From the IMG/VR virus record IMGVR_UViG_3300045988_053091: DNA of 64,000 bases. The stretch is one strand, 5' to 3'. Source of the DNA: a virus. Both the position numbers and the translations under genes were made by a program. Numbering within the stretch: position 1 is the stretch's first letter; every line of letters starts with the position of its first letter. The notes under the pieces were generated by a model. It saw only the letters and a program-made list of their open reading frames with translations, did not search any database and was not told where the DNA came from. Shown in pieces: positions 1-64,000 of the stretch.

Positions 1-772
1 GCTTCAAGGCAATCTCTAGTTCTGGATAACCGTACTGACCTACTTCAATATCAGCACGTGGGTTACGAACAGCAAAAGCCATTTCACGTTCATTAAATTT
101 GGCTACGATTCGATTGTCTAGTACTTGTACAAATCGTTCTCCCTTTTCAATAATCTTTCCTTTACCGTTAGTAGCTAAGAAGATTGTTGTGGGGTCTACG
201 GTATCAAATTTTATAAAGTTACCATCTTTATCGAATACCTTCTCAAAGTTAACTTGGTCATACATATAAGTTGCACGTACCATCTTCTTACAAAAAGCAG
301 TAAAATTATCCCTATTTTGGTCTTTGAATACTGCGGTATTTTCTAGAAAGCTTTCAATTCTTTTAATATTTGCAATGTCATGTGTGGATGGCTCTTGTTC
401 AATATCTTTCAGCCGAACCTCGTAACCTACACCTGTCTCAGAGTTTCTTGCAGGTTTACAATACATAGATACCTGATTTGACCGTGTATTAATAATTGAA
501 TTAAGAATGATATTATTACCAAACTTCTTCAACATTTTGTGTAAATCCTGAGAATTTCTAATAGAAGGTTTTGTCTTAAATCCGGGGTTTACTGACATGT
601 CACCAATTATAGGTTGCATGTATGCTACTGGTTTACCATTCATACCTTTCTCTACCGTTTCTGTTAACGGCTGTGCTTGAATTTCTTTAAGCAAGGTTTG
701 GTAGACTTCTTCGCTTTTAACGATGTCAGTATCTTCTTCTACACCCAACACTTTATCTAACCATTTTGGCAA
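1..772 (-). CDS. portal protein, N-terminal ~257 codons (gene continues past window start)
   Basis: Uninterrupted minus-strand frame from TTG 772-770 (GAGGT RBS upstream) to position 1. Translation ...RNSETGVGYEVRLKD...RNPRADIEVGQYGYPELEIALK resembles SPO1-like myophage portal proteins. Absent from ORF track because truncated. Confidence 0.45.
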   Translation of the reverse strand, partial: MPKWLDKVLGVEEDTDIVKSEEVYQTLLKEIQAQPLTETVEKGMNGKPVAYMQPIIGDMSVNPGFKTKPSIRNSQDLHKMLKKFGNNIILNSIINTRSNQVSMYCKPARNSETGVGYEVRLKDIEQEPSTHDIANIKRIESFLENTAVFKDQNRDNFTAFCKKMVRATYMYDQVNFEKVFDKDGNFIKFDTVDPTTIFLATNGKGKIIEKGERFVQVLDNRIVAKFNEREMAFAVRNPRADIEVGQYGYPELEIALK

Positions 773-788
773 CTTGATTACACCTACC

Positions 789-1133
789 TCATATATAAAT
801 TTTTATTCTTTGTTTACCGTTGAAGCTACAACCTTCCGGAAGTGTTAGTTCGACTTTGTGCATATCACTATAAAAGAAGCCTTTCTGACTGTCATTGACT
901 ACTTCATAGTCCTCTACAGCAACATTTCCTTCTCTATCAACTAATAAAACCTGTTTGTTATCTAAGATTCGTAGTATGCGGTAATTTTTATTATCTATAG
1001 CAGTATGAACTTGTACATTGTTTCCACCGTTTTCATAGTAGAGGTGAATAATTAGAATCCAGTCTCCTACAAAACCGTTTTGTTTAGCTAACTGTTTTAC
1101 TGCTTGCCATGTATCGTCCTGTAAGTATGCCAC
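789..1133 (-). CDS. hypothetical protein
   Basis: ORF track 114 aa; TGCTATATT-type -10 motif upstream (1218-1226, minus). Confidence 0.6.
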   Translation of the reverse strand: MAYLQDDTWQAVKQLAKQNGFVGDWILIIHLYYENGGNNVQVHTAIDNKNYRILRILDNKQVLLVDREGNVAVEDYEVVNDSQKGFFYSDMHKVELTLPEGCSFNGKQRIKIYI

Positions 1134-1227
1134 GTATTCTTACCCCCAAGCATTTGTACTAGTTTAAGTATACCACAGGTAGCCCTGTAACAATTTTTCA
1201 TCACTGTCTACTAATTTAATATAGCAC

Positions 1228-1252
1228 AAAAAAGAGGGCTATTTAGCCCTCT
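1228..1252 (-). terminator. intrinsic terminator after lysin gene
   Basis: 8-bp stem AGAGGGCT/AGCCCTCT followed on the minus strand by a T-run. Confidence 0.7.
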
Positions 1253-1261
1253 TAAGTCATG

Positions 1262-2206
1262 TTACTTAAATGTACCCCATGCTTTCTTACCTACAGGTCG
1301 TATAGGGATGTAACGTCCATCGTTTGCATAAATCCAGATGTATCCCTCAGCAGACTTCCAACCAAGGTATCTCACAGATTGTCCCGGATACAATGGTGTA
1401 GCTGTTGGAGAAGATAAGCTTGGTTTGTTCTTACGGGTAGTAATAGGAGCATTACCATTAATAAACGTAGCTTCTTCCTTCGTAAATCCGGCAGGTAGTT
1501 TAGGTTTGCTTCCCCCAACTCTATCTGAACCATATCCACCTTCAATGTCTTGGGAAAGAACCCATCCAAGTACTGTTCCTTTATTTACAATCAAGTATTC
1601 TTGATTAGAGTAAGAATAAGAAATTGGTCGTTGTTGTTTAACGTCAAATGTACCGCCTTTGACAAAGCTTGCCATCTTAGAACCTTTACTTGATGGAGAC
1701 CAGTTGGTAGCGTGTTTAAGTACTTTTACTTTTTTAGTGTTTGGTTTTGAAGGAGTGCTTCCACCTTTTAAACGATACACATACCAACCCATGCTATATG
1801 GACAAGTAGTTGCTTCGTTATCTACGTAAACACCGTTAGCCGTTGCTGATTTCCATGTACAGTGAATAATCTGTGTACTACTAATGAAGATAACCACGTG
1901 ACCTGCGGAACCACCACTTGCACCTTTTTTACCAAAGATAACAATGTCTCCACGTTTAGCTGACCATTCCTGATTTTGTGCAATCAGTTTAAAACCATTT
2001 TTTTCTAGCCAACTGTGCATACTATCTGTATTAAGTACCCAACCTGCATCACTAGCCCCTGCCTTACGTAAAGAATCATAGACAGTACCAGAGCAATCCC
2101 CTGTGCCATCTGCACCTGTTCGGGAGTAGTTCATTGAGTAAGTAATACCTCTTGCTTTTAGAGCGTACATGTTCGCAATTGCGGTTTCCATGTTAATGTT
2201 ACTCAT
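1262..2206 (-). CDS. endolysin, Amidase_5-like (phage peptidoglycan hydrolase) N-domain plus SH3b-like C-domain
   Basis: N-terminus MSNINMETAIANMYALKARGITYSM..DCSGTVYDSLRKAG..GHVVIF..IIHC matches the Cys-His phage amidase/CHAP-like fold. Start moved to ATG 2206 behind a GGAAGTG RBS. Confidence 0.8.
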   Translation of the reverse strand: MSNINMETAIANMYALKARGITYSMNYSRTGADGTGDCSGTVYDSLRKAGASDAGWVLNTDSMHSWLEKNGFKLIAQNQEWSAKRGDIVIFGKKGASGGSAGHVVIFISSTQIIHCTWKSATANGVYVDNEATTCPYSMGWYVYRLKGGSTPSKPNTKKVKVLKHATNWSPSSKGSKMASFVKGGTFDVKQQRPISYSYSNQEYLIVNKGTVLGWVLSQDIEGGYGSDRVGGSKPKLPAGFTKEEATFINGNAPITTRKNKPSLSSPTATPLYPGQSVRYLGWKSAEGYIWIYANDGRYIPIRPVGKKAWGTFK

Positions 2207-2309
2207 AGCTATCACTTCCTGCTTGTTTTTAAGTTACAGTTATAATATAGCATAAGAAAAAGACCCCCTAAAAAGAGAGTCTTTTTTTAATCTGTTAGTA
2301 TTTATTATT

Positions 2310-2918
2310 TTAGTACCAACCGTTGGCTAACCAGAAAGCTTGTGCATTTTCCCATGAACCATAACGTCCTGCAACATAAGCATCTGCTACACGTTCTTGG
2401 TTTTCTGGTGAGTAGTCACCGTTTAAGTAAGATGAATCTAGTTGGTAACGTCCAATGTAACGTCCGTTAGTAGCTGAGTAAGAACCACTAGATTCTTTTT
2501 GTGCAATCCATTCTTTTGCTGAGTTAGATGTAACGGCAGGAGCTTGTTCTACTGGTTCTTGAACAACTGGTGCCTGTTCAACTACAGGTGTTTCTTCTAC
2601 TACAGGCGCTTGTTCTACAACTGGTGCTTCTTGCACTGGTTGAGCTACAGGAGCTTGAACTTCACCGTTTAATGGTAATAATAGTTTGTCTCCAACATAA
2701 ATCAAGTTAGCATCTGAAACTTTGTCTGAGTTGGCTTGGTGAATTAGGTTAAAATCAATTCCGTAACGATTACCAATAGTTGATAATGTATCTCCGGATT
2801 CTACTTGCCAGTAAGTTTGTCCATTTTCTTGGATTTCGTCTGCGTGAGCTTTAGCTCCCAATCCTAATGATAATCCTAGTCCTAAAAGTCCTAATGTTGC
2901 AATTGTCGTTTTCTTCAA
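2310..2918 (-). CDS. secreted LysM protein with PVVEQ-type repeat linker and Apf-like C-terminal domain
   Basis: Signal peptide MKKTTIATLGLLGLGLSLG, LysM (GDTLSTIGNRYGI..YVGDKLLLP), APVVEQ repeats, C-terminus AKEWIAQKESSGSYSATNGRYIGRYQL...WLANGWY typical of Lactobacillales aggregation-promoting-factor domains. Confidence 0.75.
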   Translation of the reverse strand: MKKTTIATLGLLGLGLSLGLGAKAHADEIQENGQTYWQVESGDTLSTIGNRYGIDFNLIHQANSDKVSDANLIYVGDKLLLPLNGEVQAPVAQPVQEAPVVEQAPVVEETPVVEQAPVVQEPVEQAPAVTSNSAKEWIAQKESSGSYSATNGRYIGRYQLDSSYLNGDYSPENQERVADAYVAGRYGSWENAQAFWLANGWY

Positions 2919-3040
2919 GTTGTCGTTCTCCTTTGGGTTGTTTTAGTTTTATGTGTTGCTTACAGGAACTAATATAGCAAATTAATATTACAAAGGTAGT
3001 CCTAAATCATTACAGTTCTATTACATATTATTACAGTAAT

Positions 3041-3066
3041 AAAAAAGACCCACCCGAAGGTAGGTC
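3041..3066 (-). terminator. intrinsic terminator after amidase gene
   Basis: Stem GACCCACC/GGTAGGTC with CGAA loop, followed on the minus strand by TTTTTTATT. Confidence 0.7.
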
Positions 3067-3075
3067 ATTGTACTG

Positions 3076-4344
3076 TTACAATTTGTTAGTTCCACCAAGT
3101 TGTAACTGGTCAGAAATTCCTGTATTCCCTAATGGGTCGGAGCAGTAACGACTTAGGATATAGATGTCTTTACCACGTGCAGGAGATTTAGCATCTAGTG
3201 CATGAGCAAAAGCAAATCTACAGTTTCCTCGTTGCGCAATCGTTCCGTCATATAGTTTTTGAATATCAGGAGAAGCCTTGAATGAAGATTTTGTAACGTC
3301 AAAACGTACAATTTCTTTATTCGTTTTCTTATCCATAATGAATAAGAAGTGTTTGTCAGAGTTTCTACGTTTAGAAGATAAGTGCCATCCATGTAGTGTT
3401 ACCTGACCTTTGTCACCTCTGATTACGTCTAAACAACCACGGTTAATTAATGCAGGGGCTTTAAAGACTTTATCTTTTACGTAAAGCTCTTCTTTGCTAT
3501 CGTTGTTGTAACGTAACAAGAAGTAGTACTCTTTACCCATAAGATTTTGTGGAGTTAAGCCGTTAACAGTAAAACCAACTTCTGCCCCGTTAGGGTTAGA
3601 TGGGTATACTTTTTTAACGTCTTCACGAACTACACGTTTACCTTGGAAACGCCCAATTTCTTTGTTTGTAGCTTTATCCATAAAGTACAACCAGATAGAT
3701 TGCCCTTTTGTAGACTTGCTAGGAATGAACCATCCTTGTACGTTAAATGCACCAGAGTTTACATTCACAATATCAAAGAATGCTTTACGACTGTTTGTTT
3801 GACTAGGCTTAGGTGCGCTGTTATTTCCACCTGCCATAAATTGTTTTGCTTGGCGTACAACTTCGTCTACGTTCATACCTCCGGGACATGCTGTTGAAGT
3901 CACTTCGTTATGACCTAAGACATGTTGGCGGTCACATGGGATACCGTAACGTTTACAAATATCTGCTACTAATCGAGCACAGTTTGTAACCGTACGAGGG
4001 TCAATTGACCAGTTAGGAGCACCACTTGAATTTAAGTTTTCGATACCGATTGAGCGTTGGTTAGGGTTAGACATCTTAGGAATATCTGCACCACCAGTTC
4101 CTCCTGCGTGCCACGCTGCATATTGTTCACCTACGCAACCGATAATCTCTGTTGGAGTAACCTCATAGTGAGCAGATGTACCTGCACTACCACCCGCTAC
4201 CCATGTGTTCATAGCAACATCCTTGTTTGTTGTTGCGTTGTGATGTAGAACAATGCGGTCAATAGCAATACCGTTACGACTACCAGAGTTCATCAGTTTA
4301 GGGTTAACGCTTGTAATTAAACTACTAAATACTTCGCCTGCCAT
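3076..4344 (-). CDS. endolysin, N-acetylmuramoyl-L-alanine amidase (Amidase_2/PGRP type) with two tandem C-terminal wall-binding repeats
   Basis: IVLHHNATT..AHYEV..AWHAG..GHNEVTSTACPG zinc-amidase motifs. The C-terminal half holds two related ~110-aa modules (..GW...L.FMDK.TNKEI.RF..). Start moved to ATG 4344 behind an AGGAGG RBS. Confidence 0.85.
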   Translation of the reverse strand: MAGEVFSSLITSVNPKLMNSGSRNGIAIDRIVLHHNATTNKDVAMNTWVAGGSAGTSAHYEVTPTEIIGCVGEQYAAWHAGGTGGADIPKMSNPNQRSIGIENLNSSGAPNWSIDPRTVTNCARLVADICKRYGIPCDRQHVLGHNEVTSTACPGGMNVDEVVRQAKQFMAGGNNSAPKPSQTNSRKAFFDIVNVNSGAFNVQGWFIPSKSTKGQSIWLYFMDKATNKEIGRFQGKRVVREDVKKVYPSNPNGAEVGFTVNGLTPQNLMGKEYYFLLRYNNDSKEELYVKDKVFKAPALINRGCLDVIRGDKGQVTLHGWHLSSKRRNSDKHFLFIMDKKTNKEIVRFDVTKSSFKASPDIQKLYDGTIAQRGNCRFAFAHALDAKSPARGKDIYILSRYCSDPLGNTGISDQLQLGGTNKL

Positions 4345-4445
4345 CTTGCAACCTCCTGTAAAAAAAGTCACAAAAAAAGAGTCTTCTTTCCTTGTGCAAT
4401 GTTAATATAGCACAAGTAAAAAAGACTCTTTTTAATCAGGAAATA

Positions 4446-4802
4446 TTAGTTTTGTTCTAAGAATTGCTCAATTTCATCAATTTTTGTCTCTCCTGTGTAA
4501 TAGAAAATACATTCCAAGATAGTGGAAGACCGTCCATCTGTAAGGGTTACTTTTTCTCCTGCTTCAATTGCCACATCTAACCCAAAAGATTTATCAGCTC
4601 TAATTAAACCGATATTTTTAATAAATTTTAGTACCTCTTTGTCACCATCTGTTACTAAAACATTAGGAATTGGAATCATAACTGACTGGGGTTCTGGTAC
4701 ATGTAGATTGCTTGCAATCAAGGACTCTCTTTTTCCTTGAAGTGCACGCAATTCTTTGATTAATGCTTGGTTTAATGTTACTTTGGTTGTAGGGTTTGCC
4801 AT
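4446..4802 (-). CDS. hypothetical protein
   Basis: ORF track 118 aa; abuts upstream gene. Confidence 0.6.
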   Translation of the reverse strand: MANPTTKVTLNQALIKELRALQGKRESLIASNLHVPEPQSVMIPIPNVLVTDGDKEVLKFIKNIGLIRADKSFGLDVAIEAGEKVTLTDGRSSTILECIFYYTGETKIDEIEQFLEQN

Positions 4803-5630
4803 TTAGAAATACCTCATGCTTTCTTTAATTTGTTTAACGAGTTCTTGTAGTTCGTGTTTTTCTGCGACTTCATCCACTAATTCGTTAATGACAGCCTCAG
4901 CAAGACGTGCAGATTTAACCACGTTGTCTTTTTGGATTGCTAGTTCTTGTTGCTCTTTCTTCTGCTTTTCCATTTCAGCAGTTTTTTCTTCAATCAGCTC
5001 TTCTTTACGCTCCATGTATGCTTTAGGTGCGAATACAATGTTTACACGTACTTCTTGTGCTTGAAGGATAGAACTGCATCCGGATAAGTTAGGGTCTACA
5101 ATGGCATCCCCTAGTGCTAGTACCTCTCCGTTTTGTAAAGCTTCGACAAAGAGTTTATTGATTTTAATATCGTCTAACCCACGGTCAATAGCTAATCGGA
5201 ATAAATACTCATATTCGACAGGGTATTCCTCTCTAAAAACTTGGAACCCTAAAAAATAACCTGACATGAAATCATCGGGTTGTGGGTCTTGACGAAGAAA
5301 TTGATAATTTGAATATAAATCCTTTACAATCTCTGTCAGTTTCTCAATGAACAATTTGTAGTCTGCATCGCTTGCTTTTTCGACTAACAAGTCAGAGAGT
5401 GTTTGTTCGTTAATAATTACGTTTTCTTTCTCTGGCAACTCCTGTACATCCCCTTTCAGTATGTTTGTTAACTTCTTCGTTAGCTCAGTTGCCCTTTCAG
5501 TTAGCACAACTTGTGCCTTTTTTCTCAAATCAAAAATTGTCTTGACTGTTTGAGCTACAAAAAGATTATAGCATATAAACACAGTTGTTGAGAAGGCTAA
5601 AATTAAAAATAACTCAAAAGTTGAAATCAT
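4803..5630 (-). CDS. membrane-anchored coiled-coil protein
   Basis: N-terminal TM (ISTFELFLILAFSTTVFICYNLFV) then long charged helices. Start set at ATG 5630, which overlaps the upstream stop as ATGA. Confidence 0.55.
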   Translation of the reverse strand: MISTFELFLILAFSTTVFICYNLFVAQTVKTIFDLRKKAQVVLTERATELTKKLTNILKGDVQELPEKENVIINEQTLSDLLVEKASDADYKLFIEKLTEIVKDLYSNYQFLRQDPQPDDFMSGYFLGFQVFREEYPVEYEYLFRLAIDRGLDDIKINKLFVEALQNGEVLALGDAIVDPNLSGCSSILQAQEVRVNIVFAPKAYMERKEELIEEKTAEMEKQKKEQQELAIQKDNVVKSARLAEAVINELVDEVAEKHELQELVKQIKESMRYF

Positions 5631-6475
5631 GGCTCCCCAAGCGCTTCCAGTAGGGAACTCTTGGAAATTATATAACAACTACCACTTTTTTTAAGTCCGT
5701 ATTCTTTAAATAATTCTAGTGCTAACGGGTCATCAGTAGCATCAATCTTAGCACCTAAGCCAAGTTTACGAGCACGTAACAATAGTTGTGTAAATGCTAC
5801 ATAAGCCACTCCACTTGTAAGGTCGTCTGATTGGTAGAAAGCTAAATATAAATAGCTACCCTCTTTACGATAACCTGCCACACCACCAAGTTCTCCGGTT
5901 TCTCCTTGAAGAACTAAGTATGAAGAACAATCAGTTGAAAATGCCCCATTTAAACTACCTGCCTCAGTTTTAAGTTTAGCAATTTGTTTTGGGTCTATAC
6001 CATTATGGTCATCTCCAATAATTGTTTTGCTTAAATCTCTAGCATTTCTTGGCTCAACATTTTCCTCTGTTTGAGTGTCCTTATCTAATGGGTTTTTATT
6101 ATCATCATCTTCTCCGGAACTGTCTTCGTAGATAGTAGTCGTCATCATTTTACCATTTCTCATTACTCGTCTTTTAACTGGCTTCAACTTTGATAAATCT
6201 TTTTGACCGCCTTTAATTAAATAGTCATTTAGTGAATCACAACTATCAGCATAGCAGTATAGGTCATAAAAGGAGTTAAAACCATAAGCCTTCACAATAT
6301 GTGAATAGTCTTTTGATAATTTTTCATTTTCTGATATAACGTACCCGTAGTTTAACTTCTTGCCTAGCATACCTTCTAAAAAGGACTTACTGACTGTAGC
6401 TTCTACAGGTTTAAATTCTGCAACAGAGCTAAGAAGATTATCAACAAGAGCTTGGTATTCTTGATTGTCATTCAT
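5627..6475 (-). CDS. hypothetical protein, possible GNAT-like C-terminal region
   Basis: ORF track 282 aa. C-terminus LLLRARKLGLGAKI resembles an acetyl-CoA-binding R-x-x-G-x-G motif (weak). Confidence 0.5.
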   Translation of the reverse strand: MNDNQEYQALVDNLLSSVAEFKPVEATVSKSFLEGMLGKKLNYGYVISENEKLSKDYSHIVKAYGFNSFYDLYCYADSCDSLNDYLIKGGQKDLSKLKPVKRRVMRNGKMMTTTIYEDSSGEDDDNKNPLDKDTQTEENVEPRNARDLSKTIIGDDHNGIDPKQIAKLKTEAGSLNGAFSTDCSSYLVLQGETGELGGVAGYRKEGSYLYLAFYQSDDLTSGVAYVAFTQLLLRARKLGLGAKIDATDDPLALELFKEYGLKKSGSCYIISKSSLLEALGEP

Positions 6476-6578
6476 GTAAACGTCTCCTTTATTGTTATGA
6501 CAAGAAAAATAACTATTGCTATTATTGACAGGTAGTATAATAGCATATTATTTTTTGTCAATCAATAGCTAATTTGAT

Positions 6579-6712
6579 AAAAATGTCCTATTTTAAATTT
6601 TTGTCTCCCTTATATAATATATTATACTATATATACTTAATAACTAGATATAGGTATATAGATATATAGTATTAATATATAAGGACGTAGAAAAATTAAA
6701 ATAGGACATTTT
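6579..6712. repeat. AT-rich element E1 with ~22-nt terminal inverted repeats (AAAAATGTCCTATTTTAAATTTTT ... AAAAATTAAAATAGGACATTTT)
   Basis: Arms 6579-6602 and 6691-6712 are reverse complements. Interior TATATA-rich. Homologous copy at 12042-12179. Confidence 0.8.
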
Positions 6713-6718
6713 GCTTTT

Positions 6719-7540
6719 TTAAGTAAACTGAGTAAAAATATCAGGAGGTGTAGGGTTCAATTGAGTAGAAATCCAATCAGAGTTAAACCCATAGTCATCT
6801 GCCCCTGTAAATACGTTCATCAAATGTTCATAACCTAACATGGAATAAACACTAGCTTGTGAATAGTGGTCATCACCTTTACGTCCGATGGTTTGTCGGA
6901 ATCCTGTAGGGGATTTTTCATCCTCTTCATCACGAATTACTACATTTCCCCAGTGTTCAATGTAAAGCATTAGTTCACTATCCATTTTGTGGTAGAAACC
7001 AATAACTCCATCTTTCATGTTTGAGATGTATCGTTTATTCTGCATTAGCTTATCAGCAGATACCTTGTTACCTTGAACATTCCAACTTGGTACTAAGTTA
7101 CCTGTAGATTTAGGTGTAGATGGATATACACAACCAAATACACGGTCTTTACCATAAATCTGAATCAGTTTAGCAACTTTATCACCAGAGTCACCAACAT
7201 CGGCAACGATAATATCAGGTTCGTATGGTGCTAATTGTAATCGAATTGACTGAATATCTGTATCAATTGCATCAGGGTTTAATGGGTTAGCTTTACCTAC
7301 AGAGAACAATTTAATTAAGTCTACTTGACCATTCGTTCTGACGCCATGAATGGACACCCAGTGTCTGTTTCCCCAGTCAATGCCTACAGAGATAAACTTG
7401 TAATCTCCACGGTCTCTAGGAGATTCTGGGAGGTCTCCACGTCTGTTACGTTCTACGTCACCGGCATTAACAGTAAGTTTTTGGTCAGCATATGGATACG
7501 AATTACCGCTACTTTCGTAGTATTTTGTTACTGCTCTTGG
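6719..7540 (-). CDS. terL: terminase large subunit, exon 2 (nuclease domain); 5' boundary approximate
   Basis: The frame stays open upstream of the track ORF to about 7558. It contains GIDWG...DVGDSGDK...DDHYSQAS, like RNaseH-type terminase nuclease domains. No start codon or RBS of its own. Confidence 0.75.
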   Translation of the reverse strand, partial: PRAVTKYYESSGNSYPYADQKLTVNAGDVERNRRGDLPESPRDRGDYKFISVGIDWGNRHWVSIHGVRTNGQVDLIKLFSVGKANPLNPDAIDTDIQSIRLQLAPYEPDIIVADVGDSGDKVAKLIQIYGKDRVFGCVYPSTPKSTGNLVPSWNVQGNKVSADKLMQNKRYISNMKDGVIGFYHKMDSELMLYIEHWGNVVIRDEEDEKSPTGFRQTIGRKGDDHYSQASVYSMLGYEHLMNVFTGADDYGFNSDWISTQLNPTPPDIFTQFT

Positions 7541-8780
7541 CAGTCGGACTAGACTATATCATCAACCTATTTTTTGGTTTAGGTTGCTCTGCTTTACACT
7601 ACAAGTTTGACTTCCTGTTCTAAGTATGTCGATACCTTTTCTAATGTATCGAGTGAGTAGGGTACTTCCACTAATCGTAGCCCATGCTCACTTGCGTATT
7701 TTCGTTTTCTTTTATCACTTTCCTGTTGAAGTTCGAACCGTTTAGTTCCACCGAAGTGGGCTATTGGTTCATAATGTTGTATACCTTGGTATTCAATCAG
7801 CAACTGCTGACTAGGTATATAGAAATCATAGGATAGTGATTTTTTAAGTTCTAGACTAGGGAAGGTTTGTTGTTCAGTAAAATCCAAACCTATGTTTGTT
7901 AAGTACTTCCGAATCAATGCTTCACCTTTCGATGACTTACATCTAGGACACATGTTTTGGTGTAGCAGATGACTTGCCTTGATTTCCCACTCATTACCAC
8001 AGCGGTTGTGACGTACCAAAACTTTTTTCTTGCTACCCGTGTACTCAGATAGTACTGTATACTCTTTCGGAAAGCGCTCCTCTAATCTCTGAATAAACTG
8101 CTCTGTAGAGTACCTTTGCTCCTGCGCTGTCATGTCTCTTACGCATGTAGGGCATCGTGTTCCTCGAGATAAAAAGCTATTCGGAGAAACTTTCCATGAG
8201 TTACCACATAGTCTATGTTGGATTGCTACTTTGTTAGTAGCCCCTGTATACTCCCCTACAACGATGTACTCGTTATCCGTTAAGTTTGCAACCTCTTCTG
8301 CGAACTGCTCTTGTGTCTTCGGTTTAGCCCCTCGTAGCTTATTTCTACAATGAGGGCATCGGTTGCCATCCAAAAAACCTTTTGGTTTAACTAGATAAGT
8401 AGTATTACACGTTGTGTGAGTTATAGCTATTTTTGTTTTGTTATTTACATATTCACCAACAACTATGTATTCATTGTCAGTGAGTTCAGCTACTCGAGCT
8501 GTAAATGTTTCAGTGGTTTGTTTCCTTGCCATCTAATCACCTCTCAGTAATTATAATAGCATACTTAGAATGTCTTGTAGTTCTTATCTAGTTCTCACTA
8601 ACCCCGTTTGGTTAGCTACCTAGAAATTTAGTCGTTAGGCATTTACAAGCTTACGCTTGATTTAGCACGGGATTCCCTCTTTCCTTTTCAGGAGGCAGGG
8701 TCTCTTATCAGGATATTGGTTATTTTCCTATGCCCGTTTAACAGAGTTTTCGACAATTGTTACCAATTGAAGGGGCGTTA
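7541..8780 (-). mobile_element. intervening sequence in terL (group I intron-like) carrying an endonuclease ORF; boundaries +/- ~15 nt
   Basis: The terL frame is broken by a stop at 8778-8780 and resumes about 1.2 kb downstream. There is a 240-nt GC-richer non-coding 5' part (8540-8777). A possible P1 pairs GGGU with GCCC, giving a U.G at 8784. Confidence 0.6.
7594..8532 (-). CDS. intron-encoded homing endonuclease, three zinc-ribbon repeats plus Vsr/DUF559-like PD-(D/E)XK domain
   Basis: Three repeats of ..DNEYIVVGEY....C...W.V.P..F......CP.C.. then SYDFYIP..LLIEYQGIQHY. Own RBS GAGAGGTG and TGCTATTAT -10 motif upstream. Confidence 0.7.
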   Translation of the reverse strand: MARKQTTETFTARVAELTDNEYIVVGEYVNNKTKIAITHTTCNTTYLVKPKGFLDGNRCPHCRNKLRGAKPKTQEQFAEEVANLTDNEYIVVGEYTGATNKVAIQHRLCGNSWKVSPNSFLSRGTRCPTCVRDMTAQEQRYSTEQFIQRLEERFPKEYTVLSEYTGSKKKVLVRHNRCGNEWEIKASHLLHQNMCPRCKSSKGEALIRKYLTNIGLDFTEQQTFPSLELKKSLSYDFYIPSQQLLIEYQGIQHYEPIAHFGGTKRFELQQESDKRKRKYASEHGLRLVEVPYSLDTLEKVSTYLEQEVKLVV

Positions 8781-9839
8781 CTCACCCAACGTATAGTTAT
8801 AGAACGCTTGTTTCGATAGTGATGTTAGCTCTTTTGTTTTTAATTGGTCAGCAGATACCCAAACAGCGTTCATTTGAGAAATCATGTATCCTCTAATACC
8901 TAAACCATTTTTAGTACGGTCTGGATATTTAGGAACCCATATACCATTGTACCAACGGTCTAATGGTTCTCCACATTTTTGACAAACGAATTGGAAGGAG
9001 CCATCCACAACTGTTTTGGCAATTGGGTCTACCCCTTTAGGGTTTACACAAAGGATGTTCCCTCTACGTTCCACTGGTGCCTCTGGTACATAGTCTTCAT
9101 AGTTCATTTGGTTATAATGATTACACTTATCACATTTGTGTAGATACCAGTATTGGTCAGACTGTTCAAACAAAGCATGGATACCTACATCAGGAGCTGA
9201 TGGAGTAGACCAACGAGTAACAATCTTATATGGAGAAGATGACATAGATTCCAATGCAGAAGCTTCGGCTAATGCAGGAACACGGTCATACTCGTCCATA
9301 GATAGATAGTCAATATCGACCCCTTCTACAGCTCCCGGTTTAGAACTTGAACGGAAGTATAGAAAACTATTACGAATCTTCTTAGCCTTTAATGAGTCTA
9401 CTTCTGGGTCAATAATCGTACTGTAGTAACCACGTTGTAATACTGGGTCAAGACGTGTTTGTACAAATTTAGTCATTTGTTCGTTTGTTGGGAAGGTATA
9501 CAAACACTTAACTGCATCGTAACTATGTGTATCTGCAAAGTGTAGCATGGTTCCTACACCCATTTCTGAAAGCCCCAATTGCCGTGATTTAATAACTGCC
9601 TTTGTTCGATGTTGGTCATTAATAATTTTTACTTGCCAAGGTCTATGCGCTTGGGCTTTTTGTTGGTCACGTCCGGAAATCATAAATGTAATCGGATGAT
9701 TACGAACGGAGTGGTTTCTTAGTAAGTATGTGGACGGAGTTAACATGTCTGTGATGTAGGCAAGCTGTGCAGTTGTTATTTTGTCCGTCCCATACATTTC
9801 TTTTGCCATTTTAGCAATATGTTGTGCTTTATTTGTCAT
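8781..9839 (-). CDS. terL: terminase large subunit, exon 1 (ATPase domain)
   Basis: KSRQLGLSE (Walker A-like), DIDYLSMDEYD (Walker B), ends ..FYNYTLGE then stop. Start ATG shares a base with the upstream stop (TAATG). Confidence 0.85.
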
Positions 9840-10267
9840 TAAAATGTTGCTTCGTTTTCTTTGTTCATTTGGATTTCCTTATCCAATAGCATCTTATCAA
9901 TTTCTTCATCTGATAATTTAGCTAATTCTTCCAACGAAACAACTTCCTCCTCCTCTCCGTCTATGGTAGCCTTTTCAGTGCTTACCTTGTCTGCAATAAT
10001 ATCCTTTTGCGTAGCACTAAGAGCAGGTAACTGACCAGTTCCCTCCTGCATTCCTGCATTGATATTATTAATCTGCATGTAGATTTGGAATAGACGGGTT
10101 AAATCCCCAACGTCATCTATGTCTATTGAACCTGCCATAACTTTAGCCATGAACTGGTTAATTAACGTAAGAGAAGCGTTATTAAATGTGTCACGTAGTC
10201 GTTGTTCGGATGTACGTTCCATTTTCTTTTGTTCAGCATTTTCTTTAATACGGTCTGCCATACTCAT
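9839..10267 (-). CDS. acidic coiled-coil protein translationally coupled to terL (small-terminase candidate by position only)
   Basis: Start moved to ATG 10267 behind a GGGGGAGG RBS; its stop overlaps the terL start. Confidence 0.5.
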   Translation of the reverse strand: MSMADRIKENAEQKKMERTSEQRLRDTFNNASLTLINQFMAKVMAGSIDIDDVGDLTRLFQIYMQINNINAGMQEGTGQLPALSATQKDIIADKVSTEKATIDGEEEEVVSLEELAKLSDEEIDKMLLDKEIQMNKENEATF

Positions 10268-10271
10268 GTGG

Positions 10272-10550
10272 CTATTCCTCCCCCTTTTTACTTGTATACG
10301 CATAGCAAGACCGTATGTCTTCGCACATGTTCAATCGTACTAAATCTGACATCTTACAGCTTACATGTGCTGTAGTAACTATTGCAGAACCATTAGTAAG
10401 AACAAGTCTAGACAACGGTCTTCCACATACTGCACACATCCGTGTAGCACTTGCTATGCGTTTATCCCCTTTTCGTATATTTGTCGTCTTTTGAGCTTTG
10501 CTAAAAATATACTGCCTTTTTTGCTTTATTTCTTCTCTTGTAAGGGACAT
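10272..10550 (-). CDS. hypothetical Cys-rich protein
   Basis: ORF track; start moved to ATG 10550 behind a GGGGTGGAGG RBS. Confidence 0.5.
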   Translation of the reverse strand: MSLTREEIKQKRQYIFSKAQKTTNIRKGDKRIASATRMCAVCGRPLSRLVLTNGSAIVTTAHVSCKMSDLVRLNMCEDIRSCYAYTSKKGEE

Positions 10551-10569
10551 ATCCTCCACCCCTTATTAA

Positions 10570-10839
10570 TTATTTTTTGATTAACGCTTTTATCTCTTTT
10601 AAATCACGCAGTGCTTCATGAAGCTGTTGCTGTAGATTATCTTTCTTTTTCCTCTGCTCATAAGAATCAAAGATAATACTAGCTATCCAAGCCCACAAAG
10701 AACCCCCTACAAGCATTGTTGCTGTAAAGTGTTGTTCTAAGCCTAGCATATCTGCAATCAGCTTACTTGCACAAATCATGATGATAACAAAGATGGTGAT
10801 AAAAATTGATTTGTATAATAATTTTTTCCGTACCTTCAC
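10570..10839 (-). CDS. small membrane protein
   Basis: ORF track 89 aa with two hydrophobic segments. Confidence 0.55.
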   Translation of the reverse strand: MKVRKKLLYKSIFITIFVIIMICASKLIADMLGLEQHFTATMLVGGSLWAWIASIIFDSYEQRKKKDNLQQQLHEALRDLKEIKALIKK

Positions 10840-10957
10840 TTTTTCTCACTCTTCCGTTTATATTTTTTAGCCTACATATTTAATCTAGCACACCTGATTA
10901 TAAAGGCTTTGGTGTACTATATTAAAGATAGCTCTAGGAAAGAAGAGAGGCGATAGA

Positions 10958-11215
10958 ATGTACCGACTAGCATTTATTGCTATGTTATTACTACAGTTGT
11001 TCGTTTACTCAGCATCCTACTATGTCACCCGAGCTATACAGTACAAAAAACTGCAAGCAGATTTAAGTCCTTTGGCATCGTATAAGTATCTTTTGATATT
11101 ATACGGACTTAGTGTTGGTAGCGTGGTTATGCTCTTCATTGGGCTGTATACTCCAATTATTTACCTTGTCGGATGTATTCTGGGCATAGGCGGTTACATG
11201 TGGTTTTCTAACTGA
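10958..11215 (+). CDS. small multi-TM membrane protein (holin candidate)
   Basis: 85 aa, about three hydrophobic helices, directly upstream of an XhlA-like gene. Confidence 0.45.
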   Translation: MYRLAFIAMLLLQLFVYSASYYVTRAIQYKKLQADLSPLASYKYLLILYGLSVGSVVMLFIGLYTPIIYLVGCILGIGGYMWFSN

Positions 11216-11254
11216 CCGGGAGATTGAGCTATACAACCGAGAGGGGGAGCACAA

Positions 11255-11602
11255 ATGAACGATTACCAAGTAGGTGACCTAGTATTAAGACTGCAACGAT
11301 TGGAAGACAAGCTCCAACATGGAGAACTAACTGAGAAGGGCATTAAACAGGACAACACAGAACTGAATAATGCAGTTAGTGAATTGAAGGACATCGTTAA
11401 CAGTCTTGATAAAAGGTTAGCTGTTCATGAAGAGAAATATTCACATCTTACGTACCAGATTACAAAACTGGAAGAAACCATTGATGCTCTCGAAGGTGTA
11501 AACGACAAAGAGTTTGACCATAAAAGGGACATCGTGGAAAACATCTTCATGATTGTTCTCGGTGCGGTTGTGACTTACGTGTTCAGCATTTTTAAACCAT
11601 AG
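11255..11602 (+). CDS. XhlA-like coiled-coil protein with C-terminal TM
   Basis: N-terminal heptad-rich region (LRLQRLEDKL..LDKRLAVHEEK) and C-terminal TM IFMIVLGAVVTYVFSIF, the architecture of haemolysin XhlA family lysis accessory proteins. Confidence 0.45.
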   Translation: MNDYQVGDLVLRLQRLEDKLQHGELTEKGIKQDNTELNNAVSELKDIVNSLDKRLAVHEEKYSHLTYQITKLEETIDALEGVNDKEFDHKRDIVENIFMIVLGAVVTYVFSIFKP

Positions 11603-11656
11603 AATATGTTATACTTATACTGTAATTATAGCATATTCTGAAAGGAGAAATTATAA

Positions 11657-11995
11657 GTGAACTATCCAACACACGAAAAGGTCGCAGAAATTACAGTAGG
11701 TACTGACAAGGTTTACCTATTTCCACGCTATATGGGCGGAACTGTAGTTGATGCACTAACACAAGCTAATGGCTCTGTCAGAGGTAAAGAATTAACTTTC
11801 TTGCCTGTTCATACAGGTACTGATAGAACAACAGGTATTCGATATTTAAATCTACGTCAAGCTACTTTTATTGACTACAAGATGGTAGAGGTACCTACTA
11901 CAATTACTGACTTGTATTTAGCTCCTGAAGATGAAACTGAGGAAGCTAAAGAAGCTAGAGAATATACAATCAAGGAATACTTTGAAACACGGTAA
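11657..11995 (+). CDS. hypothetical protein
   Basis: ORF track 112 aa; GTG start behind an AAGGAG RBS. Confidence 0.6.
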   Translation: MNYPTHEKVAEITVGTDKVYLFPRYMGGTVVDALTQANGSVRGKELTFLPVHTGTDRTTGIRYLNLRQATFIDYKMVEVPTTITDLYLAPEDETEEAKEAREYTIKEYFETR

Positions 11996-12041
11996 GAGGG
12001 CATTTTGCTCTCTTTCTTTTTATCTAAAAGTGAATTGTCAG

Positions 12042-12179
12042 AAAAATGTCCTATTTTAATTTTTTGCAAGTCTTATATATATTAATAATATATAGTCTAA
12101 TATTTATATAATTTAGATATATAGATTTAATATATAGTATTAAGTATATAAGGAGGTCAAAAATTTAAAATAGGACATT
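12042..12179. repeat. AT-rich element E2, homologue of E1 with terminal inverted repeats
   Basis: Arms 12042-12065 and 12159-12179 (AATGTCCTATTTTAA / TTAAAATAGGACATT). The interior shares TAGATATAT..ATATAGTATTAA.TATATAAGGA with E1. Confidence 0.8.
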
Positions 12180-12382
12180 AATTTGAATATTCTGATAATT
12201 TAACTATTTATAATCTTTTTTGAACTTTTTTGCATTTAGTTGTTGTCAGGATGATAAAAATGTTGTATACTTTAGTTAGTGATTGACATACCTCAATTAC
12301 TTCCTCTTTCTTTAAGTCTTTAACTATTGAGTAAGTTGCTGAATCAGTAGTTAAGAAAAAAGTTGTTAAGTTTGTAAAAAAG

Positions 12383-12413
12383 TTGCTAGTTCTATCAGCT
12401 TCTGTGTTATAAT
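12383..12413 (+). promoter_or_regulatory. promoter for tRNA-Asn unit (extended -10)
   Basis: TTGCTA ... TGTTATAAT. Confidence 0.5.
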
Positions 12414-12430
12414 GTTGATAGAACTAAAAT

Positions 12431-12501
12431 TCACCTATGATGAAACGGTATCATGACTGGCTGTTAACCAGTTCTTGTAGGTTCAAGTCCTGCTAGGTGA
12501 G
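12431..12501 (+). tRNA. tRNA-Asn (GTT)
   Basis: Hand-folded cloverleaf: acceptor TCACCTA/TAGGTGA, anticodon arm ACTGG-CTGTTAA-CCAGT, T-loop TTCAAGT. Confidence 0.85.
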
Positions 12502-12592
12502 TTGCTAGTCAAGATTACTTGGTTAGCAGATTCGTGTTTGTTAATAGCATGATAACCTCCCTCTTCCCCAAATTTAGGGAGGTTCCACCTTT

Positions 12593-12664
12593 TGTCAGGT
12601 CGTCTAACAGGTAGGACATAACTCTTTGGAAGTTACGATACAGGTTCGAACCCTGTCCTGACAG
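12593..12664 (+). tRNA. tRNA-Gln (TTG)
   Basis: Acceptor TGTCAGG/CCTGACA, D-stem GTCT/GGAC, anticodon arm TAACT-CTTTGGA-AGTTA, T-arm ACAGG-TTCGAAC-CCTGT. Confidence 0.9.
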
Positions 12665-12737
12665 TTGTACAGTTACGGCTGTACAAACTATGTTTCTATG
12701 TTATAATGGTTGTAGGCTTTTAGAGACATCTCTCTTA

Positions 12738-12773
12738 CCCCTGTTTAATTACAGGGGTTCCCTTTTTGTTTTT
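12738..12773 (+). terminator. intrinsic terminator
   Basis: CCCCTGT/ACAGGGG stem followed by TTCCCTTTTTGTTTTT. Confidence 0.7.
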
Positions 12774-12799
12774 GGAAGGTTACTCAAATGGTTAAGGAG
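12774..12799 (+). pseudogene. 5' fragment (acceptor strand plus D-arm) of a tRNA-Ser gene
   Basis: GGAAGGTTACTCAAATGGTTAAGGAG is near-identical to the first 26 nt of tRNA-Ser(GGA) at 20144. There is no anticodon arm, T-arm or 3' strand after it. Confidence 0.6.
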
Positions 12800-12807
12800 T
12801 GTTTAAC

Positions 12808-13386
12808 TTGGTATCAGCCAAAGATATTGCAAACAATGACAACATCAGAATGCAATTACAGGAGTTGTTAAACTCGAATTTGTCAAAAGTATCAATAGCT
12901 AGAGAACTAGGTTGTACTCCGAAAACTTTAAATAAAGCTTTAAAAGATATGGGTATTAACTACAACTTTTATAAAGCTGTATCCGGTAATAATGGAAAAT
13001 CTAAAATATGTAAAGTGTGTAAAAAGACTAAACCCTTATCTGATTATTACATGTCGGGTTCCGGTAGACAGCTTAATACATGTAAACCTTGTGTTCGTGC
13101 TGAGGAAAAGCTAAAATATGCTAGTAAGCTTAGGTCTTTTAACGATTATAAATCAAGTATCGGATGTCAAAAATGTGGAGACACTAGACATTACGTTTTA
13201 GACTTTCATCATAAAGACCCTAATGAGAAGGAGTTTACTTTAGCTGATAAAGCAAGGGCTTCATTTCTTAATGATGAAGTGCAAAACGAAATCAAGAAAT
13301 GCGTTTTGCTGTGCTCAAACTGTCACAGAGAATTTCATTATTTAGAGAGAACATCAGGTATAACTATTACAGAATATCTTTCATAA
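12808..13386 (+). CDS. HNH homing endonuclease with N-terminal HTH
   Basis: LDFHHKDPNEK...CVLLCSNCHREFHY HNH motif plus two CxxC pairs. TTG 12808 lies 8 nt after AAGGAG (the track start GTG 12799 overlaps that RBS). Confidence 0.8.
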   Translation: MVSAKDIANNDNIRMQLQELLNSNLSKVSIARELGCTPKTLNKALKDMGINYNFYKAVSGNNGKSKICKVCKKTKPLSDYYMSGSGRQLNTCKPCVRAEEKLKYASKLRSFNDYKSSIGCQKCGDTRHYVLDFHHKDPNEKEFTLADKARASFLNDEVQNEIKKCVLLCSNCHREFHYLERTSGITITEYLS

Positions 13387-13414
13387 AAAAATCAAAAAAA
13401 CTTACAAAAAGGTG

Positions 13415-13443
13415 TTTACAACTTTGTAATGTTATGCTATATT
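13415..13443 (+). promoter_or_regulatory. promoter of the large non-coding RNA locus
   Basis: TTTACA, 17-nt spacer, TGCTATATT. The 16-mer GTTATGCTATATTAGT is identical to 21161-21176. Confidence 0.65.
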
Positions 13444-14025
13444 AGTATTACACCACAAGTTAGTGGTTAAAAATTGAAAACTTAATAGATTTTGAACCTA
13501 GTGCAGAAAGTTTGAACAGCTTGCTAGGATAACGTGGCGTGAATCTGGATGTAACCGAAGGTGCGATAGTGCTTTGGGTTGCAGGTAGGTCTTATGGTGA
13601 CATAGGAGTAACTATTAGTAAAAGCTAATATCAGTTAAGCGTTATGTGGAGTATACATGGATTGTAAGGTACAAGACTCTTGGGGGATACAATAGACGTT
13701 CCTGTGGAAAAGAATCCAAGTTAGGTGGAAGTGTGAGAAGCTTGGCAGACCTTGGAAAACTCAAAAGACTCCCTTTGACGAGAACTGTAGAAATACAGGT
13801 TTAACAAGAGACCTTGGTACAAGTAGCTTAAGTCAGCTTTTGATGAAAATATTATAAAAGACATAAGGATATATGTTCATTAATACTTTTAATAGCTGAA
13901 TGTTTAGGTGAACGTTGTTAGCCACCGTGCTAGACCATACATTAAAGGCAGAGAGAAGCTATCGGGTAGCTCCCGATGGTTCAGCCTCTCTGAGTATGTG
14001 ACCGAATGCAGTGAGTGTATATGAA

Positions 14026-14068
14026 GCAGGAAGAAAAGCCCTTAATCTATTAAGTTTTGAGTTTTTAA
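14026..14068 (+). repeat. 43-nt direct repeat, copy A1
   Basis: GCAGGAAGAAAAGCCCTTAATCTATTAAGTTTTGAGTTTTTAA, identical to 14527-14569. Confidence 0.95.
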
Positions 14069-14428
14069 ACATGTCACTGTGGCGGAAGTAGAAAATGCTA
14101 TGGTAGTAAACCTGTTATGAGTAGTTTTTATCTATTAAGTTAACACTTTAATAGGCGTGAGTGGGGCAGTACCACTCCAGTGACTTAAAGAACCTACGGA
14201 AACAATCAATCTTATCGGATGCCGATTGGTTGGCTGAATTAAGCAGTGTGTCTGCGAATCAGTTAATAGGCATAAAATACTAGCACAGACGTGTGCCGCT
14301 CTCAGGTGTAGGTTAGGAGAGAAACATTAGCAACCGAGGGTTGGAAATGGGCGCTCAAAGTACACGAGCAAGGCGATGTCGGTAGTAATCGACGGAATCG
14401 GTGTAGGTTGCTTGATAGAGCTATAACT

Positions 14429-14455
14429 GCATCTCGTTTATGAGATGTGTTTTTT
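14429..14455 (+). terminator. intrinsic terminator
   Basis: GCATCTC/GAGATGT stem followed by GTTTTTT. Confidence 0.7.
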
Positions 14456-14497
14456 ACAGATTAAATCATTCTAAGAGTGGTCTTTTTATCTTACATA

Positions 14498-14526
14498 AAG
14501 GAAAGAATTTTCTCCTTATTATTTTT
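14498..14526 (+). terminator. second terminator-like hairpin
   Basis: AAGGA..TCCTT stem then ATTATTTTT; resembles the terminator at 15223. Confidence 0.45.
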
Positions 14527-14569
14527 GCAGGAAGAAAAGCCCTTAATCTATTAAGTTTTGAGTTTTTAA
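14527..14569 (+). repeat. 43-nt direct repeat, copy A2
   Basis: Identical to 14026-14068; lies 16 nt upstream of the next tRNA-like gene. Confidence 0.95.
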
Positions 14570-14585
14570 CCAAACTTGTATTACT

Positions 14586-14657
14586 GCGGAGATGCTGAAC
14601 GGTTTAGGCACTTGACTCATAACCAAGCTTTAGTGGGTTCGACTCCCACCTACCGCA
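14586..14657 (+). tRNA. tRNA-like, anticodon CAT (Met/Ile2 type), imperfect acceptor stem
   Basis: Good T-arm GTGGG-TTCGACT-CCCAC and loop CTCATAA, but the acceptor GCGGAGA/CTACCGC pairs at only 4 positions plus a wobble. Confidence 0.45.
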
Positions 14658-14784
14658 ATAGGAACCGCAGAGTGGTAAATTGGTATTCCACTCGTACAAT
14701 TTATTGTCTTGAACAATAATGTATAACCAAAAAAACTCACGTAGACGTACGAATCCCCTAGGTGGCGGTGGTTGGGGAAACATT

Positions 14785-14859
14785 GGGCTATTGGAGCAGT
14801 CAGGAGTGCTCGTCTCCCTGTCACGGAGAAGGTCATGGGTTCAAGTCCCATATAGCTCG
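14785..14859 (+). tRNA. tRNA-Asp (GTC)
   Basis: Acceptor GGGCTAT/ATAGCTC, D GAGC/GCTC, anticodon arm TCTCC-CTGTCAC-GGAGA, T ATGGG-TTCAAGT-CCCAT. Confidence 0.9.
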
Positions 14860-14864
14860 TTTAT

Positions 14865-14936
14865 GGCGCATTGGTCAAGCGGTCAAGACACCGGTCTTTC
14901 GAACCGGAATCGAGAGTTCGACTCTCTCATGCGCTA
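14865..14936 (+). tRNA. tRNA-Glu (TTC)
   Basis: GGTCAAGCGGTCAAGACA D-region typical of Glu, anticodon arm CCGGT-CTTTCGA-ACCGG, G1.U72. Confidence 0.85.
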
Positions 14937-15143
14937 TTATTCATTATTATTTTCTCTTTTATTTATTCTGTTTATATCTTAAAACTATCATTATTGGAAA
15001 GGAGGCATATGGACATGCCTAAGAAATTTATTACTCTCTCAGTCACATTTATTAAACAATTATGGCACTCAACACTAGTATCATATGCCTCCCTTTCTGG
15101 GACTATATGACTTACTAAGGTTTATTTCGTGGTATTATTACAC

Positions 15144-15216
15144 GGACTATTAGCTCAGTAGGTCAGAGCCGTCAGCTCATAACTGACAGGTTTGGGTTCG
15201 ATTCCCAAGTAGTCCA
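15144..15216 (+). tRNA. tRNA-Met (CAT), elongator or Ile2 type
   Basis: Acceptor GGACTAT/GTAGTCC, D GCTC/GAGC, anticodon arm GTCAG-CTCATAA-CTGAC. Confidence 0.9.
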
Positions 15217-15222
15217 TTTTTT

Positions 15223-15252
15223 TAGGGAGAAATATTTCTCCCTATTATTTTT
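15223..15252 (+). terminator. intrinsic terminator
   Basis: TAGGGAGAA/TTCTCCCTA stem then TTATTTTT. Confidence 0.75.
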
Positions 15253-15262
15253 ATAAAAAGTG

Positions 15263-15291
15263 TTGACTTTCGGTACAACACATGATACTAT
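15263..15291 (+). promoter_or_regulatory. sigma-A-type promoter
   Basis: GTGTTGACT, 17-nt spacer, TGATACTAT. Confidence 0.65.
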
Positions 15292-15301
15292 AAGTTTACA
15301 A

Positions 15302-15343
15302 GGTAAGCAGTAAGGGCTTGTAAGGTTCGAATCCTTAATTACC
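15302..15343 (+). other. tRNA minihelix-like element (acceptor-like stem plus T-arm, no anticodon arm)
   Basis: GGTAA...AAGG-TTCGAAT-CCTT..TTACC, immediately downstream of a promoter. Confidence 0.35.
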
Positions 15344-15428
15344 TCTTCCACTTTTAATAGTGGTATGTTTTAATCTCTCATTATCTTACATTTTTCGGAG
15401 GGTTGTTAGTCCCTCCCCTCCGAATCTT

Positions 15429-15500
15429 GCGCTGTTGGTGTAGTGGCTATCATTTCCGGCTCCAACCCGGAAGACGGGGGTTCGAATCCTTCACAGCGTG
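15429..15500 (+). tRNA. tRNA-Trp (CCA)
   Basis: Acceptor GCGCTGT/ACAGCGT (G1.U72), anticodon arm TCCGG-CTCCAAC-CCGGA, T GGGGG-TTCGAAT-CCTTC. Confidence 0.85.
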
Positions 15501-15740
15501 TATTCTTGGACAGCGGTGATAGTTATAGTGTACTATCCTTCACAGGAACGAATTACTGGTATGTAGCACTCTACTGGTAATTGTTGAAGAATGTGACGTG
15601 TTTACAAGAGTAAAGTCATCTAAGGCAGTGTTGCCGAGTCTAGGTTCTGATAGCGCAGGTGTAAAGCAGACTAGTGCCCTGTTTTCACTTATCAGTTTAT
15701 GTGAGTCCCGATGCAGATAAAAACCTAGAGGGATGCTAAT

Positions 15741-15813
15741 GCGGGAGTAGCCAAGTGGGTTAAGGCTAGGGATTGCAAACCCCTGAACGTGAGTTCGAAT
15801 CTCACCTTCTGCT
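15741..15813 (+). tRNA. tRNA-Cys (GCA)
   Basis: Acceptor GCGGGAG/CTTCTGC (two G.U), loop TTGCAAA, T GTGAG-TTCGAAT-CTCAC. Confidence 0.8.
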
Positions 15814-15934
15814 TATGACATAAATCTGACTTGTCATCAGATTTTTAGTACCTGTACTCATTTTTGGGTATCCACACTTCAAAGGCATAGGACTTATCTT
15901 AGTAACCACGTGGGGGATAAGTCCAAATTGACAC

Positions 15935-16008
15935 GGAGAGGTAGCTCAGTAGGTTAGAGCACTAGCCTGAAAAACTAGGGGTCGGTGGTTCAATTCCACC
16001 CCTCTCCA
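15935..16008 (+). tRNA. tRNA-Phe (GAA)
   Basis: Acceptor GGAGAGG/CCTCTCC, anticodon arm CTAGC-CTGAAAA-(A)CTAG, T GGTGG-TTCAATT-CCACC. Confidence 0.9.
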
Positions 16009-16025
16009 TTCTATTGAGGGGTTAC

Positions 16026-16097
16026 GCTGATTTAGTATAACGGCTATTACTCCGGCTTTGTAACCCGGGAATGGGAGTTCGATTCTCTCAATCAGCA
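16026..16097 (+). tRNA. tRNA-Thr (TGT)
   Basis: Acceptor GCTGATT/AATCAGC, loop TTTGTAA, T GGGAG-TTCGATT-CTCTC. Confidence 0.85.
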
Positions 16098-16202
16098 TTG
16101 TGAGCGGAAACTCACAAATTAATGTTTTGAATGATTGGCTAGTTATCTGGTTAGTTAGTGCGAACATTGCATACAATTATCTATATAGAATTTTATCAAT
16201 AA

Positions 16203-16277
16203 GCTAGTTTTGTGTCTAGTGGTCTATGTGAGCTTCATAACCTCATGGCGGTTCGATTCCGTAAGGCTTAACTAGCT
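16203..16277 (+). pseudogene. non-canonical tRNA-like element with CAT anticodon loop
   Basis: Acceptor GCTAGTT/AACTAGC and loop TTCATAA are fine. The D-stem is weak and 6 extra nt sit between the T-stem and the 3' acceptor strand. Confidence 0.35.
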
Positions 16278-16289
16278 ATTGGTAATCTT

Positions 16290-16363
16290 ATCTCCTTAGC
16301 TCAGTTGGTGGTAGCACCTGACTCTTAATCAGGGGGTCACAGGTTCGAATCCTGTAGGGGATA
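16290..16363 (+). tRNA. tRNA-Lys (CTT)
   Basis: Acceptor ATCTCCT/AGGGGAT, anticodon arm CCTGA-CTCTTAA-TCAGG, T ACAGG-TTCGAAT-CCTGT. Confidence 0.85.
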
Positions 16364-16365
16364 TT

Positions 16366-16439
16366 CTCGAAGAGTTGGTGTATGGCTTTGGTAACACGCC
16401 TCTTAGGAGGAGCAGGCAGTTCAAATCTGTCAGTCGAGA
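16366..16439 (+). pseudogene. tRNA-like element with aberrant anticodon arm (CCTC-TTAG-GAGG)
   Basis: Normal T-arm GGCAG-TTCAAAT-CTGTC and 5 acceptor pairs, but the anticodon region folds as a 4-bp stem with a tetraloop and reads TAGGAGGAG. Confidence 0.3.
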
Positions 16440-16497
16440 CCCTTAGTTTTTCTATTAGTAACGGTTTTTCGAGAGGGTTATCTTGAAAAACACAACT

Positions 16498-16571
16498 GTC
16501 TTCATAGCTCAATCGGCTAGAGCACTCGACTTTTAATCGAGGGGTTCGGGGTTCAAGTCCCTGTGGAGACA
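16498..16571 (+). tRNA. tRNA-Lys (TTT)
   Basis: Acceptor GTCTTCA/TGGAGAC, anticodon arm CTCGA-CTTTTAA-TCGAG, T CGGGG-TTCAAGT-CCCTG. Confidence 0.9.
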
Positions 16572-16600
16572 TTGGCTAGTACATTGTTACTAACCTAGAG

Positions 16601-16673
16601 CGACAGTTCGTTCAATTGGATAGGATGCTAGACTACGAATCTAGTGATAGAGGTTCGATTCCTTTACTGTCGG
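16601..16673 (+). tRNA. tRNA-Arg (ACG)
   Basis: Acceptor CGACAGT/ACTGTCG, anticodon arm CTAGA-CTACGAA-TCTAG. Confidence 0.9.
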
Positions 16674-16680
16674 TTAGCAT

Positions 16681-16783
16681 ACGGGAGTGGCGTGTAGGGC
16701 ATACGCACCTGTTAGTTCAGGCAGAGGTTAATAATTCATGAATAAACCCTCGAATATCGTAGGTTCGAATCCTACCTTCCGTA
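16681..16783 (+). pseudogene. 103-nt Leu-like tRNA-like element with 6-nt anticodon loop and oversized variable arm
   Basis: Acceptor ACGGGAG/CTTCCGT, D GCGT/ACGC and T GTAGG-TTCGAAT-CCTAC are good. The anticodon region CCTG-TTAGTT-CAGG is 3 nt short, and the variable region is about 36 nt with an internal palindrome ATTCATGAAT. Confidence 0.4.
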
Positions 16784-16789
16784 TAAAAT

Positions 16790-16823
16790 GCGGGTGTCAG
16801 AGGTTCAAATCCTCTCACTGGTA
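16790..16823 (+). other. tRNA minihelix-like remnant (Leu-like acceptor strand fused to T-arm)
   Basis: GCGGGTG-TC-AGAGG-TTCAAAT-CCTCT-CACTGGT. Confidence 0.35.
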
Positions 16824-16929
16824 TTTGCCTTAATTGGAAAACTATGACCTGTCGTTAGTTTACGTCTTACACTTTGGTGAAGAAACGTTTTTCGGGAGGT
16901 AGCTTTTATATATGAATGGAGGGGCAATT

Positions 16930-17349
16930 ATGACATATAAAGTGTTACACGGAGAGGACAGTTTAGCGCCTCTGCTATGGACATTTTTTATTAGAGAAGG
17001 TCTATCCGTGTCAGAAACAGAAAGTTATAAATGTGTTGGTCAACGAGGACTAAATGCAGATTATGTTCCACATGAATTAAGCCTTGATACACCTGTTATC
17101 TTTTATGAAATGAAGAGTACTGTAGTATTTAAATGTGTTAACGGTGTGCAGGAAAAAACACCTTGTTTATTTTTTGATACATCCGAAAAAACTTGTTGTA
17201 TTACGGAAGAACTATATGATATTCTTGAAGAACTATATGGAACTGATATTTATTTCCTAGCTAAAACACTTGACCCAGAATTAGCATTGTCCTCCGTTTA
17301 TTCAGAAGGTTGGTTATCTACTTTTATAGAGTTGAGACAGCAGGTTTAG
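16930..17349 (+). CDS. hypothetical protein
   Basis: ORF track; start moved to the second ATG, behind a GGAGGGG RBS. Confidence 0.55.
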   Translation: MTYKVLHGEDSLAPLLWTFFIREGLSVSETESYKCVGQRGLNADYVPHELSLDTPVIFYEMKSTVVFKCVNGVQEKTPCLFFDTSEKTCCITEELYDILEELYGTDIYFLAKTLDPELALSSVYSEGWLSTFIELRQQV

Positions 17350-17424
17350 CACACAATAATAAGGAGTGGTTCCTGTGAAGAAAGTATTGTCTAAATTGTA
17401 AGTATCTATTAAGGAGGACTTACA

Positions 17425-17676
17425 ATGAGTAGAAGTTACAGAAAACCCTATTACCGTTATGTTTGTATGAAGGACTCAACTATTCGAGACATAAAAAGAA
17501 TGGTTAACAGAAATTACAGGCATAAATTAAATCAAGGTCGTTTTGATGACGAAGTAACATTGACACATCATAAACGAGTAGAAGAAACTTGTTGGACATA
17601 TGACATGAAAAAATTCTATGCCCACGAGGATGATTACAAGAATAATAATTTTTATCAGAAATTGAGAAGAAAGTAG
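17425..17676 (+). CDS. hypothetical basic protein
   Basis: ORF track 83 aa; AAGGAGG RBS. Confidence 0.6.
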   Translation: MSRSYRKPYYRYVCMKDSTIRDIKRMVNRNYRHKLNQGRFDDEVTLTHHKRVEETCWTYDMKKFYAHEDDYKNNNFYQKLRRK

Positions 17677-17684
17677 GTAATATC

Positions 17685-17906
17685 TTGAAAGCAGACTATG
17701 TAGTTGCAGAAGACTGGGAAGGTATTTATCTTGATGATAAACTTCAAATAGAAGGACACAGTATACAAACAGCAGAAGCAATGAAACTTACTATTGAAAA
17801 TGAAGTAACGGAGTTAACTGTTTACGAGATTGACCAAGAGTACATGAAAGAGCTAGGTTCTCTACCCGAAAGTTTCTCTCAATTAGATTCATCAAAACTT
17901 TTTTAA
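17685..17906 (+). CDS. hypothetical acidic protein
   Basis: ORF track 73 aa; TTG start. Confidence 0.5.
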   Translation: MKADYVVAEDWEGIYLDDKLQIEGHSIQTAEAMKLTIENEVTELTVYEIDQEYMKELGSLPESFSQLDSSKLF

Positions 17907-17925
17907 ATAAATTTCTATGTAAGTG

Positions 17926-17954
17926 TTGACTTTCCTTACAAGATGCTGTATAGT
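17926..17954 (+). promoter_or_regulatory. sigma-A-type promoter for tRNA-His unit
   Basis: GTGTTGACT, 17-nt spacer, TGTATAGT; the -10 lies in the loop of an 11-bp hairpin (17932-17969). Confidence 0.65.
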
Positions 17955-17977
17955 AATTCTTGTAAGGAACACATGAT

Positions 17978-18049
17978 GGTGACTGTAGCCTAATGGTAAG
18001 GCAGTGTTCTGTGGAAACATGAATCTCAGTTCGATTCTGAGCAGTCACA
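17978..18049 (+). tRNA. tRNA-His (GTG) with encoded G-1
   Basis: G-1 then acceptor GTGACTG/CAGTCAC, anticodon arm GTGTT-CTGTGGA-AACAT. Confidence 0.9.
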
Positions 18050-18226
18050 TAAGGTTACACTTTTCCTTACTAGATTAACTTGTCCGAAAATTTTGAGGAA
18101 ATACTCTTTTAGCCTCTTTTTCGTTAAAACATATCTTAACCCATTCATAAGAAAAATGTTGATATATAAAGTGGTATTTTTCCAGAAGTGAGAAATCATA
18201 AGTAATCTAGTTTAAAAAGTGATTAT

Positions 18227-18311
18227 GCGAGAGTGTTGGAATTGGTAGACATGTGGCACTTAGAATGCCATGCCTGTGATGGGCGTGAGGGTTCGAATCC
18301 CTCCTCTTGTA
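18227..18311 (+). tRNA. tRNA-Leu (TAG), class II
   Basis: Acceptor GCGAGAG/CTCTTGT, anticodon arm TGGCA-CTTAGAA-TGCCA, long variable arm, T GAGGG-TTCGAAT-CCCTC. Confidence 0.8.
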
Positions 18312-18543
18312 TTAGGTCAACGGAAATTGACCTTTACGTTTTACATGGTTAAGTAGTTTACGTAATGAAGACTGTCCTGTTAGATTTAAGTAAAATACTT
18401 AGGTTAAAGACCGGAACAACTTACCCTTATAGTCCGGTGGTGGAGACGTTACATTTTCCGTAACTCATTTTCATTTTTTAATTGTATACTTTTGATTAGA
18501 CCCTGCCGGAAGGGTAGGGTTAGTCAAAAGAAATTCTTATGTT

Positions 18544-18891
18544 GGGGCTGTTTTGGTTTCGACTGGCGTAAGGAGTATATGAATAGCGGGCAGAGTGATG
18601 ACTTAATCATCGCAGTAAATATAACTGCTAAAAACGAAGAATTATTAGCTGTAGCCTAGTTTTAGACTAGCTACACACTTACCCCTCTAGACTAGGGTCG
18701 GTTCTACCTAGAGGACTCATTAACCGACAACGCTGAGGTAAAAGTGGATAACTCAGGAGAGGCTTTACCACTCAGTTAAGGTAATTTCAGTTATTAGTTG
18801 TAACCTTAACGTAGATTAAAACTAGTAACTACGCCCGTAGAATTTTGTATGGTTCTACGTCAACACAGGGGTTCGATTCCCCTCAGTTCCA
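18544..18891 (+). ncRNA. ssrA: tmRNA (SsrA), phage-encoded
   Basis: The 5' end GGGGCTGTTTTGGTTTCGACTGGCG and the 3' end AGGGG-TTCGATT-CCCCT-CAGTTCC-A form the tRNA-like domain. Internal tag frame is GCT AAA AAC GAA GAA TTA TTA GCT GTA GCC TAG (AKNEELLAVA), 18627-18659. Confidence 0.8.
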
Positions 18892-18896
18892 TTTTG

Positions 18897-19619
18897 TTAT
18901 TTTATATATGACCAACGGTAGCCACATGAAGTGGTTCTGCCCTCATAACCATGTACTGCTCTTGTTATATTACTAGTAGAAGTTCCGATGTATTCTGAGG
19001 CTTCTCTAACAGAATCAAATTCTTTTATAACAACAGAGGTGTCCTTATCAATCATAGCTATTCGTTTCTTTTTGGTTGATGACTCTGTAGCTAACTTTCT
19101 CATAAGTTCACTATATCTTTTAGACTTTTCGGGATTGTCATAAGCTTTAGCAGATGTAGGTAGGTCATAGTCTTTACACCATTTTTTAATAGCGTTTGAG
19201 GATACACCATAGTAGCTAGCGACTTTACTAAAAGAATCAAGCATTAGCTGATTGTAAAGCTTGTCTCTAGTTACACCATATTTTAATTCACGTTTCTTAT
19301 TAATTTCTTCTTTTGAAAGACCATTGCGTGAAGTGATTATCTGGTTGTAACCATTACCAATAGAGTTATACTTTGCAATATACTTGTTCTCGATAGAATT
19401 AAGTTCCGAATGGTTCGGTACAACTTCTAGGATTTCAAATATGAAGTTTTCCATTCCGTGTTTTCTAAATGCACGGTGTAGGGGAGTTTCGTAATCAGTA
19501 GCATTAGTATTAAAAGTACTATGTCTGTGTTCGTTCCACCTACGTTCAATATCCTTTGATTGTCCTACGTAGTGTCTATTGTTAACAATATTTGTAATTA
19601 AGTAAATTCCTTGTGTCAT
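18897..19619 (-). CDS. GIY-YIG homing endonuclease
   Basis: GIYLITNIVNNRHYVGQSKDIERRWNEH.. GIY-YIG core, with C-terminal helix-turn-helix-like repeats. Start moved to ATG 19619 behind an AAGGAG RBS; TGCTATATT -10 motif at 19653-19661. Confidence 0.85.
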   Translation of the reverse strand: MTQGIYLITNIVNNRHYVGQSKDIERRWNEHRHSTFNTNATDYETPLHRAFRKHGMENFIFEILEVVPNHSELNSIENKYIAKYNSIGNGYNQIITSRNGLSKEEINKKRELKYGVTRDKLYNQLMLDSFSKVASYYGVSSNAIKKWCKDYDLPTSAKAYDNPEKSKRYSELMRKLATESSTKKKRIAMIDKDTSVVIKEFDSVREASEYIGTSTSNITRAVHGYEGRTTSCGYRWSYIK

Positions 19620-19666
19620 GTTGTAAGTCTCCTTTTTATATGTTATACTTACAATATAGCACAAGT

Positions 19667-19698
19667 GGAGTTGTAGGGTTCAATTCCCGTCAGCTCCA
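19667..19698 (+). pseudogene. decayed duplicate of the tmRNA 3' end (T-arm plus acceptor strand)
   Basis: GGAGTTGTAGGGTTCAATTCCCGTCAGCTCCA parallels 18860-18891. CAGCTCC complements the tmRNA 5' end GGGGCTG, but the T-stem keeps only 3 pairs. Confidence 0.5.
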
Positions 19699-19862
19699 TA
19701 GACTGCCTTTGTCAAGCAGTCGAATCCTATCTAATTTTTTCATTAAATAAATATCGAATTGTGGCTGATTTCTACGGATTCAGAGCGGAGCATCCCCGCA
19801 GGTTGGGCATACTACAGTCCCCCCCATGATGCTTCATGGGTTATACATAATAAGGAGGTAAC

Positions 19863-20048
19863 ATGATGTATTTAAAATTCATTGGTTTAAACGGAAGTTT
19901 AGGTTTAGTGAAGGACAAGATATACTTTGTTACCTCTGAGATACATGAACATTATATTATTTTGAGAATACATGGTGTTCACGGTAAGACAGTAATGTGT
20001 CCGTACGAAGCATTAGAAAAAGTGTTAGAAAATTGGCAGGTCTGTTAG
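19863..20048 (+). CDS. hypothetical protein
   Basis: ORF track 61 aa; strong TAAGGAGG RBS. Confidence 0.6.
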   Translation: MMYLKFIGLNGSLGLVKDKIYFVTSEIHEHYIILRIHGVHGKTVMCPYEALEKVLENWQVC

Positions 20049-20143
20049 TATGCAGATAGTAGGGTGTGCATAAAGCCTAGGGAACAACATGCACAGAAGA
20101 TTAGGTATTGTGTACTTGACACAAACCCGCCTGCTCCCAAGAC

Positions 20144-20230
20144 GGAAGGTTACTCAAACGGTAAAGAGGCTTGGTTGGAAACCAAGTAGATGTGTAACAG
20201 CATGTGTGGGTTCGAATCCCATGCCTTCCA
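20144..20230 (+). tRNA. tRNA-Ser (GGA), class II
   Basis: Acceptor GGAAGGT/GCCTTCC, anticodon arm CTTGG-TTGGAAA-CCAAG, long variable arm, T GTGGG-TTCGAAT-CCCAT. Confidence 0.9.
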
Positions 20231-20326
20231 TTTGAAATATAAACTACTAAAGCTGTTTAAAGAGTTCGGTTTAAGTAGTTCCGGTTGGCTAGTCAACTAA
20301 CAGTACTAGTCAATCAATTTCTTTTT

Positions 20327-20413
20327 CGAGGAGTATCATAACTGGAAAAAATTGACTCTTGAAAAGTCATAGACGTGTAAAAGCGTTTGGGGGTTCGAGT
20401 CCCTCCTCCTCGG
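20327..20413 (+). tRNA. tRNA-Ser (TGA), class II, D-stem essentially unpaired
   Basis: Perfect acceptor CGAGGAG/CTCCTCG and anticodon arm TGACT-CTTGAAA-AGTCA. The D region TCATAACTGGAAAAAA has no stem. Confidence 0.6.
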
Positions 20414-20439
20414 TTCATTAAAGATAATGGAGGCTAATC

Positions 20440-20808
20440 ATGAGTTTTCGTAAAGGTAAACACAAGGAGCCTTCTAAGTGGCAAAGATTTATTAAATCAA
20501 TCATGGAAGTAGAAGGTGAAAACATGGAGGACACATTGTTTGAAAAAGCTTTTGATTCTTGGAAAGCAGGAGATAAAAGTGAAGAGGTACAACGAGTTTT
20601 ATTAGATTCTGGTTTAGAGCAGTATAAAACTGGTGGTAAGTATAATGTGGATGCTGTTAGAGAAATCTGTGAGAAAGCCCATAAAGGTGAGACTGTTTAC
20701 AGGAAAGACAAGCATATCTTACAAGATTTCTATGAATGTTTAGAATGGGAAAACTTCCATACTGAAATTGAAGCAATTGAATTGTTTACAGGAGTATCCT
20801 ATATATAG
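20440..20808 (+). CDS. hypothetical protein
   Basis: ORF track 122 aa; GGAGG RBS. Confidence 0.6.
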   Translation: MSFRKGKHKEPSKWQRFIKSIMEVEGENMEDTLFEKAFDSWKAGDKSEEVQRVLLDSGLEQYKTGGKYNVDAVREICEKAHKGETVYRKDKHILQDFYECLEWENFHTEIEAIELFTGVSYI

Positions 20809-20837
20809 TCATATTTATAAATTAGGGGGTAGTTGTT

Positions 20838-21002
20838 ATGAAATACACAGTTAAAAAAGGTGACACATTGTATTCTATTGCTAGAAAATATTATGGCAAG
20901 CCTTGGTTATGGAGACTAATTTGGTTACATGGTCAGAATAGGAATATTAAAGACCCTAATAAAATTAGAATTGGTCAAACAATTTATCTTCCGTTTAAGT
21001 AA
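20838..21002 (+). CDS. small LysM-domain protein (54 aa)
   Basis: Not in the track (under 60 aa). ATG behind a GGGGGT RBS. YTVKKGDTLYSIARKYYG...IRIGQTIYLP is a LysM motif. Confidence 0.55.
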   Translation: MKYTVKKGDTLYSIARKYYGKPWLWRLIWLHGQNRNIKDPNKIRIGQTIYLPFK

Positions 21003-21006
21003 GTAT

Positions 21007-21079
21007 ATCTCCGTAGGCTAATTGGATAAACCACAGGATTTCTAATCCCGCATTCTGAGTTCGAATCTCAGCGGAGGTG
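21007..21079 (+). tRNA. tRNA-Arg (TCT)
   Basis: Acceptor ATCTCCG/CGGAGGT, loop TTTCTAA, T CTGAG-TTCGAAT-CTCAG; one mismatch in the anticodon stem and a weak D-stem. Confidence 0.7.
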
Positions 21080-21087
21080 TTTTATAC

Positions 21088-21120
21088 GGGGCATTAGCTC
21101 AGTTGGGAGAGCGCTACCCT
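21088..21120 (+). pseudogene. 5' half of an Ala-like tRNA (G3.U70) ending two nt into the anticodon loop
   Basis: GGGGCAT-TA-GCTC-AGTTGGG-AGAGC-G-CTACC-CT. Confidence 0.65.
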
Positions 21121-21934
21121 ATTTAAATTATTTTTTAGCCAATTCGAACACTAAGATGTAGTTATGCTATATTAGTGTTCGAAGAGGTGGAAAGTATGGT
21201 TAAAGTAAGTAAAGTTTACAGTGTAAGTGATGAAGATTTTAAGCTAGTTGTTGCTAATTCTAACACAATCACAGATATTCTTTGGAAGTTAGGATACAGT
21301 AAATCTTCTGGAACAGGTAACGCCAGAAATTTAATCAAAAAGCGGATAGCTGAACTAGGCATTACCTTCCAGTCACAACCAGTCAAATCTAGCAGAATGT
21401 CAGACGAGAGCTTTTATGTTAAAGGAACTTATCGTAGTAACCTACGAGTAAGAGTTCTACAAGATGGTTTCTTAGAGTATAAATGTTCGGAATGTGGTAT
21501 AACTAGTACTTGGAACGGTAAACCGTTAACTCTACAATTAGACCACGTTGACGGGGATGCTACAAATAATGAAAAGCCGAATTTACGATGGTTATGCCCT
21601 AATTGCCATACACAAACAGAGACGTATGGGTCAAAGAACAAAGGAAGCACAAGGACTAAGCATAGAGGAACTTATGGTGAACGAGAATGTAAGTATTGCC
21701 ATAAAATGTTTACTGCCAAGAACAGAGAATCCATGTTCTGTAGCGGGCAGTGTTCTGGTAAAAGCCGTAAGAAGACTCCACCTGTTTCTAAAGAAGACCT
21801 ACTAGCTTTGTTAGAAAAGGAGTCATTTTTGTCAGTGGGTCGTAAGTTTGACGTTTCAGATAACACTGTACGTAAATGGTGTATGCGTTATGATATACCT
21901 AGTAAGTCTTCTTATTATAAAAAATAATTTAAAT
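21121..21934 (+). mobile_element. 814-bp HNH-endonuclease insertion in the tRNA anticodon loop, bounded by a perfect 16-nt inverted repeat
   Basis: ATTTAAATTATTTTTT (21121-21136) and AAAAAATAATTTAAAT (21919-21934). Only about 82 nt are non-coding. Confidence 0.7.
21196..21927 (+). CDS. HNH homing endonuclease
   Basis: LDHVDGDATNNEKPNLRWLCPNCHTQ HNH motif with flanking HTH-like regions. ATG 21196 behind a GAGGTGG RBS. -10 TGCTATATT at 21165-21173 sits between 12-bp inverted repeats. Confidence 0.85.
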   Translation: MVKVSKVYSVSDEDFKLVVANSNTITDILWKLGYSKSSGTGNARNLIKKRIAELGITFQSQPVKSSRMSDESFYVKGTYRSNLRVRVLQDGFLEYKCSECGITSTWNGKPLTLQLDHVDGDATNNEKPNLRWLCPNCHTQTETYGSKNKGSTRTKHRGTYGERECKYCHKMFTAKNRESMFCSGQCSGKSRKKTPPVSKEDLLALLEKESFLSVGRKFDVSDNTVRKWCMRYDIPSKSSYYKK

Positions 21935-21971
21935 AAGGTAGATGTCAGCGGTTCAAGTCCGCTATGCTCCA
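21935..21971 (+). pseudogene. 3' half of the Ala-like tRNA
   Basis: AA-GGTAG-ATGTC-AGCGG-TTCAAGT-CCGCT-ATGCTCC-A; GGTAG pairs with CTACC of the 5' half. Confidence 0.65.
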
Positions 21972-22028
21972 TAGCTGTACTCTGCGCAAGGTGCAGTGAA
22001 TTTAGTTACCTAGCTAGAAATTAAATAG

Positions 22029-22095
22029 GTATGCGTAGCTTAAGTGGATAAAGTGACCTATGAAGTAGATAGGGGTTCAAATCCCCTCGCATATC
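22029..22095 (+). pseudogene. short (67-nt) tRNA-like element lacking a normal anticodon arm
   Basis: Acceptor GTATGCG/CGCATAT, D GCTT/AAGT and T AGGGG-TTCAAAT-CCCCT, but only 16 nt lie between the D- and T-arms. Confidence 0.35.
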
Positions 22096-22260
22096 ATTAG
22101 GATTGGTCATCCTTGTTCAGGGTTGCAAACCTGTAACAGAATACGAGGTGAATTAACACCATATTGGGCGTTACCCTAGATTCCTGTCAAATCTATTGGT
22201 ACGGTAACTAGACTAGGTGTGTGTAATCGGAAGATGACAGGTACACAAGCCTATCCAATA

Positions 22261-22337
22261 GGACAGTGTTACACGGGTTCGATTCCCGTCCTGCGGGTTG
22301 TCCCTGCGGGTGGCTGAATGGTTAAAGCACACTGTCC
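22261..22337 (+). ncRNA. circularly permuted tRNA-like RNA domain (YrlA-type tRNA mimic candidate)
   Basis: 8-bp closing stem GGACAGTG/CACTGTCC, 4-nt variable, T-arm ACGGG-TTCGATT-CCCGT, 8-bp acceptor-like stem CCTGCGGG/CCTGCGGG (G.U-containing) capped by TTGTC, then TG and D-arm GCT-GAATGGTTAA-AGC. Confidence 0.5.
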
Positions 22338-22372
22338 CGAATGGATAAATTAAAAAAACTTACAAATAGTTG

Positions 22373-22400
22373 TTGACAGCATGTAAGTTTGTGTTATAAT
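22373..22400 (+). promoter_or_regulatory. sigma-A-type promoter for tRNA-Pro unit
   Basis: TTGACA, 16-nt spacer, TGTTATAAT. Confidence 0.7.
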
Positions 22401-22415
22401 GTATGTATAAGTTAA

Positions 22416-22488
22416 CGGGAAATAGCGCAGTTGGTAGCGCACACGCTTTGGGAGCGTGGGGTCGTAGGTTCAAGTCCTGCTTTCCCGA
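22416..22488 (+). tRNA. tRNA-Pro (TGG)
   Basis: Acceptor CGGGAAA/TTTCCCG, anticodon arm CACGC-TTTGGGA-GCGTG, T GTAGG-TTCAAGT-CCTGC. Confidence 0.9.
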
Positions 22489-22661
22489 TTAGAAGTTTAG
22501 TTGGTGGGCAACAGTAAAACCCAATATTCAAACTTCTATAACAAATATCCTTGGTTAAAATGAGTCCTAGCTCAACTCTAGGCAAGGTATTATGGAGTTA
22601 ATAGGAGAATGACAAGACAGGAATGATACTTCGCTGTCGGGTACCCGCCTATTAACATTAT

Positions 22662-22732
22662 GTGGATTTAGTATAAGGGTAACATCTTTGGCTCTCAACC
22701 AAAGGGTGCGGGTTCGAATCCTGCAATCCATA
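22662..22732 (+). tRNA. tRNA with anticodon CTC (Glu by anticodon)
   Basis: Acceptor GTGGATT/AATCCAT (G1.U72), anticodon arm TTTGG-CTCTCAA-CCAAA, T GCGGG-TTCGAAT-CCTGC; D-stem weak. Confidence 0.7.
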
Positions 22733-22928
22733 TATTCGTATCGCCTTGCGCCTCTTAATATGCGTACCAAGGGTGGTCTATTGGGTTGTATGTAGGCATT
22801 GTGTATATAAGACTAGTCACGTGTGAGGCAATACTAGTTGAAGTTATACAATGTACCCCATTAATACACTATGAGAGCTACCTCACTAAAAGTTTTTGTA
22901 CATTGTATTGATATATACATACTTATAC

Positions 22929-23010
22929 GGGGAGTTATACCGTAAGTAGTAGCGGGGCTGACTGTAAATCAGTTGCGAAAGCTCGGGTGGTGCAACTCCA
23001 TCACTCCCCA
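22929..23010 (+). tRNA. tRNA-Tyr (GTA), class II, unusual T-loop TGCAACT
   Basis: Acceptor GGGGAGT/ACTCCCC, anticodon arm GCTGA-CTGTAAA-TCAGT, variable arm GC-GAAA-GC. Confidence 0.7.
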
Positions 23011-23040
23011 TTAAAATAAAATGACCGGAGGTCACATAAC

Positions 23041-23265
23041 ATGTCTAAATTTTATGGAATTATTTCAACAACTTCTACTCGTACAGAAGAGTACGAACAA
23101 AAGTTAAAAAACGGAAAGACGGTTAAGAAAACTCGTGAAATTACTGTGCCAAAAGAAGTTACAGTACAGTCTTCTCAACCAGACCGTTTAGGTGCTCGTA
23201 AAGAGCTAGAAGCTTTTGCACGTAAATGCAAAGGTACTGTTAAATATATTGGAGCTTTTAAATAA
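23041..23265 (+). CDS. hypothetical basic protein
   Basis: ORF track 74 aa; GGAGG RBS. Confidence 0.6.
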   Translation: MSKFYGIISTTSTRTEEYEQKLKNGKTVKKTREITVPKEVTVQSSQPDRLGARKELEAFARKCKGTVKYIGAFK

Positions 23266-23289
23266 GTTTCAATATATTTAAATTAATAC

Positions 23290-23318
23290 TTGACAGTTTA
23301 AATAGCTTATGCTATTAT
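23290..23318 (+). promoter_or_regulatory. promoter of the Y-RNA-like transcription unit
   Basis: TTGACA, 17-nt spacer, TGCTATTAT. Confidence 0.7.
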
Positions 23319-23334
23319 AAAGACAAGATAAAAA

Positions 23335-23515
23335 GGTTTTGACATATGTCATAGTTCCAACCTAACAGGTAGCCGGAACATAAAGAACGCCACAGCAAAC
23401 TTTTAAAACTAATACATCTGGAAAATGTGAGTTGTTGGTTCGAATCCAACTGCCACCCTTGGTGGTATAGCTTAATTGGTAAAGCTTAAAGTTAATGCGT
23501 TCTTGTTACATAAAT
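23335..23515 (+). ncRNA. Y-RNA-like RNA 1 with internal permuted tRNA-like domain (YrlA-like candidate)
   Basis: Conserved 5' module shared with RNA 2. Helix AAGAACGC (23383-23390) pairs with GCGTTCTT (23497-23504). Inner helix 23398-23406/23486-23493. T-arm GTTGG-TTCGAAT-CCAAC. 7-bp acceptor-like stem capped by CTT. D-arm GCTT-AATTGGTA-AAGC. Confidence 0.5.
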
Positions 23516-23520
23516 AAAAC

Positions 23521-23640
23521 GGTTTTAGCATAGCTATAGTTCCATCCTTAATGGGTGCCGGAACATAAAGAACCCTACAGCAATCAACTACTAATATATT
23601 AAAACTATTGAATTTAATTAAGCCTGTGGTTCTTGATATT
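23521..23640 (+). ncRNA. Y-RNA-like RNA 2 (no tRNA-like domain; YrlB-like candidate)
   Basis: The first ~60 nt are homologous to RNA 1, with compensatory changes in two hairpins. Helix AAGAACC (23568-23574) pairs with GGTTCTT (23628-23634) around an AT-rich loop. Confidence 0.4.
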
Positions 23641-23698
23641 GTAATGACAAGTTAAACGGTAGCCGCTAAACCGAATGTTTAACTGTCGGTTATTTGAA

Positions 23699-23726
23699 AC
23701 TCATTCTTAATTGAATGGGTTTTTTA
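23699..23726 (+). terminator. intrinsic terminator
   Basis: ACTCATTC/GAATGGGT stem then TTTTTTATTT. Confidence 0.7.
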
Positions 23727-23739
23727 TTTATAAAAGGCG

Positions 23740-23768
23740 TTGACTTACATAATATTACATGTTATAGT
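23740..23768 (+). promoter_or_regulatory. sigma-A-type promoter of the vWA protein gene
   Basis: TTGACT, 17-nt spacer, TGTTATAGT. Confidence 0.7.
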
Positions 23769-23809
23769 TATGTTAGACAAAACATTACCATACAAAGGAG
23801 AAATGTCAG

Positions 23810-25345
23810 ATGTCGTTTTTAGACAACCTAAAAGAAGAAACAACTGTTGGCTCTACAGAAAATGGAGCTAAAACTTATACATCAACTTTAAACGCTAACT
23901 TAGACTTCTTTGCACAAGCAGGGGCTATGCGTGGTCGTTTAGAAGATGTACGAAACATGTTTTCTAAAGCTTATGCTGAAAACCCAGAGTTAGCATTACG
24001 CAATTTGGTACACTTACGTAATATCCGTTTAGGTGGATTGGGTGAACGTTCCGCTTACCTAGAAGCAATCAAATACTTAGTGGATGGTCGTAACCAAAAC
24101 AAGCAAGTAATCGTTACTTTAATGGAGTACATGGCATATGTTGGTCGTTGGACAGACTTATTTGAAACTATGGAGTACGCACACAAACGTAGTATTCACT
24201 TTGTGGATACAGAAGGCGCACGTATCATCGGTAACCAACTAACATCTGATATTAAAAATATGTCAGAAGGTAAGCCTGTATCATTACTAGGTAAATGGTT
24301 AGCTAATGTAAGTTCTCCAAATAGCAAGAAACGTAATCAAGGTGCTCGTATTGCTAACTATTTAGGTTTTGAAGGCAAAGCAGGTCTAACTCGTTATCGT
24401 AAAATGATTGCTAAATTACGTGATTACTTAAATGTAATTGAAGTTCGGTTAGCAAGCAAGGAATACCATAAGATTGATTTGAACCAAGTATCCTCTAAAG
24501 CATTGTTCAAATACCGTAAAGCTTTGCAATTACACATGCCAGATGAATATGAAGCGCTTATGGAAAAGGTGGAGTCGGGTGAAGGAAAGCTTAATGCAAG
24601 TTTGGTATTACCTCACGAGATTACAGGAGCATACCGTAAAGCACGTGCAGGTCAGGGTGTAAATCGTTCTTTAGAAGCTACTTGGCAGTCTTTAGATGAT
24701 GTTATTAAGGATGTGGAAGATAACGCAATTGTAGTTGCTGATTCTTCTAGTTCAATGACTTGGGAACAAACGAACGGGGTTTACCCTTGGGATGTTGCAC
24801 AAGGTTTAGCATTATACACGGCTGAAAAATTAAACGGTACTTTCGCTAATCATTTCATTACATTTGCATCAGAACCTAGTTTAGTATATTTGAATCCACA
24901 GGATACTGTGTATGACCGTATGAGAGCATATAACAGTGCAAGAGTTGGCTATTCTACTAATATTCAAGCAGTGTTCCGATTGATTCTTGATACTGCGGTT
25001 AAGCATAACACACCGCAAGAAGAACTACCATCCAAGATTATTATTATCAGTGATATGGAATTTAATACTGCTTGTGAACGAGGACAAAGAACAAACTTTG
25101 AGCAAGCAAAACAGGAGTTTGCAAATCATGGCTACGAGTTACCTGCTATTATTTTCTGGAATGTACAATCTCGTCATGATAATGTACCAGTACGGTTTAA
25201 TGAAGATAATGTTGCGTTAGTTTCTGGATTTTCCACAAATATTTTATCGCAAGTACTAGGTGGGGAAGTTACTTCCCCAGAAGAAATGATGTTGTCTGTT
25301 TTAAATAAACCAGAATACGACTTTGTAAAAGAAGCACTTAAATAA
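23810..25345 (+). CDS. helical-repeat plus vWA (MIDAS) protein, DUF2828-like, with Ro60/TROVE-like architecture
   Basis: The N-terminus TENGAKTYTSTLNANLDFFAQAGAMRG..LRNLVHLRNIRLGGLGERSAYLEA resembles the DUF2828 family. The C-terminal VVADSSSSMTW..IIISDMEFN is a vWA fold with a DxSxS MIDAS motif. Confidence 0.55.
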   Translation: MSFLDNLKEETTVGSTENGAKTYTSTLNANLDFFAQAGAMRGRLEDVRNMFSKAYAENPELALRNLVHLRNIRLGGLGERSAYLEAIKYLVDGRNQNKQVIVTLMEYMAYVGRWTDLFETMEYAHKRSIHFVDTEGARIIGNQLTSDIKNMSEGKPVSLLGKWLANVSSPNSKKRNQGARIANYLGFEGKAGLTRYRKMIAKLRDYLNVIEVRLASKEYHKIDLNQVSSKALFKYRKALQLHMPDEYEALMEKVESGEGKLNASLVLPHEITGAYRKARAGQGVNRSLEATWQSLDDVIKDVEDNAIVVADSSSSMTWEQTNGVYPWDVAQGLALYTAEKLNGTFANHFITFASEPSLVYLNPQDTVYDRMRAYNSARVGYSTNIQAVFRLILDTAVKHNTPQEELPSKIIIISDMEFNTACERGQRTNFEQAKQEFANHGYELPAIIFWNVQSRHDNVPVRFNEDNVALVSGFSTNILSQVLGGEVTSPEEMMLSVLNKPEYDFVKEALK

Positions 25346-25388
25346 TCTGTTTGCCCTAGGATTTCCTAGGGCTGTAGTTACATATAGA

Positions 25389-25619
25389 ATGGAGGGGAGA
25401 ATCGTGGAAAGCAAGCCAAAACCCTTGGTGCTGAAACGTGTTCGTGAAGAAAAGCATGAATCCTTGCGTTCTGTAGCTAAAAAACTAGGTGTACACTGGT
25501 CAACTGTATCCTATTGGGAGCATGGAATCAAAAAACCCAGAGCAAATAATCAAGCTAAATTAGCTCGGATTTTTGATATGCCTGCGGACAAGCTATTAGA
25601 ACCTGATGACAAAAACTGA
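25389..25619 (+). CDS. XRE-family HTH protein
   Basis: SLRSVAKKLGVHWSTVSYWEHGIKKP; an alternative GTG start at 25404 is possible. Confidence 0.7.
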   Translation: MEGRIVESKPKPLVLKRVREEKHESLRSVAKKLGVHWSTVSYWEHGIKKPRANNQAKLARIFDMPADKLLEPDDKN

Positions 25620-25646
25620 TTGCCAAATATTTTTTGGCAATTTTTT
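25620..25646 (+). terminator. intrinsic terminator
   Basis: TTGCCAAA/TTTGGCAA stem then TTTTTT. Confidence 0.8.
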
Positions 25647-25658
25647 GTAAGATAGGTG

Positions 25659-25687
25659 TTGACTTTTATAATATGTAATGATATACT
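25659..25687 (+). promoter_or_regulatory. sigma-A-type promoter
   Basis: GTGTTGACT, 17-nt spacer, TGATATACT. Confidence 0.7.
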
Positions 25688-25712
25688 TTGAGTATAGTAA
25701 AGAAAGGGAGAG

Positions 25713-26024
25713 ATGGTCATGAGACTAACAACTACAGAAGTAAAAGAAAAAGAACTAGAGCGCAACTTTAAGGAATACAAACGTGTTCAGGAATTGCTTG
25801 ATTCTTTAAACGAGCAAAGAGATGAACTTAGAAAAGAAATTCTTGAACAAATGATTCAACTTAAGAAAACAAAAGTTGAATCTCAATACGGAACTTTCAA
25901 ACTTATTAGCGCCTATGAACGCATTGGTGTAGACCGAAATACCTTAGAAAAATGCTATCCTAATGTATTTAAAAAGGTTAAGAAGATTACTGAGGTAAGT
26001 CAAAGCATTCAATACAAAAAATAA
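25713..26024 (+). CDS. hypothetical coiled-coil protein
   Basis: ORF track 103 aa; the second ATG at 25719 is equally possible. Confidence 0.6.
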   Translation: MVMRLTTTEVKEKELERNFKEYKRVQELLDSLNEQRDELRKEILEQMIQLKKTKVESQYGTFKLISAYERIGVDRNTLEKCYPNVFKKVKKITEVSQSIQYKK

Positions 26025-26042
26025 TTAAGGGAGAGATGACAG

Positions 26043-26873
26043 GTGTCTAAAGAAAAGAAGCAAGATAAAGCAGTAAAACAGGTCTATGAAACAGCAGACC
26101 TGTCCAAATTCAAACGACTAAAAGGAAACAGACCAGTTAAAATTTCTAAGGCTTTACGGGACTCAATTGCGAAACGTGGGGTTCTTACCGAGATTAAAGT
26201 AAATCGAAAGATGGAAGTTATTGACGGACAACACCGTTTAGCTGTAGCTCGTGAACTTGGGTTACCCATTACTTATACGTTCGATGACAGTGACATTGAT
26301 GTTGGAGAATTAAACAGTACAAGTAAATCATGGAAGGTCGAAGACTACATCCATAAGTATGCTGAATCAGGGTACCAAAGTTATAAACAACTATTGAACT
26401 TGATGTCCACGTATCCGGCATTACGGGTGTCCTCTACTATTGCTACTGCGTTAGGTTATAGTAGTACAGCAGGAAGAAAAACAGATGTTGTACGTGATGG
26501 TGCGTTCCGTTTTCGTAACTATAAAGAATATGTCAAGTTTGCTCAGTCCTATCAAAAGTTTATTGATTCAACAGATTTTAGGTCAAACACACAGTTGCAG
26601 GGAGTTTATTTCTTGTTATATACGCTAGACTCATTTAATGCAGAGCGTTTCACTAAGAAAGTTATTGCACATGACCTTGCTAGTAAACTAGTAGGGGTGA
26701 CCTCCTTCCCTCGATTGTTCCGAGCATTTTTAGACGTTAACAATAATCGTTTGAAACCGAAGTCTCCTTACTGGATTTCCGTGGTAACGAACGAACTTGG
26801 GGAAGCTGTTATTTCTGGAAAGTTCAATAATAAACTTCTTGAAGCTATGCCTAAAATTAAATTAAAAGACTAA
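26043..26873 (+). CDS. ParB N-terminal domain (ParB/Srx-like) protein
   Basis: KRLKGNRPV...VLTEIKVNRKMEVIDGQHRLAVARELGLP. Confidence 0.65.
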   Translation: MSKEKKQDKAVKQVYETADLSKFKRLKGNRPVKISKALRDSIAKRGVLTEIKVNRKMEVIDGQHRLAVARELGLPITYTFDDSDIDVGELNSTSKSWKVEDYIHKYAESGYQSYKQLLNLMSTYPALRVSSTIATALGYSSTAGRKTDVVRDGAFRFRNYKEYVKFAQSYQKFIDSTDFRSNTQLQGVYFLLYTLDSFNAERFTKKVIAHDLASKLVGVTSFPRLFRAFLDVNNNRLKPKSPYWISVVTNELGEAVISGKFNNKLLEAMPKIKLKD

Positions 26874-26884
26874 GAGGTGTAACT

Positions 26885-27154
26885 GTGGCAATTAAGAATA
26901 AAATCGGAGCTTATACAACTGAGGATGGTACAGTTAAGGTGCAAATGTCAGGTAGTCGAGAAGAACTACTAGGGCTTCTAGCTGTACTGAATGCAAAGTT
27001 CTTACTTGATGCGACATCTAGTGCCGAAGAGTACCGTAGAGCTTTTGAAAGACTACAAGTTGAGACTGGTAACAAGTACTTAATGTTTAAGACAGATGAG
27101 TACAAACACAAGAAACCAGATAACGGAGAGGACTTCTTAGGGGAGCTAATCTGA
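26885..27154 (+). CDS. hypothetical protein
   Basis: ORF track 89 aa; GTG start after a GAGGTG RBS. Confidence 0.55.
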   Translation: MAIKNKIGAYTTEDGTVKVQMSGSREELLGLLAVLNAKFLLDATSSAEEYRRAFERLQVETGNKYLMFKTDEYKHKKPDNGEDFLGELI

Positions 27155-27187
27155 GAAAAAATTAATCAATTTGTAATATTTGTTGAA

Positions 27188-27225
27188 AAAGACTACAACT
27201 TAGTTTGTAGTCTTTTATTTTTTGT
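27188..27225 (+). terminator. intrinsic terminator
   Basis: 11-bp stem AAAGACTACAA/TTGTAGTCTTT then TATTTTTT. Confidence 0.85.
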
Positions 27226-27238
27226 TAACAATTACATC

Positions 27239-27267
27239 TTGTAATGTAAGTATTGTTATGCTATACT
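27239..27267 (+). promoter_or_regulatory. promoter of nrdD
   Basis: TTGTAA, 17-nt spacer, TGCTATACT. Confidence 0.6.
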
Positions 27268-27303
27268 AAATATACTAGATATTGTAAGAAAGGCGGAGTT
27301 TAA

Positions 27304-29398
27304 GTGCAAGCAACACAAGATGTAGATGTTAAGACAAAACAGATTTTTGTAGTTAAACGAGACGGAAGAACTGTCAAGTTTAATGAAGGAAGGATTGTAC
27401 GTGCCGTAGGACGAGCTGAGAAGGATGCTACGGGCGCTAAAACAGATTTAGGGGAGATTATAGCTGAACGTGTTAAACGCTTTGTAGTGAAGCATTACAG
27501 CGATACAGGACGTGTCGATATTGCAAAACTTCAAAGTATTGTAGAGCAGGAATTAATGAAGTCTTTTGCTAAAAACGTAGCTAGAAACTATATTGAGTTT
27601 CGTTCTTTACGTGATGCTGAACGTGCAGGTGATACAGACATTAATGTAAGGCTACGTAAGCTACAAGAAAAGGACAAAACTATTGTCAACGAGAATGCAA
27701 ATAAGGACTCAAATACCTTTGCAACAGAACGAGACCTTACAGCAGGTACAGTTAACAAAGTTGAGGGTCTTAAAATGCTCCCTCCCCATGTAGCTAACGC
27801 ACATTTACGTGGAGATATTCATTATCACGATTTAGACTATCAACCTTATCGTCCAATGACAAATTGTTGTTTGATTGACTTTGAATATATGTTGAAGAAT
27901 GGGTTTAAAATGGGTAACGCAGAAATAGGTTCACCTCATTCCATTCAAACAGCTACAGCACAAACAGCACAAATTATTGCGAATGTAGCTTCCAGTCAGT
28001 ATGGGGGTTGTTCATTTGACCGCATTGATGAAGTACTAGCGCCTTATGCCGAAATGAATTATCAAAAACATATGACAGATGCTAAACGTTACCGTATTCC
28101 TGAGCCAGAAACATATGCAATCGAGAAAACAAACAAAGATATTTACGATGCAATGCAAAGCCTAGAGTATGAAATCAATACGTTATTTACATCGAATGGT
28201 CAGACTCCTTTCACGTCTATTGGTTTTGGTTTAGGTACTGGACGTTGGGAAAGAGAAATCCAAAAAGCTATTTTTAAAGTACGTATCCAAGGTCTAGGAA
28301 CAGAAGGACGTACAGCAATCTTCCCTAAATTATTGTTCACTATTAAAGACGGAGTTAACCGTAAACCAGAAGACCCAAACTATGAAGTAAAACAGTTAGC
28401 GTTGGAATGTTCAGCTAAACGTATGTACCCTGATATTTTGAACTATGACAAAATTGTTGAGCTGACAGGTTCATTTAAATGTCCTATGGGTTGTCGTTCA
28501 TTCTTACAAGGATGGAAAGATGAACATGGAAACGAAGTAAACTCTGGTCGTATGAATTTAGGAGTAGTAACCCTTAACTTACCACGTATTGCTATTGAAT
28601 CAGAAGGGGATAAAGAAGTTTTCTGGGAAATTTTTGAAGAACGAGCTAAGGTATTACATGATGCTTTGGTTTATCGAATTGAACGTACTTACGAAGCCCA
28701 ACCAAAGAATGCTCCTATCTTGTACAAACATGGTGCTTTTGGAGCTAATTTAACCGATGATGACGATGTAAAACAATTGTTCATAAATAACCGTGCAACG
28801 GTTTCTATGGGCTATATTGGGCTGTATGAGGTTGCTAGCATGTTCTACGGTGGTGACTGGCAAGATAAAACAGACCCAAGACATGAAGAAGCAAAAGAGT
28901 TTGCTTTAGACGTTCTACGTAAGCTTTATGATAAAAAGGATGAATGGACAAAAGAGACAGGCATCTGGTTCTCTATCTACTCAACACCAAGTGAAAGCCT
29001 AACCGATAGATTCTGTCGTATGGACACAGAAAAATATGGAATCATCGAGAACATTACAGACAAAGAATACTATACAAATAGTTTCCACTATGATGTTCGT
29101 AAAGCTCCAACACCTTTTGAAAAGATTGACTTTGAGAAAGAGTTTCCAAAATATGCTTCTGGTGGTTTTATTCACTATGTAGAGTATCCTAAACTAGTTC
29201 ATAACCTTAAGGCGTTAGAAGCTGTTTGGGACTACAGCTATGATAAAGTTGGTTATTTAGGAACAAACACCCCGATTGATAAATGTCATGAATGTGGTTT
29301 TGACGGAGAGTTTAACCCCACATCAGATGGCTACGAATGTCCACAATGTGGGAATAATGACCCCGCAACATGCGATGTCGTTAAAAGACAGTGTGGGT
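27304..29398 (+). CDS. nrdD: anaerobic ribonucleoside-triphosphate reductase, exon 1
   Basis: ATP-cone N-terminus (VVKRDGRTVKF), class III RNR core, C-terminal Zn ribbon CHECG..CPQCG. The frame ends ..VVKRQCG just before the expected glycyl-radical tail. Confidence 0.9.
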
Positions 29399-30454
29399 TA
29401 AAAAAATAATAGCCTAAAGGCTCACACTATAATAAACCGTGTAAATTGACGGGAACTACCTTATAGCTCCAAACACCAACCTGTAGTAGTAATACATACA
29501 GGGGCTGAACTAACCACTCAGGTATGGTAAAAGAGTTGGAGATTGGTAAATCCGCAACGAAGATTCCTTATTTAAACGTAAAATCAGTTAGTTAGGTTTT
29601 ATGTTATACTAGACATATAAGGAATAACGCTCAACGACTATAATCACGGAGGCTACAAAATGACTAAACAACTTGATAAAAACATACAACAGGAAATAGC
29701 AAAAAAATATGGAACAACTACTGCACAGAATTTAGCAAACCAATATAACTGTACAGTACACCAAGTTTACGAAATAGGGCGTAGGTTTAAGAAGCAACAA
29801 CCCCACAACAAGGAAGTAAACATCAATCCAATACAGCACCAAGTATTATTAGGTGGTTGGTTAGGTGATGGTCGGTTTAAACTTAACGGAAGGCATAATG
29901 TGCAATATTCTGAGTGTCATGCTTTAGGTGAAGCGGATTACTTACGATGGAAATACCAATCGTTAGGTGAACTTACAGAAAACTCGACTATTTACGATAA
30001 GAACCAGAATGATTGCAGATTTTCGGATGCAAAAGAATTTACAACGCTAACTACCCCATCATTACTTCCGTATAAGCAGATGACAAGATTGGAAGTTATT
30101 AAGGAGTTAGACGAACTGGGTCTTATTATCCATTTACTTGACGATGGTTGGTTTGCTTATTCTAATAAGGAGCGGACTAAGGGGCGCTTCTGCATTACAA
30201 CTTACAATTGGACTGACGAAGAGCGCCAAGCTTTAATCGACCAATGGTACGCTAAAACGGGCGTAAGGTTCTATGAACATGGCATTAAAAGAGTAAACCT
30301 AGGTGCTAGCAGTCAAGAGAACGAAAAACTATTTGCTATTGTTGTACGCTATTTCCCGTTATCGTTAGATATTATCAAGAAAAAGTTCAAAGTTTTGTTG
30401 TCTAAGGTATAGTCTACTCCCCTAATAAATATCGGGAAACCGAGGGTATTAAGG
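29399..30454 (+). mobile_element. group I intron in nrdD (1056 nt) with LAGLIDADG ORF
   Basis: P1: exon GTGTGGGU pairs with GCUCACAC (29420-29427), giving U.G at the 5' splice site. The intron ends in G. Splicing gives TGT GGG T|AT TTA GGT = CGYLG. Confidence 0.8.
29660..30412 (+). CDS. LAGLIDADG homing endonuclease
   Basis: Two motifs, LLGGWLGDGRF and IIHLLDDGWF; own RBS GGAGG. Confidence 0.85.
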   Translation: MTKQLDKNIQQEIAKKYGTTTAQNLANQYNCTVHQVYEIGRRFKKQQPHNKEVNINPIQHQVLLGGWLGDGRFKLNGRHNVQYSECHALGEADYLRWKYQSLGELTENSTIYDKNQNDCRFSDAKEFTTLTTPSLLPYKQMTRLEVIKELDELGLIIHLLDDGWFAYSNKERTKGRFCITTYNWTDEERQALIDQWYAKTGVRFYEHGIKRVNLGASSQENEKLFAIVVRYFPLSLDIIKKKFKVLLSKV

Positions 30455-30531
30455 ATTTAGGTCAACCACAAGCTCGTCCTAATGCACACGGACGTAAAAA
30501 AGAAATAGATGCACGTGTGAAACATATGTAA
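30455..30531 (+). CDS. nrdD: anaerobic ribonucleotide reductase, exon 2 (glycyl radical tail)
   Basis: (Y)LGQPQARPNAHGRKKEIDARVKHM*, the conserved class III RNR C-terminus. Confidence 0.85.
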
Positions 30532-30594
30532 GGTTTATTAGAGCCTGCTAGTCAGGCTCTTAATATTGTCAAAAATAAGAAAAAGTTAGAGGAG

Positions 30595-31416
30595 ATGGTT
30601 ATGATAATTACATTAGCCGGAGTTATTGGTGTAGGTAAATCATCAATGACAGAAATATTAGCAAATCTTTTAAATACAAAAGCAGTTTATGAACCGGTAG
30701 AGGAAAATCCAATGCTTGAATTGTTCTACCAAGATAAAGCAAAGTATGGACTACTTTTCCAAATAGATATGTTGTCTAAACGCTTCGAAATGATTCAAGA
30801 AGCTATGAGTGTAGATAATGGTATTTTAGACCGTTCTATTTTTGAAGACAGTATCTTCTTAGACCAACTAGTACAAGAGGGTCATGTCACAGAAATGGAA
30901 CAGGGAGTTTATCACCGATTGCTTAATCGTATGTTAAAAGAATTAGAACCATTACCTAAAAAGACTCCCGATTTAATGATTGTATTAAATTGTTCTTTTG
31001 AAGAAGAAATCAAACGAATCAATGCACGTGCCCGTGAGTTTGAGAAAGTAGAAGAGGGTACTGAATTATATGAATACTTTAAACGCCATCATGAGAACTA
31101 TCAAAATTGGTTACAAAAAGATATGGGATTCCCTAAAATTGTTTTAGATGTAACAGATAAAGACTTTGTGAATGATAAAGGAGACCGTGTTTACTTGTTA
31201 ACAATTATTTTGAGTAAGTTGTGTGAAGTCGGGGCACTATCTACTGTAGATACGGTTAAATGTTTATGTGAGTTAAATGGCTTACCTTGGTGTAAAGACC
31301 ACGCTACACAAGTTGCATTGAAGCTATACAATAGATTAGAGGGTAAACTACCTTTCCATGAATTAAGCAAGTTTACTGACAATCAAGACTTATACACACT
31401 AGAGAAAGCTATTTAA
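30595..31416 (+). CDS. deoxynucleoside kinase with C-terminal extension
   Basis: P-loop LAGVIGVGKSS, YEPVEENP, DRSIFEDSIF motifs of the dNK family; ATG 30601 is also possible. Confidence 0.75.
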   Translation: MVMIITLAGVIGVGKSSMTEILANLLNTKAVYEPVEENPMLELFYQDKAKYGLLFQIDMLSKRFEMIQEAMSVDNGILDRSIFEDSIFLDQLVQEGHVTEMEQGVYHRLLNRMLKELEPLPKKTPDLMIVLNCSFEEEIKRINARAREFEKVEEGTELYEYFKRHHENYQNWLQKDMGFPKIVLDVTDKDFVNDKGDRVYLLTIILSKLCEVGALSTVDTVKCLCELNGLPWCKDHATQVALKLYNRLEGKLPFHELSKFTDNQDLYTLEKAI

Positions 31417-31433
31417 TGGAGGAAAAATAACAA

Positions 31434-32198
31434 ATGGACAAGTTAAAAAAGTTTTGGAAAGATAACAAAGAGAATATTGAAAAATTATTCACTTACGAAT
31501 ATTATAAAGATGGTTTAACTGGTTGGAACAAATCAGCTCGTGTATTATGGTTTGTCGGAATGGCAGTCCAAGTATTTACCGGTATTATTCTACCTATGCT
31601 ACAAGGTCAAGGGTTAACAATGACCGGGTTTACTGCTACAATTGCAGGAATTATTGGATTTACATGTACTGTAACAATTACAATGGGTAAATCAATTAAT
31701 GGTATTTTAGGGTTTATTTCTGCTATTTTATTAATCGGTGTAGCAACTGTAACAGGTAACTACAGTGATATTATTATGCAAACCGCTTATATTGTTTTGT
31801 TAGATATTCCTATCATCTTCTCTAAACAATGGAATGAGGGTTTGAAACCTCGTAAAATGCAACCTGTACACATGCTTAAAACATTAGGTCTTATTGTTGT
31901 TTTCTGGGTCGCTTTATACTTATTAGATACGGTTGTTTTACATTCACCGCAGGCTTTCTTAGATGCAACAAGTGCAATGATTGGTTTAGTTGGAGCTGTA
32001 CTGTGTGTGAAAGGCTTTAGAGCACAATATTACTTCTGGACTTTCCAAGGACTAATGTCAGTAGCTCTATGGATTCAAACAGCTTTACATGGACATGCAG
32101 TTTATGTACTAATGCTAACTTACATGTTATACCTAGCAAATGATGTATTAGCATTTACAAACTCTAAATGGTTTAAAAAGGAGGCTCCTCATGCCTAA
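31434..32198 (+). CDS. pnuC: PnuC-like nicotinamide riboside transporter
   Basis: About 7 TM helices; ..GNYSDIIMQTAYIVLLDIPIIFSKQW resembles the PnuC signature. Confidence 0.55.
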   Translation: MDKLKKFWKDNKENIEKLFTYEYYKDGLTGWNKSARVLWFVGMAVQVFTGIILPMLQGQGLTMTGFTATIAGIIGFTCTVTITMGKSINGILGFISAILLIGVATVTGNYSDIIMQTAYIVLLDIPIIFSKQWNEGLKPRKMQPVHMLKTLGLIVVFWVALYLLDTVVLHSPQAFLDATSAMIGLVGAVLCVKGFRAQYYFWTFQGLMSVALWIQTALHGHAVYVLMLTYMLYLANDVLAFTNSKWFKKEAPHA

Positions 32199-32430
32199 AG
32201 TAACAGTCTACTCAAAAAATGGTTGTGGTCAGTGTACATTCGTGAAACGTATGCTTGAAGGGGAGAAAATTCTCTTTGAAGAACGAAACATTGATGAAGA
32301 CCCAACAGCCAGAGATTATTTAGTTAGTAAGTCCGTAACTTCATTACCTTACGTAGAAACGTCTACAGGTATTAGTTTTACGGGCGTACAAATGGGAAAA
32401 ATTAAAGAAATAAAAAATTCTTACAAATAA
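32191..32430 (+). CDS. nrdH: NrdH-like glutaredoxin
   Basis: VTVYSKNGCGQCTFVKRML CxxC thioredoxin fold, 79 aa. Confidence 0.7.
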   Translation: MPKVTVYSKNGCGQCTFVKRMLEGEKILFEERNIDEDPTARDYLVSKSVTSLPYVETSTGISFTGVQMGKIKEIKNSYK

Positions 32431-32444
32431 TTTGTAAGATAGTG

Positions 32445-32473
32445 TTGACTTAGTGATACTCATAAGGTATACT
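32445..32473 (+). promoter_or_regulatory. sigma-A-type promoter embedded in a terminator hairpin
   Basis: GTGTTGACT, 17-nt spacer, TATACT; the -10 lies in the 5' arm of hairpin 32464-32502, which is followed by a T-run. Confidence 0.65.
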
Positions 32474-32524
32474 TCTTCTTGTAGCAAAGAAGGGTATACC
32501 TTTTTTATTTGAAAGGAGAAACAA

Positions 32525-32902
32525 ATGAAAGATTTATCAAAGTGCAAATACATAGCTATCGACTTTGATGACACTATTGTAAGAAGTGAATTTCCAAATA
32601 TTGTAGGGCTACAACCACATGCGAAAGAAGTGATTAACAGCCTATATAAGTCAGGAAAACAAATTCTTATATGGACATGTCGTGAAGGCGAAGAGTTAGA
32701 ACAAGCAAAAAGGTTTTTGGCAGAATGTGGTATTAACTATCACTACATCAATGAGAATCATCCAGATTTGATGAAAGCATATGGAAATAACAGCCGTAAG
32801 CTTGGTGCAGATGTTTACATTGATGACAAAGGACATACAACAGAATATGTCAATTGGAGAGAAATTCTTAAACAGTTCTTAGGAGGAAAAGCACATGAAT
32901 AA
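32525..32902 (+). CDS. HAD-superfamily phosphatase (nucleotidase-like)
   Basis: IAIDFDDTIV DxDxT motif and a C-terminal DD motif (YIDDKG). Confidence 0.6.
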   Translation: MKDLSKCKYIAIDFDDTIVRSEFPNIVGLQPHAKEVINSLYKSGKQILIWTCREGEELEQAKRFLAECGINYHYINENHPDLMKAYGNNSRKLGADVYIDDKGHTTEYVNWREILKQFLGGKAHE

Positions 32903-32981
32903 AGCGAATACAATTATTGTTTCACTTTATTGCGTACCTAAGAAGTTACATTTAACTTTTCTTGCGGATGCTAGTGAAAAA

Positions 32982-33011
32982 TTGAAAATAACTAGTAAAG
33001 TGTGGTATAAT
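32982..33011 (+). promoter_or_regulatory. promoter of nadR-like gene
   Basis: TTGAAA, 18-nt spacer, TGGTATAAT. Confidence 0.65.
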
Positions 33012-33049
33012 TAATTATAGTAAAAAATACCTAAAAGGAGGAATAAGGT

Positions 33050-34177
33050 ATGAAAAAGTTCGGAGTAGTAGTTGGGAAATTCTATCCCTTACACAAAGGA
33101 CATGTAGATATGATTCAAAAAGCAAGCACACAAGTAGAGACTCTTGTTGTAGTAGTAAGCCACTCAGATAGTCGAGATGACCGTTTATACATGGATTCTA
33201 ACATGAAACGTCCACTAACAGCACGTGATAAGCTACGAATTGTTCAAAAGACTTTCCAAGTTCAACGAGATGTCATTATTCCCGTATTAGTAGACGAATC
33301 AAACATTCCAGAATATCCTAATGGGTGGGAAGCATGGGCAAACCTTGTGAAAGAGACTGTAACAGGTAATCGTGTGTTGGCTGAAAGAGGCTTTGATTGG
33401 GAAGAAGCAACATTCTTTTCAAGTGAACCACAGGATGCGGAAGGCTATCAAAAATACTTTGGCTGTCCTACAATGTTAGTAGACCCAGAGCGTTCTAATG
33501 TTAACATCAGTGCAACAAAAGTACGTAATAACCCTATTAAGTACTGGGACTATCTACCTCGTGCTAGCCGGGAAGCGTTGGCTCCCACAATTGTAATTGC
33601 AGGAGGAGAGTCTAGTGGTAAAACTTTGATGGTAGATAAGCTAGGTAACTACTTTGCTACTACGACTGTTTGGGAATACGGTCGCAACTACTGTGAACTT
33701 GAATTAGGTGGAGATGAGAGTGCATTACAGTACAGTGACTACCAAGCAATTGCTAATGGTCACTATCAAGATGTTAGATTTGCAAGACGTAATGCTAACA
33801 GATTTACTATTTCTGATACAGATTACGTAGCCACACAAGCTTTCTGTATTACGTATGAAGGAAAACCGCATCCGTCTGTGCAAGATAAGATTGATAATGA
33901 CCGATTTGACTTGGTTATTTTGTTAGATAATTCGACTAAATGGGTAGACGATGGTATGCGTTTAATCGGTGATGAAAAACGTAGACAAGACTTCCAAAAC
34001 CTGTTGAAGAAATTATATGCGGAGAATCATATTCCTTATGTGGAAGTAACTGCAAGCGATTATGAAACTCGTTATGAACTTTGCAAGAAAATTATCGAAA
34101 AGTACCTAGAAGGAACTACAGTTGATACATTACAATTATACGTTGACGAAATTTGGACTAACAAGGAGGAAATATGA
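33050..34177 (+). CDS. nadR: NadR-type bifunctional NMN adenylyltransferase / ribosylnicotinamide kinase
   Basis: GKFYPLHKGH nucleotidyltransferase motif, ISATKVR, and second-domain P-loop GGESSGKT. Confidence 0.75.
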   Translation: MKKFGVVVGKFYPLHKGHVDMIQKASTQVETLVVVVSHSDSRDDRLYMDSNMKRPLTARDKLRIVQKTFQVQRDVIIPVLVDESNIPEYPNGWEAWANLVKETVTGNRVLAERGFDWEEATFFSSEPQDAEGYQKYFGCPTMLVDPERSNVNISATKVRNNPIKYWDYLPRASREALAPTIVIAGGESSGKTLMVDKLGNYFATTTVWEYGRNYCELELGGDESALQYSDYQAIANGHYQDVRFARRNANRFTISDTDYVATQAFCITYEGKPHPSVQDKIDNDRFDLVILLDNSTKWVDDGMRLIGDEKRRQDFQNLLKKLYAENHIPYVEVTASDYETRYELCKKIIEKYLEGTTVDTLQLYVDEIWTNKEEI

Positions 34178-34539
34178 TGAGTGAAAAAGAAGAATATTCT
34201 TGGGCAGATGAGTTTTTAAATAGGCTAGTAGAAGAGAGAAAGTTGACAGACTTTAATGCTGAAAGTGCTAGACAGCTCTATGCGAAAGAAAACTATGAAA
34301 AAGAGCTTAATCACATTTTAGGTTTAATCAAGAAACAGGCTCCCCATAGTAGAGAACTAATTTTAGCTTCAAATAAAAATGCGTTAGCGTGGAAGATGTT
34401 TTATAGTCAGGAGCAAGTTCTGTCAGAGGTTTTGGCAGAAAGAGGTTTTACAGTAAATGCTAAAACGCATAGTTACATCAATGGGGAACCGGTAAGAGTA
34501 GTTATAATTTCTTGGGCAAAAACAAAGGAGGAGAAATAA
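34174..34539 (+). CDS. hypothetical protein
   Basis: ORF track 121 aa; ATGA overlap with nadR. Confidence 0.6.
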   Translation: MMSEKEEYSWADEFLNRLVEERKLTDFNAESARQLYAKENYEKELNHILGLIKKQAPHSRELILASNKNALAWKMFYSQEQVLSEVLAERGFTVNAKTHSYINGEPVRVVIISWAKTKEEK

Positions 34540-34540
34540 T

Positions 34541-35278
34541 ATGAAAACATTTATGGACAATATTTCACTAGCCAATGGGAAGTGGCGCAAACAGTACGCA
34601 ATTACTTTGGTGGTACTGGGACTGGTTGTCGGTGTGTTTGTCACCGACTGGTCAGATAAAACTAATTGGTTGTTCTATATCACAGCTTACTGTTTAGGTG
34701 TACCTTGTGTGGTATCTTTAGCAGACCGTTATCCTAAAATGGGAAATATCTTAGGTATTAGTTCTAACGTTGGTGAAATTATTATTAATACTATGTTCGG
34801 GAACTTCGGTTTGGCTTTTGCAGGTATATATTATGGTATTACACACATTATTGGGTTAAAAGAGTGGACTAAAGAGTCTAATCAAGATGAAGATGGGCGT
34901 ATTAAAGTAGGTAAGATGAACGCTTTTTGGGTAGTATTTACTTTAGCGTTCACGATTGTAGGTTTAATTGTTTTAATTATGTACGGAGATAAAATTGGTT
35001 TTACTACAGATGGTTCCCTAATGGGTAACATCATGTATTGGGGTAACATTATTGCTTACTTGCTAGGAATCGTATCACAATTCTTAATGATTATGCGAAT
35101 TGACTTCTCATGGTGGGGATGGTTCGCAAGTAATTTCTTCTGGTTCTTATTAGACTTTGGTTCTGGGAACTACTGGTTTGCAATTCGAGATGTTTTATAC
35201 CAAACAAATGTTGTCACAGCAATCTATGCGTGGTATGATGAAAGTGGCAAATTAACTAAACAAAAAGTTATTGAATAA
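34541..35278 (+). CDS. second PnuC-like membrane transporter
   Basis: Multi-TM; ..GLAFAGIYYGITHIIGLKEW.. and a W-rich C-terminal half. Confidence 0.5.
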   Translation: MKTFMDNISLANGKWRKQYAITLVVLGLVVGVFVTDWSDKTNWLFYITAYCLGVPCVVSLADRYPKMGNILGISSNVGEIIINTMFGNFGLAFAGIYYGITHIIGLKEWTKESNQDEDGRIKVGKMNAFWVVFTLAFTIVGLIVLIMYGDKIGFTTDGSLMGNIMYWGNIIAYLLGIVSQFLMIMRIDFSWWGWFASNFFWFLLDFGSGNYWFAIRDVLYQTNVVTAIYAWYDESGKLTKQKVIE

Positions 35279-35292
35279 ATGGAGGAATTAAC

Positions 35293-35760
35293 ATGATTGA
35301 AAAAGTAGGATTTAACATTACATTAATACCATTAAGATACCGTCCCGAAACAGGGGGTATGGTGTTGCTACACCGAGTTCAAGAAGGGGTATACGAAATC
35401 CCTAATGCTTTCTTAGGAGCTACGGATACACCTGAAATGACTGTACACAGTGTTCTAGAGGAGCTTGGTTTAAATGGTCAAGAAGAATCAATTAGTGCAT
35501 CAACCATCTTCGGAGAACCTTCTAGAGACCCATCAGGACATAATATAGCTCAGTTGTACGTTGCTCAAATGCAACAAGATGCTGAACGTAAAACAGATGA
35601 AACAGACAGTGATTATGTATGGTTTGTTGCTACTTCTCACGAAGCAAAAGTAGACCTTTCTACTGATGATACTACAATTATCTTGTATCGTGATGGTAGA
35701 ATTACAGGAGATGCAACATTAGCCCTAGACCATAGCAACATGTTTACAACAATTTTCTAA
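35293..35760 (+). CDS. Nudix-like protein (degenerate Nudix box)
   Basis: GATDTPEMTVHSVLEELGL resembles GX5EX7REUXEEXGU but lacks the RE pair. Confidence 0.35.
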   Translation: MIEKVGFNITLIPLRYRPETGGMVLLHRVQEGVYEIPNAFLGATDTPEMTVHSVLEELGLNGQEESISASTIFGEPSRDPSGHNIAQLYVAQMQQDAERKTDETDSDYVWFVATSHEAKVDLSTDDTTIILYRDGRITGDATLALDHSNMFTTIF

Positions 35761-35767
35761 TACAGTG

Positions 35768-35796
35768 TTGACTTTATTCCTTACAGATGGTATATT
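35768..35796 (+). promoter_or_regulatory. sigma-A-type promoter nested in a terminator hairpin
   Basis: GTGTTGACT, 17-nt spacer, TATATT; the -10 lies in the loop of an 11-bp hairpin (35776-35812) followed by a T-run. Confidence 0.65.
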
Positions 35797-35834
35797 ACTT
35801 ACTGTAAGGAATATTTTTTTTAGGAGGAAATATC

Positions 35835-36584
35835 ATGACTGAAAACTTAACAACTAAATCAGTAGAGGAACTATCACCTACAGAGTTCTTCGAACGAGTG
35901 AAACAAAGTAAAAAAGAAAATCAAGATGCTGACCTAGACCGTTATTATGCAAATGCACTACGTATGCTAGAGAAAGCAATTAAAACGAAGCAAGACCGAC
36001 AAATATCATTGCTACGTCATCACATTCGAACGATTCAACTAGAAAAAGAAATTCGTGATATGGGTATTACAACCTTTGTATACTCAGAAGACGTTGAGAA
36101 TTTTATTGAAAACGTAGAAAATCGCACAGTTAAACTAGCTGACCTTAAAGATTTTCCTCGTGAAATCCCAGATGAAGTCGTTCCTGTAATTGAACGTGTA
36201 CAAGATAAATTTGACCGTCTAGTTGTCATGTTTACAGACTATACAGATGAAGTAGGACAACAAGTAGCAAAAGATAGTAGAGACAAAGACCCAATTTTAT
36301 TTGGTGTATTCTTAGATGAAACATCAGATTATGTCATGGAGCGTATGTATTTCTTAGCTGACTGGGAAGACGAGTACTGTGATTTGACTCTTGATAAATT
36401 GATTGAAGAAAATAGAGAGCTAACTGGGGAGGAGATTGCTTTTTATTGTGAAACAGTGAACCCTGATGAATTGCTAACACTTGCAGATAATTACAATGAT
36501 AAATTAAAACGTACAAATTCTGAGTACAAGGAACCTGAAAAGAAACCTCCTTTCAGTAAAGTGCGTTCATGGCTAGGTTTGTAA
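35835..36584 (+). CDS. hypothetical acidic protein
   Basis: ORF track 249 aa; AGGAGG RBS. Confidence 0.65.
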   Translation: MTENLTTKSVEELSPTEFFERVKQSKKENQDADLDRYYANALRMLEKAIKTKQDRQISLLRHHIRTIQLEKEIRDMGITTFVYSEDVENFIENVENRTVKLADLKDFPREIPDEVVPVIERVQDKFDRLVVMFTDYTDEVGQQVAKDSRDKDPILFGVFLDETSDYVMERMYFLADWEDEYCDLTLDKLIEENRELTGEEIAFYCETVNPDELLTLADNYNDKLKRTNSEYKEPEKKPPFSKVRSWLGL

Positions 36585-36585
36585 T

Positions 36586-37215
36586 ATGCAAGGTATAGAC
36601 TACACACGAGGACGTTTATTCACAAAGAAAAGACGTAAACGTATAACAGATGTTCGGGTGTTAGCAGACCGAGAAGAACGCAATGTAGTTACTCCGGTAA
36701 TTAGCCCCTCTGGAACAATTAGTTTTTCTTTTAATTTTGATGGTAATGACCCAGTTGGTGTTAAGGTTAAGAAAAACAAAATAGTACTAAGAAAAAGAGT
36801 TAAAATAACTCAAACTAAATTGAGGCTTACACCAAAGTCACCTCGTAAGGGTGTAAATTACTATGAATTTAATTATGGAACTGAGTGCATACGTTGTGGT
36901 AGAACCCTACCAGATTTGAGTGTGCTAAATAGGAAAAAAGAGCCGGAGGAGCTGTGTAAGGGATGCAAAAAGTTATTTCCTCCAAAACCTACTATTTCAC
37001 GATTAATGCTTATAGGTAATACTGGCGGGGTAAACAAGATTATTGACGTCATAGACAAAAACAAACCATTAGTATTCAAACGTAAAAAACGGGAAGAAGT
37101 CAAGAAGTGGTATGGTTCTTTAAAGGCAATTGCGCAGGAAGAGCACAATAGCTACACAGATTGGGTACGCAGAAAAGGGTACACAGATGCTATCAATATA
37201 GTTAGACGAACATAG
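36586..37215 (+). CDS. hypothetical basic protein with CxxC..CxxC
   Basis: ORF track 209 aa. Confidence 0.6.
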   Translation: MQGIDYTRGRLFTKKRRKRITDVRVLADREERNVVTPVISPSGTISFSFNFDGNDPVGVKVKKNKIVLRKRVKITQTKLRLTPKSPRKGVNYYEFNYGTECIRCGRTLPDLSVLNRKKEPEELCKGCKKLFPPKPTISRLMLIGNTGGVNKIIDVIDKNKPLVFKRKKREEVKKWYGSLKAIAQEEHNSYTDWVRRKGYTDAINIVRRT

Positions 37216-37230
37216 AAAAGGAGAGTATAC

Positions 37231-38190
37231 ATGAGTTTTGATAAGATTTACGCTGACCTTGTGTTGGCTATTAAAGAAAAAGGTATTTTGCAAAACCCCG
37301 ATGAGGTACGAGCACATTATGAAGATGGAGAACCTGCTCCTGCGTATGCAATTGAAGGTGTAAGCTTTAAAATTACACCAGACATGGGGCTACCAATTCT
37401 TAAAAGTAAGTTTGTAGGGTCTAAGTGGGCGTTTACAGAGTTAGAATGGATTTGGCAAGCAATGTCTAACGATGTCAAGTGGTTACAAGAACGTGGAGTT
37501 ACTATTTGGGACTCTTGGGAAAAAGAAGATGGGACAATTGGAAAAGCTTATGGTTGGCAGTTACGTAATAAAGAACGATTTGTTGCATCAGGCGATGGGA
37601 TTACGTTAGCTAAAAATCGGTTAGAAGATTGCCCAATTACAAAGTTTGTACCACTGGATGGTTACAATTTAGGTAGTTACCAACCTTATATAAAGCTGAA
37701 TCAGGTAGAGGCAGTTATTGCACAGCTTAAAAACAACCCAAGTTCACGAAGAATTATGACTACTTTATGGGATGTCGAAGACTTAGATGACATGGCTTTA
37801 GAGCCTTGTGTATGGGCTACGCATTGGACTGTACAAAATGGTAAGTTAAACCTACATGTTAAACAGCGTAGTTCAGATTGTTGCTTAGGACTCCCATTCA
37901 ATGTACTACAGTATCATGCTTTACAGGTAGTTATGGCTAAGGTATCTGGTTTAGAGTTGGGTACAATGTTCTGGAATATCGACAATGCACATATCTACGA
38001 CCGTCATATGGAACGAGCTGTCGAACAAGTAACTGCTCCTATGACAGAGGAAGTTTTAAACGCAGAACCTAAGCTAGTATTACCTTGGGAAGAAGCTGAC
38101 ATGACTAACTTCTTTGAGTGCCCACTATCTGAACTTAAGGTTGAAGGCTACAAACATAACGGAAGATTTAATTACGAGGTGGCAATTTAA
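37231..38190 (+). CDS. thymidylate synthase family protein (ThyA-like, divergent N-terminus)
   Basis: SRRIM, LEPCVW (catalytic Cys), QRSSDCCLGLPFNVLQY, NAHIYDRH. Lacks the usual RTGTGT segment. Confidence 0.7.
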   Translation: MSFDKIYADLVLAIKEKGILQNPDEVRAHYEDGEPAPAYAIEGVSFKITPDMGLPILKSKFVGSKWAFTELEWIWQAMSNDVKWLQERGVTIWDSWEKEDGTIGKAYGWQLRNKERFVASGDGITLAKNRLEDCPITKFVPLDGYNLGSYQPYIKLNQVEAVIAQLKNNPSSRRIMTTLWDVEDLDDMALEPCVWATHWTVQNGKLNLHVKQRSSDCCLGLPFNVLQYHALQVVMAKVSGLELGTMFWNIDNAHIYDRHMERAVEQVTAPMTEEVLNAEPKLVLPWEEADMTNFFECPLSELKVEGYKHNGRFNYEVAI

Positions 38191-38483
38191 TGAATACAGC
38201 TTCCTCTTTACAAAATCTTTTAGCTATTGCAGAGTCTGCAATTCTACATGAAGAGCGTAGACATCTTGCAAAGAAAGAACGATTAATCAAGCAACGAAAC
38301 GAAATATTAAATGCGCTACAAAAAGCGTGTACCCACCAAGATGAAGACGGGGAAGACCAAGTGGTTCCGTATAATAATCTAGGGTACAAAGCCTATAAGT
38401 GTGCAATTTGCCAAGCTAAGTTTACCCAATCAGGGTATGACGAAGGCTTACATGTTAAGAAAGAAGGAAATACAGATGAGTAA
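38190..38483 (+). CDS. hypothetical protein
   Basis: ORF track 97 aa; ATGA-type overlap with the upstream gene. Confidence 0.55.
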   Translation: MNTASSLQNLLAIAESAILHEERRHLAKKERLIKQRNEILNALQKACTHQDEDGEDQVVPYNNLGYKAYKCAICQAKFTQSGYDEGLHVKKEGNTDE

Positions 38484-39090
38484 AGACCCAATGACATGGA
38501 CAGCAGAAAGATTGTCTAAGGGTAAATATGCTGATTACAAGTTTCCTGTAATGGTAGACGGTATCGGGGTACGTGGAAGTATCTACGTCTCCGGTTGCCC
38601 TTTTAATTGTTTAGGATGTTACAATAAAAAGGCACAAAACTTTAGTTGGGGAAAAGACTATACCCAAGAAGTAGAAGACCAAATCCTTAAAGATATTTCA
38701 CAAGATTATTGTGATGGTATTACTTTGTTAGGCGGAGAACCTTTCTTAAATACACAAGTCCTATTGCCTTTAGCTAAACGTATTAAATCGGAGCTAACAG
38801 GTAAAACAATATGGTCATGGTCAGGTTACACATTTGAAGAGCTTACAGATTCTAACGCTGAAAACTGGGAAGATAAGCTTGAACTATTATCTTACGTAGA
38901 TGTACTCGTAGATGGGCGTTTTGAGCAGGATAAATTCAACCCTAACCTTGTTTTCCGTGGTTCATGGAATCAACGTATCATTGATGTACAGAGAAGCCTA
39001 GAGAAAGGCTCAGTGGTCTTGTGGGAAGATGGTAAATATCTTGAAGGAGAAGACCATACACCCATTAAATTATTTTCTACAAGAAAATAA
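38476..39090 (+). CDS. nrdG: anaerobic RNR activating protein (radical SAM)
   Basis: VSGCPFNCLGCYN CxxxCxxC cluster motif; start moved to ATG 38476. Confidence 0.85.
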   Translation: MSKDPMTWTAERLSKGKYADYKFPVMVDGIGVRGSIYVSGCPFNCLGCYNKKAQNFSWGKDYTQEVEDQILKDISQDYCDGITLLGGEPFLNTQVLLPLAKRIKSELTGKTIWSWSGYTFEELTDSNAENWEDKLELLSYVDVLVDGRFEQDKFNPNLVFRGSWNQRIIDVQRSLEKGSVVLWEDGKYLEGEDHTPIKLFSTRK

Positions 39091-39098
39091 AAAAGTTG

Positions 39099-39127
39099 TT
39101 GACTTGTTATAAAGTGTACGGTATACT
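39099..39127 (+). promoter_or_regulatory. sigma-A-type promoter
   Basis: GTTGACT, 17-nt spacer, TATACT. Confidence 0.7.
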
Positions 39128-39185
39128 GTTATTTGTAAGGGGAAAACTTACACATAAAAAACTAAATATTGGAGGAATTATTTTT

Positions 39186-40055
39186 ATGAGCGAGAAGACG
39201 TTTAAACGCCTAGTCGTAACCGGAGTGGTTGCAGTTATTTTATTGATTGGAGGTACAATCGGTGCGTTCCGTTTCTTCGAACGAATCGACAACGGTTATG
39301 TAGGTGTACGTTTCTCACCTAACGGTGGTGTTAAATCCGAAGCATTACAGCCCGGCGTTAAATGGGTAGGTATTGATAAAGTAACACAATACCCAATCCG
39401 TTTACAAACTATCCAAGCTAAAGATGTTGCGGTTTCTACATCTGATGGTAAGAAAACTGTAGTTAACATTAAGTATGACTACAAAGTAGACCCTAAACAA
39501 GCAACTAAAATGTACAAAGAGTTCGGTAACGTAACATCTGAGGACATTGAAAAAGGTTGGTTGAAATCTCGTTTACAAAAGACTGCTCGTGAAGTTTACT
39601 CTAAGTACAGCTTGCTAGATGTTCTTTCAGGTAAGTCTTCTGAGGTTGAGGGAGAAGTGCTAGCTCGTTTTTCTGATTCAGTTGAAGGTAAAGGTTTCTT
39701 AGTTGAAAACGTAACGGTAGGTGTACCTGACGTTGACCCAGAAACACAAAAATCAATTGATGCAATCATCCGTTCAGGACAAGAAGCTAAAAAAGCTGAG
39801 TTAGATGCTAAAACTCAAAAAACACAAGCAGAAACTGAGGCTACAAAAGTTACTTTGAAAGCCCAAGCAGAAGCCCAAGCTATTAGAGACAAAGCTAATG
39901 CACAAGCAGAAGCTAACAAGAAAATTGCAGAATCTGTTACGGATGAACTAGTTCGTTACGAAGAAGCACAAGCTCGTAAGGAAAACGGTTGGGTCACTAC
40001 TATTGTAGGAGATAAAAGCTCCGTAATGGTTGATGGTAGCGATGACGGAAAATAA
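39186..40055 (+). CDS. SPFH/band-7 (prohibitin-like) membrane protein
   Basis: N-terminal TM, then YVGVRFSPNGGV..PGVKWVG..YPIRLQT and an Ala/Glu/Lys-rich coiled coil. Start moved to ATG 39186, downstream of the promoter. Confidence 0.7.
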   Translation: MSEKTFKRLVVTGVVAVILLIGGTIGAFRFFERIDNGYVGVRFSPNGGVKSEALQPGVKWVGIDKVTQYPIRLQTIQAKDVAVSTSDGKKTVVNIKYDYKVDPKQATKMYKEFGNVTSEDIEKGWLKSRLQKTAREVYSKYSLLDVLSGKSSEVEGEVLARFSDSVEGKGFLVENVTVGVPDVDPETQKSIDAIIRSGQEAKKAELDAKTQKTQAETEATKVTLKAQAEAQAIRDKANAQAEANKKIAESVTDELVRYEEAQARKENGWVTTIVGDKSSVMVDGSDDGK

Positions 40056-40668
40056 ACTCCCTAAAGGAGTAAAAAATCTCATAGGGTTTACTACAGGAAA
40101 GCTAACAGTGACTGAATTTTCACACTTAGCTAGACGTAGCTACTGGAAATGTCTATGTGAATGTGGAAATACTGTAGTCAAACCGCAAGATAAGCTCACT
40201 TCCGGTGAAGTTAAGAGCTGTGGATGTCTTAAGAATAAAAGTTTTGGACATAAGAAACTTTATAAAGTATGGCAAGGTATCCATTATAGGACTTCCAATC
40301 CTAAGTCAAGTGACTACCATAACTATGGTGGACGGGGAATTAAGGTAGCGCCGGTATGGGCTACCTTTTCACCGTTCCTAGACTGGGCTTTGTCTTCTGG
40401 TTACGAAGAAGGGCTTACTCTAGATAGAATTGATACGAACGGAGATTATTCTCCGGATAACTGCCGATGGACTGACTGGAAAGTACAAGCTTTAAACAGA
40501 AGGCACCGTAAACATGTTGGTATATACAAACGAGGTGACCACTATTCAGCTAGGTTAAAGCGAGATGGTAAGGTTTACTATTTAGGTACGTACAACACGT
40601 TAGATGAAGCTTATCAAGCTAGATGTGAGGCTATTGACTATTACAATGAACATGGAGTGATGCACTAA
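40030..40668 (+). CDS. HNH endonuclease with AP2-type DNA-binding domain (free-standing)
   Basis: YHNYGGRGI..LTLDRIDTNGDYSPDNCRW then VGIYKRGDHYSARLKRDGKVYYLGTYNTLDEAYQA. Confidence 0.75.
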   Translation: MMVAMTENKLPKGVKNLIGFTTGKLTVTEFSHLARRSYWKCLCECGNTVVKPQDKLTSGEVKSCGCLKNKSFGHKKLYKVWQGIHYRTSNPKSSDYHNYGGRGIKVAPVWATFSPFLDWALSSGYEEGLTLDRIDTNGDYSPDNCRWTDWKVQALNRRHRKHVGIYKRGDHYSARLKRDGKVYYLGTYNTLDEAYQARCEAIDYYNEHGVMH

Positions 40669-40871
40669 TGGGATTCTTCATTGCTAAATTCTTTATCGCT
40701 CTAATTATACTGTTGCTTGGGGGTATAGCTTTCTCTATTGGTTACTACTTTGTCAAGAAAAATAAAGAAGAGAAACCAGAGGAAGATGAGCATGTTAATA
40801 TTATTAACATTAAAGGTAAAGAACACTACACAGATGATTCTTATGATAAAGATGATTGGTGTGATTTTTAG
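40668..40871 (+). CDS. small membrane protein
   Basis: ORF track 67 aa, N-terminal TM. Confidence 0.55.
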   Translation: MGFFIAKFFIALIILLLGGIAFSIGYYFVKKNKEEKPEEDEHVNIINIKGKEHYTDDSYDKDDWCDF

Positions 40872-40872
40872 G

Positions 40873-40897
40873 ACAGCAGAAATGCTGTTCTTTTTTT
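40873..40897 (+). terminator. intrinsic terminator
   Basis: ACAGCA/TGCTGT stem then TCTTTTTTT. Confidence 0.8.
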
Positions 40898-40909
40898 GTA
40901 AAAAAAGTG

Positions 40910-40938
40910 TTGACTTACTGATACCATAGAGGTATACT
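40910..40938 (+). promoter_or_regulatory. sigma-A-type promoter
   Basis: GTGTTGACT, 17-nt spacer, TATACT. Confidence 0.7.
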
Positions 40939-41038
40939 GTATACATGAAAGGTGAACAAATCATGAGTAAGGTTTTAGTACCAGATAAATGTCCTTACTG
41001 TGGAGCTAAGAGTGAGAATTTAGGGGAGGAAAATTAAG

Positions 41039-41602
41039 ATGAGTGAGCCGTTAAAATTATATGTTGCAGTAAGAGAAGATGGCTTTTATAAAACAGGATA
41101 TAATACTGCTTCCGGAACGATAGTTAAAGATGCACTAATGTGTAGCTATCTTGGAGCTAGAGATAGACTACGTACCCCAAATGAAGTAGAAAAAGGTAAA
41201 GTAGTCGAGGTTGCTGTAGTAGAAAAAGAGCACTACGATAGTTTAAAACATTCAAATGAACTACGTATGAAAAAAGGCGTAATGGACTACGTGGCACCTT
41301 TCTTTAACTTAACAGGAATTAAGTTCTATGAAGTAACTAGTCCTTATTTTGCTCTTATATCAGCTTATAGTCCTAACAAAGCTTTAGAGATATACAAAGA
41401 GCAAGCTTATGCGGATGATGGAGATGAAATCTCTGTTGAACTAAAAGAGGTTTCCCAAGTTCATGCAATACGGATTTTAGCTAAGACTTATTCCGAGGAT
41501 ACGAATACAGCTATTTCACTGGAAGAAGCAGTTAACCAAGTAGAGGAAACTGTAAAAGATAAATATTCTGGTATATTAAGTATTTCGTTAGAACTTGTGT
41601 AA
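41039..41602 (+). CDS. hypothetical protein
   Basis: ORF track 187 aa; GGGGAGG RBS. Confidence 0.65.
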   Translation: MSEPLKLYVAVREDGFYKTGYNTASGTIVKDALMCSYLGARDRLRTPNEVEKGKVVEVAVVEKEHYDSLKHSNELRMKKGVMDYVAPFFNLTGIKFYEVTSPYFALISAYSPNKALEIYKEQAYADDGDEISVELKEVSQVHAIRILAKTYSEDTNTAISLEEAVNQVEETVKDKYSGILSISLELV

Positions 41603-41615
41603 AGGGGAGACTACT

Positions 41616-41792
41616 ATGCGCAACAAGTATCCGGGTTATTGCTACAGGTGCGGTAATTTTGTAGAGAAAGGTCAAGGTCATTTTGAAAGAAAGAATGGCT
41701 ATTGGAGACTACAGCACGCTGACTGTGCTATTAAGTATAGGGGAACAAAAGTACAAGGAAACGGAACAAGACCAACAAAAGGAAGGAAGTAA
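41616..41792 (+). CDS. hypothetical Zn-ribbon-like protein
   Basis: Start moved to ATG 41616 behind a GGGGAG RBS; CYRCG..HADC. Confidence 0.5.
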   Translation: MRNKYPGYCYRCGNFVEKGQGHFERKNGYWRLQHADCAIKYRGTKVQGNGTRPTKGRK

Positions 41793-41885
41793 TTAAAATG
41801 GAAATATGAACTAAGCCACACAAAGACTTTCGTGGTGTAGAAGTATCTTTTATATTACAAAATATAGTAAATACGGAGGTAACAT

Positions 41886-42152
41886 ATGAAGTACAGAAAG
41901 AAACCAGTAGTAATTGAGGCATTTAAATTTGATGGGGATTTTATGGATTCCACAGGAAACTACTATGTCCCAGAATGGATATTAAATGCAGATTACAGTT
42001 TTGAAGAAGGAGAACTTTATATTAAAACACTTGAAGGTTGGATGCACGTTTCTGTGGGAGACTATATCATTCAAGGTGTTCAAGGTGAAGTTTATCCATG
42101 TAAACCAGACATCTTTGCAGACACTTATGAAGAAGTTGAGGAAGGTAACTAA
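41886..42152 (+). CDS. hypothetical protein
   Basis: ORF track 88 aa; GGAGG RBS. Confidence 0.6.
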   Translation: MKYRKKPVVIEAFKFDGDFMDSTGNYYVPEWILNADYSFEEGELYIKTLEGWMHVSVGDYIIQGVQGEVYPCKPDIFADTYEEVEEGN

Positions 42153-42413
42153 ATGAGCACTCAGTTTGTTATAAGAGCCTATGATACAGAGTGGGAGATG
42201 TATATGTATTATACAGCCGGTTTAACTCTCCATGCGTGGTCTTCTAACCCGTCATATGCTCAAATGTATCCCATGCGTGAATCTGCGGTAGGCAGAAGAG
42301 ACACAATGATTCGAATTTTGCTAAAAGAAGGCAAATATAATAATAAGTATAGAAACCTAGAGGTTGTTCCTGTAGAGGTAACAGCTTCCTTAATCAGGAA
42401 GGTGACAAGGTGA
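42153..42413 (+). CDS. hypothetical protein
   Basis: ORF track 86 aa. Confidence 0.6.
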   Translation: MSTQFVIRAYDTEWEMYMYYTAGLTLHAWSSNPSYAQMYPMRESAVGRRDTMIRILLKEGKYNNKYRNLEVVPVEVTASLIRKVTR

Positions 42414-42979
42414 ACTTGTTTAAATCCCTAAAAAAGAAACCAGAACCGACAGTTAGTAACCGAACTAATATTATCCAATATGACGAAATGGGTTACCCAT
42501 TACGCCTTATTTGGATGAGTGATGGCACTAAACGTTGGCTAGATACAGATGAAGAAGCGGGAGATACAGTTCTTAGGAGAACAATAGAGTATATACCGCT
42601 TAATGAACTAATTGAAGATACCGAGTCTAAGCATACGGAGGAAAAGCAATTGATTAAACTAAATGAACATAAATATCTGTTGTGTAAAAAGACATTTATG
42701 TATGGAAGTAGCACATTGTTTATTAAGGGTGAATGCTACCCTATCGAGTATATTGGGAATAAATACTATATAAAAGATAAGGCAGGTACACAGTGGAATC
42801 AAGACTGGTACGACAAGCTATTATACAAAGCGTTTGAACCAGAAGTAACCGAAGATATTAAAATACCAATTAACACAGTGCTAAATAGAATTAGCCTCTC
42901 GTCAGATATGGATGAACTTGAAGATTGGCTTAAAGCTTACCGAGAAGGTTATCACGATTGTAGGGAGGAACAAGAATGA
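42410..42979 (+). CDS. hypothetical protein
   Basis: ORF track 189 aa; overlapping start. Confidence 0.6.
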   Translation: MNLFKSLKKKPEPTVSNRTNIIQYDEMGYPLRLIWMSDGTKRWLDTDEEAGDTVLRRTIEYIPLNELIEDTESKHTEEKQLIKLNEHKYLLCKKTFMYGSSTLFIKGECYPIEYIGNKYYIKDKAGTQWNQDWYDKLLYKAFEPEVTEDIKIPINTVLNRISLSSDMDELEDWLKAYREGYHDCREEQE

Positions 42980-43326
42980 CACCATATATTACTATGTTTG
43001 TTATGTTAGTAGGAGCACATGCTGTAGGAGACTATGCACTACAAAGTGAATATATTGCAAGAGAAAAAACACGAGACTTGTATGTGTTATTTATCCATGC
43101 AACTATTTGGACTTTTACAATTGCTATGACAGGTTACCTAATTGGTTTGTCTATTACATTAGCACACATTTTACTTGTTCTATGGTTACCACACTTTGTA
43201 ATGGACTATCTCAAAGCACAAAGTACATGGTTTCCTTCAATAGTACCAGACCCAAAAACACAATTAACAATTGACCAAACAGTTCATTACCTTCAATTGC
43301 TAATTCTATTAATAGTCACAACATAA
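42976..43326 (+). CDS. membrane protein, DUF3307-like
   Basis: HAVGDYALQSEYIA motif and 3-4 TM helices. Confidence 0.5.
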   Translation: MTPYITMFVMLVGAHAVGDYALQSEYIAREKTRDLYVLFIHATIWTFTIAMTGYLIGLSITLAHILLVLWLPHFVMDYLKAQSTWFPSIVPDPKTQLTIDQTVHYLQLLILLIVTT

Positions 43327-43353
43327 TCATAATTAAATTGCATAGAGGAGTAA

Positions 43354-43887
<534 letters not shown>

Positions 43888-44463
43888 ATGAGTAAGATTT
43901 GGTTTACATCCGACACACACTTTGGACAAGAACGTACTTTCAAATACTCCATGCGAGGTATGTATTTTGATAATGTAGAACATGCTGATTTAGCTATGAT
44001 AGAACGGTGGAACGATGTTGTAGATGAAGAAGACACTGTTTACCATTTAGGAGATTTCGGTAACTTCGAAGTAGCTAAACAGCTTAAAGGTAAAATTCAT
44101 TTATTATTTGGTAACTACGAACGGGATGGAAAAGGTGGACTTATTACTCCGGAACAAGAAAACTACTTTGAGTTTGTTCGAAAAGGAACAGTTGTCACCC
44201 TTGTAGACCAAAAATTAGTTCTTGTCCATGAGCCTTCCCATATGAGTTATTCAGAAGATAAAATCAAAGATGGGTATTTTGGCTTATTCGGACATATTCA
44301 TGAAAAGCAAAAAGTAAAACGTAATGCTCTTAACGTAGGGGTAGACGTACACAACTTCACCCCAGTTAGTCTAGAAACTGTAGAGTTCTATCGGAATGCC
44401 ATTCAAAATGTATACAATGCAGAGTGCTTCGATAACTTTGAATTGGGAGGGTTGCTAGAATGA
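43888..44463 (+). CDS. calcineurin-like metallophosphoesterase 1
   Basis: SDTHFG, HLGDFG, GNYE, HEPS, GHIHE. Confidence 0.75.
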   Translation: MSKIWFTSDTHFGQERTFKYSMRGMYFDNVEHADLAMIERWNDVVDEEDTVYHLGDFGNFEVAKQLKGKIHLLFGNYERDGKGGLITPEQENYFEFVRKGTVVTLVDQKLVLVHEPSHMSYSEDKIKDGYFGLFGHIHEKQKVKRNALNVGVDVHNFTPVSLETVEFYRNAIQNVYNAECFDNFELGGLLE

Positions 44464-45068
44464 AAACATATGTAATTTCAGACATGCACTTTAATCACCA
44501 CAATATTTGTGGAGAAGATGGCTTTGTAGAAACAAGGCGCAGGTTTGCTGATGTAGATGAAATGAACGCTTACTTAATCAAAACATGGAACAAACGGGTA
44601 AAACCGGAAGATACTGTGTACCATCTAGGTGACTTTGCCATGAACCAGAAACCAAAGGATACTCTAGAGATTCTTCGTAAGCTAAACGGTATCATTATCA
44701 TGGTTAAAGGAAACCACGACAGTACCAAGCTTTTAAAAACAATTAATCGGGATGAGGAATTACGTGAACGAGTATTTTGGAGTGATGTTGGTGTAATACT
44801 AAAGCAGGAAAGAAAAATCATCCATTTAACACACTATCCACTTATTATTGGTAGTCGAGGAAACCGAGTAAACTTACATGGACACATTCACGAAATGGCT
44901 TATCAAGAACCTAACTTATTAAATGTAGGTGTCGATTCACCAGAATTAACTTTACATCCTTTTGGGACACCATACACAATTAAAGAGTGTATTGACCTGA
45001 TTGAAGAAAAGGAAAAGCGTTTCAATGAGTCCGGCTTAACTTATACGAAACATGGTACAATAGAATGA
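44460..45068 (+). CDS. calcineurin-like metallophosphoesterase 2
   Basis: SDMHFNH, HLGDFA, GNHDS, THYP, HGHIHE. Confidence 0.75.
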   Translation: MKTYVISDMHFNHHNICGEDGFVETRRRFADVDEMNAYLIKTWNKRVKPEDTVYHLGDFAMNQKPKDTLEILRKLNGIIIMVKGNHDSTKLLKTINRDEELRERVFWSDVGVILKQERKIIHLTHYPLIIGSRGNRVNLHGHIHEMAYQEPNLLNVGVDSPELTLHPFGTPYTIKECIDLIEEKEKRFNESGLTYTKHGTIE

Positions 45069-45322
45069 GACCGACATACGAACATGTTTTAGGAAAGAGG
45101 TACCGTCCTAAAAAGCGGTACCCTAAATTATTAATGCGAGAAGTCATTCCAACAAGAGTTTACTATGATTACCCTCGCAGGCTTCCTTGGGAACCAATAG
45201 ACCCTCATGCAGTTAAACACAAATACGTTGAGTTTGTATTTATGTACGAGAGTAAGCAGGTTACTGAACGATATGACTGGTATGCGTTCTTTCGATATTT
45301 TGAGAAAGTAGAGGACGATTAA
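45065..45322 (+). CDS. hypothetical protein
   Basis: ORF track 85 aa. Confidence 0.55.
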   Translation: MRPTYEHVLGKRYRPKKRYPKLLMREVIPTRVYYDYPRRLPWEPIDPHAVKHKYVEFVFMYESKQVTERYDWYAFFRYFEKVEDD

Positions 45323-46062
45323 TGAGCAAAGAGAAAGCGTTCGTAGTATCAGATATACATGGTATGTACGATGAATTTATGGAGTTATTAAAAAATTGGA
45401 ATCGTGAAGAACAGGAATTGATTCTTTTAGGAGATTATGTAGACAGAGGTCTCCAATCAAAAGAAGTTCTAGGTTTTGTTTACGAACATATGGCTTCTGG
45501 TGGCACAGCAATTAAAGGGAACCATGACCAAATGCTATTAGATTTTCTTAGTTTCCCATTAAGATTAGAACCAGATTACGAGGACTTGCAAGAGATATAC
45601 TCAGTGTGGTATTATCAAGGAGGTCAAGAGACAGCTAATTCTATTCTAGGAACTAAGACAGCTTCTCTTAGCGCCCTAGCGTTGCGTACAGAGCTTCTTA
45701 ATAACTCTAATGTAAAAGACACCTTGGAACTCCTAGAACCTTACTACGAGTTCGGTAACGTGCTATTTGTGCATGGGGGTATTCCGAGATGGAGACAGCC
45801 AGACTGGAAAACAGCAGAGGAACATGAAATGCTTTGGACTAGACCAAATCCATTCCAAAAGAACGAGACAAGTAAAACTATTATTGTAGGACATACACCT
45901 ACAGTTAACTTCCATAAAGGTAATAACTGTGATATTTATTTAGGAGACCGTACAATATACATTGATGGTGCTTGCGCCTATGGCGGACAGTTAAACGGTA
46001 TTGTTGTAGATAAAGACGGTAATATCCAAGAGAAATATTTTGTACCGAAAAAACATACTTAA
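45322..46062 (+). CDS. PPP-family Ser/Thr phosphatase / ApaH-PrpE-like diadenosine tetraphosphatase
   Basis: VSDIHGMYDEF, LLGDYVDRG, GNHDQ, VHGG, VGHTP. Confidence 0.75.
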   Translation: MSKEKAFVVSDIHGMYDEFMELLKNWNREEQELILLGDYVDRGLQSKEVLGFVYEHMASGGTAIKGNHDQMLLDFLSFPLRLEPDYEDLQEIYSVWYYQGGQETANSILGTKTASLSALALRTELLNNSNVKDTLELLEPYYEFGNVLFVHGGIPRWRQPDWKTAEEHEMLWTRPNPFQKNETSKTIIVGHTPTVNFHKGNNCDIYLGDRTIYIDGACAYGGQLNGIVVDKDGNIQEKYFVPKKHT

Positions 46063-46085
46063 TTGTATGTTTTTTTATTTTATTG

Positions 46086-46115
46086 TTGACTTTTGTAAGG
46101 CTTAACATGTATACT
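46086..46115 (+). promoter_or_regulatory. sigma-A-type promoter
   Basis: TTGACT, 18-nt spacer, TATACT. Confidence 0.6.
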
Positions 46116-46135
46116 GTTTACATGGAGGTGAAAAC

Positions 46136-46456
46136 ATGTTAGACAGATTAAAGAAGCGGTTTAATAAAAAGTTGGATAACTGGGCATTTTCTCGAGTTGG
46201 AAAGAGTCCTCTTATAAAAGAGCCAATAACAGTCACCCATGTACACCAGAAAGTGTTACCTTACAGAGTAAGCTTAGATGTGAGTGTATTTGACAGTGAT
46301 GAACTTGTAAACTTACGAATGCTAGAAGCTTCACATAAGTTAGGAGAAGGACTACTAAGAGAAGGTGTAATCAAGAAGATAAAAGATGAAGTACATGAAA
46401 TAGAACCGATTAGAACCATTGTATTAGAAGCATACGTTGCAAAAGAAGAAAGATAA
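46136..46456 (+). CDS. hypothetical protein
   Basis: ORF track 106 aa; GGAGGTG RBS. Confidence 0.6.
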   Translation: MLDRLKKRFNKKLDNWAFSRVGKSPLIKEPITVTHVHQKVLPYRVSLDVSVFDSDELVNLRMLEASHKLGEGLLREGVIKKIKDEVHEIEPIRTIVLEAYVAKEER

Positions 46457-46465
46457 GAGAGGTAA

Positions 46466-48106
46466 TTGGATGTGGCAAAAGAATCGAAAACTGTTGCAGT
46501 ACACTATAGAAAACACTGCAAAAATATAAACAGACCACAATATGAGAGTGATTTTACTAAACGTATAAACGAGCTTGAAACTATCGGCATAGTTGTTCAA
46601 GACATTTATTTTTCTAAGTCTAGTGAGTCTGTCTACGTAACGTTTACCCTAGGAAATCGTAATGAAAACCGTTTAAATTTAAAAGGTAAACGATATATTG
46701 GGCAGTTTGCTATTTCGAGTCATGAACGTTTCTATGATACGACAATCAGAACATTTAAGACTCAGAAGGCAAAAGATGCAAACGATTTATTTAAACAGAT
46801 TTTGCAAGAGATGAACACCGCTTTAGCTTATGAAAACAAAATCAGTCAGTATGTTGTAACTATTGAGGAACGAGAATTAGAGGCACTTCGTATAATTGAT
46901 AAACTAGGCAGACAAAAACGTGGGTTAGAGGTGGAGCACGAAGCTTTTGTTGAGCAAAAGAACTTCCCTGTCTTCTATATGGAGTATGGTTATAAACAAA
47001 TATTAAAACTTATTGAAGATAAAGCAACGAACGCTATGTTACTTTCTTTGCGATATAAAGGGTGTATTCAAGATTACAACGAAGGTATCAATAGTCGAGG
47101 TAAGGTTACGTTAACCTCAATTGGAAAGCAAATGTTATTGCAATATGGAGAAGACCCAAGTGATACATTATGGAGAGAGTTTTGTCTCCGTAAAACATTT
47201 GATTTATGGGATAATGATTTAGATAACATGGAAGTTGAGGAAGACACGTCTGCTACTATTGATGTTCCAGTAGATGAAGAATTAACTAAACTAAAAATTT
47301 CCGAAGATTGGTATACTGCGTTTGACCTGCTGTTCTATAAACTTCAAAAGAAGGAAGCACTAGTCAAGGACGAGCAGTTCTTATGGAAAGAACTTTTAGG
47401 TAGTTTTATTGAGTCTCATCTGCCAGAAACCCAAGAATTTATCCATGTAGGATTTGTCCCGAGTAGCTTACTAACTACTATTTTTATCGGGGAAGATAGT
47501 GACCTAGAGGGGGCTACTATATATGGAATCTCTTGTGCAAAAGAGGTAATAAATACGTCTGACTATATCAGTATTTCTTACTCTGGTAAGAGACCTGTAA
47601 CCTTCTTAAGTAGCATTGTAGAATGGATAAATGCAGACCATTCAAAATACCAAAAATCATTCTCAGAAGATGACTTGCGATGCTATTTACAGCTTAAGTT
47701 CCTAGAACAATCAAAGGTTGGTTTAACTACTACAGAGTACTTCTTAAATAGTGATACTACAATGAAGTTATCTGCACAAGCAATTCCAATTTATATGGAA
47801 CAACGATTGAAGAAGAAAATAACATATTCTCCGGCTTTAGAAGACGAAAACATTACAAGAATGTTTAAGTTGTTATGTAAGCTAAGTAAAAATCAGGCAA
47901 TTATAGCAAACCCTACGGATAAGAAACGGATACGATTAATAACAACGGGTAGTTCAGATGCTATCTTCCGTTATGTTGAATCAGAGATGCTATATGTACG
48001 AGACAACATCATGTATGAAGACAAAGCAGAGTATCCGATTGTACAGGACGTAGAAAAAGGTTTGATTACTTATATTAACGTAGCTTCCTTATTATCTGTA
48101 CAATAA
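46466..48106 (+). CDS. hypothetical protein (546 aa)
   Basis: ORF track; TTG start after a GAGAGG RBS; no motif recognised. Confidence 0.6.
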   Translation: MDVAKESKTVAVHYRKHCKNINRPQYESDFTKRINELETIGIVVQDIYFSKSSESVYVTFTLGNRNENRLNLKGKRYIGQFAISSHERFYDTTIRTFKTQKAKDANDLFKQILQEMNTALAYENKISQYVVTIEERELEALRIIDKLGRQKRGLEVEHEAFVEQKNFPVFYMEYGYKQILKLIEDKATNAMLLSLRYKGCIQDYNEGINSRGKVTLTSIGKQMLLQYGEDPSDTLWREFCLRKTFDLWDNDLDNMEVEEDTSATIDVPVDEELTKLKISEDWYTAFDLLFYKLQKKEALVKDEQFLWKELLGSFIESHLPETQEFIHVGFVPSSLLTTIFIGEDSDLEGATIYGISCAKEVINTSDYISISYSGKRPVTFLSSIVEWINADHSKYQKSFSEDDLRCYLQLKFLEQSKVGLTTTEYFLNSDTTMKLSAQAIPIYMEQRLKKKITYSPALEDENITRMFKLLCKLSKNQAIIANPTDKKRIRLITTGSSDAIFRYVESEMLYVRDNIMYEDKAEYPIVQDVEKGLITYINVASLLSVQ

Positions 48107-48123
48107 AAAAGTTACCCAGAGTG

Positions 48124-48152
48124 TTGACAGATGCTTTGGGTTTTGATATACT
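48124..48152 (+). promoter_or_regulatory. sigma-A-type promoter
   Basis: GTGTTGACA, 17-nt spacer, TGATATACT. Confidence 0.7.
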
Positions 48153-48181
48153 TTAGGTAACAAATAAGGAGGAGATAAATC

Positions 48182-48445
48182 ATGGCAAGTGGCACAAAGG
48201 AAGAATTTGTACAAATCTGTGAACTATTACAGGAGCTGTATGACTTAAAAGGACATCACACAAGATTCCATCAGTTTATGTATAATGTTAACCATGAGTT
48301 CTATAGACGTATTGGTGTGGACTATGCGTATCATAGAGAACTAGGAGCCGTATATGTTCAAGACATGTTTAATATAGAAAATCCAAGGTACATTAATTTT
48401 TTACAAAGTGAAATTCAAAAAGCGAAGGAGGAGCAATATGTGTAA
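48182..48445 (+). CDS. hypothetical protein
   Basis: ORF track 87 aa; AGGAGG RBS. Confidence 0.6.
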   Translation: MASGTKEEFVQICELLQELYDLKGHHTRFHQFMYNVNHEFYRRIGVDYAYHRELGAVYVQDMFNIENPRYINFLQSEIQKAKEEQYV

Positions 48446-48830
48446 TTGGTGTGAGGGTGGAGCATTACTTTATAATTTAGAGGACGAATCCGGAGGTATC
48501 GGAGTAGACATAGACCATAATGTGCTACGTGTACAATTTGGCTTCCATAGTTACGGGAATGTTCGTACGACAATGACCGCAGAAGCTAGAACATTTATTA
48601 AGTATTGCCCAATGTGTGGTGAGCATCTTAAGGGAGTATTTAACATTGGAGATTGTGTTCTCTACTCACCGTCAGGACTTTATACAAGAAATGAACAACT
48701 AATGGGAGCTAATTTAATAATTATTGGGTATGATGAAGATAAACTTAGAGTAGCAGTTCTCAATAAAGACGGAATTAGGGGTGAAGAACATTATTCAGTA
48801 TCACCAACAGACCTCCTTTTAAGACAGTAG
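48438..48830 (+). CDS. hypothetical protein with CxxC..CPMC
   Basis: Start moved to ATG 48438 behind an AAGGAGGAG RBS. Confidence 0.55.
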   Translation: MCNWCEGGALLYNLEDESGGIGVDIDHNVLRVQFGFHSYGNVRTTMTAEARTFIKYCPMCGEHLKGVFNIGDCVLYSPSGLYTRNEQLMGANLIIIGYDEDKLRVAVLNKDGIRGEEHYSVSPTDLLLRQ

Positions 48831-48834
48831 CAAA

Positions 48835-49005
48835 CCGGGCGTGTCACATTAACGGTATGTATAAGGGTGTGTTTATCCTTAGCCCTTACCTAGATAGTAA
48901 CCTCCGCTGTTAGCGGACAGGTCTAGGTACGAGGCTTTTATCCGAGTCTAATCAAGTAAGCTTTCAGCTAAGGTGTGTATCTTAGACTCTATTCACGCAC
49001 ACCGG
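48835..49005 (+). promoter_or_regulatory. structured GC-richer 170-nt leader / small RNA candidate
   Basis: Closing helices 48835-48843 with 48994-49005, nested hairpins 48889-48927 (inner TCCGCT/AGCGGA), and the 8-bp stem 48944-48951 with 48982-48989. Confidence 0.35.
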
Positions 49006-49017
49006 AAAGGAAAATAT

Positions 49018-49464
49018 ATGGATTTAGGAGCAAATGAAACAGAGAATCGTATTACTCTTCTATTAGACTATACAAAAGACCACCTATATGAAATAGACAA
49101 TCGTCTCAAGATGGCTTACTATAAACCAGTCTTTTATGATGCGCAATATGACCAATTGATTATTCGATTACGCTTTTCTATCTATGATAAATACACAGTT
49201 GAACGAGTCCTCATTATTGGCAGTAATACCATTGACTATTACATGTTAGCTACTGATGAATATTACCTAGCTAAATATGTAGGTGAAAAGTTACGTGCAG
49301 AGATTGACTATTGTTCTTCTCTTGCAGATATGTTTGAACGCCAATCAGACAAGAAGATTCGGCTTAAACGTAAGTATCAGGAAGTCAAGCGCAACACCCG
49401 TGTTTTATCACGTAAATTTAAACCTCATACAGGGAACCAACGAATGAAAAGGAGAGAGAAATAA
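49018..49464 (+). CDS. hypothetical protein
   Basis: Start moved to ATG 49018 behind a GGAAAGGA RBS. Confidence 0.55.
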   Translation: MDLGANETENRITLLLDYTKDHLYEIDNRLKMAYYKPVFYDAQYDQLIIRLRFSIYDKYTVERVLIIGSNTIDYYMLATDEYYLAKYVGEKLRAEIDYCSSLADMFERQSDKKIRLKRKYQEVKRNTRVLSRKFKPHTGNQRMKRREK

Positions 49465-49760
49465 TGTTAAACATGAAAGTACTAGACTACCGTATTACCA
49501 GTGATGCAGACAACGTAACGGTGAGACGAGTGGTTCGCAATGAAAAAGATGAAATTACTTACGATAAAAAAGGAAACGAGAATGTTTCTTTAGTCGGTTA
49601 CCAAACAAACCTTACCAAAGCCTTACACATGATTCAACGTCACTGGGTCTTAGGTGGAAATGGAAAAGAGATTACAACTATCCGAGAATACCAAGAAGCC
49701 ATTGAAGAAATCACTGAAATTGCAAAACGTGAACTTGATTTAGATGAAGCATTTAAATAG
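49464..49760 (+). CDS. hypothetical protein
   Basis: ORF track 98 aa; TAATG overlap. Confidence 0.6.
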   Translation: MLNMKVLDYRITSDADNVTVRRVVRNEKDEITYDKKGNENVSLVGYQTNLTKALHMIQRHWVLGGNGKEITTIREYQEAIEEITEIAKRELDLDEAFK

Positions 49761-49773
49761 GGGGGCTGTACAA

Positions 49774-50004
49774 ATGTATAAAGGAATTATCTTAGAAGAA
49801 AAAGAAATGTATCCGACTTGTCCATTCTGTGAAGAGACTATGAAAGACAGCGAAGACCTGTATCATTCCGGAATCTATGATTCAGATAACGTGGAGGATG
49901 GTGCAAATTGGAAAACAACGTGTCCAAGCTGTAATAAGGTCTTCTATGTTAGAACGCAGGTACATTATTCTTACGAAACGTTTAAAGACAAAGACCATAT
50001 TTAA
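49774..50004 (+). CDS. hypothetical Zn-ribbon protein
   Basis: Start moved to ATG 49774; CPFC..CPSC. Confidence 0.55.
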   Translation: MYKGIILEEKEMYPTCPFCEETMKDSEDLYHSGIYDSDNVEDGANWKTTCPSCNKVFYVRTQVHYSYETFKDKDHI

Positions 50005-50033
50005 GGGCGATTACAATGTCCTAGAGAGAGAAA

Positions 50034-50064
50034 AATCCTAGTAAATACTGGGATTTTTTTTTAT
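50034..50064 (+). terminator. intrinsic terminator
   Basis: AATCCTA/TGGGATT stem then TTTTTTTTT. Confidence 0.8.
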
Positions 50065-50073
50065 TTAAAATTG

Positions 50074-50102
50074 TTGACGTACTGAAAGGTATCTGATATA
50101 CT
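50074..50102 (+). promoter_or_regulatory. sigma-A-type promoter
   Basis: TTGACG, 17-nt spacer, TGATATACT. Confidence 0.7.
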
Positions 50103-50134
50103 ATGGGTATAGATAGTTAAGGGGGGAAGAAAAT

Positions 50135-50617
50135 ATGCTTAAAGCATCAAATTTAAAACATGGAGACACTATTAAATATTTGTCTAGTACCAATGACAAG
50201 TTTATAAAGAACAAAGTATATCTAGTATGGGTAGTTGACCATAGCGGGATTCCAGCTGTATTATCAGAAGAACAGCACTATGTATCTGTCACTGATTTAA
50301 ACCCGCAGAACTGGGAAAATAGTAAAGGGCAGGTAATGGAAAAGATTAACTTGAATGAAGTAGTTACTGAACTAGGTGTTAATAAGAATGATACAGAAGA
50401 GTATACACGTGCTCTATCTGATACACTACGAGGATATATTCACAGCGCAAGAGAAGAGCAAGGGTTATCGCAACGGGCATTAGCTACGAAGGCAGGCATT
50501 ACACAGAAAGCCATCTCTACATATGAAAATGGGTTAACTGTAATTAGCTTACCGTCCTTGTTTAAGATTATGGCTGTGTTAGATATAGAAGTAATAATTT
50601 CAATTCCGGGGGAGTAA
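50135..50617 (+). CDS. protein with C-terminal XRE-type HTH
   Basis: QGLSQRALATKAGITQKAISTYENG. Confidence 0.65.
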   Translation: MLKASNLKHGDTIKYLSSTNDKFIKNKVYLVWVVDHSGIPAVLSEEQHYVSVTDLNPQNWENSKGQVMEKINLNEVVTELGVNKNDTEEYTRALSDTLRGYIHSAREEQGLSQRALATKAGITQKAISTYENGLTVISLPSLFKIMAVLDIEVIISIPGE

Positions 50618-50620
50618 CAA

Positions 50621-50935
50621 GTGACCGTTGTAAATAATACTATACTAGATAACCTGTCCTTTATAAATATGACAGAGCGTGCTTTACTACTACACAGTTA
50701 TCTGTATTATGAATTAGATGCAATTATAATACCAGATTATCAATTTGACCAACTCATGTATAGGATGGTTGAATTGAAAAAGTGGGATGAGTTTAAAGAA
50801 TCGGAATTTTATGAAGAGTTTAAAGACTTCGAAGGTGCTACCGGTATGAACTTAGATTATGATAAACACTTTTGTCGTAAATGGGCACATATATGGGGTC
50901 TGGATAAGGATAAAACAGGAGGAAAGAAAAAATGA
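50621..50935 (+). CDS. hypothetical protein
   Basis: ORF track 104 aa; GTG start. Confidence 0.55.
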   Translation: MTVVNNTILDNLSFINMTERALLLHSYLYYELDAIIIPDYQFDQLMYRMVELKKWDEFKESEFYEEFKDFEGATGMNLDYDKHFCRKWAHIWGLDKDKTGGKKK

Positions 50936-51786
50936 GCAATGAGTCTTTAGTAGGAAAATGGATGTGTGCAAGTGATGCGGATATAGAAGTTTGGAGAGCC
51001 TGTTCTTATTTCGACACCAAAGAAGATGCTATCCATGCAGGTAAACTAGCCGTAGATGCCGTTAGAAATGGGAAAACTTTTGTAGAGGAAATCTGGGAAC
51101 ATGTAGAGGACATTTTAGGTTTTCTTCCAGAAGAACCAATCAACAGTTTTGTAGTTGGAAGGGTGGCTCCAGTTTACCTTCCTGTAGATATTGAGTCATT
51201 ATTGGAACGAACCCAAGAAATCGTCTATGATGAAGTCGGAGAAGTTGCAGATGACTATTGTCTAACAGATGAGATCCCAGAGGAAAAACAAGAGGAGCTA
51301 TGTTCTTTAATTAGCAACTGGTTTGCTAAGAATGGGTATGACTGCCCCTTCACTAAAATCACTAATATTGAACCTGTGTATGTTTCAGGAGAAGATTCCT
51401 TGGTTTTAGTTGGTGTGCGAGTAGATGTTAGACCATCAGAAGTAATCGAAGGGGACTTTACATGTACCACTCGTGTAATGAAAGTCCGAGAAGAAGACTT
51501 GAAAATTACCGAGAAACAGATTGAAAACCGTAGTAAAGAGCCAGACTATCTGTTTAAAACTCGTGTATTAAAGAGTGAGTTAGACTTACCTATTTGGGCA
51601 TTTTGTAAAGATAACATTACTATGTATGCTCTAGTAAAAGAACCAATTGTAAACTTAAAAGTTTCTGAATTTGAAAGTAACATTAAAACGTTGCTAGCTT
51701 TTCATTATACCGAACAAGCTAACATGTTTAACAATAAAATCAAATTGCTAAAACTAGGGAAAGAGATTGGAGTGGGTTTGCAGTGA
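50932..51786 (+). CDS. hypothetical protein
   Basis: ORF track 284 aa. Confidence 0.6.
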   Translation: MSNESLVGKWMCASDADIEVWRACSYFDTKEDAIHAGKLAVDAVRNGKTFVEEIWEHVEDILGFLPEEPINSFVVGRVAPVYLPVDIESLLERTQEIVYDEVGEVADDYCLTDEIPEEKQEELCSLISNWFAKNGYDCPFTKITNIEPVYVSGEDSLVLVGVRVDVRPSEVIEGDFTCTTRVMKVREEDLKITEKQIENRSKEPDYLFKTRVLKSELDLPIWAFCKDNITMYALVKEPIVNLKVSEFESNIKTLLAFHYTEQANMFNNKIKLLKLGKEIGVGLQ

Positions 51787-51882
51787 TGTCAGCAGAAGAT
51801 GCCCGCATATTAGAGCAGATAGAGAAAGCTAAGGAAGCCTCTTTTAAAAATGAGGGACTACAATTTGTAGGAGGGGTACAAA

Positions 51883-52467
51883 ATGCCACTTGTTGATGAA
51901 AAACATTTCGATTTTATGAAGTTTGTAGAAGCTCAGCATAATTTAAATATGCGAGGTGTACATGAAGTTGTTCCATTTGATTACTTCCCATTTAAAGCGG
52001 GTGACATTGTTGAGTACATTGGAGCAGGAGTAGATAAAAGTTTTGAAGATACGGAGGCACCTCTAGTTAAGGGAAGAAAATACGTTATCGCTGAGGCTAA
52101 GTACAAATATGAGGGGAAGCACTCATGGTATCCAAATAGTCCACTCATTTATCTTTATATTGACCGTCCAGATGAAATAGAAAAAGCGAGCGCAGAAAGC
52201 TTACTGCGAAAATCAGGAGCAAGTGTAAGGGCAAGTTACTTTAATATTAGACCTGTACCTACAAAATTAGACATTGACTTAAATAAACTAGACCCAGACC
52301 AACTTATCAGATATGTTGAGTTGATAACTGAATATAAAAAAATACTCAATGCCAGAGTACAGCAAGAACGTATTGAACGTGAACTATGCCAGTTATTTGG
52401 TGCAACAACACCTAAAGACGTTGATGACGTTTTTAATCTTATTAAAAAGAAAACGGGGGAAGAATGA
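51883..52467 (+). CDS. hypothetical protein
   Basis: ORF track 194 aa; GGAGGGG RBS. Confidence 0.6.
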   Translation: MPLVDEKHFDFMKFVEAQHNLNMRGVHEVVPFDYFPFKAGDIVEYIGAGVDKSFEDTEAPLVKGRKYVIAEAKYKYEGKHSWYPNSPLIYLYIDRPDEIEKASAESLLRKSGASVRASYFNIRPVPTKLDIDLNKLDPDQLIRYVELITEYKKILNARVQQERIERELCQLFGATTPKDVDDVFNLIKKKTGEE

Positions 52468-53207
52468 TGGGATGTTTCGGTTATATTTGTCCAGTATGTA
52501 ATACACAGATTGTGGGTGACTGCTTTAACGGTGGGGAACTTTGTCGGTTAAAACATATCAGACAGGGAAAGTTAATTGGAGAAACGGTTGGACATTACAA
52601 TGAATATGGTGGTGTCACGGAAGATAAGGACTATAGAGGGGAAGACTATACAGTAGACGGTGCGCCAAACCCTAATAGCCATTCTGAAATATGTGATTCA
52701 GAGTTTGGTAGGGCGGATTCTCACCATTTTGGTTCTAACAAGATACTTCCAAGTGGAGATATTTTATCTACAAGTTACTTATCTTTATTCGGTATCTCAT
52801 CAGGGGATGCGAAGTATCAATTAGTAGAGTATTTACAAAATGGTATTGATGTTGACCCGATAGCTAAAAACTATGCTAAAAGACTAACTAAAGCAGTCAA
52901 GTATCTTGAATTACAAAGAAAAAATTTTTATGATGCCCCTAGTGAGGAAAACATTGCAAATGCACGTAAAGCAGAATGCGATGTGTATGTCCTAGTCGAT
53001 AACGATGAAGATGAAGACTATAAAAAGTTTAGGGAAGCCATGTGGGAATTGATTAGTGTGTTACCTGTTGCTCAGGGAAGTTCTGGAACTATTGCAGTAC
53101 ACGAGAAGTGCTATCAGAGCTTATCTAAGGAAGAACAGGATAAGCTACCTTTTAGCTTATCAGACCCAGACCAAAGTTGGGGAGAAGTAAGAGAAGAATT
53201 TGTTTAA
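52464..53207 (+). CDS. hypothetical Cys-rich protein
   Basis: ORF track 247 aa; N-terminal CPVC..C..C. Confidence 0.6.
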   Translation: MMGCFGYICPVCNTQIVGDCFNGGELCRLKHIRQGKLIGETVGHYNEYGGVTEDKDYRGEDYTVDGAPNPNSHSEICDSEFGRADSHHFGSNKILPSGDILSTSYLSLFGISSGDAKYQLVEYLQNGIDVDPIAKNYAKRLTKAVKYLELQRKNFYDAPSEENIANARKAECDVYVLVDNDEDEDYKKFREAMWELISVLPVAQGSSGTIAVHEKCYQSLSKEEQDKLPFSLSDPDQSWGEVREEFV

Positions 53208-53295
53208 AAAAGTATAGCAAGTAGTGTAAAAACTGCTTGCTTCTTTTTATCTTACATGATATGCTTTAAGTATAGAAAACAAGGAGGTACTTGTA

Positions 53296-53484
53296 ATGGA
53301 ATTTGAAGCTACACCATTTACACGTAAATTAGAAGAACTAACTACAGAAGAACTATTTGCTTATGCTAAGTATAAAAAACAGCGTGAACACCATGCAAAG
53401 CTAGCTCAGGAACAACAAGAGATTATACAGAGACTAGATGAAAAGATGAAGAAAGTATTAGTGGGGGAGAAGACTGATGAATAA
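53296..53484 (+). CDS. hypothetical protein
   Basis: ORF track 62 aa; AAGGAGG RBS. Confidence 0.55.
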   Translation: MEFEATPFTRKLEELTTEELFAYAKYKKQREHHAKLAQEQQEIIQRLDEKMKKVLVGEKTDE

Positions 53485-53617
53485 CCTAATTGAACTTAAT
53501 GGTAAGTATACCGATGCGAAAATGTTTATTAACACGGTGGATGAAGGCACTATCGGTCAGGTTACAACAATGATTAATGAACCAGTAACAGACGGTGGCA
53601 TGGGGTGGGTTTGCTAG
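53477..53617 (+). pseudogene. N-terminal remnant (46 aa) of an RtcB-type RNA ligase gene
   Basis: MNNLIELNGKYTDAKMFINTVDEGTIGQVTTMINEPVTDGG matches the usual RtcB N-terminus up to just before the metal-binding MPDxH segment, then stops. Confidence 0.45.
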
Positions 53618-53712
53618 TCACCTTGTACTTACTACTTTGAATATTATAGGAATTTATATCTTAGGATATATTTTGTTTATTGGTAATGTAATTTTATTGG
53701 AGGTATACAAGA

Positions 53713-54135
53713 ATGATTGAATTAATTAAACATACTGTGGTCATTACAGAGGCTGAGCACCCAGAGGTAGACAGTGACGACCTAGATGTAATAATGGAAC
53801 ATGCTGATTTCCAAACGAGATATGAGCAACTATATTTACCAGAGGAATTTACTCACGAAAAAATTAAAACATATCTACAAGAACGTGACCTATCATTTGC
53901 TAAATACTACTACAATGTGCAGTTTTTAGCTAGTAAACCTGTTAAAGCCTATATAGCTGACGAACTCGTGGATGAATTAACTGAGGCTATAAAAGATAGT
54001 CTTAATGGTTACCACGTAGGGCATGGGACTTATTATGATAGACAATCAGACTGGACGTATAAATCTCCGACAGAAGAAGAGAAAGCTGAGACTGTTACAG
54101 AAATTCTTAAAGAGGTCGGACTATATGAAGAGTGA
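53713..54135 (+). CDS. hypothetical acidic protein
   Basis: ORF track 140 aa; GGAGG RBS. Confidence 0.6.
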   Translation: MIELIKHTVVITEAEHPEVDSDDLDVIMEHADFQTRYEQLYLPEEFTHEKIKTYLQERDLSFAKYYYNVQFLASKPVKAYIADELVDELTEAIKDSLNGYHVGHGTYYDRQSDWTYKSPTEEEKAETVTEILKEVGLYEE

Positions 54136-54289
54136 GTTATGTTGCGTTAACTGCGGGAAATTAGTAAGTGAATTAGACTGTGACTTCGATTACACCTTCG
54201 AAATCTGTTATAGCTGTATAGACAAAGACATAGAACTACAAGAAGACATGGCTATTTATGAAGAGCAAGAAAGGTACAGTGGTTCGTAA
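54125..54289 (+). CDS. small Zn-ribbon protein
   Basis: Start moved to ATG 54125 behind an AAGAGG RBS; CVNCG..CYSC. Confidence 0.5.
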   Translation: MKSELCCVNCGKLVSELDCDFDYTFEICYSCIDKDIELQEDMAIYEEQERYSGS

Positions 54290-54486
54290 TGAAAGAATTA
54301 CGCATTGTTAACAAGGTTTTCAGTATTGCAGAAGCTAGTAGCTTTATAAGAGAAGAACACCCCTACACTGTACGTTTGTATGAAGTGATAGATTACAATC
54401 CTTACGCTATTATAGGTAGGGACATTCACACACGTAAGGTAGAAGTGTTCCGTCCGCAACAAAATAGAAAGATTTCATGGGTATAG
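54289..54486 (+). CDS. hypothetical protein
   Basis: ORF track 65 aa; TAATG overlap. Confidence 0.55.
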   Translation: MKELRIVNKVFSIAEASSFIREEHPYTVRLYEVIDYNPYAIIGRDIHTRKVEVFRPQQNRKISWV

Positions 54487-54498
54487 GGGGAATTAATT

Positions 54499-55017
54499 AT
54501 GGCTATTGTGCCTTTTTGGGGACATATTGCTAAAAATCCAAACAAAATAGGAAAAGAGTGTTTATCACAATGGTATCCTGCATCATTCACCGCCTTAGAA
54601 GGTACCATATCTTTCTCTACATGCGAACATTTTATGATGTATAACAAAGCTATTTATTTTGGTGATTTTGAGACAGGAAGTAAGATATTACAAGTTGCTA
54701 CACCTAAAGAAGCAAAGGCATTAGGAAGACAAGTGAAGAACTTCGATGAGTCTGAATGGCAACTTGTTAGAGAACGCATTGTTTACTACGGAAATTTTTA
54801 TAAGTTTACGCAGAATAAGGAGCTATTGGACTTCCTGTTGAGCTTTCCGAAGGATACAGTATTTGTTGAAGCTAGCCCTTACGATAGAATTTGGGGTGTT
54901 GGACTAAAAGAGAATGACCTACGTATTAACTACCCAGAACAATGGCAGGGGCTAAACTTGTTAGGTAAAGCTCTTAGTAGAGTTCGAATGGACATAGACT
55001 TTTTAAGCGGAGAGTAA
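54499..55017 (+). CDS. NADAR (DUF1768/YbiA-like) domain protein
   Basis: FWGH....LSQWYP.SF....F.TCEHFMMY.KA..F.D......I....P.EAK.LGR.V..F....W......IV..GN..KF.QN..L...LL......VEASP.D.IWG.GL. Confidence 0.7.
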   Translation: MAIVPFWGHIAKNPNKIGKECLSQWYPASFTALEGTISFSTCEHFMMYNKAIYFGDFETGSKILQVATPKEAKALGRQVKNFDESEWQLVRERIVYYGNFYKFTQNKELLDFLLSFPKDTVFVEASPYDRIWGVGLKENDLRINYPEQWQGLNLLGKALSRVRMDIDFLSGE

Positions 55018-55084
55018 TACACTTTAAGTGTAAGCTACAGCTAATAGCTATTCTAGACATTACAGAGCCGGAGGTATTAAGTAA

Positions 55085-55318
55085 TTGAAACTAACACTTA
55101 GACAAGTTAGAGACATCTTATCAGTTGATGACTCTTTCCGAATTTATATTAAAGACTTTGACGGGGAACCTTATTGCGCAGAACAGTCGTGGTGTACGGA
55201 GTTTTACCCAAAAGATTTCCCAAAACAATTACTGGACTATGAAGTAGACTATATCACATATGACAGTGAAGACTACGGTGCTTGTATCTATATGTGTATT
55301 GTTCTAAAGGAGGGGTAA
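55085..55318 (+). CDS. hypothetical protein
   Basis: ORF track 77 aa; TTG start. Confidence 0.5.
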   Translation: MKLTLRQVRDILSVDDSFRIYIKDFDGEPYCAEQSWCTEFYPKDFPKQLLDYEVDYITYDSEDYGACIYMCIVLKEG

Positions 55319-55319
55319 C

Positions 55320-55547
55320 ATGATTTATATACACAAGCTAACAGGTGAACGTTACGAACTATTAGACACGGAGAAGACTCCATTATTTGTAGTGGACAAA
55401 GATGGAAACTCTCGTGAAGACGGGGAAGAAGTCACATACAAACTAAAACAGGTGACAGGTAGTAAAGAAGGAGAAATCACTTATGTAAACAAATGGGGAA
55501 TCTCCGACTTCTATCTACAAGACCCATTAAATACGGAGGAAAACTAA
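55320..55547 (+). CDS. hypothetical protein
   Basis: ORF track 75 aa. Confidence 0.6.
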   Translation: MIYIHKLTGERYELLDTEKTPLFVVDKDGNSREDGEEVTYKLKQVTGSKEGEITYVNKWGISDFYLQDPLNTEEN

Positions 55548-55772
55548 ATGAAGTATCACACAGAGTTATATGACGTTGTTCAAATAGTCCCGCATTTTGA
55601 TGCTGTATTTGGGGGATGTTTTGCTACAGTAACCGAAGTCAAAGACTGGGGTGTAGTTGCTTACGTATGCTCTCCGGGAGTGTTGGGAGTTAATTATAAG
55701 TATGTAAGGTTAAAAGAAAAGGAATATGTACCATTAAAGGCTAAAGCAAGATTTATATTGGGGGAAGACTAA
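55548..55772 (+). CDS. hypothetical protein
   Basis: ORF track 74 aa. Confidence 0.6.
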   Translation: MKYHTELYDVVQIVPHFDAVFGGCFATVTEVKDWGVVAYVCSPGVLGVNYKYVRLKEKEYVPLKAKARFILGED

Positions 55773-55997
55773 ATGAAGTATCTAATCTATGTTTTATTAA
55801 CAATCGAGGGGGCACTCCTCTTATTTGCTTCCTGTGCACTCGGATATGGCACATACTGGGAGTTAACAAATGAAGCAAGTAGACCTACGCCTTGGCTCGT
55901 TATTATACTATGCGCAGTCGGGATACTAGTGCTAATTGCTACATTTATTCTGCAAATAATCATTTTCAGACAAATAAACAGAATGGACAAATTTTAA
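55773..55997 (+). CDS. small two-TM membrane protein
   Basis: ORF track 74 aa. Confidence 0.6.
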   Translation: MKYLIYVLLTIEGALLLFASCALGYGTYWELTNEASRPTPWLVIILCAVGILVLIATFILQIIIFRQINRMDKF

Positions 55998-56010
55998 GGA
56001 GGAAAAACAA

Positions 56011-56421
56011 ATGGAAAACAAAAAACAAGAAAACTGGGAAGAACGCTTAGAAGGCGCAAAGTATATAGGGAAGATTATCATGCAAGGTAACCGAACTACT
56101 ATTACGCTTCAAGGTATCGTAGACGAAGAAAGCCTAATGGTTATTCTTGGAGGGTTCCATGCAGAAGAGATTTATTCCCATACAGAAGCAGATAACCTAT
56201 GGATGGGCATTCGAGCTAGTCACTTCGCTGTAGAAATTGGTACGATTGAGCATAATCTAGAGTACTTAGGGCTTGATGACTTAGGTGTTAAAGAATCCTT
56301 ACATCACGTAGAGGACGGTATCTACGAAGGAGAGTCCGCACAGTTCTGCTTGGTAACAGGGAACCATAAAGGTACTCGAGTTACTACTATATGGTTATTA
56401 AAAGACACACTTAAATTTTAG
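56011..56421 (+). CDS. hypothetical protein
   Basis: ORF track 136 aa; GGAGG RBS. Confidence 0.6.
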   Translation: MENKKQENWEERLEGAKYIGKIIMQGNRTTITLQGIVDEESLMVILGGFHAEEIYSHTEADNLWMGIRASHFAVEIGTIEHNLEYLGLDDLGVKESLHHVEDGIYEGESAQFCLVTGNHKGTRVTTIWLLKDTLKF

Positions 56422-56438
56422 TAGTTAGGAGCATTAGC

Positions 56439-56711
56439 ATGAAGAAACGATACAGATATTACACATATAGAGGGTTCGACATAAACCTTAAGGATGACAC
56501 CCTTATTAATGGCAAACCTTGTATACGTGTAATTGTGAGATATAGTGACACACAGGCAATCTATGATGAAGAAGTCTACTGGAGGGGAGAACCTATGGAT
56601 GTAGTCAAGGCTCTTGTCCAATCTTCATTAGAGGCGCACCTATATGACCTGTATGGGCATGAACCAGATTTTGTACCCTATGCAGAGGAAATGGTTGTAC
56701 GTAAGAATTAA
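56439..56711 (+). CDS. hypothetical protein
   Basis: ORF track 90 aa; AGGAG RBS. Confidence 0.6.
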   Translation: MKKRYRYYTYRGFDINLKDDTLINGKPCIRVIVRYSDTQAIYDEEVYWRGEPMDVVKALVQSSLEAHLYDLYGHEPDFVPYAEEMVVRKN

Positions 56712-56714
56712 TAA

Positions 56715-56749
56715 AAAGACCTCATCCCTATCAACGGGGTGGGGTCTTT
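56715..56749 (+). terminator. 14-bp hairpin, terminator-like
   Basis: AAAGACCTCATCCC/GGGGTGGGGTCTTT (two G.U); contains copy 1 of ACGGGGTGGGGT. Confidence 0.55.
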
Positions 56750-56766
56750 ATAAGGAGGAAAGCACT

Positions 56767-56979
56767 ATGGTAGAACAAGTAGTGATAGGTAAGGAATACA
56801 GGACAGTATTAGGACATGTAGTGCAGGTGGTCGGTGGAGATGTTTTAAACGGAGAAGTTAGCTCCCTAGAGGATGTCAGTGCTCCTAGGATAATGTTCTT
56901 GGAGTGTATCGTTCTAGAGGGTACGGGTGTGGGTGGTACTATGTATCTATTAAACACGCAGATAGAAGAAACCGACTAG
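56767..56979 (+). CDS. hypothetical protein (70 aa)
   Basis: Start moved to ATG 56767 behind a TAAGGAGG RBS; last plus-strand gene before the convergence zone. Confidence 0.55.
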   Translation: MVEQVVIGKEYRTVLGHVVQVVGGDVLNGEVSSLEDVSAPRIMFLECIVLEGTGVGGTMYLLNTQIEETD

Positions 56980-57171
56980 ATAAAACAACGGGGTGGGGTT
57001 AGTGTAAGGTGTTGACTTTTAGTGTTGACTTTCCAAATTTCTAGAAAAAATTTCTAGCTCCCAAAATTTATACCCGAGGGTGCGCCCTGCCCTGATAGCC
57101 CCGCCCCTAAATACGGTCGCAAAACCACGGGGTGGGGTTAACTGGTATATACCTATAGGACTGGTATAGTC

Positions 57172-57315
57172 CTATTCGGTTACCTCTTCAAGTTCTTCGA
57201 TTAGTCTTTGGAATGCTTGGTAAACTTCTTCCGAATAGTCTTCAATATCCATCAAATCATTTTGTAAGTTTTCTACCTCGTTCAGTAGTTTATTATATGC
57301 TTTGTTAGTTTCCAT
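57172..57315 (-). CDS. small acidic helical protein (47 aa), early cassette
   Basis: Not in the track. ATG 57315 lies behind the cassette leader (AGAGAGTG..) and promoter 57359-57387. Confidence 0.45.
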   Translation of the reverse strand: METNKAYNKLLNEVENLQNDLMDIEDYSEEVYQAFQRLIEELEEVTE

Positions 57316-57358
57316 TCTTAACACTCTCTTTCATTTGTTTTATTTATCTTACAAGTAT

Positions 57359-57387
57359 AGAATACCAAAGTCATTGCTTAATGTCAA
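57359..57387 (-). promoter_or_regulatory. early-cassette promoter
   Basis: Minus strand: TTGACA, 17-nt spacer, TATTCT. Confidence 0.55.
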
Positions 57388-57578
57388 TAAAAAAGACTAA
57401 ATGATTAGATAATAATTTTATAACCCGCTTTTAATACTGTACTAACCTTACAATCTGGCAAGCCTAGCACCTCCATAGCAAAGCCTGCTTTCCATGCTTC
57501 TTTACTCACTAGCCACCTAACGCCCCTATTTTCCACTGTAAGCACTTGTAAGCCCTCCTTAAGGTATTTATATGTAAA

Positions 57579-57602
57579 GCCCGTTAAAACCTCGCTACGG
57601 GC
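57579..57602 (-). terminator. 3' hairpin after early gene
   Basis: GCCCGT/ACGGGC stem, followed on the minus strand by TTTACATAT. Confidence 0.45.
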
Positions 57603-57618
57603 TTTGTATGCCGTTATA

Positions 57619-57927
57619 TTAGTATGCTTCTATGATTGTGTTTCTTTCTGTTAAGTATCTGCTAATGTCTGCTCCTAGTTGTTCCAATTCATACCTAACA
57701 ATTTCGCTAGTTGTGATATTCGTGTAGTTTTTTCCTTTGTGTAGTGTTTTAATATAAACATGCTTAAAATTATCTGTAATAGTGCTAGGCTTCTTGTCCT
57801 TGATAGCTTCTTTTAGTTTAGCATTGATATGGTTAAATAATTCCATAGGTATTTTTACCGTTTGCCGGTATATCGTCCCGTTTTCGTCCCAATCTTTTTG
57901 GTATGAAATAATTATTTTTTTATTCAT
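57619..57927 (-). CDS. hypothetical early protein
   Basis: ORF track 102 aa. Confidence 0.6.
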   Translation of the reverse strand: MNKKIIISYQKDWDENGTIYRQTVKIPMELFNHINAKLKEAIKDKKPSTITDNFKHVYIKTLHKGKNYTNITTSEIVRYELEQLGADISRYLTERNTIIEAY

Positions 57928-58117
57928 TTTTATCAGTCCCGCTTTCTGTAATTTCTGGCATTTGTCTTGCTACGTCTTGTAACGCAAGGTGTACCTGTTG
58001 TAATCGGTCTAGATGGTCAACAAACCATTGTGGCGGTCTCTTACATGCCGTTATGATTAGAGTAGTTTCGTTTATTTCTTCTTGAATAGCTTTCATTGCA
58101 ATTTTTATATTTTCCAT
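57920..58117 (-). CDS. hypothetical early protein
   Basis: ORF track 65 aa. Confidence 0.55.
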   Translation of the reverse strand: MENIKIAMKAIQEEINETTLIITACKRPPQWFVDHLDRLQQVHLALQDVARQMPEITESGTDKNE

Positions 58118-58144
58118 TTTTATTCAGTCCCCTTTTTTTTGTAA

Positions 58145-58166
58145 GTGAGGGGCTTTTCCCCCTCAC
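58145..58166 (-). terminator. 3' hairpin after early gene
   Basis: GTGAGGGG/CCCCTCAC stem, followed on the minus strand by TTACAAAAAAAAA. Confidence 0.45.
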
Positions 58167-58182
58167 TAGTATTATATTATTT

Positions 58183-58449
58183 TTATAGTTTTAACTCTGA
58201 TGATAGTTCTTTCTCGTTTGGATAGATAAGACTTACATTTTTATAAACAAATACTAATTCACTAAGTTCTTTACTTTCTAGTTCCTTGTTTGATATTTCT
58301 ACGCTGTAAGCTCCTTGCATGTAAGCAATCAAAACCGGATTCGGGTCTACTGTGTCCCCTCTAGTCAGTTCATAGCCTCCTAGCTCGTTGTATGCCTCTA
58401 ATGTAGCGCCCTTGGATTCTGCTAGTTTGATAAAGTCTTTTAGTTTCAT
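58183..58449 (-). CDS. hypothetical early protein
   Basis: ORF track 88 aa. Confidence 0.6.
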   Translation of the reverse strand: MKLKDFIKLAESKGATLEAYNELGGYELTRGDTVDPNPVLIAYMQGAYSVEISNKELESKELSELVFVYKNVSLIYPNEKELSSELKL

Positions 58450-58482
58450 TTTTATTAGTTCCCCTCTCTCTTATCTGTGTTA

Positions 58483-58511
58483 AGTATATCAAGTTTATCT
58501 CTTTTTGTCAA
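58483..58511 (-). promoter_or_regulatory. early-cassette promoter
   Basis: Minus strand: TTGACA, 17-nt spacer, TATACT. Confidence 0.65.
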
Positions 58512-58585
58512 TAGAAAAGTATAAATTTTTTTCTTTGTGTGGTCGTGCTCGTTTTCCTGTAAGGTTTAACCCTAACCACACTCTT

Positions 58586-58614
58586 ATATTATCATGTATG
58601 TTTTAACTTGTCAA
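58586..58614 (-). promoter_or_regulatory. second-type early promoter with no ORF directly downstream
   Basis: Minus strand: TTGACA-AGTTAAAACATACATGA-TAATAT; paralogue at 61470-61498. Confidence 0.5.
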
Positions 58615-59030
58615 GCATTAAACTCAACTTTTTTTGTTTTGTTTCTCGTCCGAATAAATGAAGCTCTCTTTTAACTATCTATACTATACCATGTATAGAG
58701 ATGAAATGCAAGTATAAATTATTAAATATTTCAATTTATTTTACGCTATTTTAAAGCATTCTAGCATAGTTCTGTTTATTTATGGATAATTATATATAAA
58801 TCTATGTAAAACCCCGCTACGGGCTTCCTGTGGCTTCCTATGGCTATTGTGTGCCCTCTAGCTTCCTGTTTGTGCTAGAATGATAGAAAAAACAGTGTGC
58901 GCCTCTATAAGCGGGTTCCGAAAAGCTCGACTTTTGAAAATCTGGGGCTTTTTGGTCTTTTTTGTTCTTTACTCCTTTTAGTTTAGGTCTTTGCTCCTTT
59001 TAGTTCTTTGTTAGTCTTTCCCCTCTCTCT

Positions 59031-59240
59031 CTATTCCTCTATAATAAGAAAAAAATAGTCTTCTGTTTCCTTGAGTACGGTTATAACATAAATAGGTATA
59101 ACGCTCCCCGCTTTATGATCGGTTATAAAGATTATATCCCCGTCTGATATTTCCCCCATAATATTATAATCACCGCCGCCCCACGTGTGACAAGTGTCTA
59201 TTTCTTTCTTGTCTAATTGAATAAGTTTAACTTCTTTCAT
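59031..59240 (-). CDS. hypothetical early protein
   Basis: ORF track 69 aa. Confidence 0.55.
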   Translation of the reverse strand: MKEVKLIQLDKKEIDTCHTWGGGDYNIMGEISDGDIIFITDHKAGSVIPIYVITVLKETEDYFFLIIEE

Positions 59241-59323
59241 TGTTTCCCCTCTCTCCCCTCTCTCTTATGTCTCTCTCTTTCCCTTTGCCTTTGTCTGTTC
59301 CCGTGCAGCCTATTCTTTCACGT

Positions 59324-59599
59324 TCATGTTAAAACTCCCAACTCTTTCAAGGCTTTTTTTACCGCTGTTTCGATATGCGCGTCGTTGTAGTCGTCGTTGT
59401 CCATAATATCCATACGTAATTCACTAGGTACACAAGCATAATAAACTTCAAAAATTAAGCGGGTCTCTACGTTTTTTATGTTACTTTCACCAGAAGCAAA
59501 TAGCTCCTCGAGTTGCTCCTTGTATGCTGTTATCTTTTCTACACCAAAAACAGACAACGATTCTTTAATTTTTTCATACTCTCTTTTTGTCATTTTCAT
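59324..59599 (-). CDS. hypothetical early protein
   Basis: ORF track 91 aa. Confidence 0.6.
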   Translation of the reverse strand: MKMTKREYEKIKESLSVFGVEKITAYKEQLEELFASGESNIKNVETRLIFEVYYACVPSELRMDIMDNDDYNDAHIETAVKKALKELGVLT

Positions 59600-59622
59600 T
59601 TTTATCAGTTCCTCTCTTTATC

Positions 59623-59910
59623 TTACAAGTTTATTGTATCAAGTTTATTTCTTTTTGTTTGTTTGTGGTTACATTTAAGAACGTACTCCGCAATCAATTC
59701 AAGCTCCCCGTCAGTATTTGTAGGAATGTATACACGTTTATAGAATTGTGCTGTATGAAATAGGTAACCGCTACGCCCGTGCAAGCGTAACCGAAAAGCA
59801 ATAAACTCCTTTAGGCTTTCTTTTTCCTTTTCTGTGAGTGGTTCTTTTGTTATTGACTCGCAAGCCTTTAAAATGCCACCAATCAAAAGCGCCTCTTTCG
59901 TTTGTTTCAT
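59623..59910 (-). CDS. hypothetical early protein
   Basis: Start moved to ATG 59910 (the track start is a GTG inside the conserved leader). Confidence 0.55.
   Translation of the reverse strand: MKQTKEALLIGGILKACESITKEPLTEKEKESLKEFIAFRLRLHGRSGYLFHTAQFYKRVYIPTNTDGELELIAEYVLKCNHKQTKRNKLDTINL
59633..59661 (-). promoter_or_regulatory. early-cassette promoter with degenerate -35
   Basis: Minus strand: CAAACA, 17-nt spacer, TGATACAAT; overlaps the 3' end of the upstream ORF. Confidence 0.4.
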
Positions 59911-59948
59911 TCTTATCACTCTCTTTCTTTTATTTATCTTACAAGTTA

Positions 59949-59977
59949 AGTGTATCAAGTTTATTTCTTTTTGTCAA
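59949..59977 (-). promoter_or_regulatory. early-cassette promoter
   Basis: Minus strand: TTGACA, 17-nt spacer, TACACT. Confidence 0.6.
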
Positions 59978-60009
59978 TAGATAAACATAAAAATTTTTAA
60001 TTTTAGAAA

Positions 60010-60024
60010 GAGGGGTTTCCCCTC
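60010..60024 (-). terminator. 3' hairpin after early gene
   Basis: GAGGGG-TTT-CCCCTC. Confidence 0.4.
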
Positions 60025-60033
60025 CCCCCTTTG

Positions 60034-60447
60034 TTATGCCTGTACCCGATTAAATTCATTTATAACGGCGGTTTCCCCGTGTTCGTCTAGATAGATTTCT
60101 TGTCTTTCCCCGTCCTTGTAAGTGAATAACCAAAAACCCCCGTTTACCGGTTTAAAACCAAAACCAAAATTTTTAAAACCTAACTCAGATAAGAAAGTTG
60201 CCACGCTATCACTATCGGAACGGCTTTCCCCGTATATCTCTATTAGTTGCATGTTTTCAAGGTCAACTTTTGCGGTTAGTGTTTCATAGTGGTATAAGCT
60301 TATTGTTTTACCGTTGTTTTCTACTCTATAAACTTCTTGTAAGTCTCCCACGCCCCACGTGTCCCGTTCTCTTACTCGTTTGATTGCTACGCCTTTTTTT
60401 TCTGCTCGTTTCATTAGTGTAATAACTGTTTTAAGTGTTTTACTCAT
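60034..60447 (-). CDS. hypothetical early protein
   Basis: Start moved to ATG 60447. Confidence 0.6.
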   Translation of the reverse strand: MSKTLKTVITLMKRAEKKGVAIKRVRERDTWGVGDLQEVYRVENNGKTISLYHYETLTAKVDLENMQLIEIYGESRSDSDSVATFLSELGFKNFGFGFKPVNGGFWLFTYKDGERQEIYLDEHGETAVINEFNRVQA

Positions 60448-60485
60448 TCTTATCACTCTCTCTCTTTTATTTATCTTACAAGTTT

Positions 60486-60514
60486 ATTATATAGTGTTTA
60501 TTTCTTTTTGTCAA
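60486..60514 (-). promoter_or_regulatory. early-cassette promoter
   Basis: Minus strand: TTGACA, 17-nt spacer, TATAAT. Confidence 0.7.
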
Positions 60515-60535
60515 TAACTTTTTTTTAATTTTTTT

Positions 60536-60814
60536 TTATTCGTGTTTATTGACGTTTTTCCCTAGTTCGTTCCCTAGTTGATTCTTTACACTTCTAACAT
60601 ATAATTCCAATGAACATGCAAGATTAGAAAGCTCGTTCATTTCTTTCGCTAATTCTTCCAATTGTTTGGCTACGTGTTCCGGTGTAGCTCCTTTTCTTGT
60701 CTGGTTTTTTAAGTTGTTAATTTCTTGTTTGTGTAGCACTGATAAACGTTTAATATCGTTCATTGGGTAAAAACTTCTCTCTAATTGCTGATATAAATAT
60801 TCTATATTTAACAT
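60536..60814 (-). CDS. hypothetical early protein
   Basis: ORF track 92 aa. Confidence 0.6.
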   Translation of the reverse strand: MLNIEYLYQQLERSFYPMNDIKRLSVLHKQEINNLKNQTRKGATPEHVAKQLEELAKEMNELSNLACSLELYVRSVKNQLGNELGKNVNKHE

Positions 60815-60853
60815 TTTTTAGTTCCCTCTTTCTTTTATTTATCTTACAAGTTT

Positions 60854-60882
60854 ATTGTATCAAGTTTATTTCTTTTTGTCAA
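60854..60882 (-). promoter_or_regulatory. early-cassette promoter
   Basis: Minus strand: TTGACA, 17-nt spacer, TGATACAAT. Confidence 0.7.
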
Positions 60883-60919
60883 TAGATAAACATAAAAATT
60901 TTTTATTTTTTTTATGTAA

Positions 60920-60938
60920 GGCGGGAACGTGTCCCGCC
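60920..60938 (-). terminator. GC palindrome GGCGGGAACGTGTCCCGCC (copy 1 of 3)
   Basis: 7-bp stem directly after the stop of 60946..61329; conserved ~60-nt flank. Confidence 0.5.
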
Positions 60939-60945
60939 GTGTTTG

Positions 60946-61329
60946 TTATGCTTCTTCTAGTTCGTTGAGTTCTTGTATTGCTAGTTCCTCCACCGCAAAC
61001 CATGCCAACAAATTTTGGTTGTTTGGGTCTGCTAACGGGTCTAAGTCGTCCGCCTCTTCTTCGAGTAAGTCTTCCCAATCGTTCCACTTATCACCAAAAA
61101 GCCCTTTTTCGTCTAGTCCTGTATCTTCTTTCAGTTCGTGTAACATTGCGAGAATCTCGTCACGGTGTTCGTTAAAAAATTGAGTTGTTTCGTGATAGGA
61201 AATCAAACCGCTAACCATTCCGCTAATTGCTCCATGTTGTGTTAAGTCTTGTAAGTATGTTTTTCGTTCTTCTGGGTTGTTTAGATTGCTTTCAATAATT
61301 TCGTTGTATGCTTCTTTTAATGTTTTCAT
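60946..61329 (-). CDS. hypothetical acidic early protein
   Basis: ORF track 127 aa. Confidence 0.65.
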   Translation of the reverse strand: MKTLKEAYNEIIESNLNNPEERKTYLQDLTQHGAISGMVSGLISYHETTQFFNEHRDEILAMLHELKEDTGLDEKGLFGDKWNDWEDLLEEEADDLDPLADPNNQNLLAWFAVEELAIQELNELEEA

Positions 61330-61367
61330 TTTTAAGTCCCTCTTTCTTTTATTTATCTTACAAGTTT

Positions 61368-61396
61368 ATTGTATCAGGTCTATTTCTTTTTGTCAA
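61368..61396 (-). promoter_or_regulatory. early-cassette promoter
   Basis: Minus strand: TTGACA, 17-nt spacer, TGATACAAT. Confidence 0.7.
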
Positions 61397-61469
61397 TAGT
61401 TTTGACTAAAAATTTTTATACTCTTTTTTGAGTTCGTCCGAATAAGTGTTTCCCTTGTTTACATGTATA

Positions 61470-61498
61470 ATGTTATCATGTATGTTTTTCTTTGTCAA
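61470..61498 (-). promoter_or_regulatory. second-type early promoter
   Basis: Minus strand: TTGACA-AAGAAAAACATACATGA-TAACAT. Confidence 0.5.
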
Positions 61499-61503
61499 CT
61501 GTT

Positions 61504-61677
61504 TTATTCTCGTTTTTTAATTCCTTTTAGTCGTTTTCTTTCTTCCATGAAATAAAACATTTCTTCTTGTGTATAGTTACCGTTATAAATAAATTCAATT
61601 GGCTTCTCGATTGTCTCACGGGCTAACTTTTCCATTCTAGCCCGTTTCAGTGCCTCTAGTTTCTTGTTCGGTCTCAT
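61504..61677 (-). CDS. small basic protein (57 aa)
   Basis: Not in the track; MRPNKKLEALKRARMEKLARE...; GGGGGACGGTG RBS region upstream. Confidence 0.45.
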   Translation of the reverse strand: MRPNKKLEALKRARMEKLARETIEKPIEFIYNGNYTQEEMFYFMEERKRLKGIKKRE

Positions 61678-61696
61678 ATTGTCACACCGTCCCCCC

Positions 61697-62077
61697 TTAG
61701 TCTCTTTCTACATATACAAGCCCGCCAATAGTGAATACATTATATAGTGCGGTGTATACTCGTATATAATCCCATTTAGTCATGTTTTCGCTGTTTTCCT
61801 CTGTTTCTTCTAAAATAGTGTATAATTCTCCAAAATGTAAGTCGTTAAAAATAGCTTCTAAAATATTTTCGTCTGTTAACTCGAAAAACGTGCTTTCTTG
61901 TGTAGCGCCGTTATAAGTTGATAATGTAATATTTTGAATAAAACCATCTGCTAGTTTTTCATTAAAATCGGTTTGCGCTTCTTCTAGCGTTTCATAGTCC
62001 TGTTTGTAGTCATTCATGTCCTTATAACGTGTAACGCTTCCTAGTGCTAATTGCGTATTAAATTCTTTATTTGTCAT
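61697..62077 (-). CDS. hypothetical early protein
   Basis: ORF track 126 aa. Confidence 0.6.
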   Translation of the reverse strand: MTNKEFNTQLALGSVTRYKDMNDYKQDYETLEEAQTDFNEKLADGFIQNITLSTYNGATQESTFFELTDENILEAIFNDLHFGELYTILEETEENSENMTKWDYIRVYTALYNVFTIGGLVYVERD

Positions 62078-62090
62078 TTTCTAGTCCCCC

Positions 62091-62345
62091 TTAAAATGTT
62101 TCTGTAATTAGTTCCGCTATTACGTCGTTAACAGTTAACAAAGTCCGGTCGCTTTCAGGGTATTTATAGCCCGCAAGCTTTACCGCTTTTTTACTTTTTT
62201 CATAAAAATACTTACTTGTTACGCCGTTGTATCTTAATTCTGAAATTGGTCGACTTGCTAACCATGAATTTTTTACCTCTGCTTTAAAACCTGTAAAATC
62301 TACATTTTCTCTTAAATAGTTTTTTACCTTTGCTTTTTTACTCAT
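62091..62345 (-). CDS. hypothetical early protein
   Basis: Start moved to ATG 62345. Confidence 0.6.
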   Translation of the reverse strand: MSKKAKVKNYLRENVDFTGFKAEVKNSWLASRPISELRYNGVTSKYFYEKSKKAVKLAGYKYPESDRTLLTVNDVIAELITETF

Positions 62346-62383
62346 TCTTATCACTCTCTCTCTTTTATTTATCTTACATGCTT

Positions 62384-62412
62384 ATTGTATCAAGTTTATC
62401 TCTTTTTGTCAA
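62384..62412 (-). promoter_or_regulatory. early-cassette promoter
   Basis: Minus strand: TTGACA, 17-nt spacer, TGATACAAT. Confidence 0.7.
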
Positions 62413-62431
62413 TAACTTTTTTAAAATTTTT

Positions 62432-62671
62432 TTATTCTTCTTCTTCTAACGTTTTCCAACTGTTTTCCTTTATTAAATCTATTTCTAAGCTTTGCAAGTC
62501 CGAAAATAAAAGGTTCAAATCATACTTTTCTAATTCCTGTTCATTGTCTGCCACGTCACCAATATCAATAAGATAGTCTTTGCCTGTTTCTTTTTCGATT
62601 AGGTGATAATTCATGTCCCACGAATTTAATGGATATTTTAATAAATATTTTTCATTTTCTGCAATAATCAT
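62432..62671 (-). CDS. hypothetical acidic early protein
   Basis: ORF track 79 aa. Confidence 0.6.
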   Translation of the reverse strand: MIIAENEKYLLKYPLNSWDMNYHLIEKETGKDYLIDIGDVADNEQELEKYDLNLLFSDLQSLEIDLIKENSWKTLEEEE

Positions 62672-62709
62672 TTTTAGTTCCCTCTTTCTTTTATTTATCT
62701 TACAAGTTT

Positions 62710-62738
62710 ATTGTATCAAGTTTATTTCTTTTTGTCAA
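62710..62738 (-). promoter_or_regulatory. early-cassette promoter
   Basis: Minus strand: TTGACA, 17-nt spacer, TGATACAAT. Confidence 0.7.
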
Positions 62739-62775
62739 TAGATAAACATAAAAATTTTTTATTTTTTTTATGTAA

Positions 62776-62794
62776 GGCGGGAACACGTCCCGCC
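62776..62794 (-). terminator. GC palindrome GGCGGGAACACGTCCCGCC (copy 2 of 3)
   Basis: 7-bp stem after the stop of 62805..63095. Confidence 0.5.
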
Positions 62795-62804
62795 GTTTTA
62801 TATG

Positions 62805-63095
62805 TTAATAATGAATAGCATTGTCTTTATATTGTTTTACTTCTCTTTGTAGTACGTTTTTCGCTTTGCATGTATTTGCTACAATTCCTCTAGTGCTTGC
62901 GGTCATGCTATAAAGCTCGTAAACTGTTCCATCGTTCATCGTTATATATTGATATACGTAGCAACCGCCATAAACTCGTGGTCTTGATTGGATATAGTAA
63001 GATTGTTTTTGATTGATTTGTGTAGTATCTAAGTAACCAGCACCTCTCCATTCTGTAGCCTCTAATAAATGTTTTTTGTCAAATTGTTTTTCCAT
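62805..63095 (-). CDS. hypothetical early protein
   Basis: Start moved to ATG 63095. Confidence 0.6.
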   Translation of the reverse strand: MEKQFDKKHLLEATEWRGAGYLDTTQINQKQSYYIQSRPRVYGGCYVYQYITMNDGTVYELYSMTASTRGIVANTCKAKNVLQREVKQYKDNAIHY

Positions 63096-63133
63096 TTTTA
63101 TCATTCCTTTTCTTTTATTTATCTTACAAATAC

Positions 63134-63162
63134 ATTGTACAACAGTTATTGTTTAATGTCAA
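63134..63162 (-). promoter_or_regulatory. early-cassette promoter
   Basis: Minus strand: TTGACA, 17-nt spacer, TACAAT. Confidence 0.65.
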
Positions 63163-63181
63163 TAAATTTGATTAATTTTTT

Positions 63182-63370
63182 TTATTTATTTTTTACTGTA
63201 TAATCTAAGTCGTCAAAAATCATAAATGATACTAGAAACATAGTTAACCCGATAATCAGTGATACAATGAATGAAAATACCGCCGTAACAACCGAACCTA
63301 GTAAAAACATAATAGCAAAGGCAGCCAACTTTTTATAAAAATCTCTTTTCTTGTATAATTTCTTTTGCAT
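63182..63370 (-). CDS. small two-TM membrane protein, early
   Basis: ORF track 62 aa. Confidence 0.55.
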   Translation of the reverse strand: MQKKLYKKRDFYKKLAAFAIMFLLGSVVTAVFSFIVSLIIGLTMFLVSFMIFDDLDYTVKNK

Positions 63371-63405
63371 GTTTCTTTTTCCTCCTTGTTATATCTTACA
63401 TGTTT

Positions 63406-63434
63406 ATTGTATCAGCTTTATTTCTTTTTGTCAA
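63406..63434 (-). promoter_or_regulatory. early-cassette promoter
   Basis: Minus strand: TTGACA, 17-nt spacer, TGATACAAT. Confidence 0.7.
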
Positions 63435-63439
63435 TAGTT

Positions 63440-63559
63440 TTATATAAGTTTTTTATTTAAATTTTTAAGCTCGTTTATTGCCTTGCTTCTTGTCTGTAAA
63501 ATCTCTTTTACTTCTTTCTTTTCCCTCCTTGCGATTAAAAAGGCTCTTACTCTTTTCAT
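63440..63559 (-). CDS. possible small basic protein (39 aa)
   Basis: Not in the track; ATG 63559 behind the GAGAGGGGAAAAC leader of cassette promoter 63586-63614. Confidence 0.35.
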   Translation of the reverse strand: MKRVRAFLIARREKKEVKEILQTRSKAINELKNLNKKLI

Positions 63560-63585
63560 GTTTTCCCCTCTCTTTCTATGTCTTT

Positions 63586-63614
63586 ATAATATCAATTTTA
63601 TTTCTTTTTGTCAA
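63586..63614 (-). promoter_or_regulatory. early-cassette promoter
   Basis: Minus strand: TTGACA, 17-nt spacer, TATTAT. Confidence 0.6.
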
Positions 63615-63651
63615 TAGATAAACATAAAAATTTTTAATTTTTTTTATGTAA

Positions 63652-63670
63652 GGCGGGAACGTGTCCCGCC
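63652..63670 (-). terminator. GC palindrome GGCGGGAACGTGTCCCGCC (copy 3 of 3)
   Basis: 7-bp stem after the stop of 63681..63956. Confidence 0.5.
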
Positions 63671-63680
63671 GTTTTATATG

Positions 63681-63956
63681 TTAGTTTTCTACAATTAGTA
63701 AAGCATTTTCCAAAGCTTTCGAGGCGTTTTCTTTTTGCTCGTTTGTTCCTAAAAATAAGTTATCAAGTGTTTTACGTGTATAATGTAAGTCCATGGTTAC
63801 AGTGTCGGGATTGATTGTTTTCATTGCTAACTTAATACCGTTATACATGCCAACAAGTTCGCTGTGAGTTTCGTTTTCAGATTTTAAACCTCTGTTTACC
63901 ATTTTAATATTTTTTTCAATCTCTTTTAAAAAGTTTATAATAATTTGTTTTTCCAT
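63681..63956 (-). CDS. hypothetical early protein
   Basis: ORF track 91 aa; its cassette leader and -10 run to the window end. Confidence 0.6.
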   Translation of the reverse strand: MEKQIIINFLKEIEKNIKMVNRGLKSENETHSELVGMYNGIKLAMKTINPDTVTMDLHYTRKTLDNLFLGTNEQKENASKALENALLIVEN

Positions 63957-64000
63957 TTTTAAGTCCCTCTTTCTTTTATTTATCTTACAAGTTTATTGTA

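What the first reader, a model, noticed from the sequence alone, without database searches (positions are those of the whole stretch)
23398..23493. Circularly permuted tRNA-like domain inside Y-RNA-like RNA 1
Seen in sequence, in 5' to 3' order. First, the strand AACTTTTAA (23398-23406), which pairs with TTAAAGTT (23486-23493) as an anticodon-stem analogue left open at the bottom. Then a 27-nt variable segment containing an ACAT/ATGT hairpin. Then the T-arm GTTGG-TTCGAAT-CCAAC (23434-23450). Then a 7-bp acceptor-stem analogue, TGCCACC/GGTGGTA, closed by a CTT triloop (23451-23467). Then TA and the D-arm GCTT-AATTGGTA-AAGC (23470-23485). All tRNA arms are present but in permuted order, with no free acceptor end and no anticodon loop. 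Established knowledge: this is the topology expected for the tRNA mimic of bacterial YrlA Y RNAs.
Basis: partly seen in the sequence, partly recalled or inferred. Interest (0 to 1): 0.7.

Follow-up and report, generated by a model that had tools for sequence, protein, structure and literature searches.

The report
Phage Y-RNA with rearranged tRNA shape
An Enterococcus phage encodes, just upstream of a Ro60-like ring protein, a small RNA whose middle is a tRNA look-alike with its arms in rotated order; it is a real, conserved variant of bacterial YrlA "Y RNAs" and belongs to a large RNA-protein family I did not find described in the literature I could search.

Summary
The strings and coordinates are exact. 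Three arms are real and conserved: T arm 23434-23450, loop-closed 7-bp acceptor analogue 23451-23467, U8-A9, and D arm 23470-23485. In 45 related RNAs 94.5% of pair cells are paired, 15 of 16 pairs change on both sides, and the 15:48 Levitt pair co-varies.

The AACTTTTAA/TTAAAGTT helix is no better than chance. The "27-nt variable segment" holds a hairpin (23413-23429) with a 5-bp stem and a 7-nt loop, CUGGAAA. That loop carries the C32, U33, A37, A38 signature conserved across the family, and a 4-nt variable loop follows it. So an anticodon-arm mimic is probably present, and the permutation break lies at positions 26/27.

The domain sits in a 123-nt RNA closed by an 8-bp stem next to a conserved ACAGCAA motif. 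The gene downstream (DUF2828/DUF7788) is predicted with high confidence to fold like Ro60. ACAGCA-bearing RNAs accompany that protein family in 145 of 160 loci.

It fails the Rfam YrlA threshold and lacks the GNCGAA motif. I rate it a new variant of a known kind. Function is inferred: a Y-RNA adaptor or decoy for a phage Ro60-like protein.

The parts
23290..23318 (+). Sigma-70-type promoter-like site (TTGACA, 17 nt, TATTAT, with TG before the second hexamer) for the small-RNA transcript
   Evidence: 11 of 12 consensus matches. Conserved in related phages. A consensus match only; no transcription data.
23354..23379 (+). Hairpin that precedes the unit: GTTCC-A-ACC-TAACA-GGT-AGCC-GGAAC. It is repeated before unit C at 23539-23564. 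Role unknown; possibly a processing or protein-binding signal.
   Evidence: Direct repeat D7. MFE fold. By eye, the outer stem changes to GCTCT/AGAGC and GCTTC/GAAGC in relatives.
23383..23390 (+). 5' strand of the terminal stem of Y-like RNA 1 (AAGAACGC)
   Evidence: Pairs with 23497-23504. Pair probabilities 0.79-1.0. In relatives it is replaced by AAGAATCTA/TAGATTCTT, TAGACAC/GTGTCTA, AAGACAC/GTGTCTT and others.
23392..23398 (+). Conserved ACAGCAA motif, 9 nt after the start of the stem. Candidate binding site for the Ro60-like protein.
   Evidence: CAGC is invariant in the seed alignment. ACAGCA occurs at 3.65 per kb on the gene strand in the 600 nt upstream of homologous genes, against 0.20 per kb on the other strand. 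145 of 160 loci have it within 600 nt. Binding itself is inferred.
23398..23406 (+).
   Evidence: Can pair with 23486-23493, but no better than chance.
23413..23429 (+). Anticodon-arm-like hairpin TACAT-CTGGAAA-ATGTG: 5-bp stem and 7-nt loop, with GGA in the anticodon position
   Evidence: Pair probabilities 0.70-0.87. The family-wide loop signature is C32 in 26, U33 in 29, A37 in 29 and A38 in 24 of 31 loops. 7-nt-loop hairpins number 31 against 6.8 in shuffles; those with U33 and A37 number 28 against 0.7. Close relatives differ only at the loop centre: CTGAAAA and CTGCAAA.
23430..23433 (+). Variable-loop analogue AGTT. Its last base is U48, the Levitt partner of A15 (23475).
   Evidence: The 15:48 combinations in 45 RNAs are G:C 19, A:U 19, G:U 4, A:C 2 and G:G 1. 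These columns are unpaired in the model.
23434..23450 (+). T arm GTTGG-TTCGAAT-CCAAC
   Evidence: 100% paired in 45 RNAs, with 4 of 5 pairs changing on both sides. GGTTC, then A and TCC, are invariant in the seeds.
23451..23467 (+). Acceptor-stem analogue TGCCACC/GGTGGTA (7 bp, one G-U) closed by the CTT triloop
   Evidence: All 7 pairs change on both sides in the family; 87.6% paired. Pair probabilities 0.82-1.0.
23468..23469 (+). U8-A9 analogue (TA)
   Evidence: TA in 40 of 45 family members.
23470..23485 (+). D arm GCTT-AATTGGTA-AAGC (A14, A15, G18, G19 equivalents)
   Evidence: 98.3% paired, with 4 of 4 pairs changing on both sides.
23486..23496 (+). 3' linker TTAAAGTTAAT.
   Evidence: pairing with the 5' linker is marginal.
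23497..23505 (+). 3' strand of the terminal stem (GCGTTCTT) plus a conserved G
   Evidence: The 3' end ...CTTG recurs across the family.
23568..23635 (+). Y-like RNA 2 (unit C): AAGAACC...ACAGCAA (23577-23583)...GGTTCTTG, with no tRNA-like domain
   Evidence: The same unit is present in relatives, which also carry an extra tRNA-like unit B between A and C.
23696..23723 (+). Intrinsic-terminator-like hairpin followed by a T run; the likely end of the small-RNA transcript
23810..25345 (+). Gene for a 511-aa Ro60-like protein (Pfam DUF2828 + DUF7788/vWA with a DxSxS MIDAS motif; PHROG 850), with its own promoter-like site at 23740-23768
   Evidence: AlphaFold model pLDDT 91.5. The top 12 Foldseek PDB hits are all Ro60 (1yvr TM 0.63, E 2e-8; Thermus phage phiLo Ro60; D. 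radiodurans Rsr).

Best explanation
Positions 23383-23505 encode a roughly 123-nt Y-RNA-like noncoding RNA. It is probably cut from a roughly 400-nt transcript that runs from the promoter-like site at 23290 to the terminator-like site at 23723.

Its two ends form an 8-bp stem. This stem, together with the adjacent single-stranded ACAGCAA, is the likely docking site for the Ro60-like ring protein encoded 300 nt downstream.

The body of the RNA is a tRNA mimic in rotated order: anticodon-arm-like hairpin, 4-nt variable loop, T arm, acceptor stem closed by a triloop, U8-A9, D arm. The chain therefore enters and leaves the cloverleaf at the 26/27 junction. D-loop/T-loop and 15:48 contacts would fold it into the tRNA L-shape.

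By analogy with Ro60/Y RNA particles, the RNA would tether or gate the phage Ro60-like protein. The tRNA-shaped module would then recruit, or act as a decoy for, a host factor that recognises tRNA. Candidates are modification enzymes, RNase P, the CCA-adding enzyme, an exoribonuclease such as PNPase, an RNA-repair ligase, or a tRNA-directed defence nuclease.

Shown here: the sequence anatomy, covariation of three arms and the Levitt pair, the loop signature, the genomic linkage, and a confident prediction of the Ro60 fold. Inferred: transcription and processing, protein binding at ACAGCAA, the L-shape, and the effector.
For: Anatomy and thermodynamics.

Covariation in 45 homologues: 94.5% of cells paired, 15 of 16 pairs with changes on both sides, covariation score 0.698 against 0.199 in shuffles and at most 0.183 in slid controls.

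Levitt pair: G15:C48 in 19 and A15:U48 in 19 of 45, in columns the model treats as unpaired.

Anticodon-loop-like signature and its excess over shuffles.

Rfam YrlA is the only family matching the whole unit, at E 2e-5 (the tRNA model gives two weak partial matches); the core aligns with high posterior probability.

Partner protein: confident model, and all of the top 12 PDB fold matches are Ro60.

Linkage: all 181 model hits lie on the strand of the gene. ACAGCA is 18-fold strand-biased and enriched just upstream of the gene, and 145 of 160 loci have it within 600 nt. Units also lie next to the homologous gene in mycobacteriophage Faith1 and in Felix O1.

Separate promoter-like and terminator-like sites, and units lying downstream of the gene in other phages, argue for a trans-acting RNA rather than a leader.

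Precedent: YrlA and Rsr (PMC4201824; bioRxiv 10.1101/312249). Thermus phage phiLo Ro60 binds two Y-like RNAs and host PNPase (PMC12135203). A Ro60-like gp130 of the Felixounavirus Bas63, which lies upstream of tRNA genes, counters the Ppl defence (PMC11482910).
Against: - There is no expression, processing or binding data for this phage.
- The RNA scores 33.2 bits against the Rfam YrlA gathering score of 69, and none of 20 related loci reaches that score.
- The canonical Ro-binding motif GNCGAAN0-1G is absent.
- The protein has no sequence-level match to solved Ro60 structures. The Ro60 relation rests on a predicted structure with TM 0.45-0.63.
- The anticodon-arm reading rests on family-level loop conservation only. 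ARAGORN calls the re-permuted construct a tRNA, but it also does so for 180 of 200 constructs in which the hairpin was shuffled, so that test is not diagnostic.
- The covariation alignment was fitted to the model structure and contains related sequences. A few members may be junctions between tandem tRNA-like genes.
- Only 26 of 160 loci have a strictly defined permuted domain, so the tRNA mimic is not obligatory for the family.
Confidence: 0.65

Rival explanations
1. It has exactly the YrlA topology the reader proposed. The two A/U-rich flanks (23398-23406 and 23486-23493) form the anticodon-stem analogue that continues into the protein-binding stem. The ACAT/ATGT hairpin is a long variable arm, as in class II tRNAs. 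There is no anticodon-loop mimic.
For: An 8-bp helix with one bulge can be drawn, and its six core pairs have probabilities of 0.25-0.40. In phage phiSHEF16 the C at 23400 is a T, which keeps the pair as U-G. L006 has a different pairable pair of flanks, TTAACTT/AAGGTAA. Family members without the hairpin (L126, L146, L142, L101, L110) do appear to use a short flank-flank helix next to the D arm, followed by a 5-nt variable loop, as in Rfam YrlA; this is by eye. In the solved YrlA structure the anticodon stem is formed in this way (bioRxiv 10.1101/312249).
Against: The helix is no better than shuffles for this RNA (17% and 12% of shuffles do as well) or across the family (mean z -0.35; median fraction 0.42). 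It costs +0.5 kcal/mol when added to the core and appears in neither the MFE nor the centroid structure. From established tRNA knowledge, class II variable arms are followed by only 1-2 nt before the T arm and have 3-5-nt loops. Here 4-5 nt follow the hairpin, and the loop is 7 nt with the Y32-U33...R37 pattern.
Confidence: 0.25
2. It is a decaying remnant of two adjacent phage tRNA genes: the 3' part of one and the 5' part of the next, at the end of the 20-tRNA cluster. It would have no function of its own.
For: The window carries 20 tRNAs and a tmRNA just upstream. Junctions of tandem tRNAs are a known source of false YrlA-like hits (PMC4201824). The Rfam tRNA model gives long hits across tandem units in L007 and L010, and L007 has an encoded ACCA between its 'acceptor' strands. 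A dimeric-tRNA origin has been proposed for YrlA (bioRxiv 10.1101/312249).
Against: The acceptor strands are separated by only a 3-nt loop with no CCA, and they change together in the family. The domain is enclosed by a strong 8-bp stem next to a motif that tracks the Ro60-like gene across phages of Firmicutes, Actinobacteria and Proteobacteria. The 15:48 tertiary pair is maintained by covariation. The RNA is 94-99% conserved in 27 of the 31 matching Enterococcus phage records, and the sampled differences in unit A (Bill, phiSHEF16, EA1, L005) lie mostly in loops.
Confidence: 0.05
3. It is a cis-acting leader that controls expression of the downstream Ro60-like gene. It would be a tRNA-shaped sensor or attenuator, for example one read by a tRNA-binding factor.
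For: It lies on the same strand, directly upstream of the gene, and a terminator-like hairpin sits between them.
Against: The gene has its own promoter-like site after the terminator. In Faith1, Felix O1 and many metagenomic loci the units lie downstream of the gene or among tRNAs. Units occur in tandem arrays of 2-8. No expression platform that overlaps the ribosome-binding site was seen.
Confidence: 0.05

Closest known systems
YrlA (Y RNA-like A; Rfam RF02553) of Salmonella, Mycobacterium and other bacteria and mycobacteriophages, bound by Rsr/Ro60
   Same: It is a modular RNA with a terminal stem carrying a short conserved motif for the Ro60-type protein, plus a tRNA-like domain in the order (V)-T arm-closed acceptor-UA-D arm. 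It has the G15:C48 / A15:U48 Levitt covariation. It is encoded next to the protein gene and on the same strand, and a shorter companion RNA without the full domain lies beside it (YrlB there, unit C here). It is the only Rfam family whose match covers the whole unit.
   Different: It scores 33 bits against a gathering score of 69. The motif is ACAGCAA, not GNCGAAN0-1G. The partner is a DUF2828/DUF7788 protein that Pfam does not recognise as TROVE. The flank-flank anticodon stem is not supported. [quoted passage not shown]
Yrl1/Yrl2 of Thermus phage phiLo with phage Ro60 (PDB 9KOP, 9L5Y)
   Same: A phage-encoded Ro60-type protein has two Y-like RNA genes immediately upstream. The phiLo protein is among the best structural matches to the window protein. 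There is experimental precedent for a phage Ro60/Y RNP that engages host PNPase (PMC12135203).
   Different: The phiLo RNAs were identified by a CGAA motif in a stem-bulge-stem, and that paper does not describe them as tRNA-like. Sequence identity between the proteins is about 16-17%.
D. radiodurans Yrn1 and metazoan Y RNAs
   Same: A terminal stem acts as the Ro60 site and an effector module sits in the body. Yrn1 has a T-arm-like element and a possible anticodon-like arm in non-permuted orientation. Some members of the present family (L130:444, L138:1406) likewise carry D, anticodon and T arms in normal order inside the ACAGCAA stem.
   Different: The conserved nucleotides of the Ro-binding helix differ, and the arm order differs from that of the window RNA.
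Other tRNA mimics: the tmRNA tRNA-like domain, the TYMV TLS, and circularly permuted tRNA genes of red algae
   Same: They share the T-loop/D-loop elbow and L-shape logic. Permuted tRNA genes also place the 3' half before the 5' half.
   Different: Those have, or acquire, a free CCA end and are aminoacylated. Algal permuted tRNAs are re-circularised and cut to give a normal tRNA. Here the acceptor is closed by a triloop and the ends are locked in a protein-binding stem.

Membership tests
YrlA (Rfam RF02553) | Scores at or above the family's gathering score (69 bits) with the Rfam covariance model | tested here: not met
   33.2 bits, E 2.1e-5 in a 601-nt search. Not listed in the gathering-threshold scan of the window. 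No YrlA hit at the gathering score in 20 related loci.
YrlA (Chen 2014 definition) | T arm, closed acceptor-like stem-loop, UA dinucleotide and D arm in that 5'-to-3' order, with the invariant tRNA nucleotides | tested here: met
   GGTTCGAATCC T loop, TA, A14 and G18 G19. Three helices change together in 45 homologues.
YrlA (Chen 2014; Wang 2018) | [quoted passage not shown] | tested here: met
   G:C 19, A:U 19, other 7 of 45. The window has A15 (23475) and U48 (23433).
YrlA (Chen 2014) | GNCGAAN0-1G motif near the 5' end (the presumed Rsr contact) | tested here: not met
   Read from the sequence: the 5' part reads AAGAACGCCACAGCAAAC. The motif conserved in the family is ACAGCAA.
YrlA (Wang 2018 structure) | Anticodon-stem analogue formed by the 5' and 3' flanks and continuing to the Ro-binding module; no anticodon loop | tested here: inconclusive
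   The flank helix is possible but no better than chance. An anticodon-arm-like hairpin is present instead. Probing or a structure is needed.
YrlA / Y RNA in general | Encoded within a few kb of a Ro60 (TROVE + vWA) gene and on the same strand | tested here: met
   The gene starts 305 nt downstream on the same strand. The fold match to Ro60 rests on a predicted model. Caveat: Pfam assigns DUF2828 and DUF7788, not TROVE, and no sequence-level PDB hit was found.
Y RNA in general | Physically bound by the Ro60-type protein; stable small RNA in vivo | not testable with these tools
   Needs co-immunoprecipitation or EMSA, and Northern blot or RNA-seq.
YrlA | Substrate of tRNA enzymes (TruB pseudouridine 55, DusA dihydrouridine; RNase P and CCA addition when the acceptor stem is 7 bp) | not testable with these tools
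   The window RNA has the 7-bp stem and the T- and D-loop nucleotides that would allow this.
Canonical tRNA | Contiguous cloverleaf with a free 5' end and a 3' acceptor end | tested here: not met
   ARAGORN and the Rfam tRNA model call nothing here at threshold. There are only partial tRNA-model hits of 18.8 and 16.1 bits. The acceptor is closed by CTT.

The most novel reading that the evidence does not exclude
DUF2828/DUF7788 proteins are found in 707 phage records and in more than 4,800 protein clusters at 90% identity. They may form a second, previously unrecognised branch of Ro60. This branch would have its own class of Y RNAs, defined by a terminal stem plus ACAGCAA.

In this reading, phages use the tRNA-shaped cargo of these RNAs to bait or block host factors that attack or process tRNA. 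In the window RNA that cargo is a complete cloverleaf, including an anticodon-like loop whose central base differs between near-identical phages. The particle would then be a counter-defence, in line with the Ro60-like gp130 of Bas63 that neutralises the Ppl system.
Probability: 0.3. Interest if true: 0.8.

Novelty: new variant of a known kind. Interest (0 to 1): 0.62.

Why it matters
The effector that binds the tRNA-like module of bacterial Y RNAs is still unknown. This finding offers a second, large and mostly phage-borne set of such RNAs, with a different protein-binding motif and a range of body plans: permuted, non-permuted, T-arm only, nested, and no tRNA part at all. That gives natural variation with which to look for the effector.

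It also gives an RNA partner, and hence a testable mechanism, to a widespread family of phage proteins. These proteins are annotated at most as 'RNA-binding' or 'Ro-like'. One member has been reported to counter a bacterial defence system.

The retained anticodon-arm-like hairpin fits the published idea that YrlA arose from a tRNA dimer. It makes this RNA a plausible intermediate form.

Tried and rejected
- Sequence searches of the protein and of its 44-member profile against PDB found no Ro60. Only the predicted fold showed the relation.
In none of them did it stand out from shuffles.
- I re-permuted the domain in silico and ARAGORN called a tRNA in 18 of 18 constructs. The control showed that ARAGORN also of 200 constructs with a shuffled anticodon hairpin. 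I therefore dropped this as evidence for the anticodon arm.
- A loose automatic detector of 'ACAGC plus terminal stem' units gave too many hits on the wrong strand and inside genes. I replaced it with simple strand- and position-resolved hexamer counts.
- I looked for RNA-repair genes next to the locus. None lies within about 20 kb in the near-identical phage phiSHEF16, where the only nuclease annotated is a 3' exoribonuclease about 17 kb away. Listeria phage P100 does have an RtcB-type ligase 1.2 kb from its homologue.
- Literature searches for DUF2828, for TROVE with Enterococcus phage, and for YrlA with phage found no description of this RNA class. The supplementary tables of Chen 2014 and two Wolin-lab reviews were not available, so prior mention cannot be excluded.
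- A guess at the Bas63 accession number returned a different phage.
Full report
**Where the window comes from.** The window is from an Enterococcus phage of the Herelleviridae (Schiekvirus-like). The 461 bases around the finding match 31 Enterococcus phage records. The neighbouring protein is 99% identical to that of phage phiSHEF16. The finding lies in a 544-nt intergenic stretch (23266-23809). This stretch follows a cluster of 20 tRNA genes, a tmRNA and a ROOL RNA. It precedes a 511-codon ORF. None of the sampled GenBank records annotates anything in the stretch.

**Checking the observation.** All strings are at the stated coordinates.
- The T arm (23434-23450), the closed 7-bp acceptor analogue (23451-23467), TA, and the D arm (23470-23485) are each predicted with pair probabilities of 0.82-1.0.
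- Neither ARAGORN nor the Rfam tRNA model calls a tRNA here.
- In a permissive scan of 601 nt, the only family whose match covers the whole unit is YrlA, the 'Y RNA-like' family (the tRNA model gives two weak partial hits of 18.8 and 16.1 bits). It scores 33.2 bits with E 2e-5, and the three arms align at high posterior probability. That is well below the gathering score of 69.

**The larger RNA.** The domain is enclosed by an 8-bp stem, AAGAACGC (23383-23390) with GCGTTCTT (23497-23504), whose pair probabilities are 0.79-1.0.
- One base after the 5' strand comes ACAGCAA (23392-23398).
- A second unit with the same ends and motif, but no tRNA-like body, lies at 23568-23635.
- Each unit is preceded by a related hairpin.
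- A strong promoter-like site (23290-23318) and a terminator-like site (23696-23723) bracket both units. The ORF has its own promoter-like site.
- Related phages (Bill, phiSHEF16, A2, EA1) carry three units. Unit A resembles the window's. Unit B has a tRNA-like body of quite different sequence (GCAGG-TTCGAGT-CCTGC, CGGGAGG/CCTCCTG, TA, GCTC...GAGC). Unit C has no tRNA-like body. Phage A2 has yet another version of unit A.

**The neighbouring protein.**
- Pfam assigns DUF2828 and DUF7788 (a vWA-type domain). PHROGs calls it an 'RNA-binding protein'.
- Sequence and profile searches of PDB find no Ro60.
- An AlphaFold model built on 44 homologues is confident, with pLDDT 91.5 and pTM 0.91.
- Its 12 best PDB fold matches are all Ro60: Xenopus Ro (TM 0.63, E 2e-8), human Ro60, Thermus phage phiLo Ro60 and D. 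radiodurans Rsr. Every later match covers only the vWA domain.
- The MIDAS motif D311-x-S313-x-S315 is invariant in the family.
- The family is large. More than 4,800 clusters were scored. tblastn finds 707 phage records, among them Felix O1-like phages, Listeria P100-like phages, Bacillus, Staphylococcus, Vibrio and Campylobacter phages, and mycobacteriophages whose curators already label the gene 'Ro-like RNA binding protein'.

**Linkage of RNA and protein.** I fetched 160 loci that encode relatives of the protein, 80 viral and 80 from prokaryotic genomes.
- ACAGCA occurs at 3.65 per kb on the gene's strand in the 600 nt upstream of the gene. The figures are 0.20 per kb on the opposite strand and about 0.3 per kb inside the gene.
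- 131 loci have it upstream, and 145 of 160 have it within 600 nt on either side.
- I built a covariance model from 23 units. It found 150 and 31 matches in the two sets of loci, all on the gene's strand.
- The model also found units beside the homologous gene in mycobacteriophage Faith1 (52.5 bits) and Salmonella phage Felix O1 (40.3 bits), and a tRNA-less ACAGCAA unit in Listeria phage P100.
- The common frame is 5' AAGAC-N4-ACAGCAA ... GTCTTG 3'.

**Covariation of the tRNA-like core.** In the 45 best matches the three helices are 100%, 87.6% and 98.3% paired. Fifteen of 16 pairs show changes on both sides (205 cells). The covariation score is 0.698, against 0.199 for shuffles (0 of 500 reach it) and at most 0.183 when partners are slid by 1-3 columns. 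The alignment is fitted to the model, so these counts lean towards the structure.

An independent check is the Levitt tertiary pair, whose columns the model treats as unpaired. D-loop position 15 and the base just before the T arm are G:C in 19, A:U in 19 and something else in 7 of the 45. The window has A15:U48. The same covariation was used to argue for the tRNA fold of YrlA (PMC4201824; bioRxiv 10.1101/312249).

- The duplex between the two linkers is -3.4 kcal/mol, and 17% of shuffles of the 3' linker do as well.
- When the helix is required to start within 2 nt of the D arm, 12% of shuffles do as well.
- Across 27-28 non-redundant units the mean z is -0.35 and the median shuffle fraction is 0.42.
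- Pair probabilities are 0.03-0.40. Adding the helix to the core raises the energy by 0.5 kcal/mol. It is absent from both the MFE and the centroid structures.
- Two small points favour it. A C-to-U change in phiSHEF16 keeps the pair as G-U. L006 has a different but pairable pair of flanks.
- Members that lack the hairpin described below do seem to use a short flank helix next to the D arm, as in Rfam YrlA. This is by eye.
- I therefore treat this helix as possible but unproven for the window RNA.

**An anticodon-arm-like hairpin.** Directly 5' of the T arm, separated by AGTT, lies TACAT-CTGGAAA-ATGTG (23413-23429), with pair probabilities of 0.70-0.87.
- Among 106 distinct family members with at least 20 nt between the motif and the T arm, 57 have a hairpin that ends 3-7 nt before the T arm.
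- 31 of these have a 7-nt loop, against 6.8 in shuffles (maximum 15).
- 28 have both U at loop position 2 and A at position 6, against 0.7 in shuffles (maximum 4).
- In the 7-nt loops, position 32 is C in 26, 33 is U in 29, 37 is A in 29 and 38 is A in 24 of 31. The three central positions vary.

From established tRNA knowledge this is the anticodon-loop pattern (Y32, U33, NNN, R37). A 5-bp stem followed by a 4-5-nt linker is the spacing of anticodon arm, variable loop and T arm in class I tRNAs. It is not the spacing of a class II variable arm.

Near-identical Enterococcus phages differ at the central loop base: CTGGAAA, CTGAAAA, CTGCAAA. ARAGORN calls the in-silico re-permuted domain a tRNA. 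It also does so after the hairpin is shuffled (180 of 200), so that test carries no weight.

The most likely topology is therefore a complete cloverleaf opened at the 26/27 junction and closed at the acceptor end. This differs from solved YrlA, which lacks an anticodon loop. [quoted passage not shown] On that view the first tRNA's anticodon arm would still be present here.

**Diversity of the family.** Besides permuted units, the family contains several other forms:
- units with only a T arm (L144);
- units with D, anticodon and T arms in normal order inside the ACAGCAA stem (L130:444, L138:1406);
- a unit with a second ACAGCAA-type module nested in the acceptor loop (L010:4209);
- units with no tRNA part (the window's unit C, L113, L066).

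In some tandem arrays the Rfam tRNA model spans from the D arm of one unit to the T arm of the next. L007 has an encoded ACCA between the 'acceptor' strands. Some members may therefore be tandem tRNA-like genes with the protein-binding module in place of the anticodon arm. That reading does not apply to the window. Its single tRNA-like unit is locked by its own terminal stem, and in relatives the acceptor strands of neighbouring units are not complementary. Strictly defined permuted units occur in 17 of 80 viral and 9 of 80 genomic loci, which is a lower bound.

**Likely mechanism.** This part is inferred. By analogy with Ro60/Y RNA particles, the terminal stem plus ACAGCAA would dock on the Ro60-like ring, and the tRNA-shaped body would bind an effector.
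- In D. radiodurans a Y RNA tethers Rsr to PNPase, and YrlA is modified by TruB and DusA. M. smegmatis YrlA, which has a 7-bp acceptor stem like the window RNA, is cut by RNase P and receives CCA (PMC4201824).
- Thermus phage phiLo Ro60 binds two phage Y-like RNAs and host PNPase and dampens its activity (PMC12135203).
- A preprint reports that the Ro60-like gp130 of phage Bas63 lies just upstream of that phage's tRNA genes and counters the Ppl defence system (PMC11482910).
- From my own knowledge, Bas63 is phage JohannRWettstein, which is classified as a Felixounavirus. The Felix O1 homologue belongs to the window protein's family and has an ACAGCAA unit among its tRNAs.
- A role in phage counter-defence or in controlling host RNA turnover is therefore plausible but untested.

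**Comparison and novelty.** The RNA works like YrlA but fails three membership tests: the Rfam score, the GNCGAA motif, and the anticodon-stem/no-anticodon-loop topology (the last is inconclusive). Its partner belongs to a protein family that Pfam does not link to TROVE. The literature I could search has no description of this RNA class. The original YrlA survey was restricted to genomes annotated with TROVE proteins. The Ro-like nature of the protein is already reflected in some phage annotations. I rate the finding a new variant of a known kind.

Noticed in passing
window 22215-22345 (+): A second permuted tRNA-like domain: T arm ACGGG-TTCGATT-CCCGT, acceptor analogue CCTGCGGG-TTGTC-CCTGCGGG closed by a loop, and D arm GCT-GAATGGTTA-AGC. 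A perfect 9-bp stem GGACAGTGT/ACACTGTCC encloses it, with a further outer stem TATCCA/TGGATA. It has no ACAGCAA, but a CGAA lies in the internal loop. My model scores it 32 bits. It is conserved in related phages and is not called as a tRNA.
   Followed up: partly
window 21088-21120 and 21935-21971 (+): tRNA-Ala(TGC) is split. Its first 33 nt and last 37 nt match the intact gene of phage Bill exactly. They are separated by an 814-nt insertion in the anticodon-loop region that contains an HNH-endonuclease ORF (21175-21927). This is probably an intron with a homing endonuclease. ARAGORN and Rfam do not call this tRNA.
   Followed up: partly
window 23354-23379 and 23539-23564 (+): A conserved hairpin with an asymmetric internal loop (GTTCC-A-ACC-TAACA-GGT-AGCC-GGAAC) precedes each Y-like unit by 3 nt. 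By eye, its outer stem changes in a compensatory way in relatives (GCTCT/AGAGC, GCTTC/GAAGC). A related GGTAGCCG string recurs at about 23659. It may be a processing or protein-binding signal.
   Followed up: partly
window 23568-23635 (+): A second Y-like RNA (unit C) has the same ends and ACAGCAA motif but no tRNA-like body. Relatives have a third unit (B), with a tRNA-like body, between A and C. That unit is missing from this window.
   Followed up: yes
window 13473-14059 (+) and 18544-18894 (+): A ROOL RNA (267.9 bits) and a phage-encoded tmRNA (tag peptide AKNEELLAVA) lie within the same tRNA-rich region as the Y-like RNAs. A 46-nt stretch at the 3' end of ROOL is repeated 500 nt downstream (14026-14071 and 14527-14572).
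   Followed up: no
window 15324, 16762, 19677 and 22920-23011 (+): T-arm-like sequences (GGTTCGAATCC and similar) lie outside any called tRNA. At 22920-23011 there is a tRNA-shaped sequence with acceptor strands GGGGAGT/ACTCCCC, a CTGTAAA anticodon-like loop and an odd T loop (TGCAACT). Neither tool calls it.
   Followed up: no
L007:2075-2427, L010:4209-4829: In some relatives the units form tandem arrays in which the Rfam tRNA model spans about 114 nt, from the D arm of one unit to the T arm of the next. L007 has ACCA encoded after the 3' acceptor strand. L010:4209 has a second ACAGCAA-type module nested in the acceptor loop. These may be tRNA-like genes with the protein-binding module in place of the anticodon arm.
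   Followed up: partly
L166 (Listeria phage P100) 5271-6509: An RtcB-type 'tRNA splicing ligase' gene lies about 1.2 kb downstream of the Ro60-like gene. This echoes the rsr-yrlBA-rtcBA operon of Salmonella. No such gene is near the locus in the Enterococcus phages.
   Followed up: no
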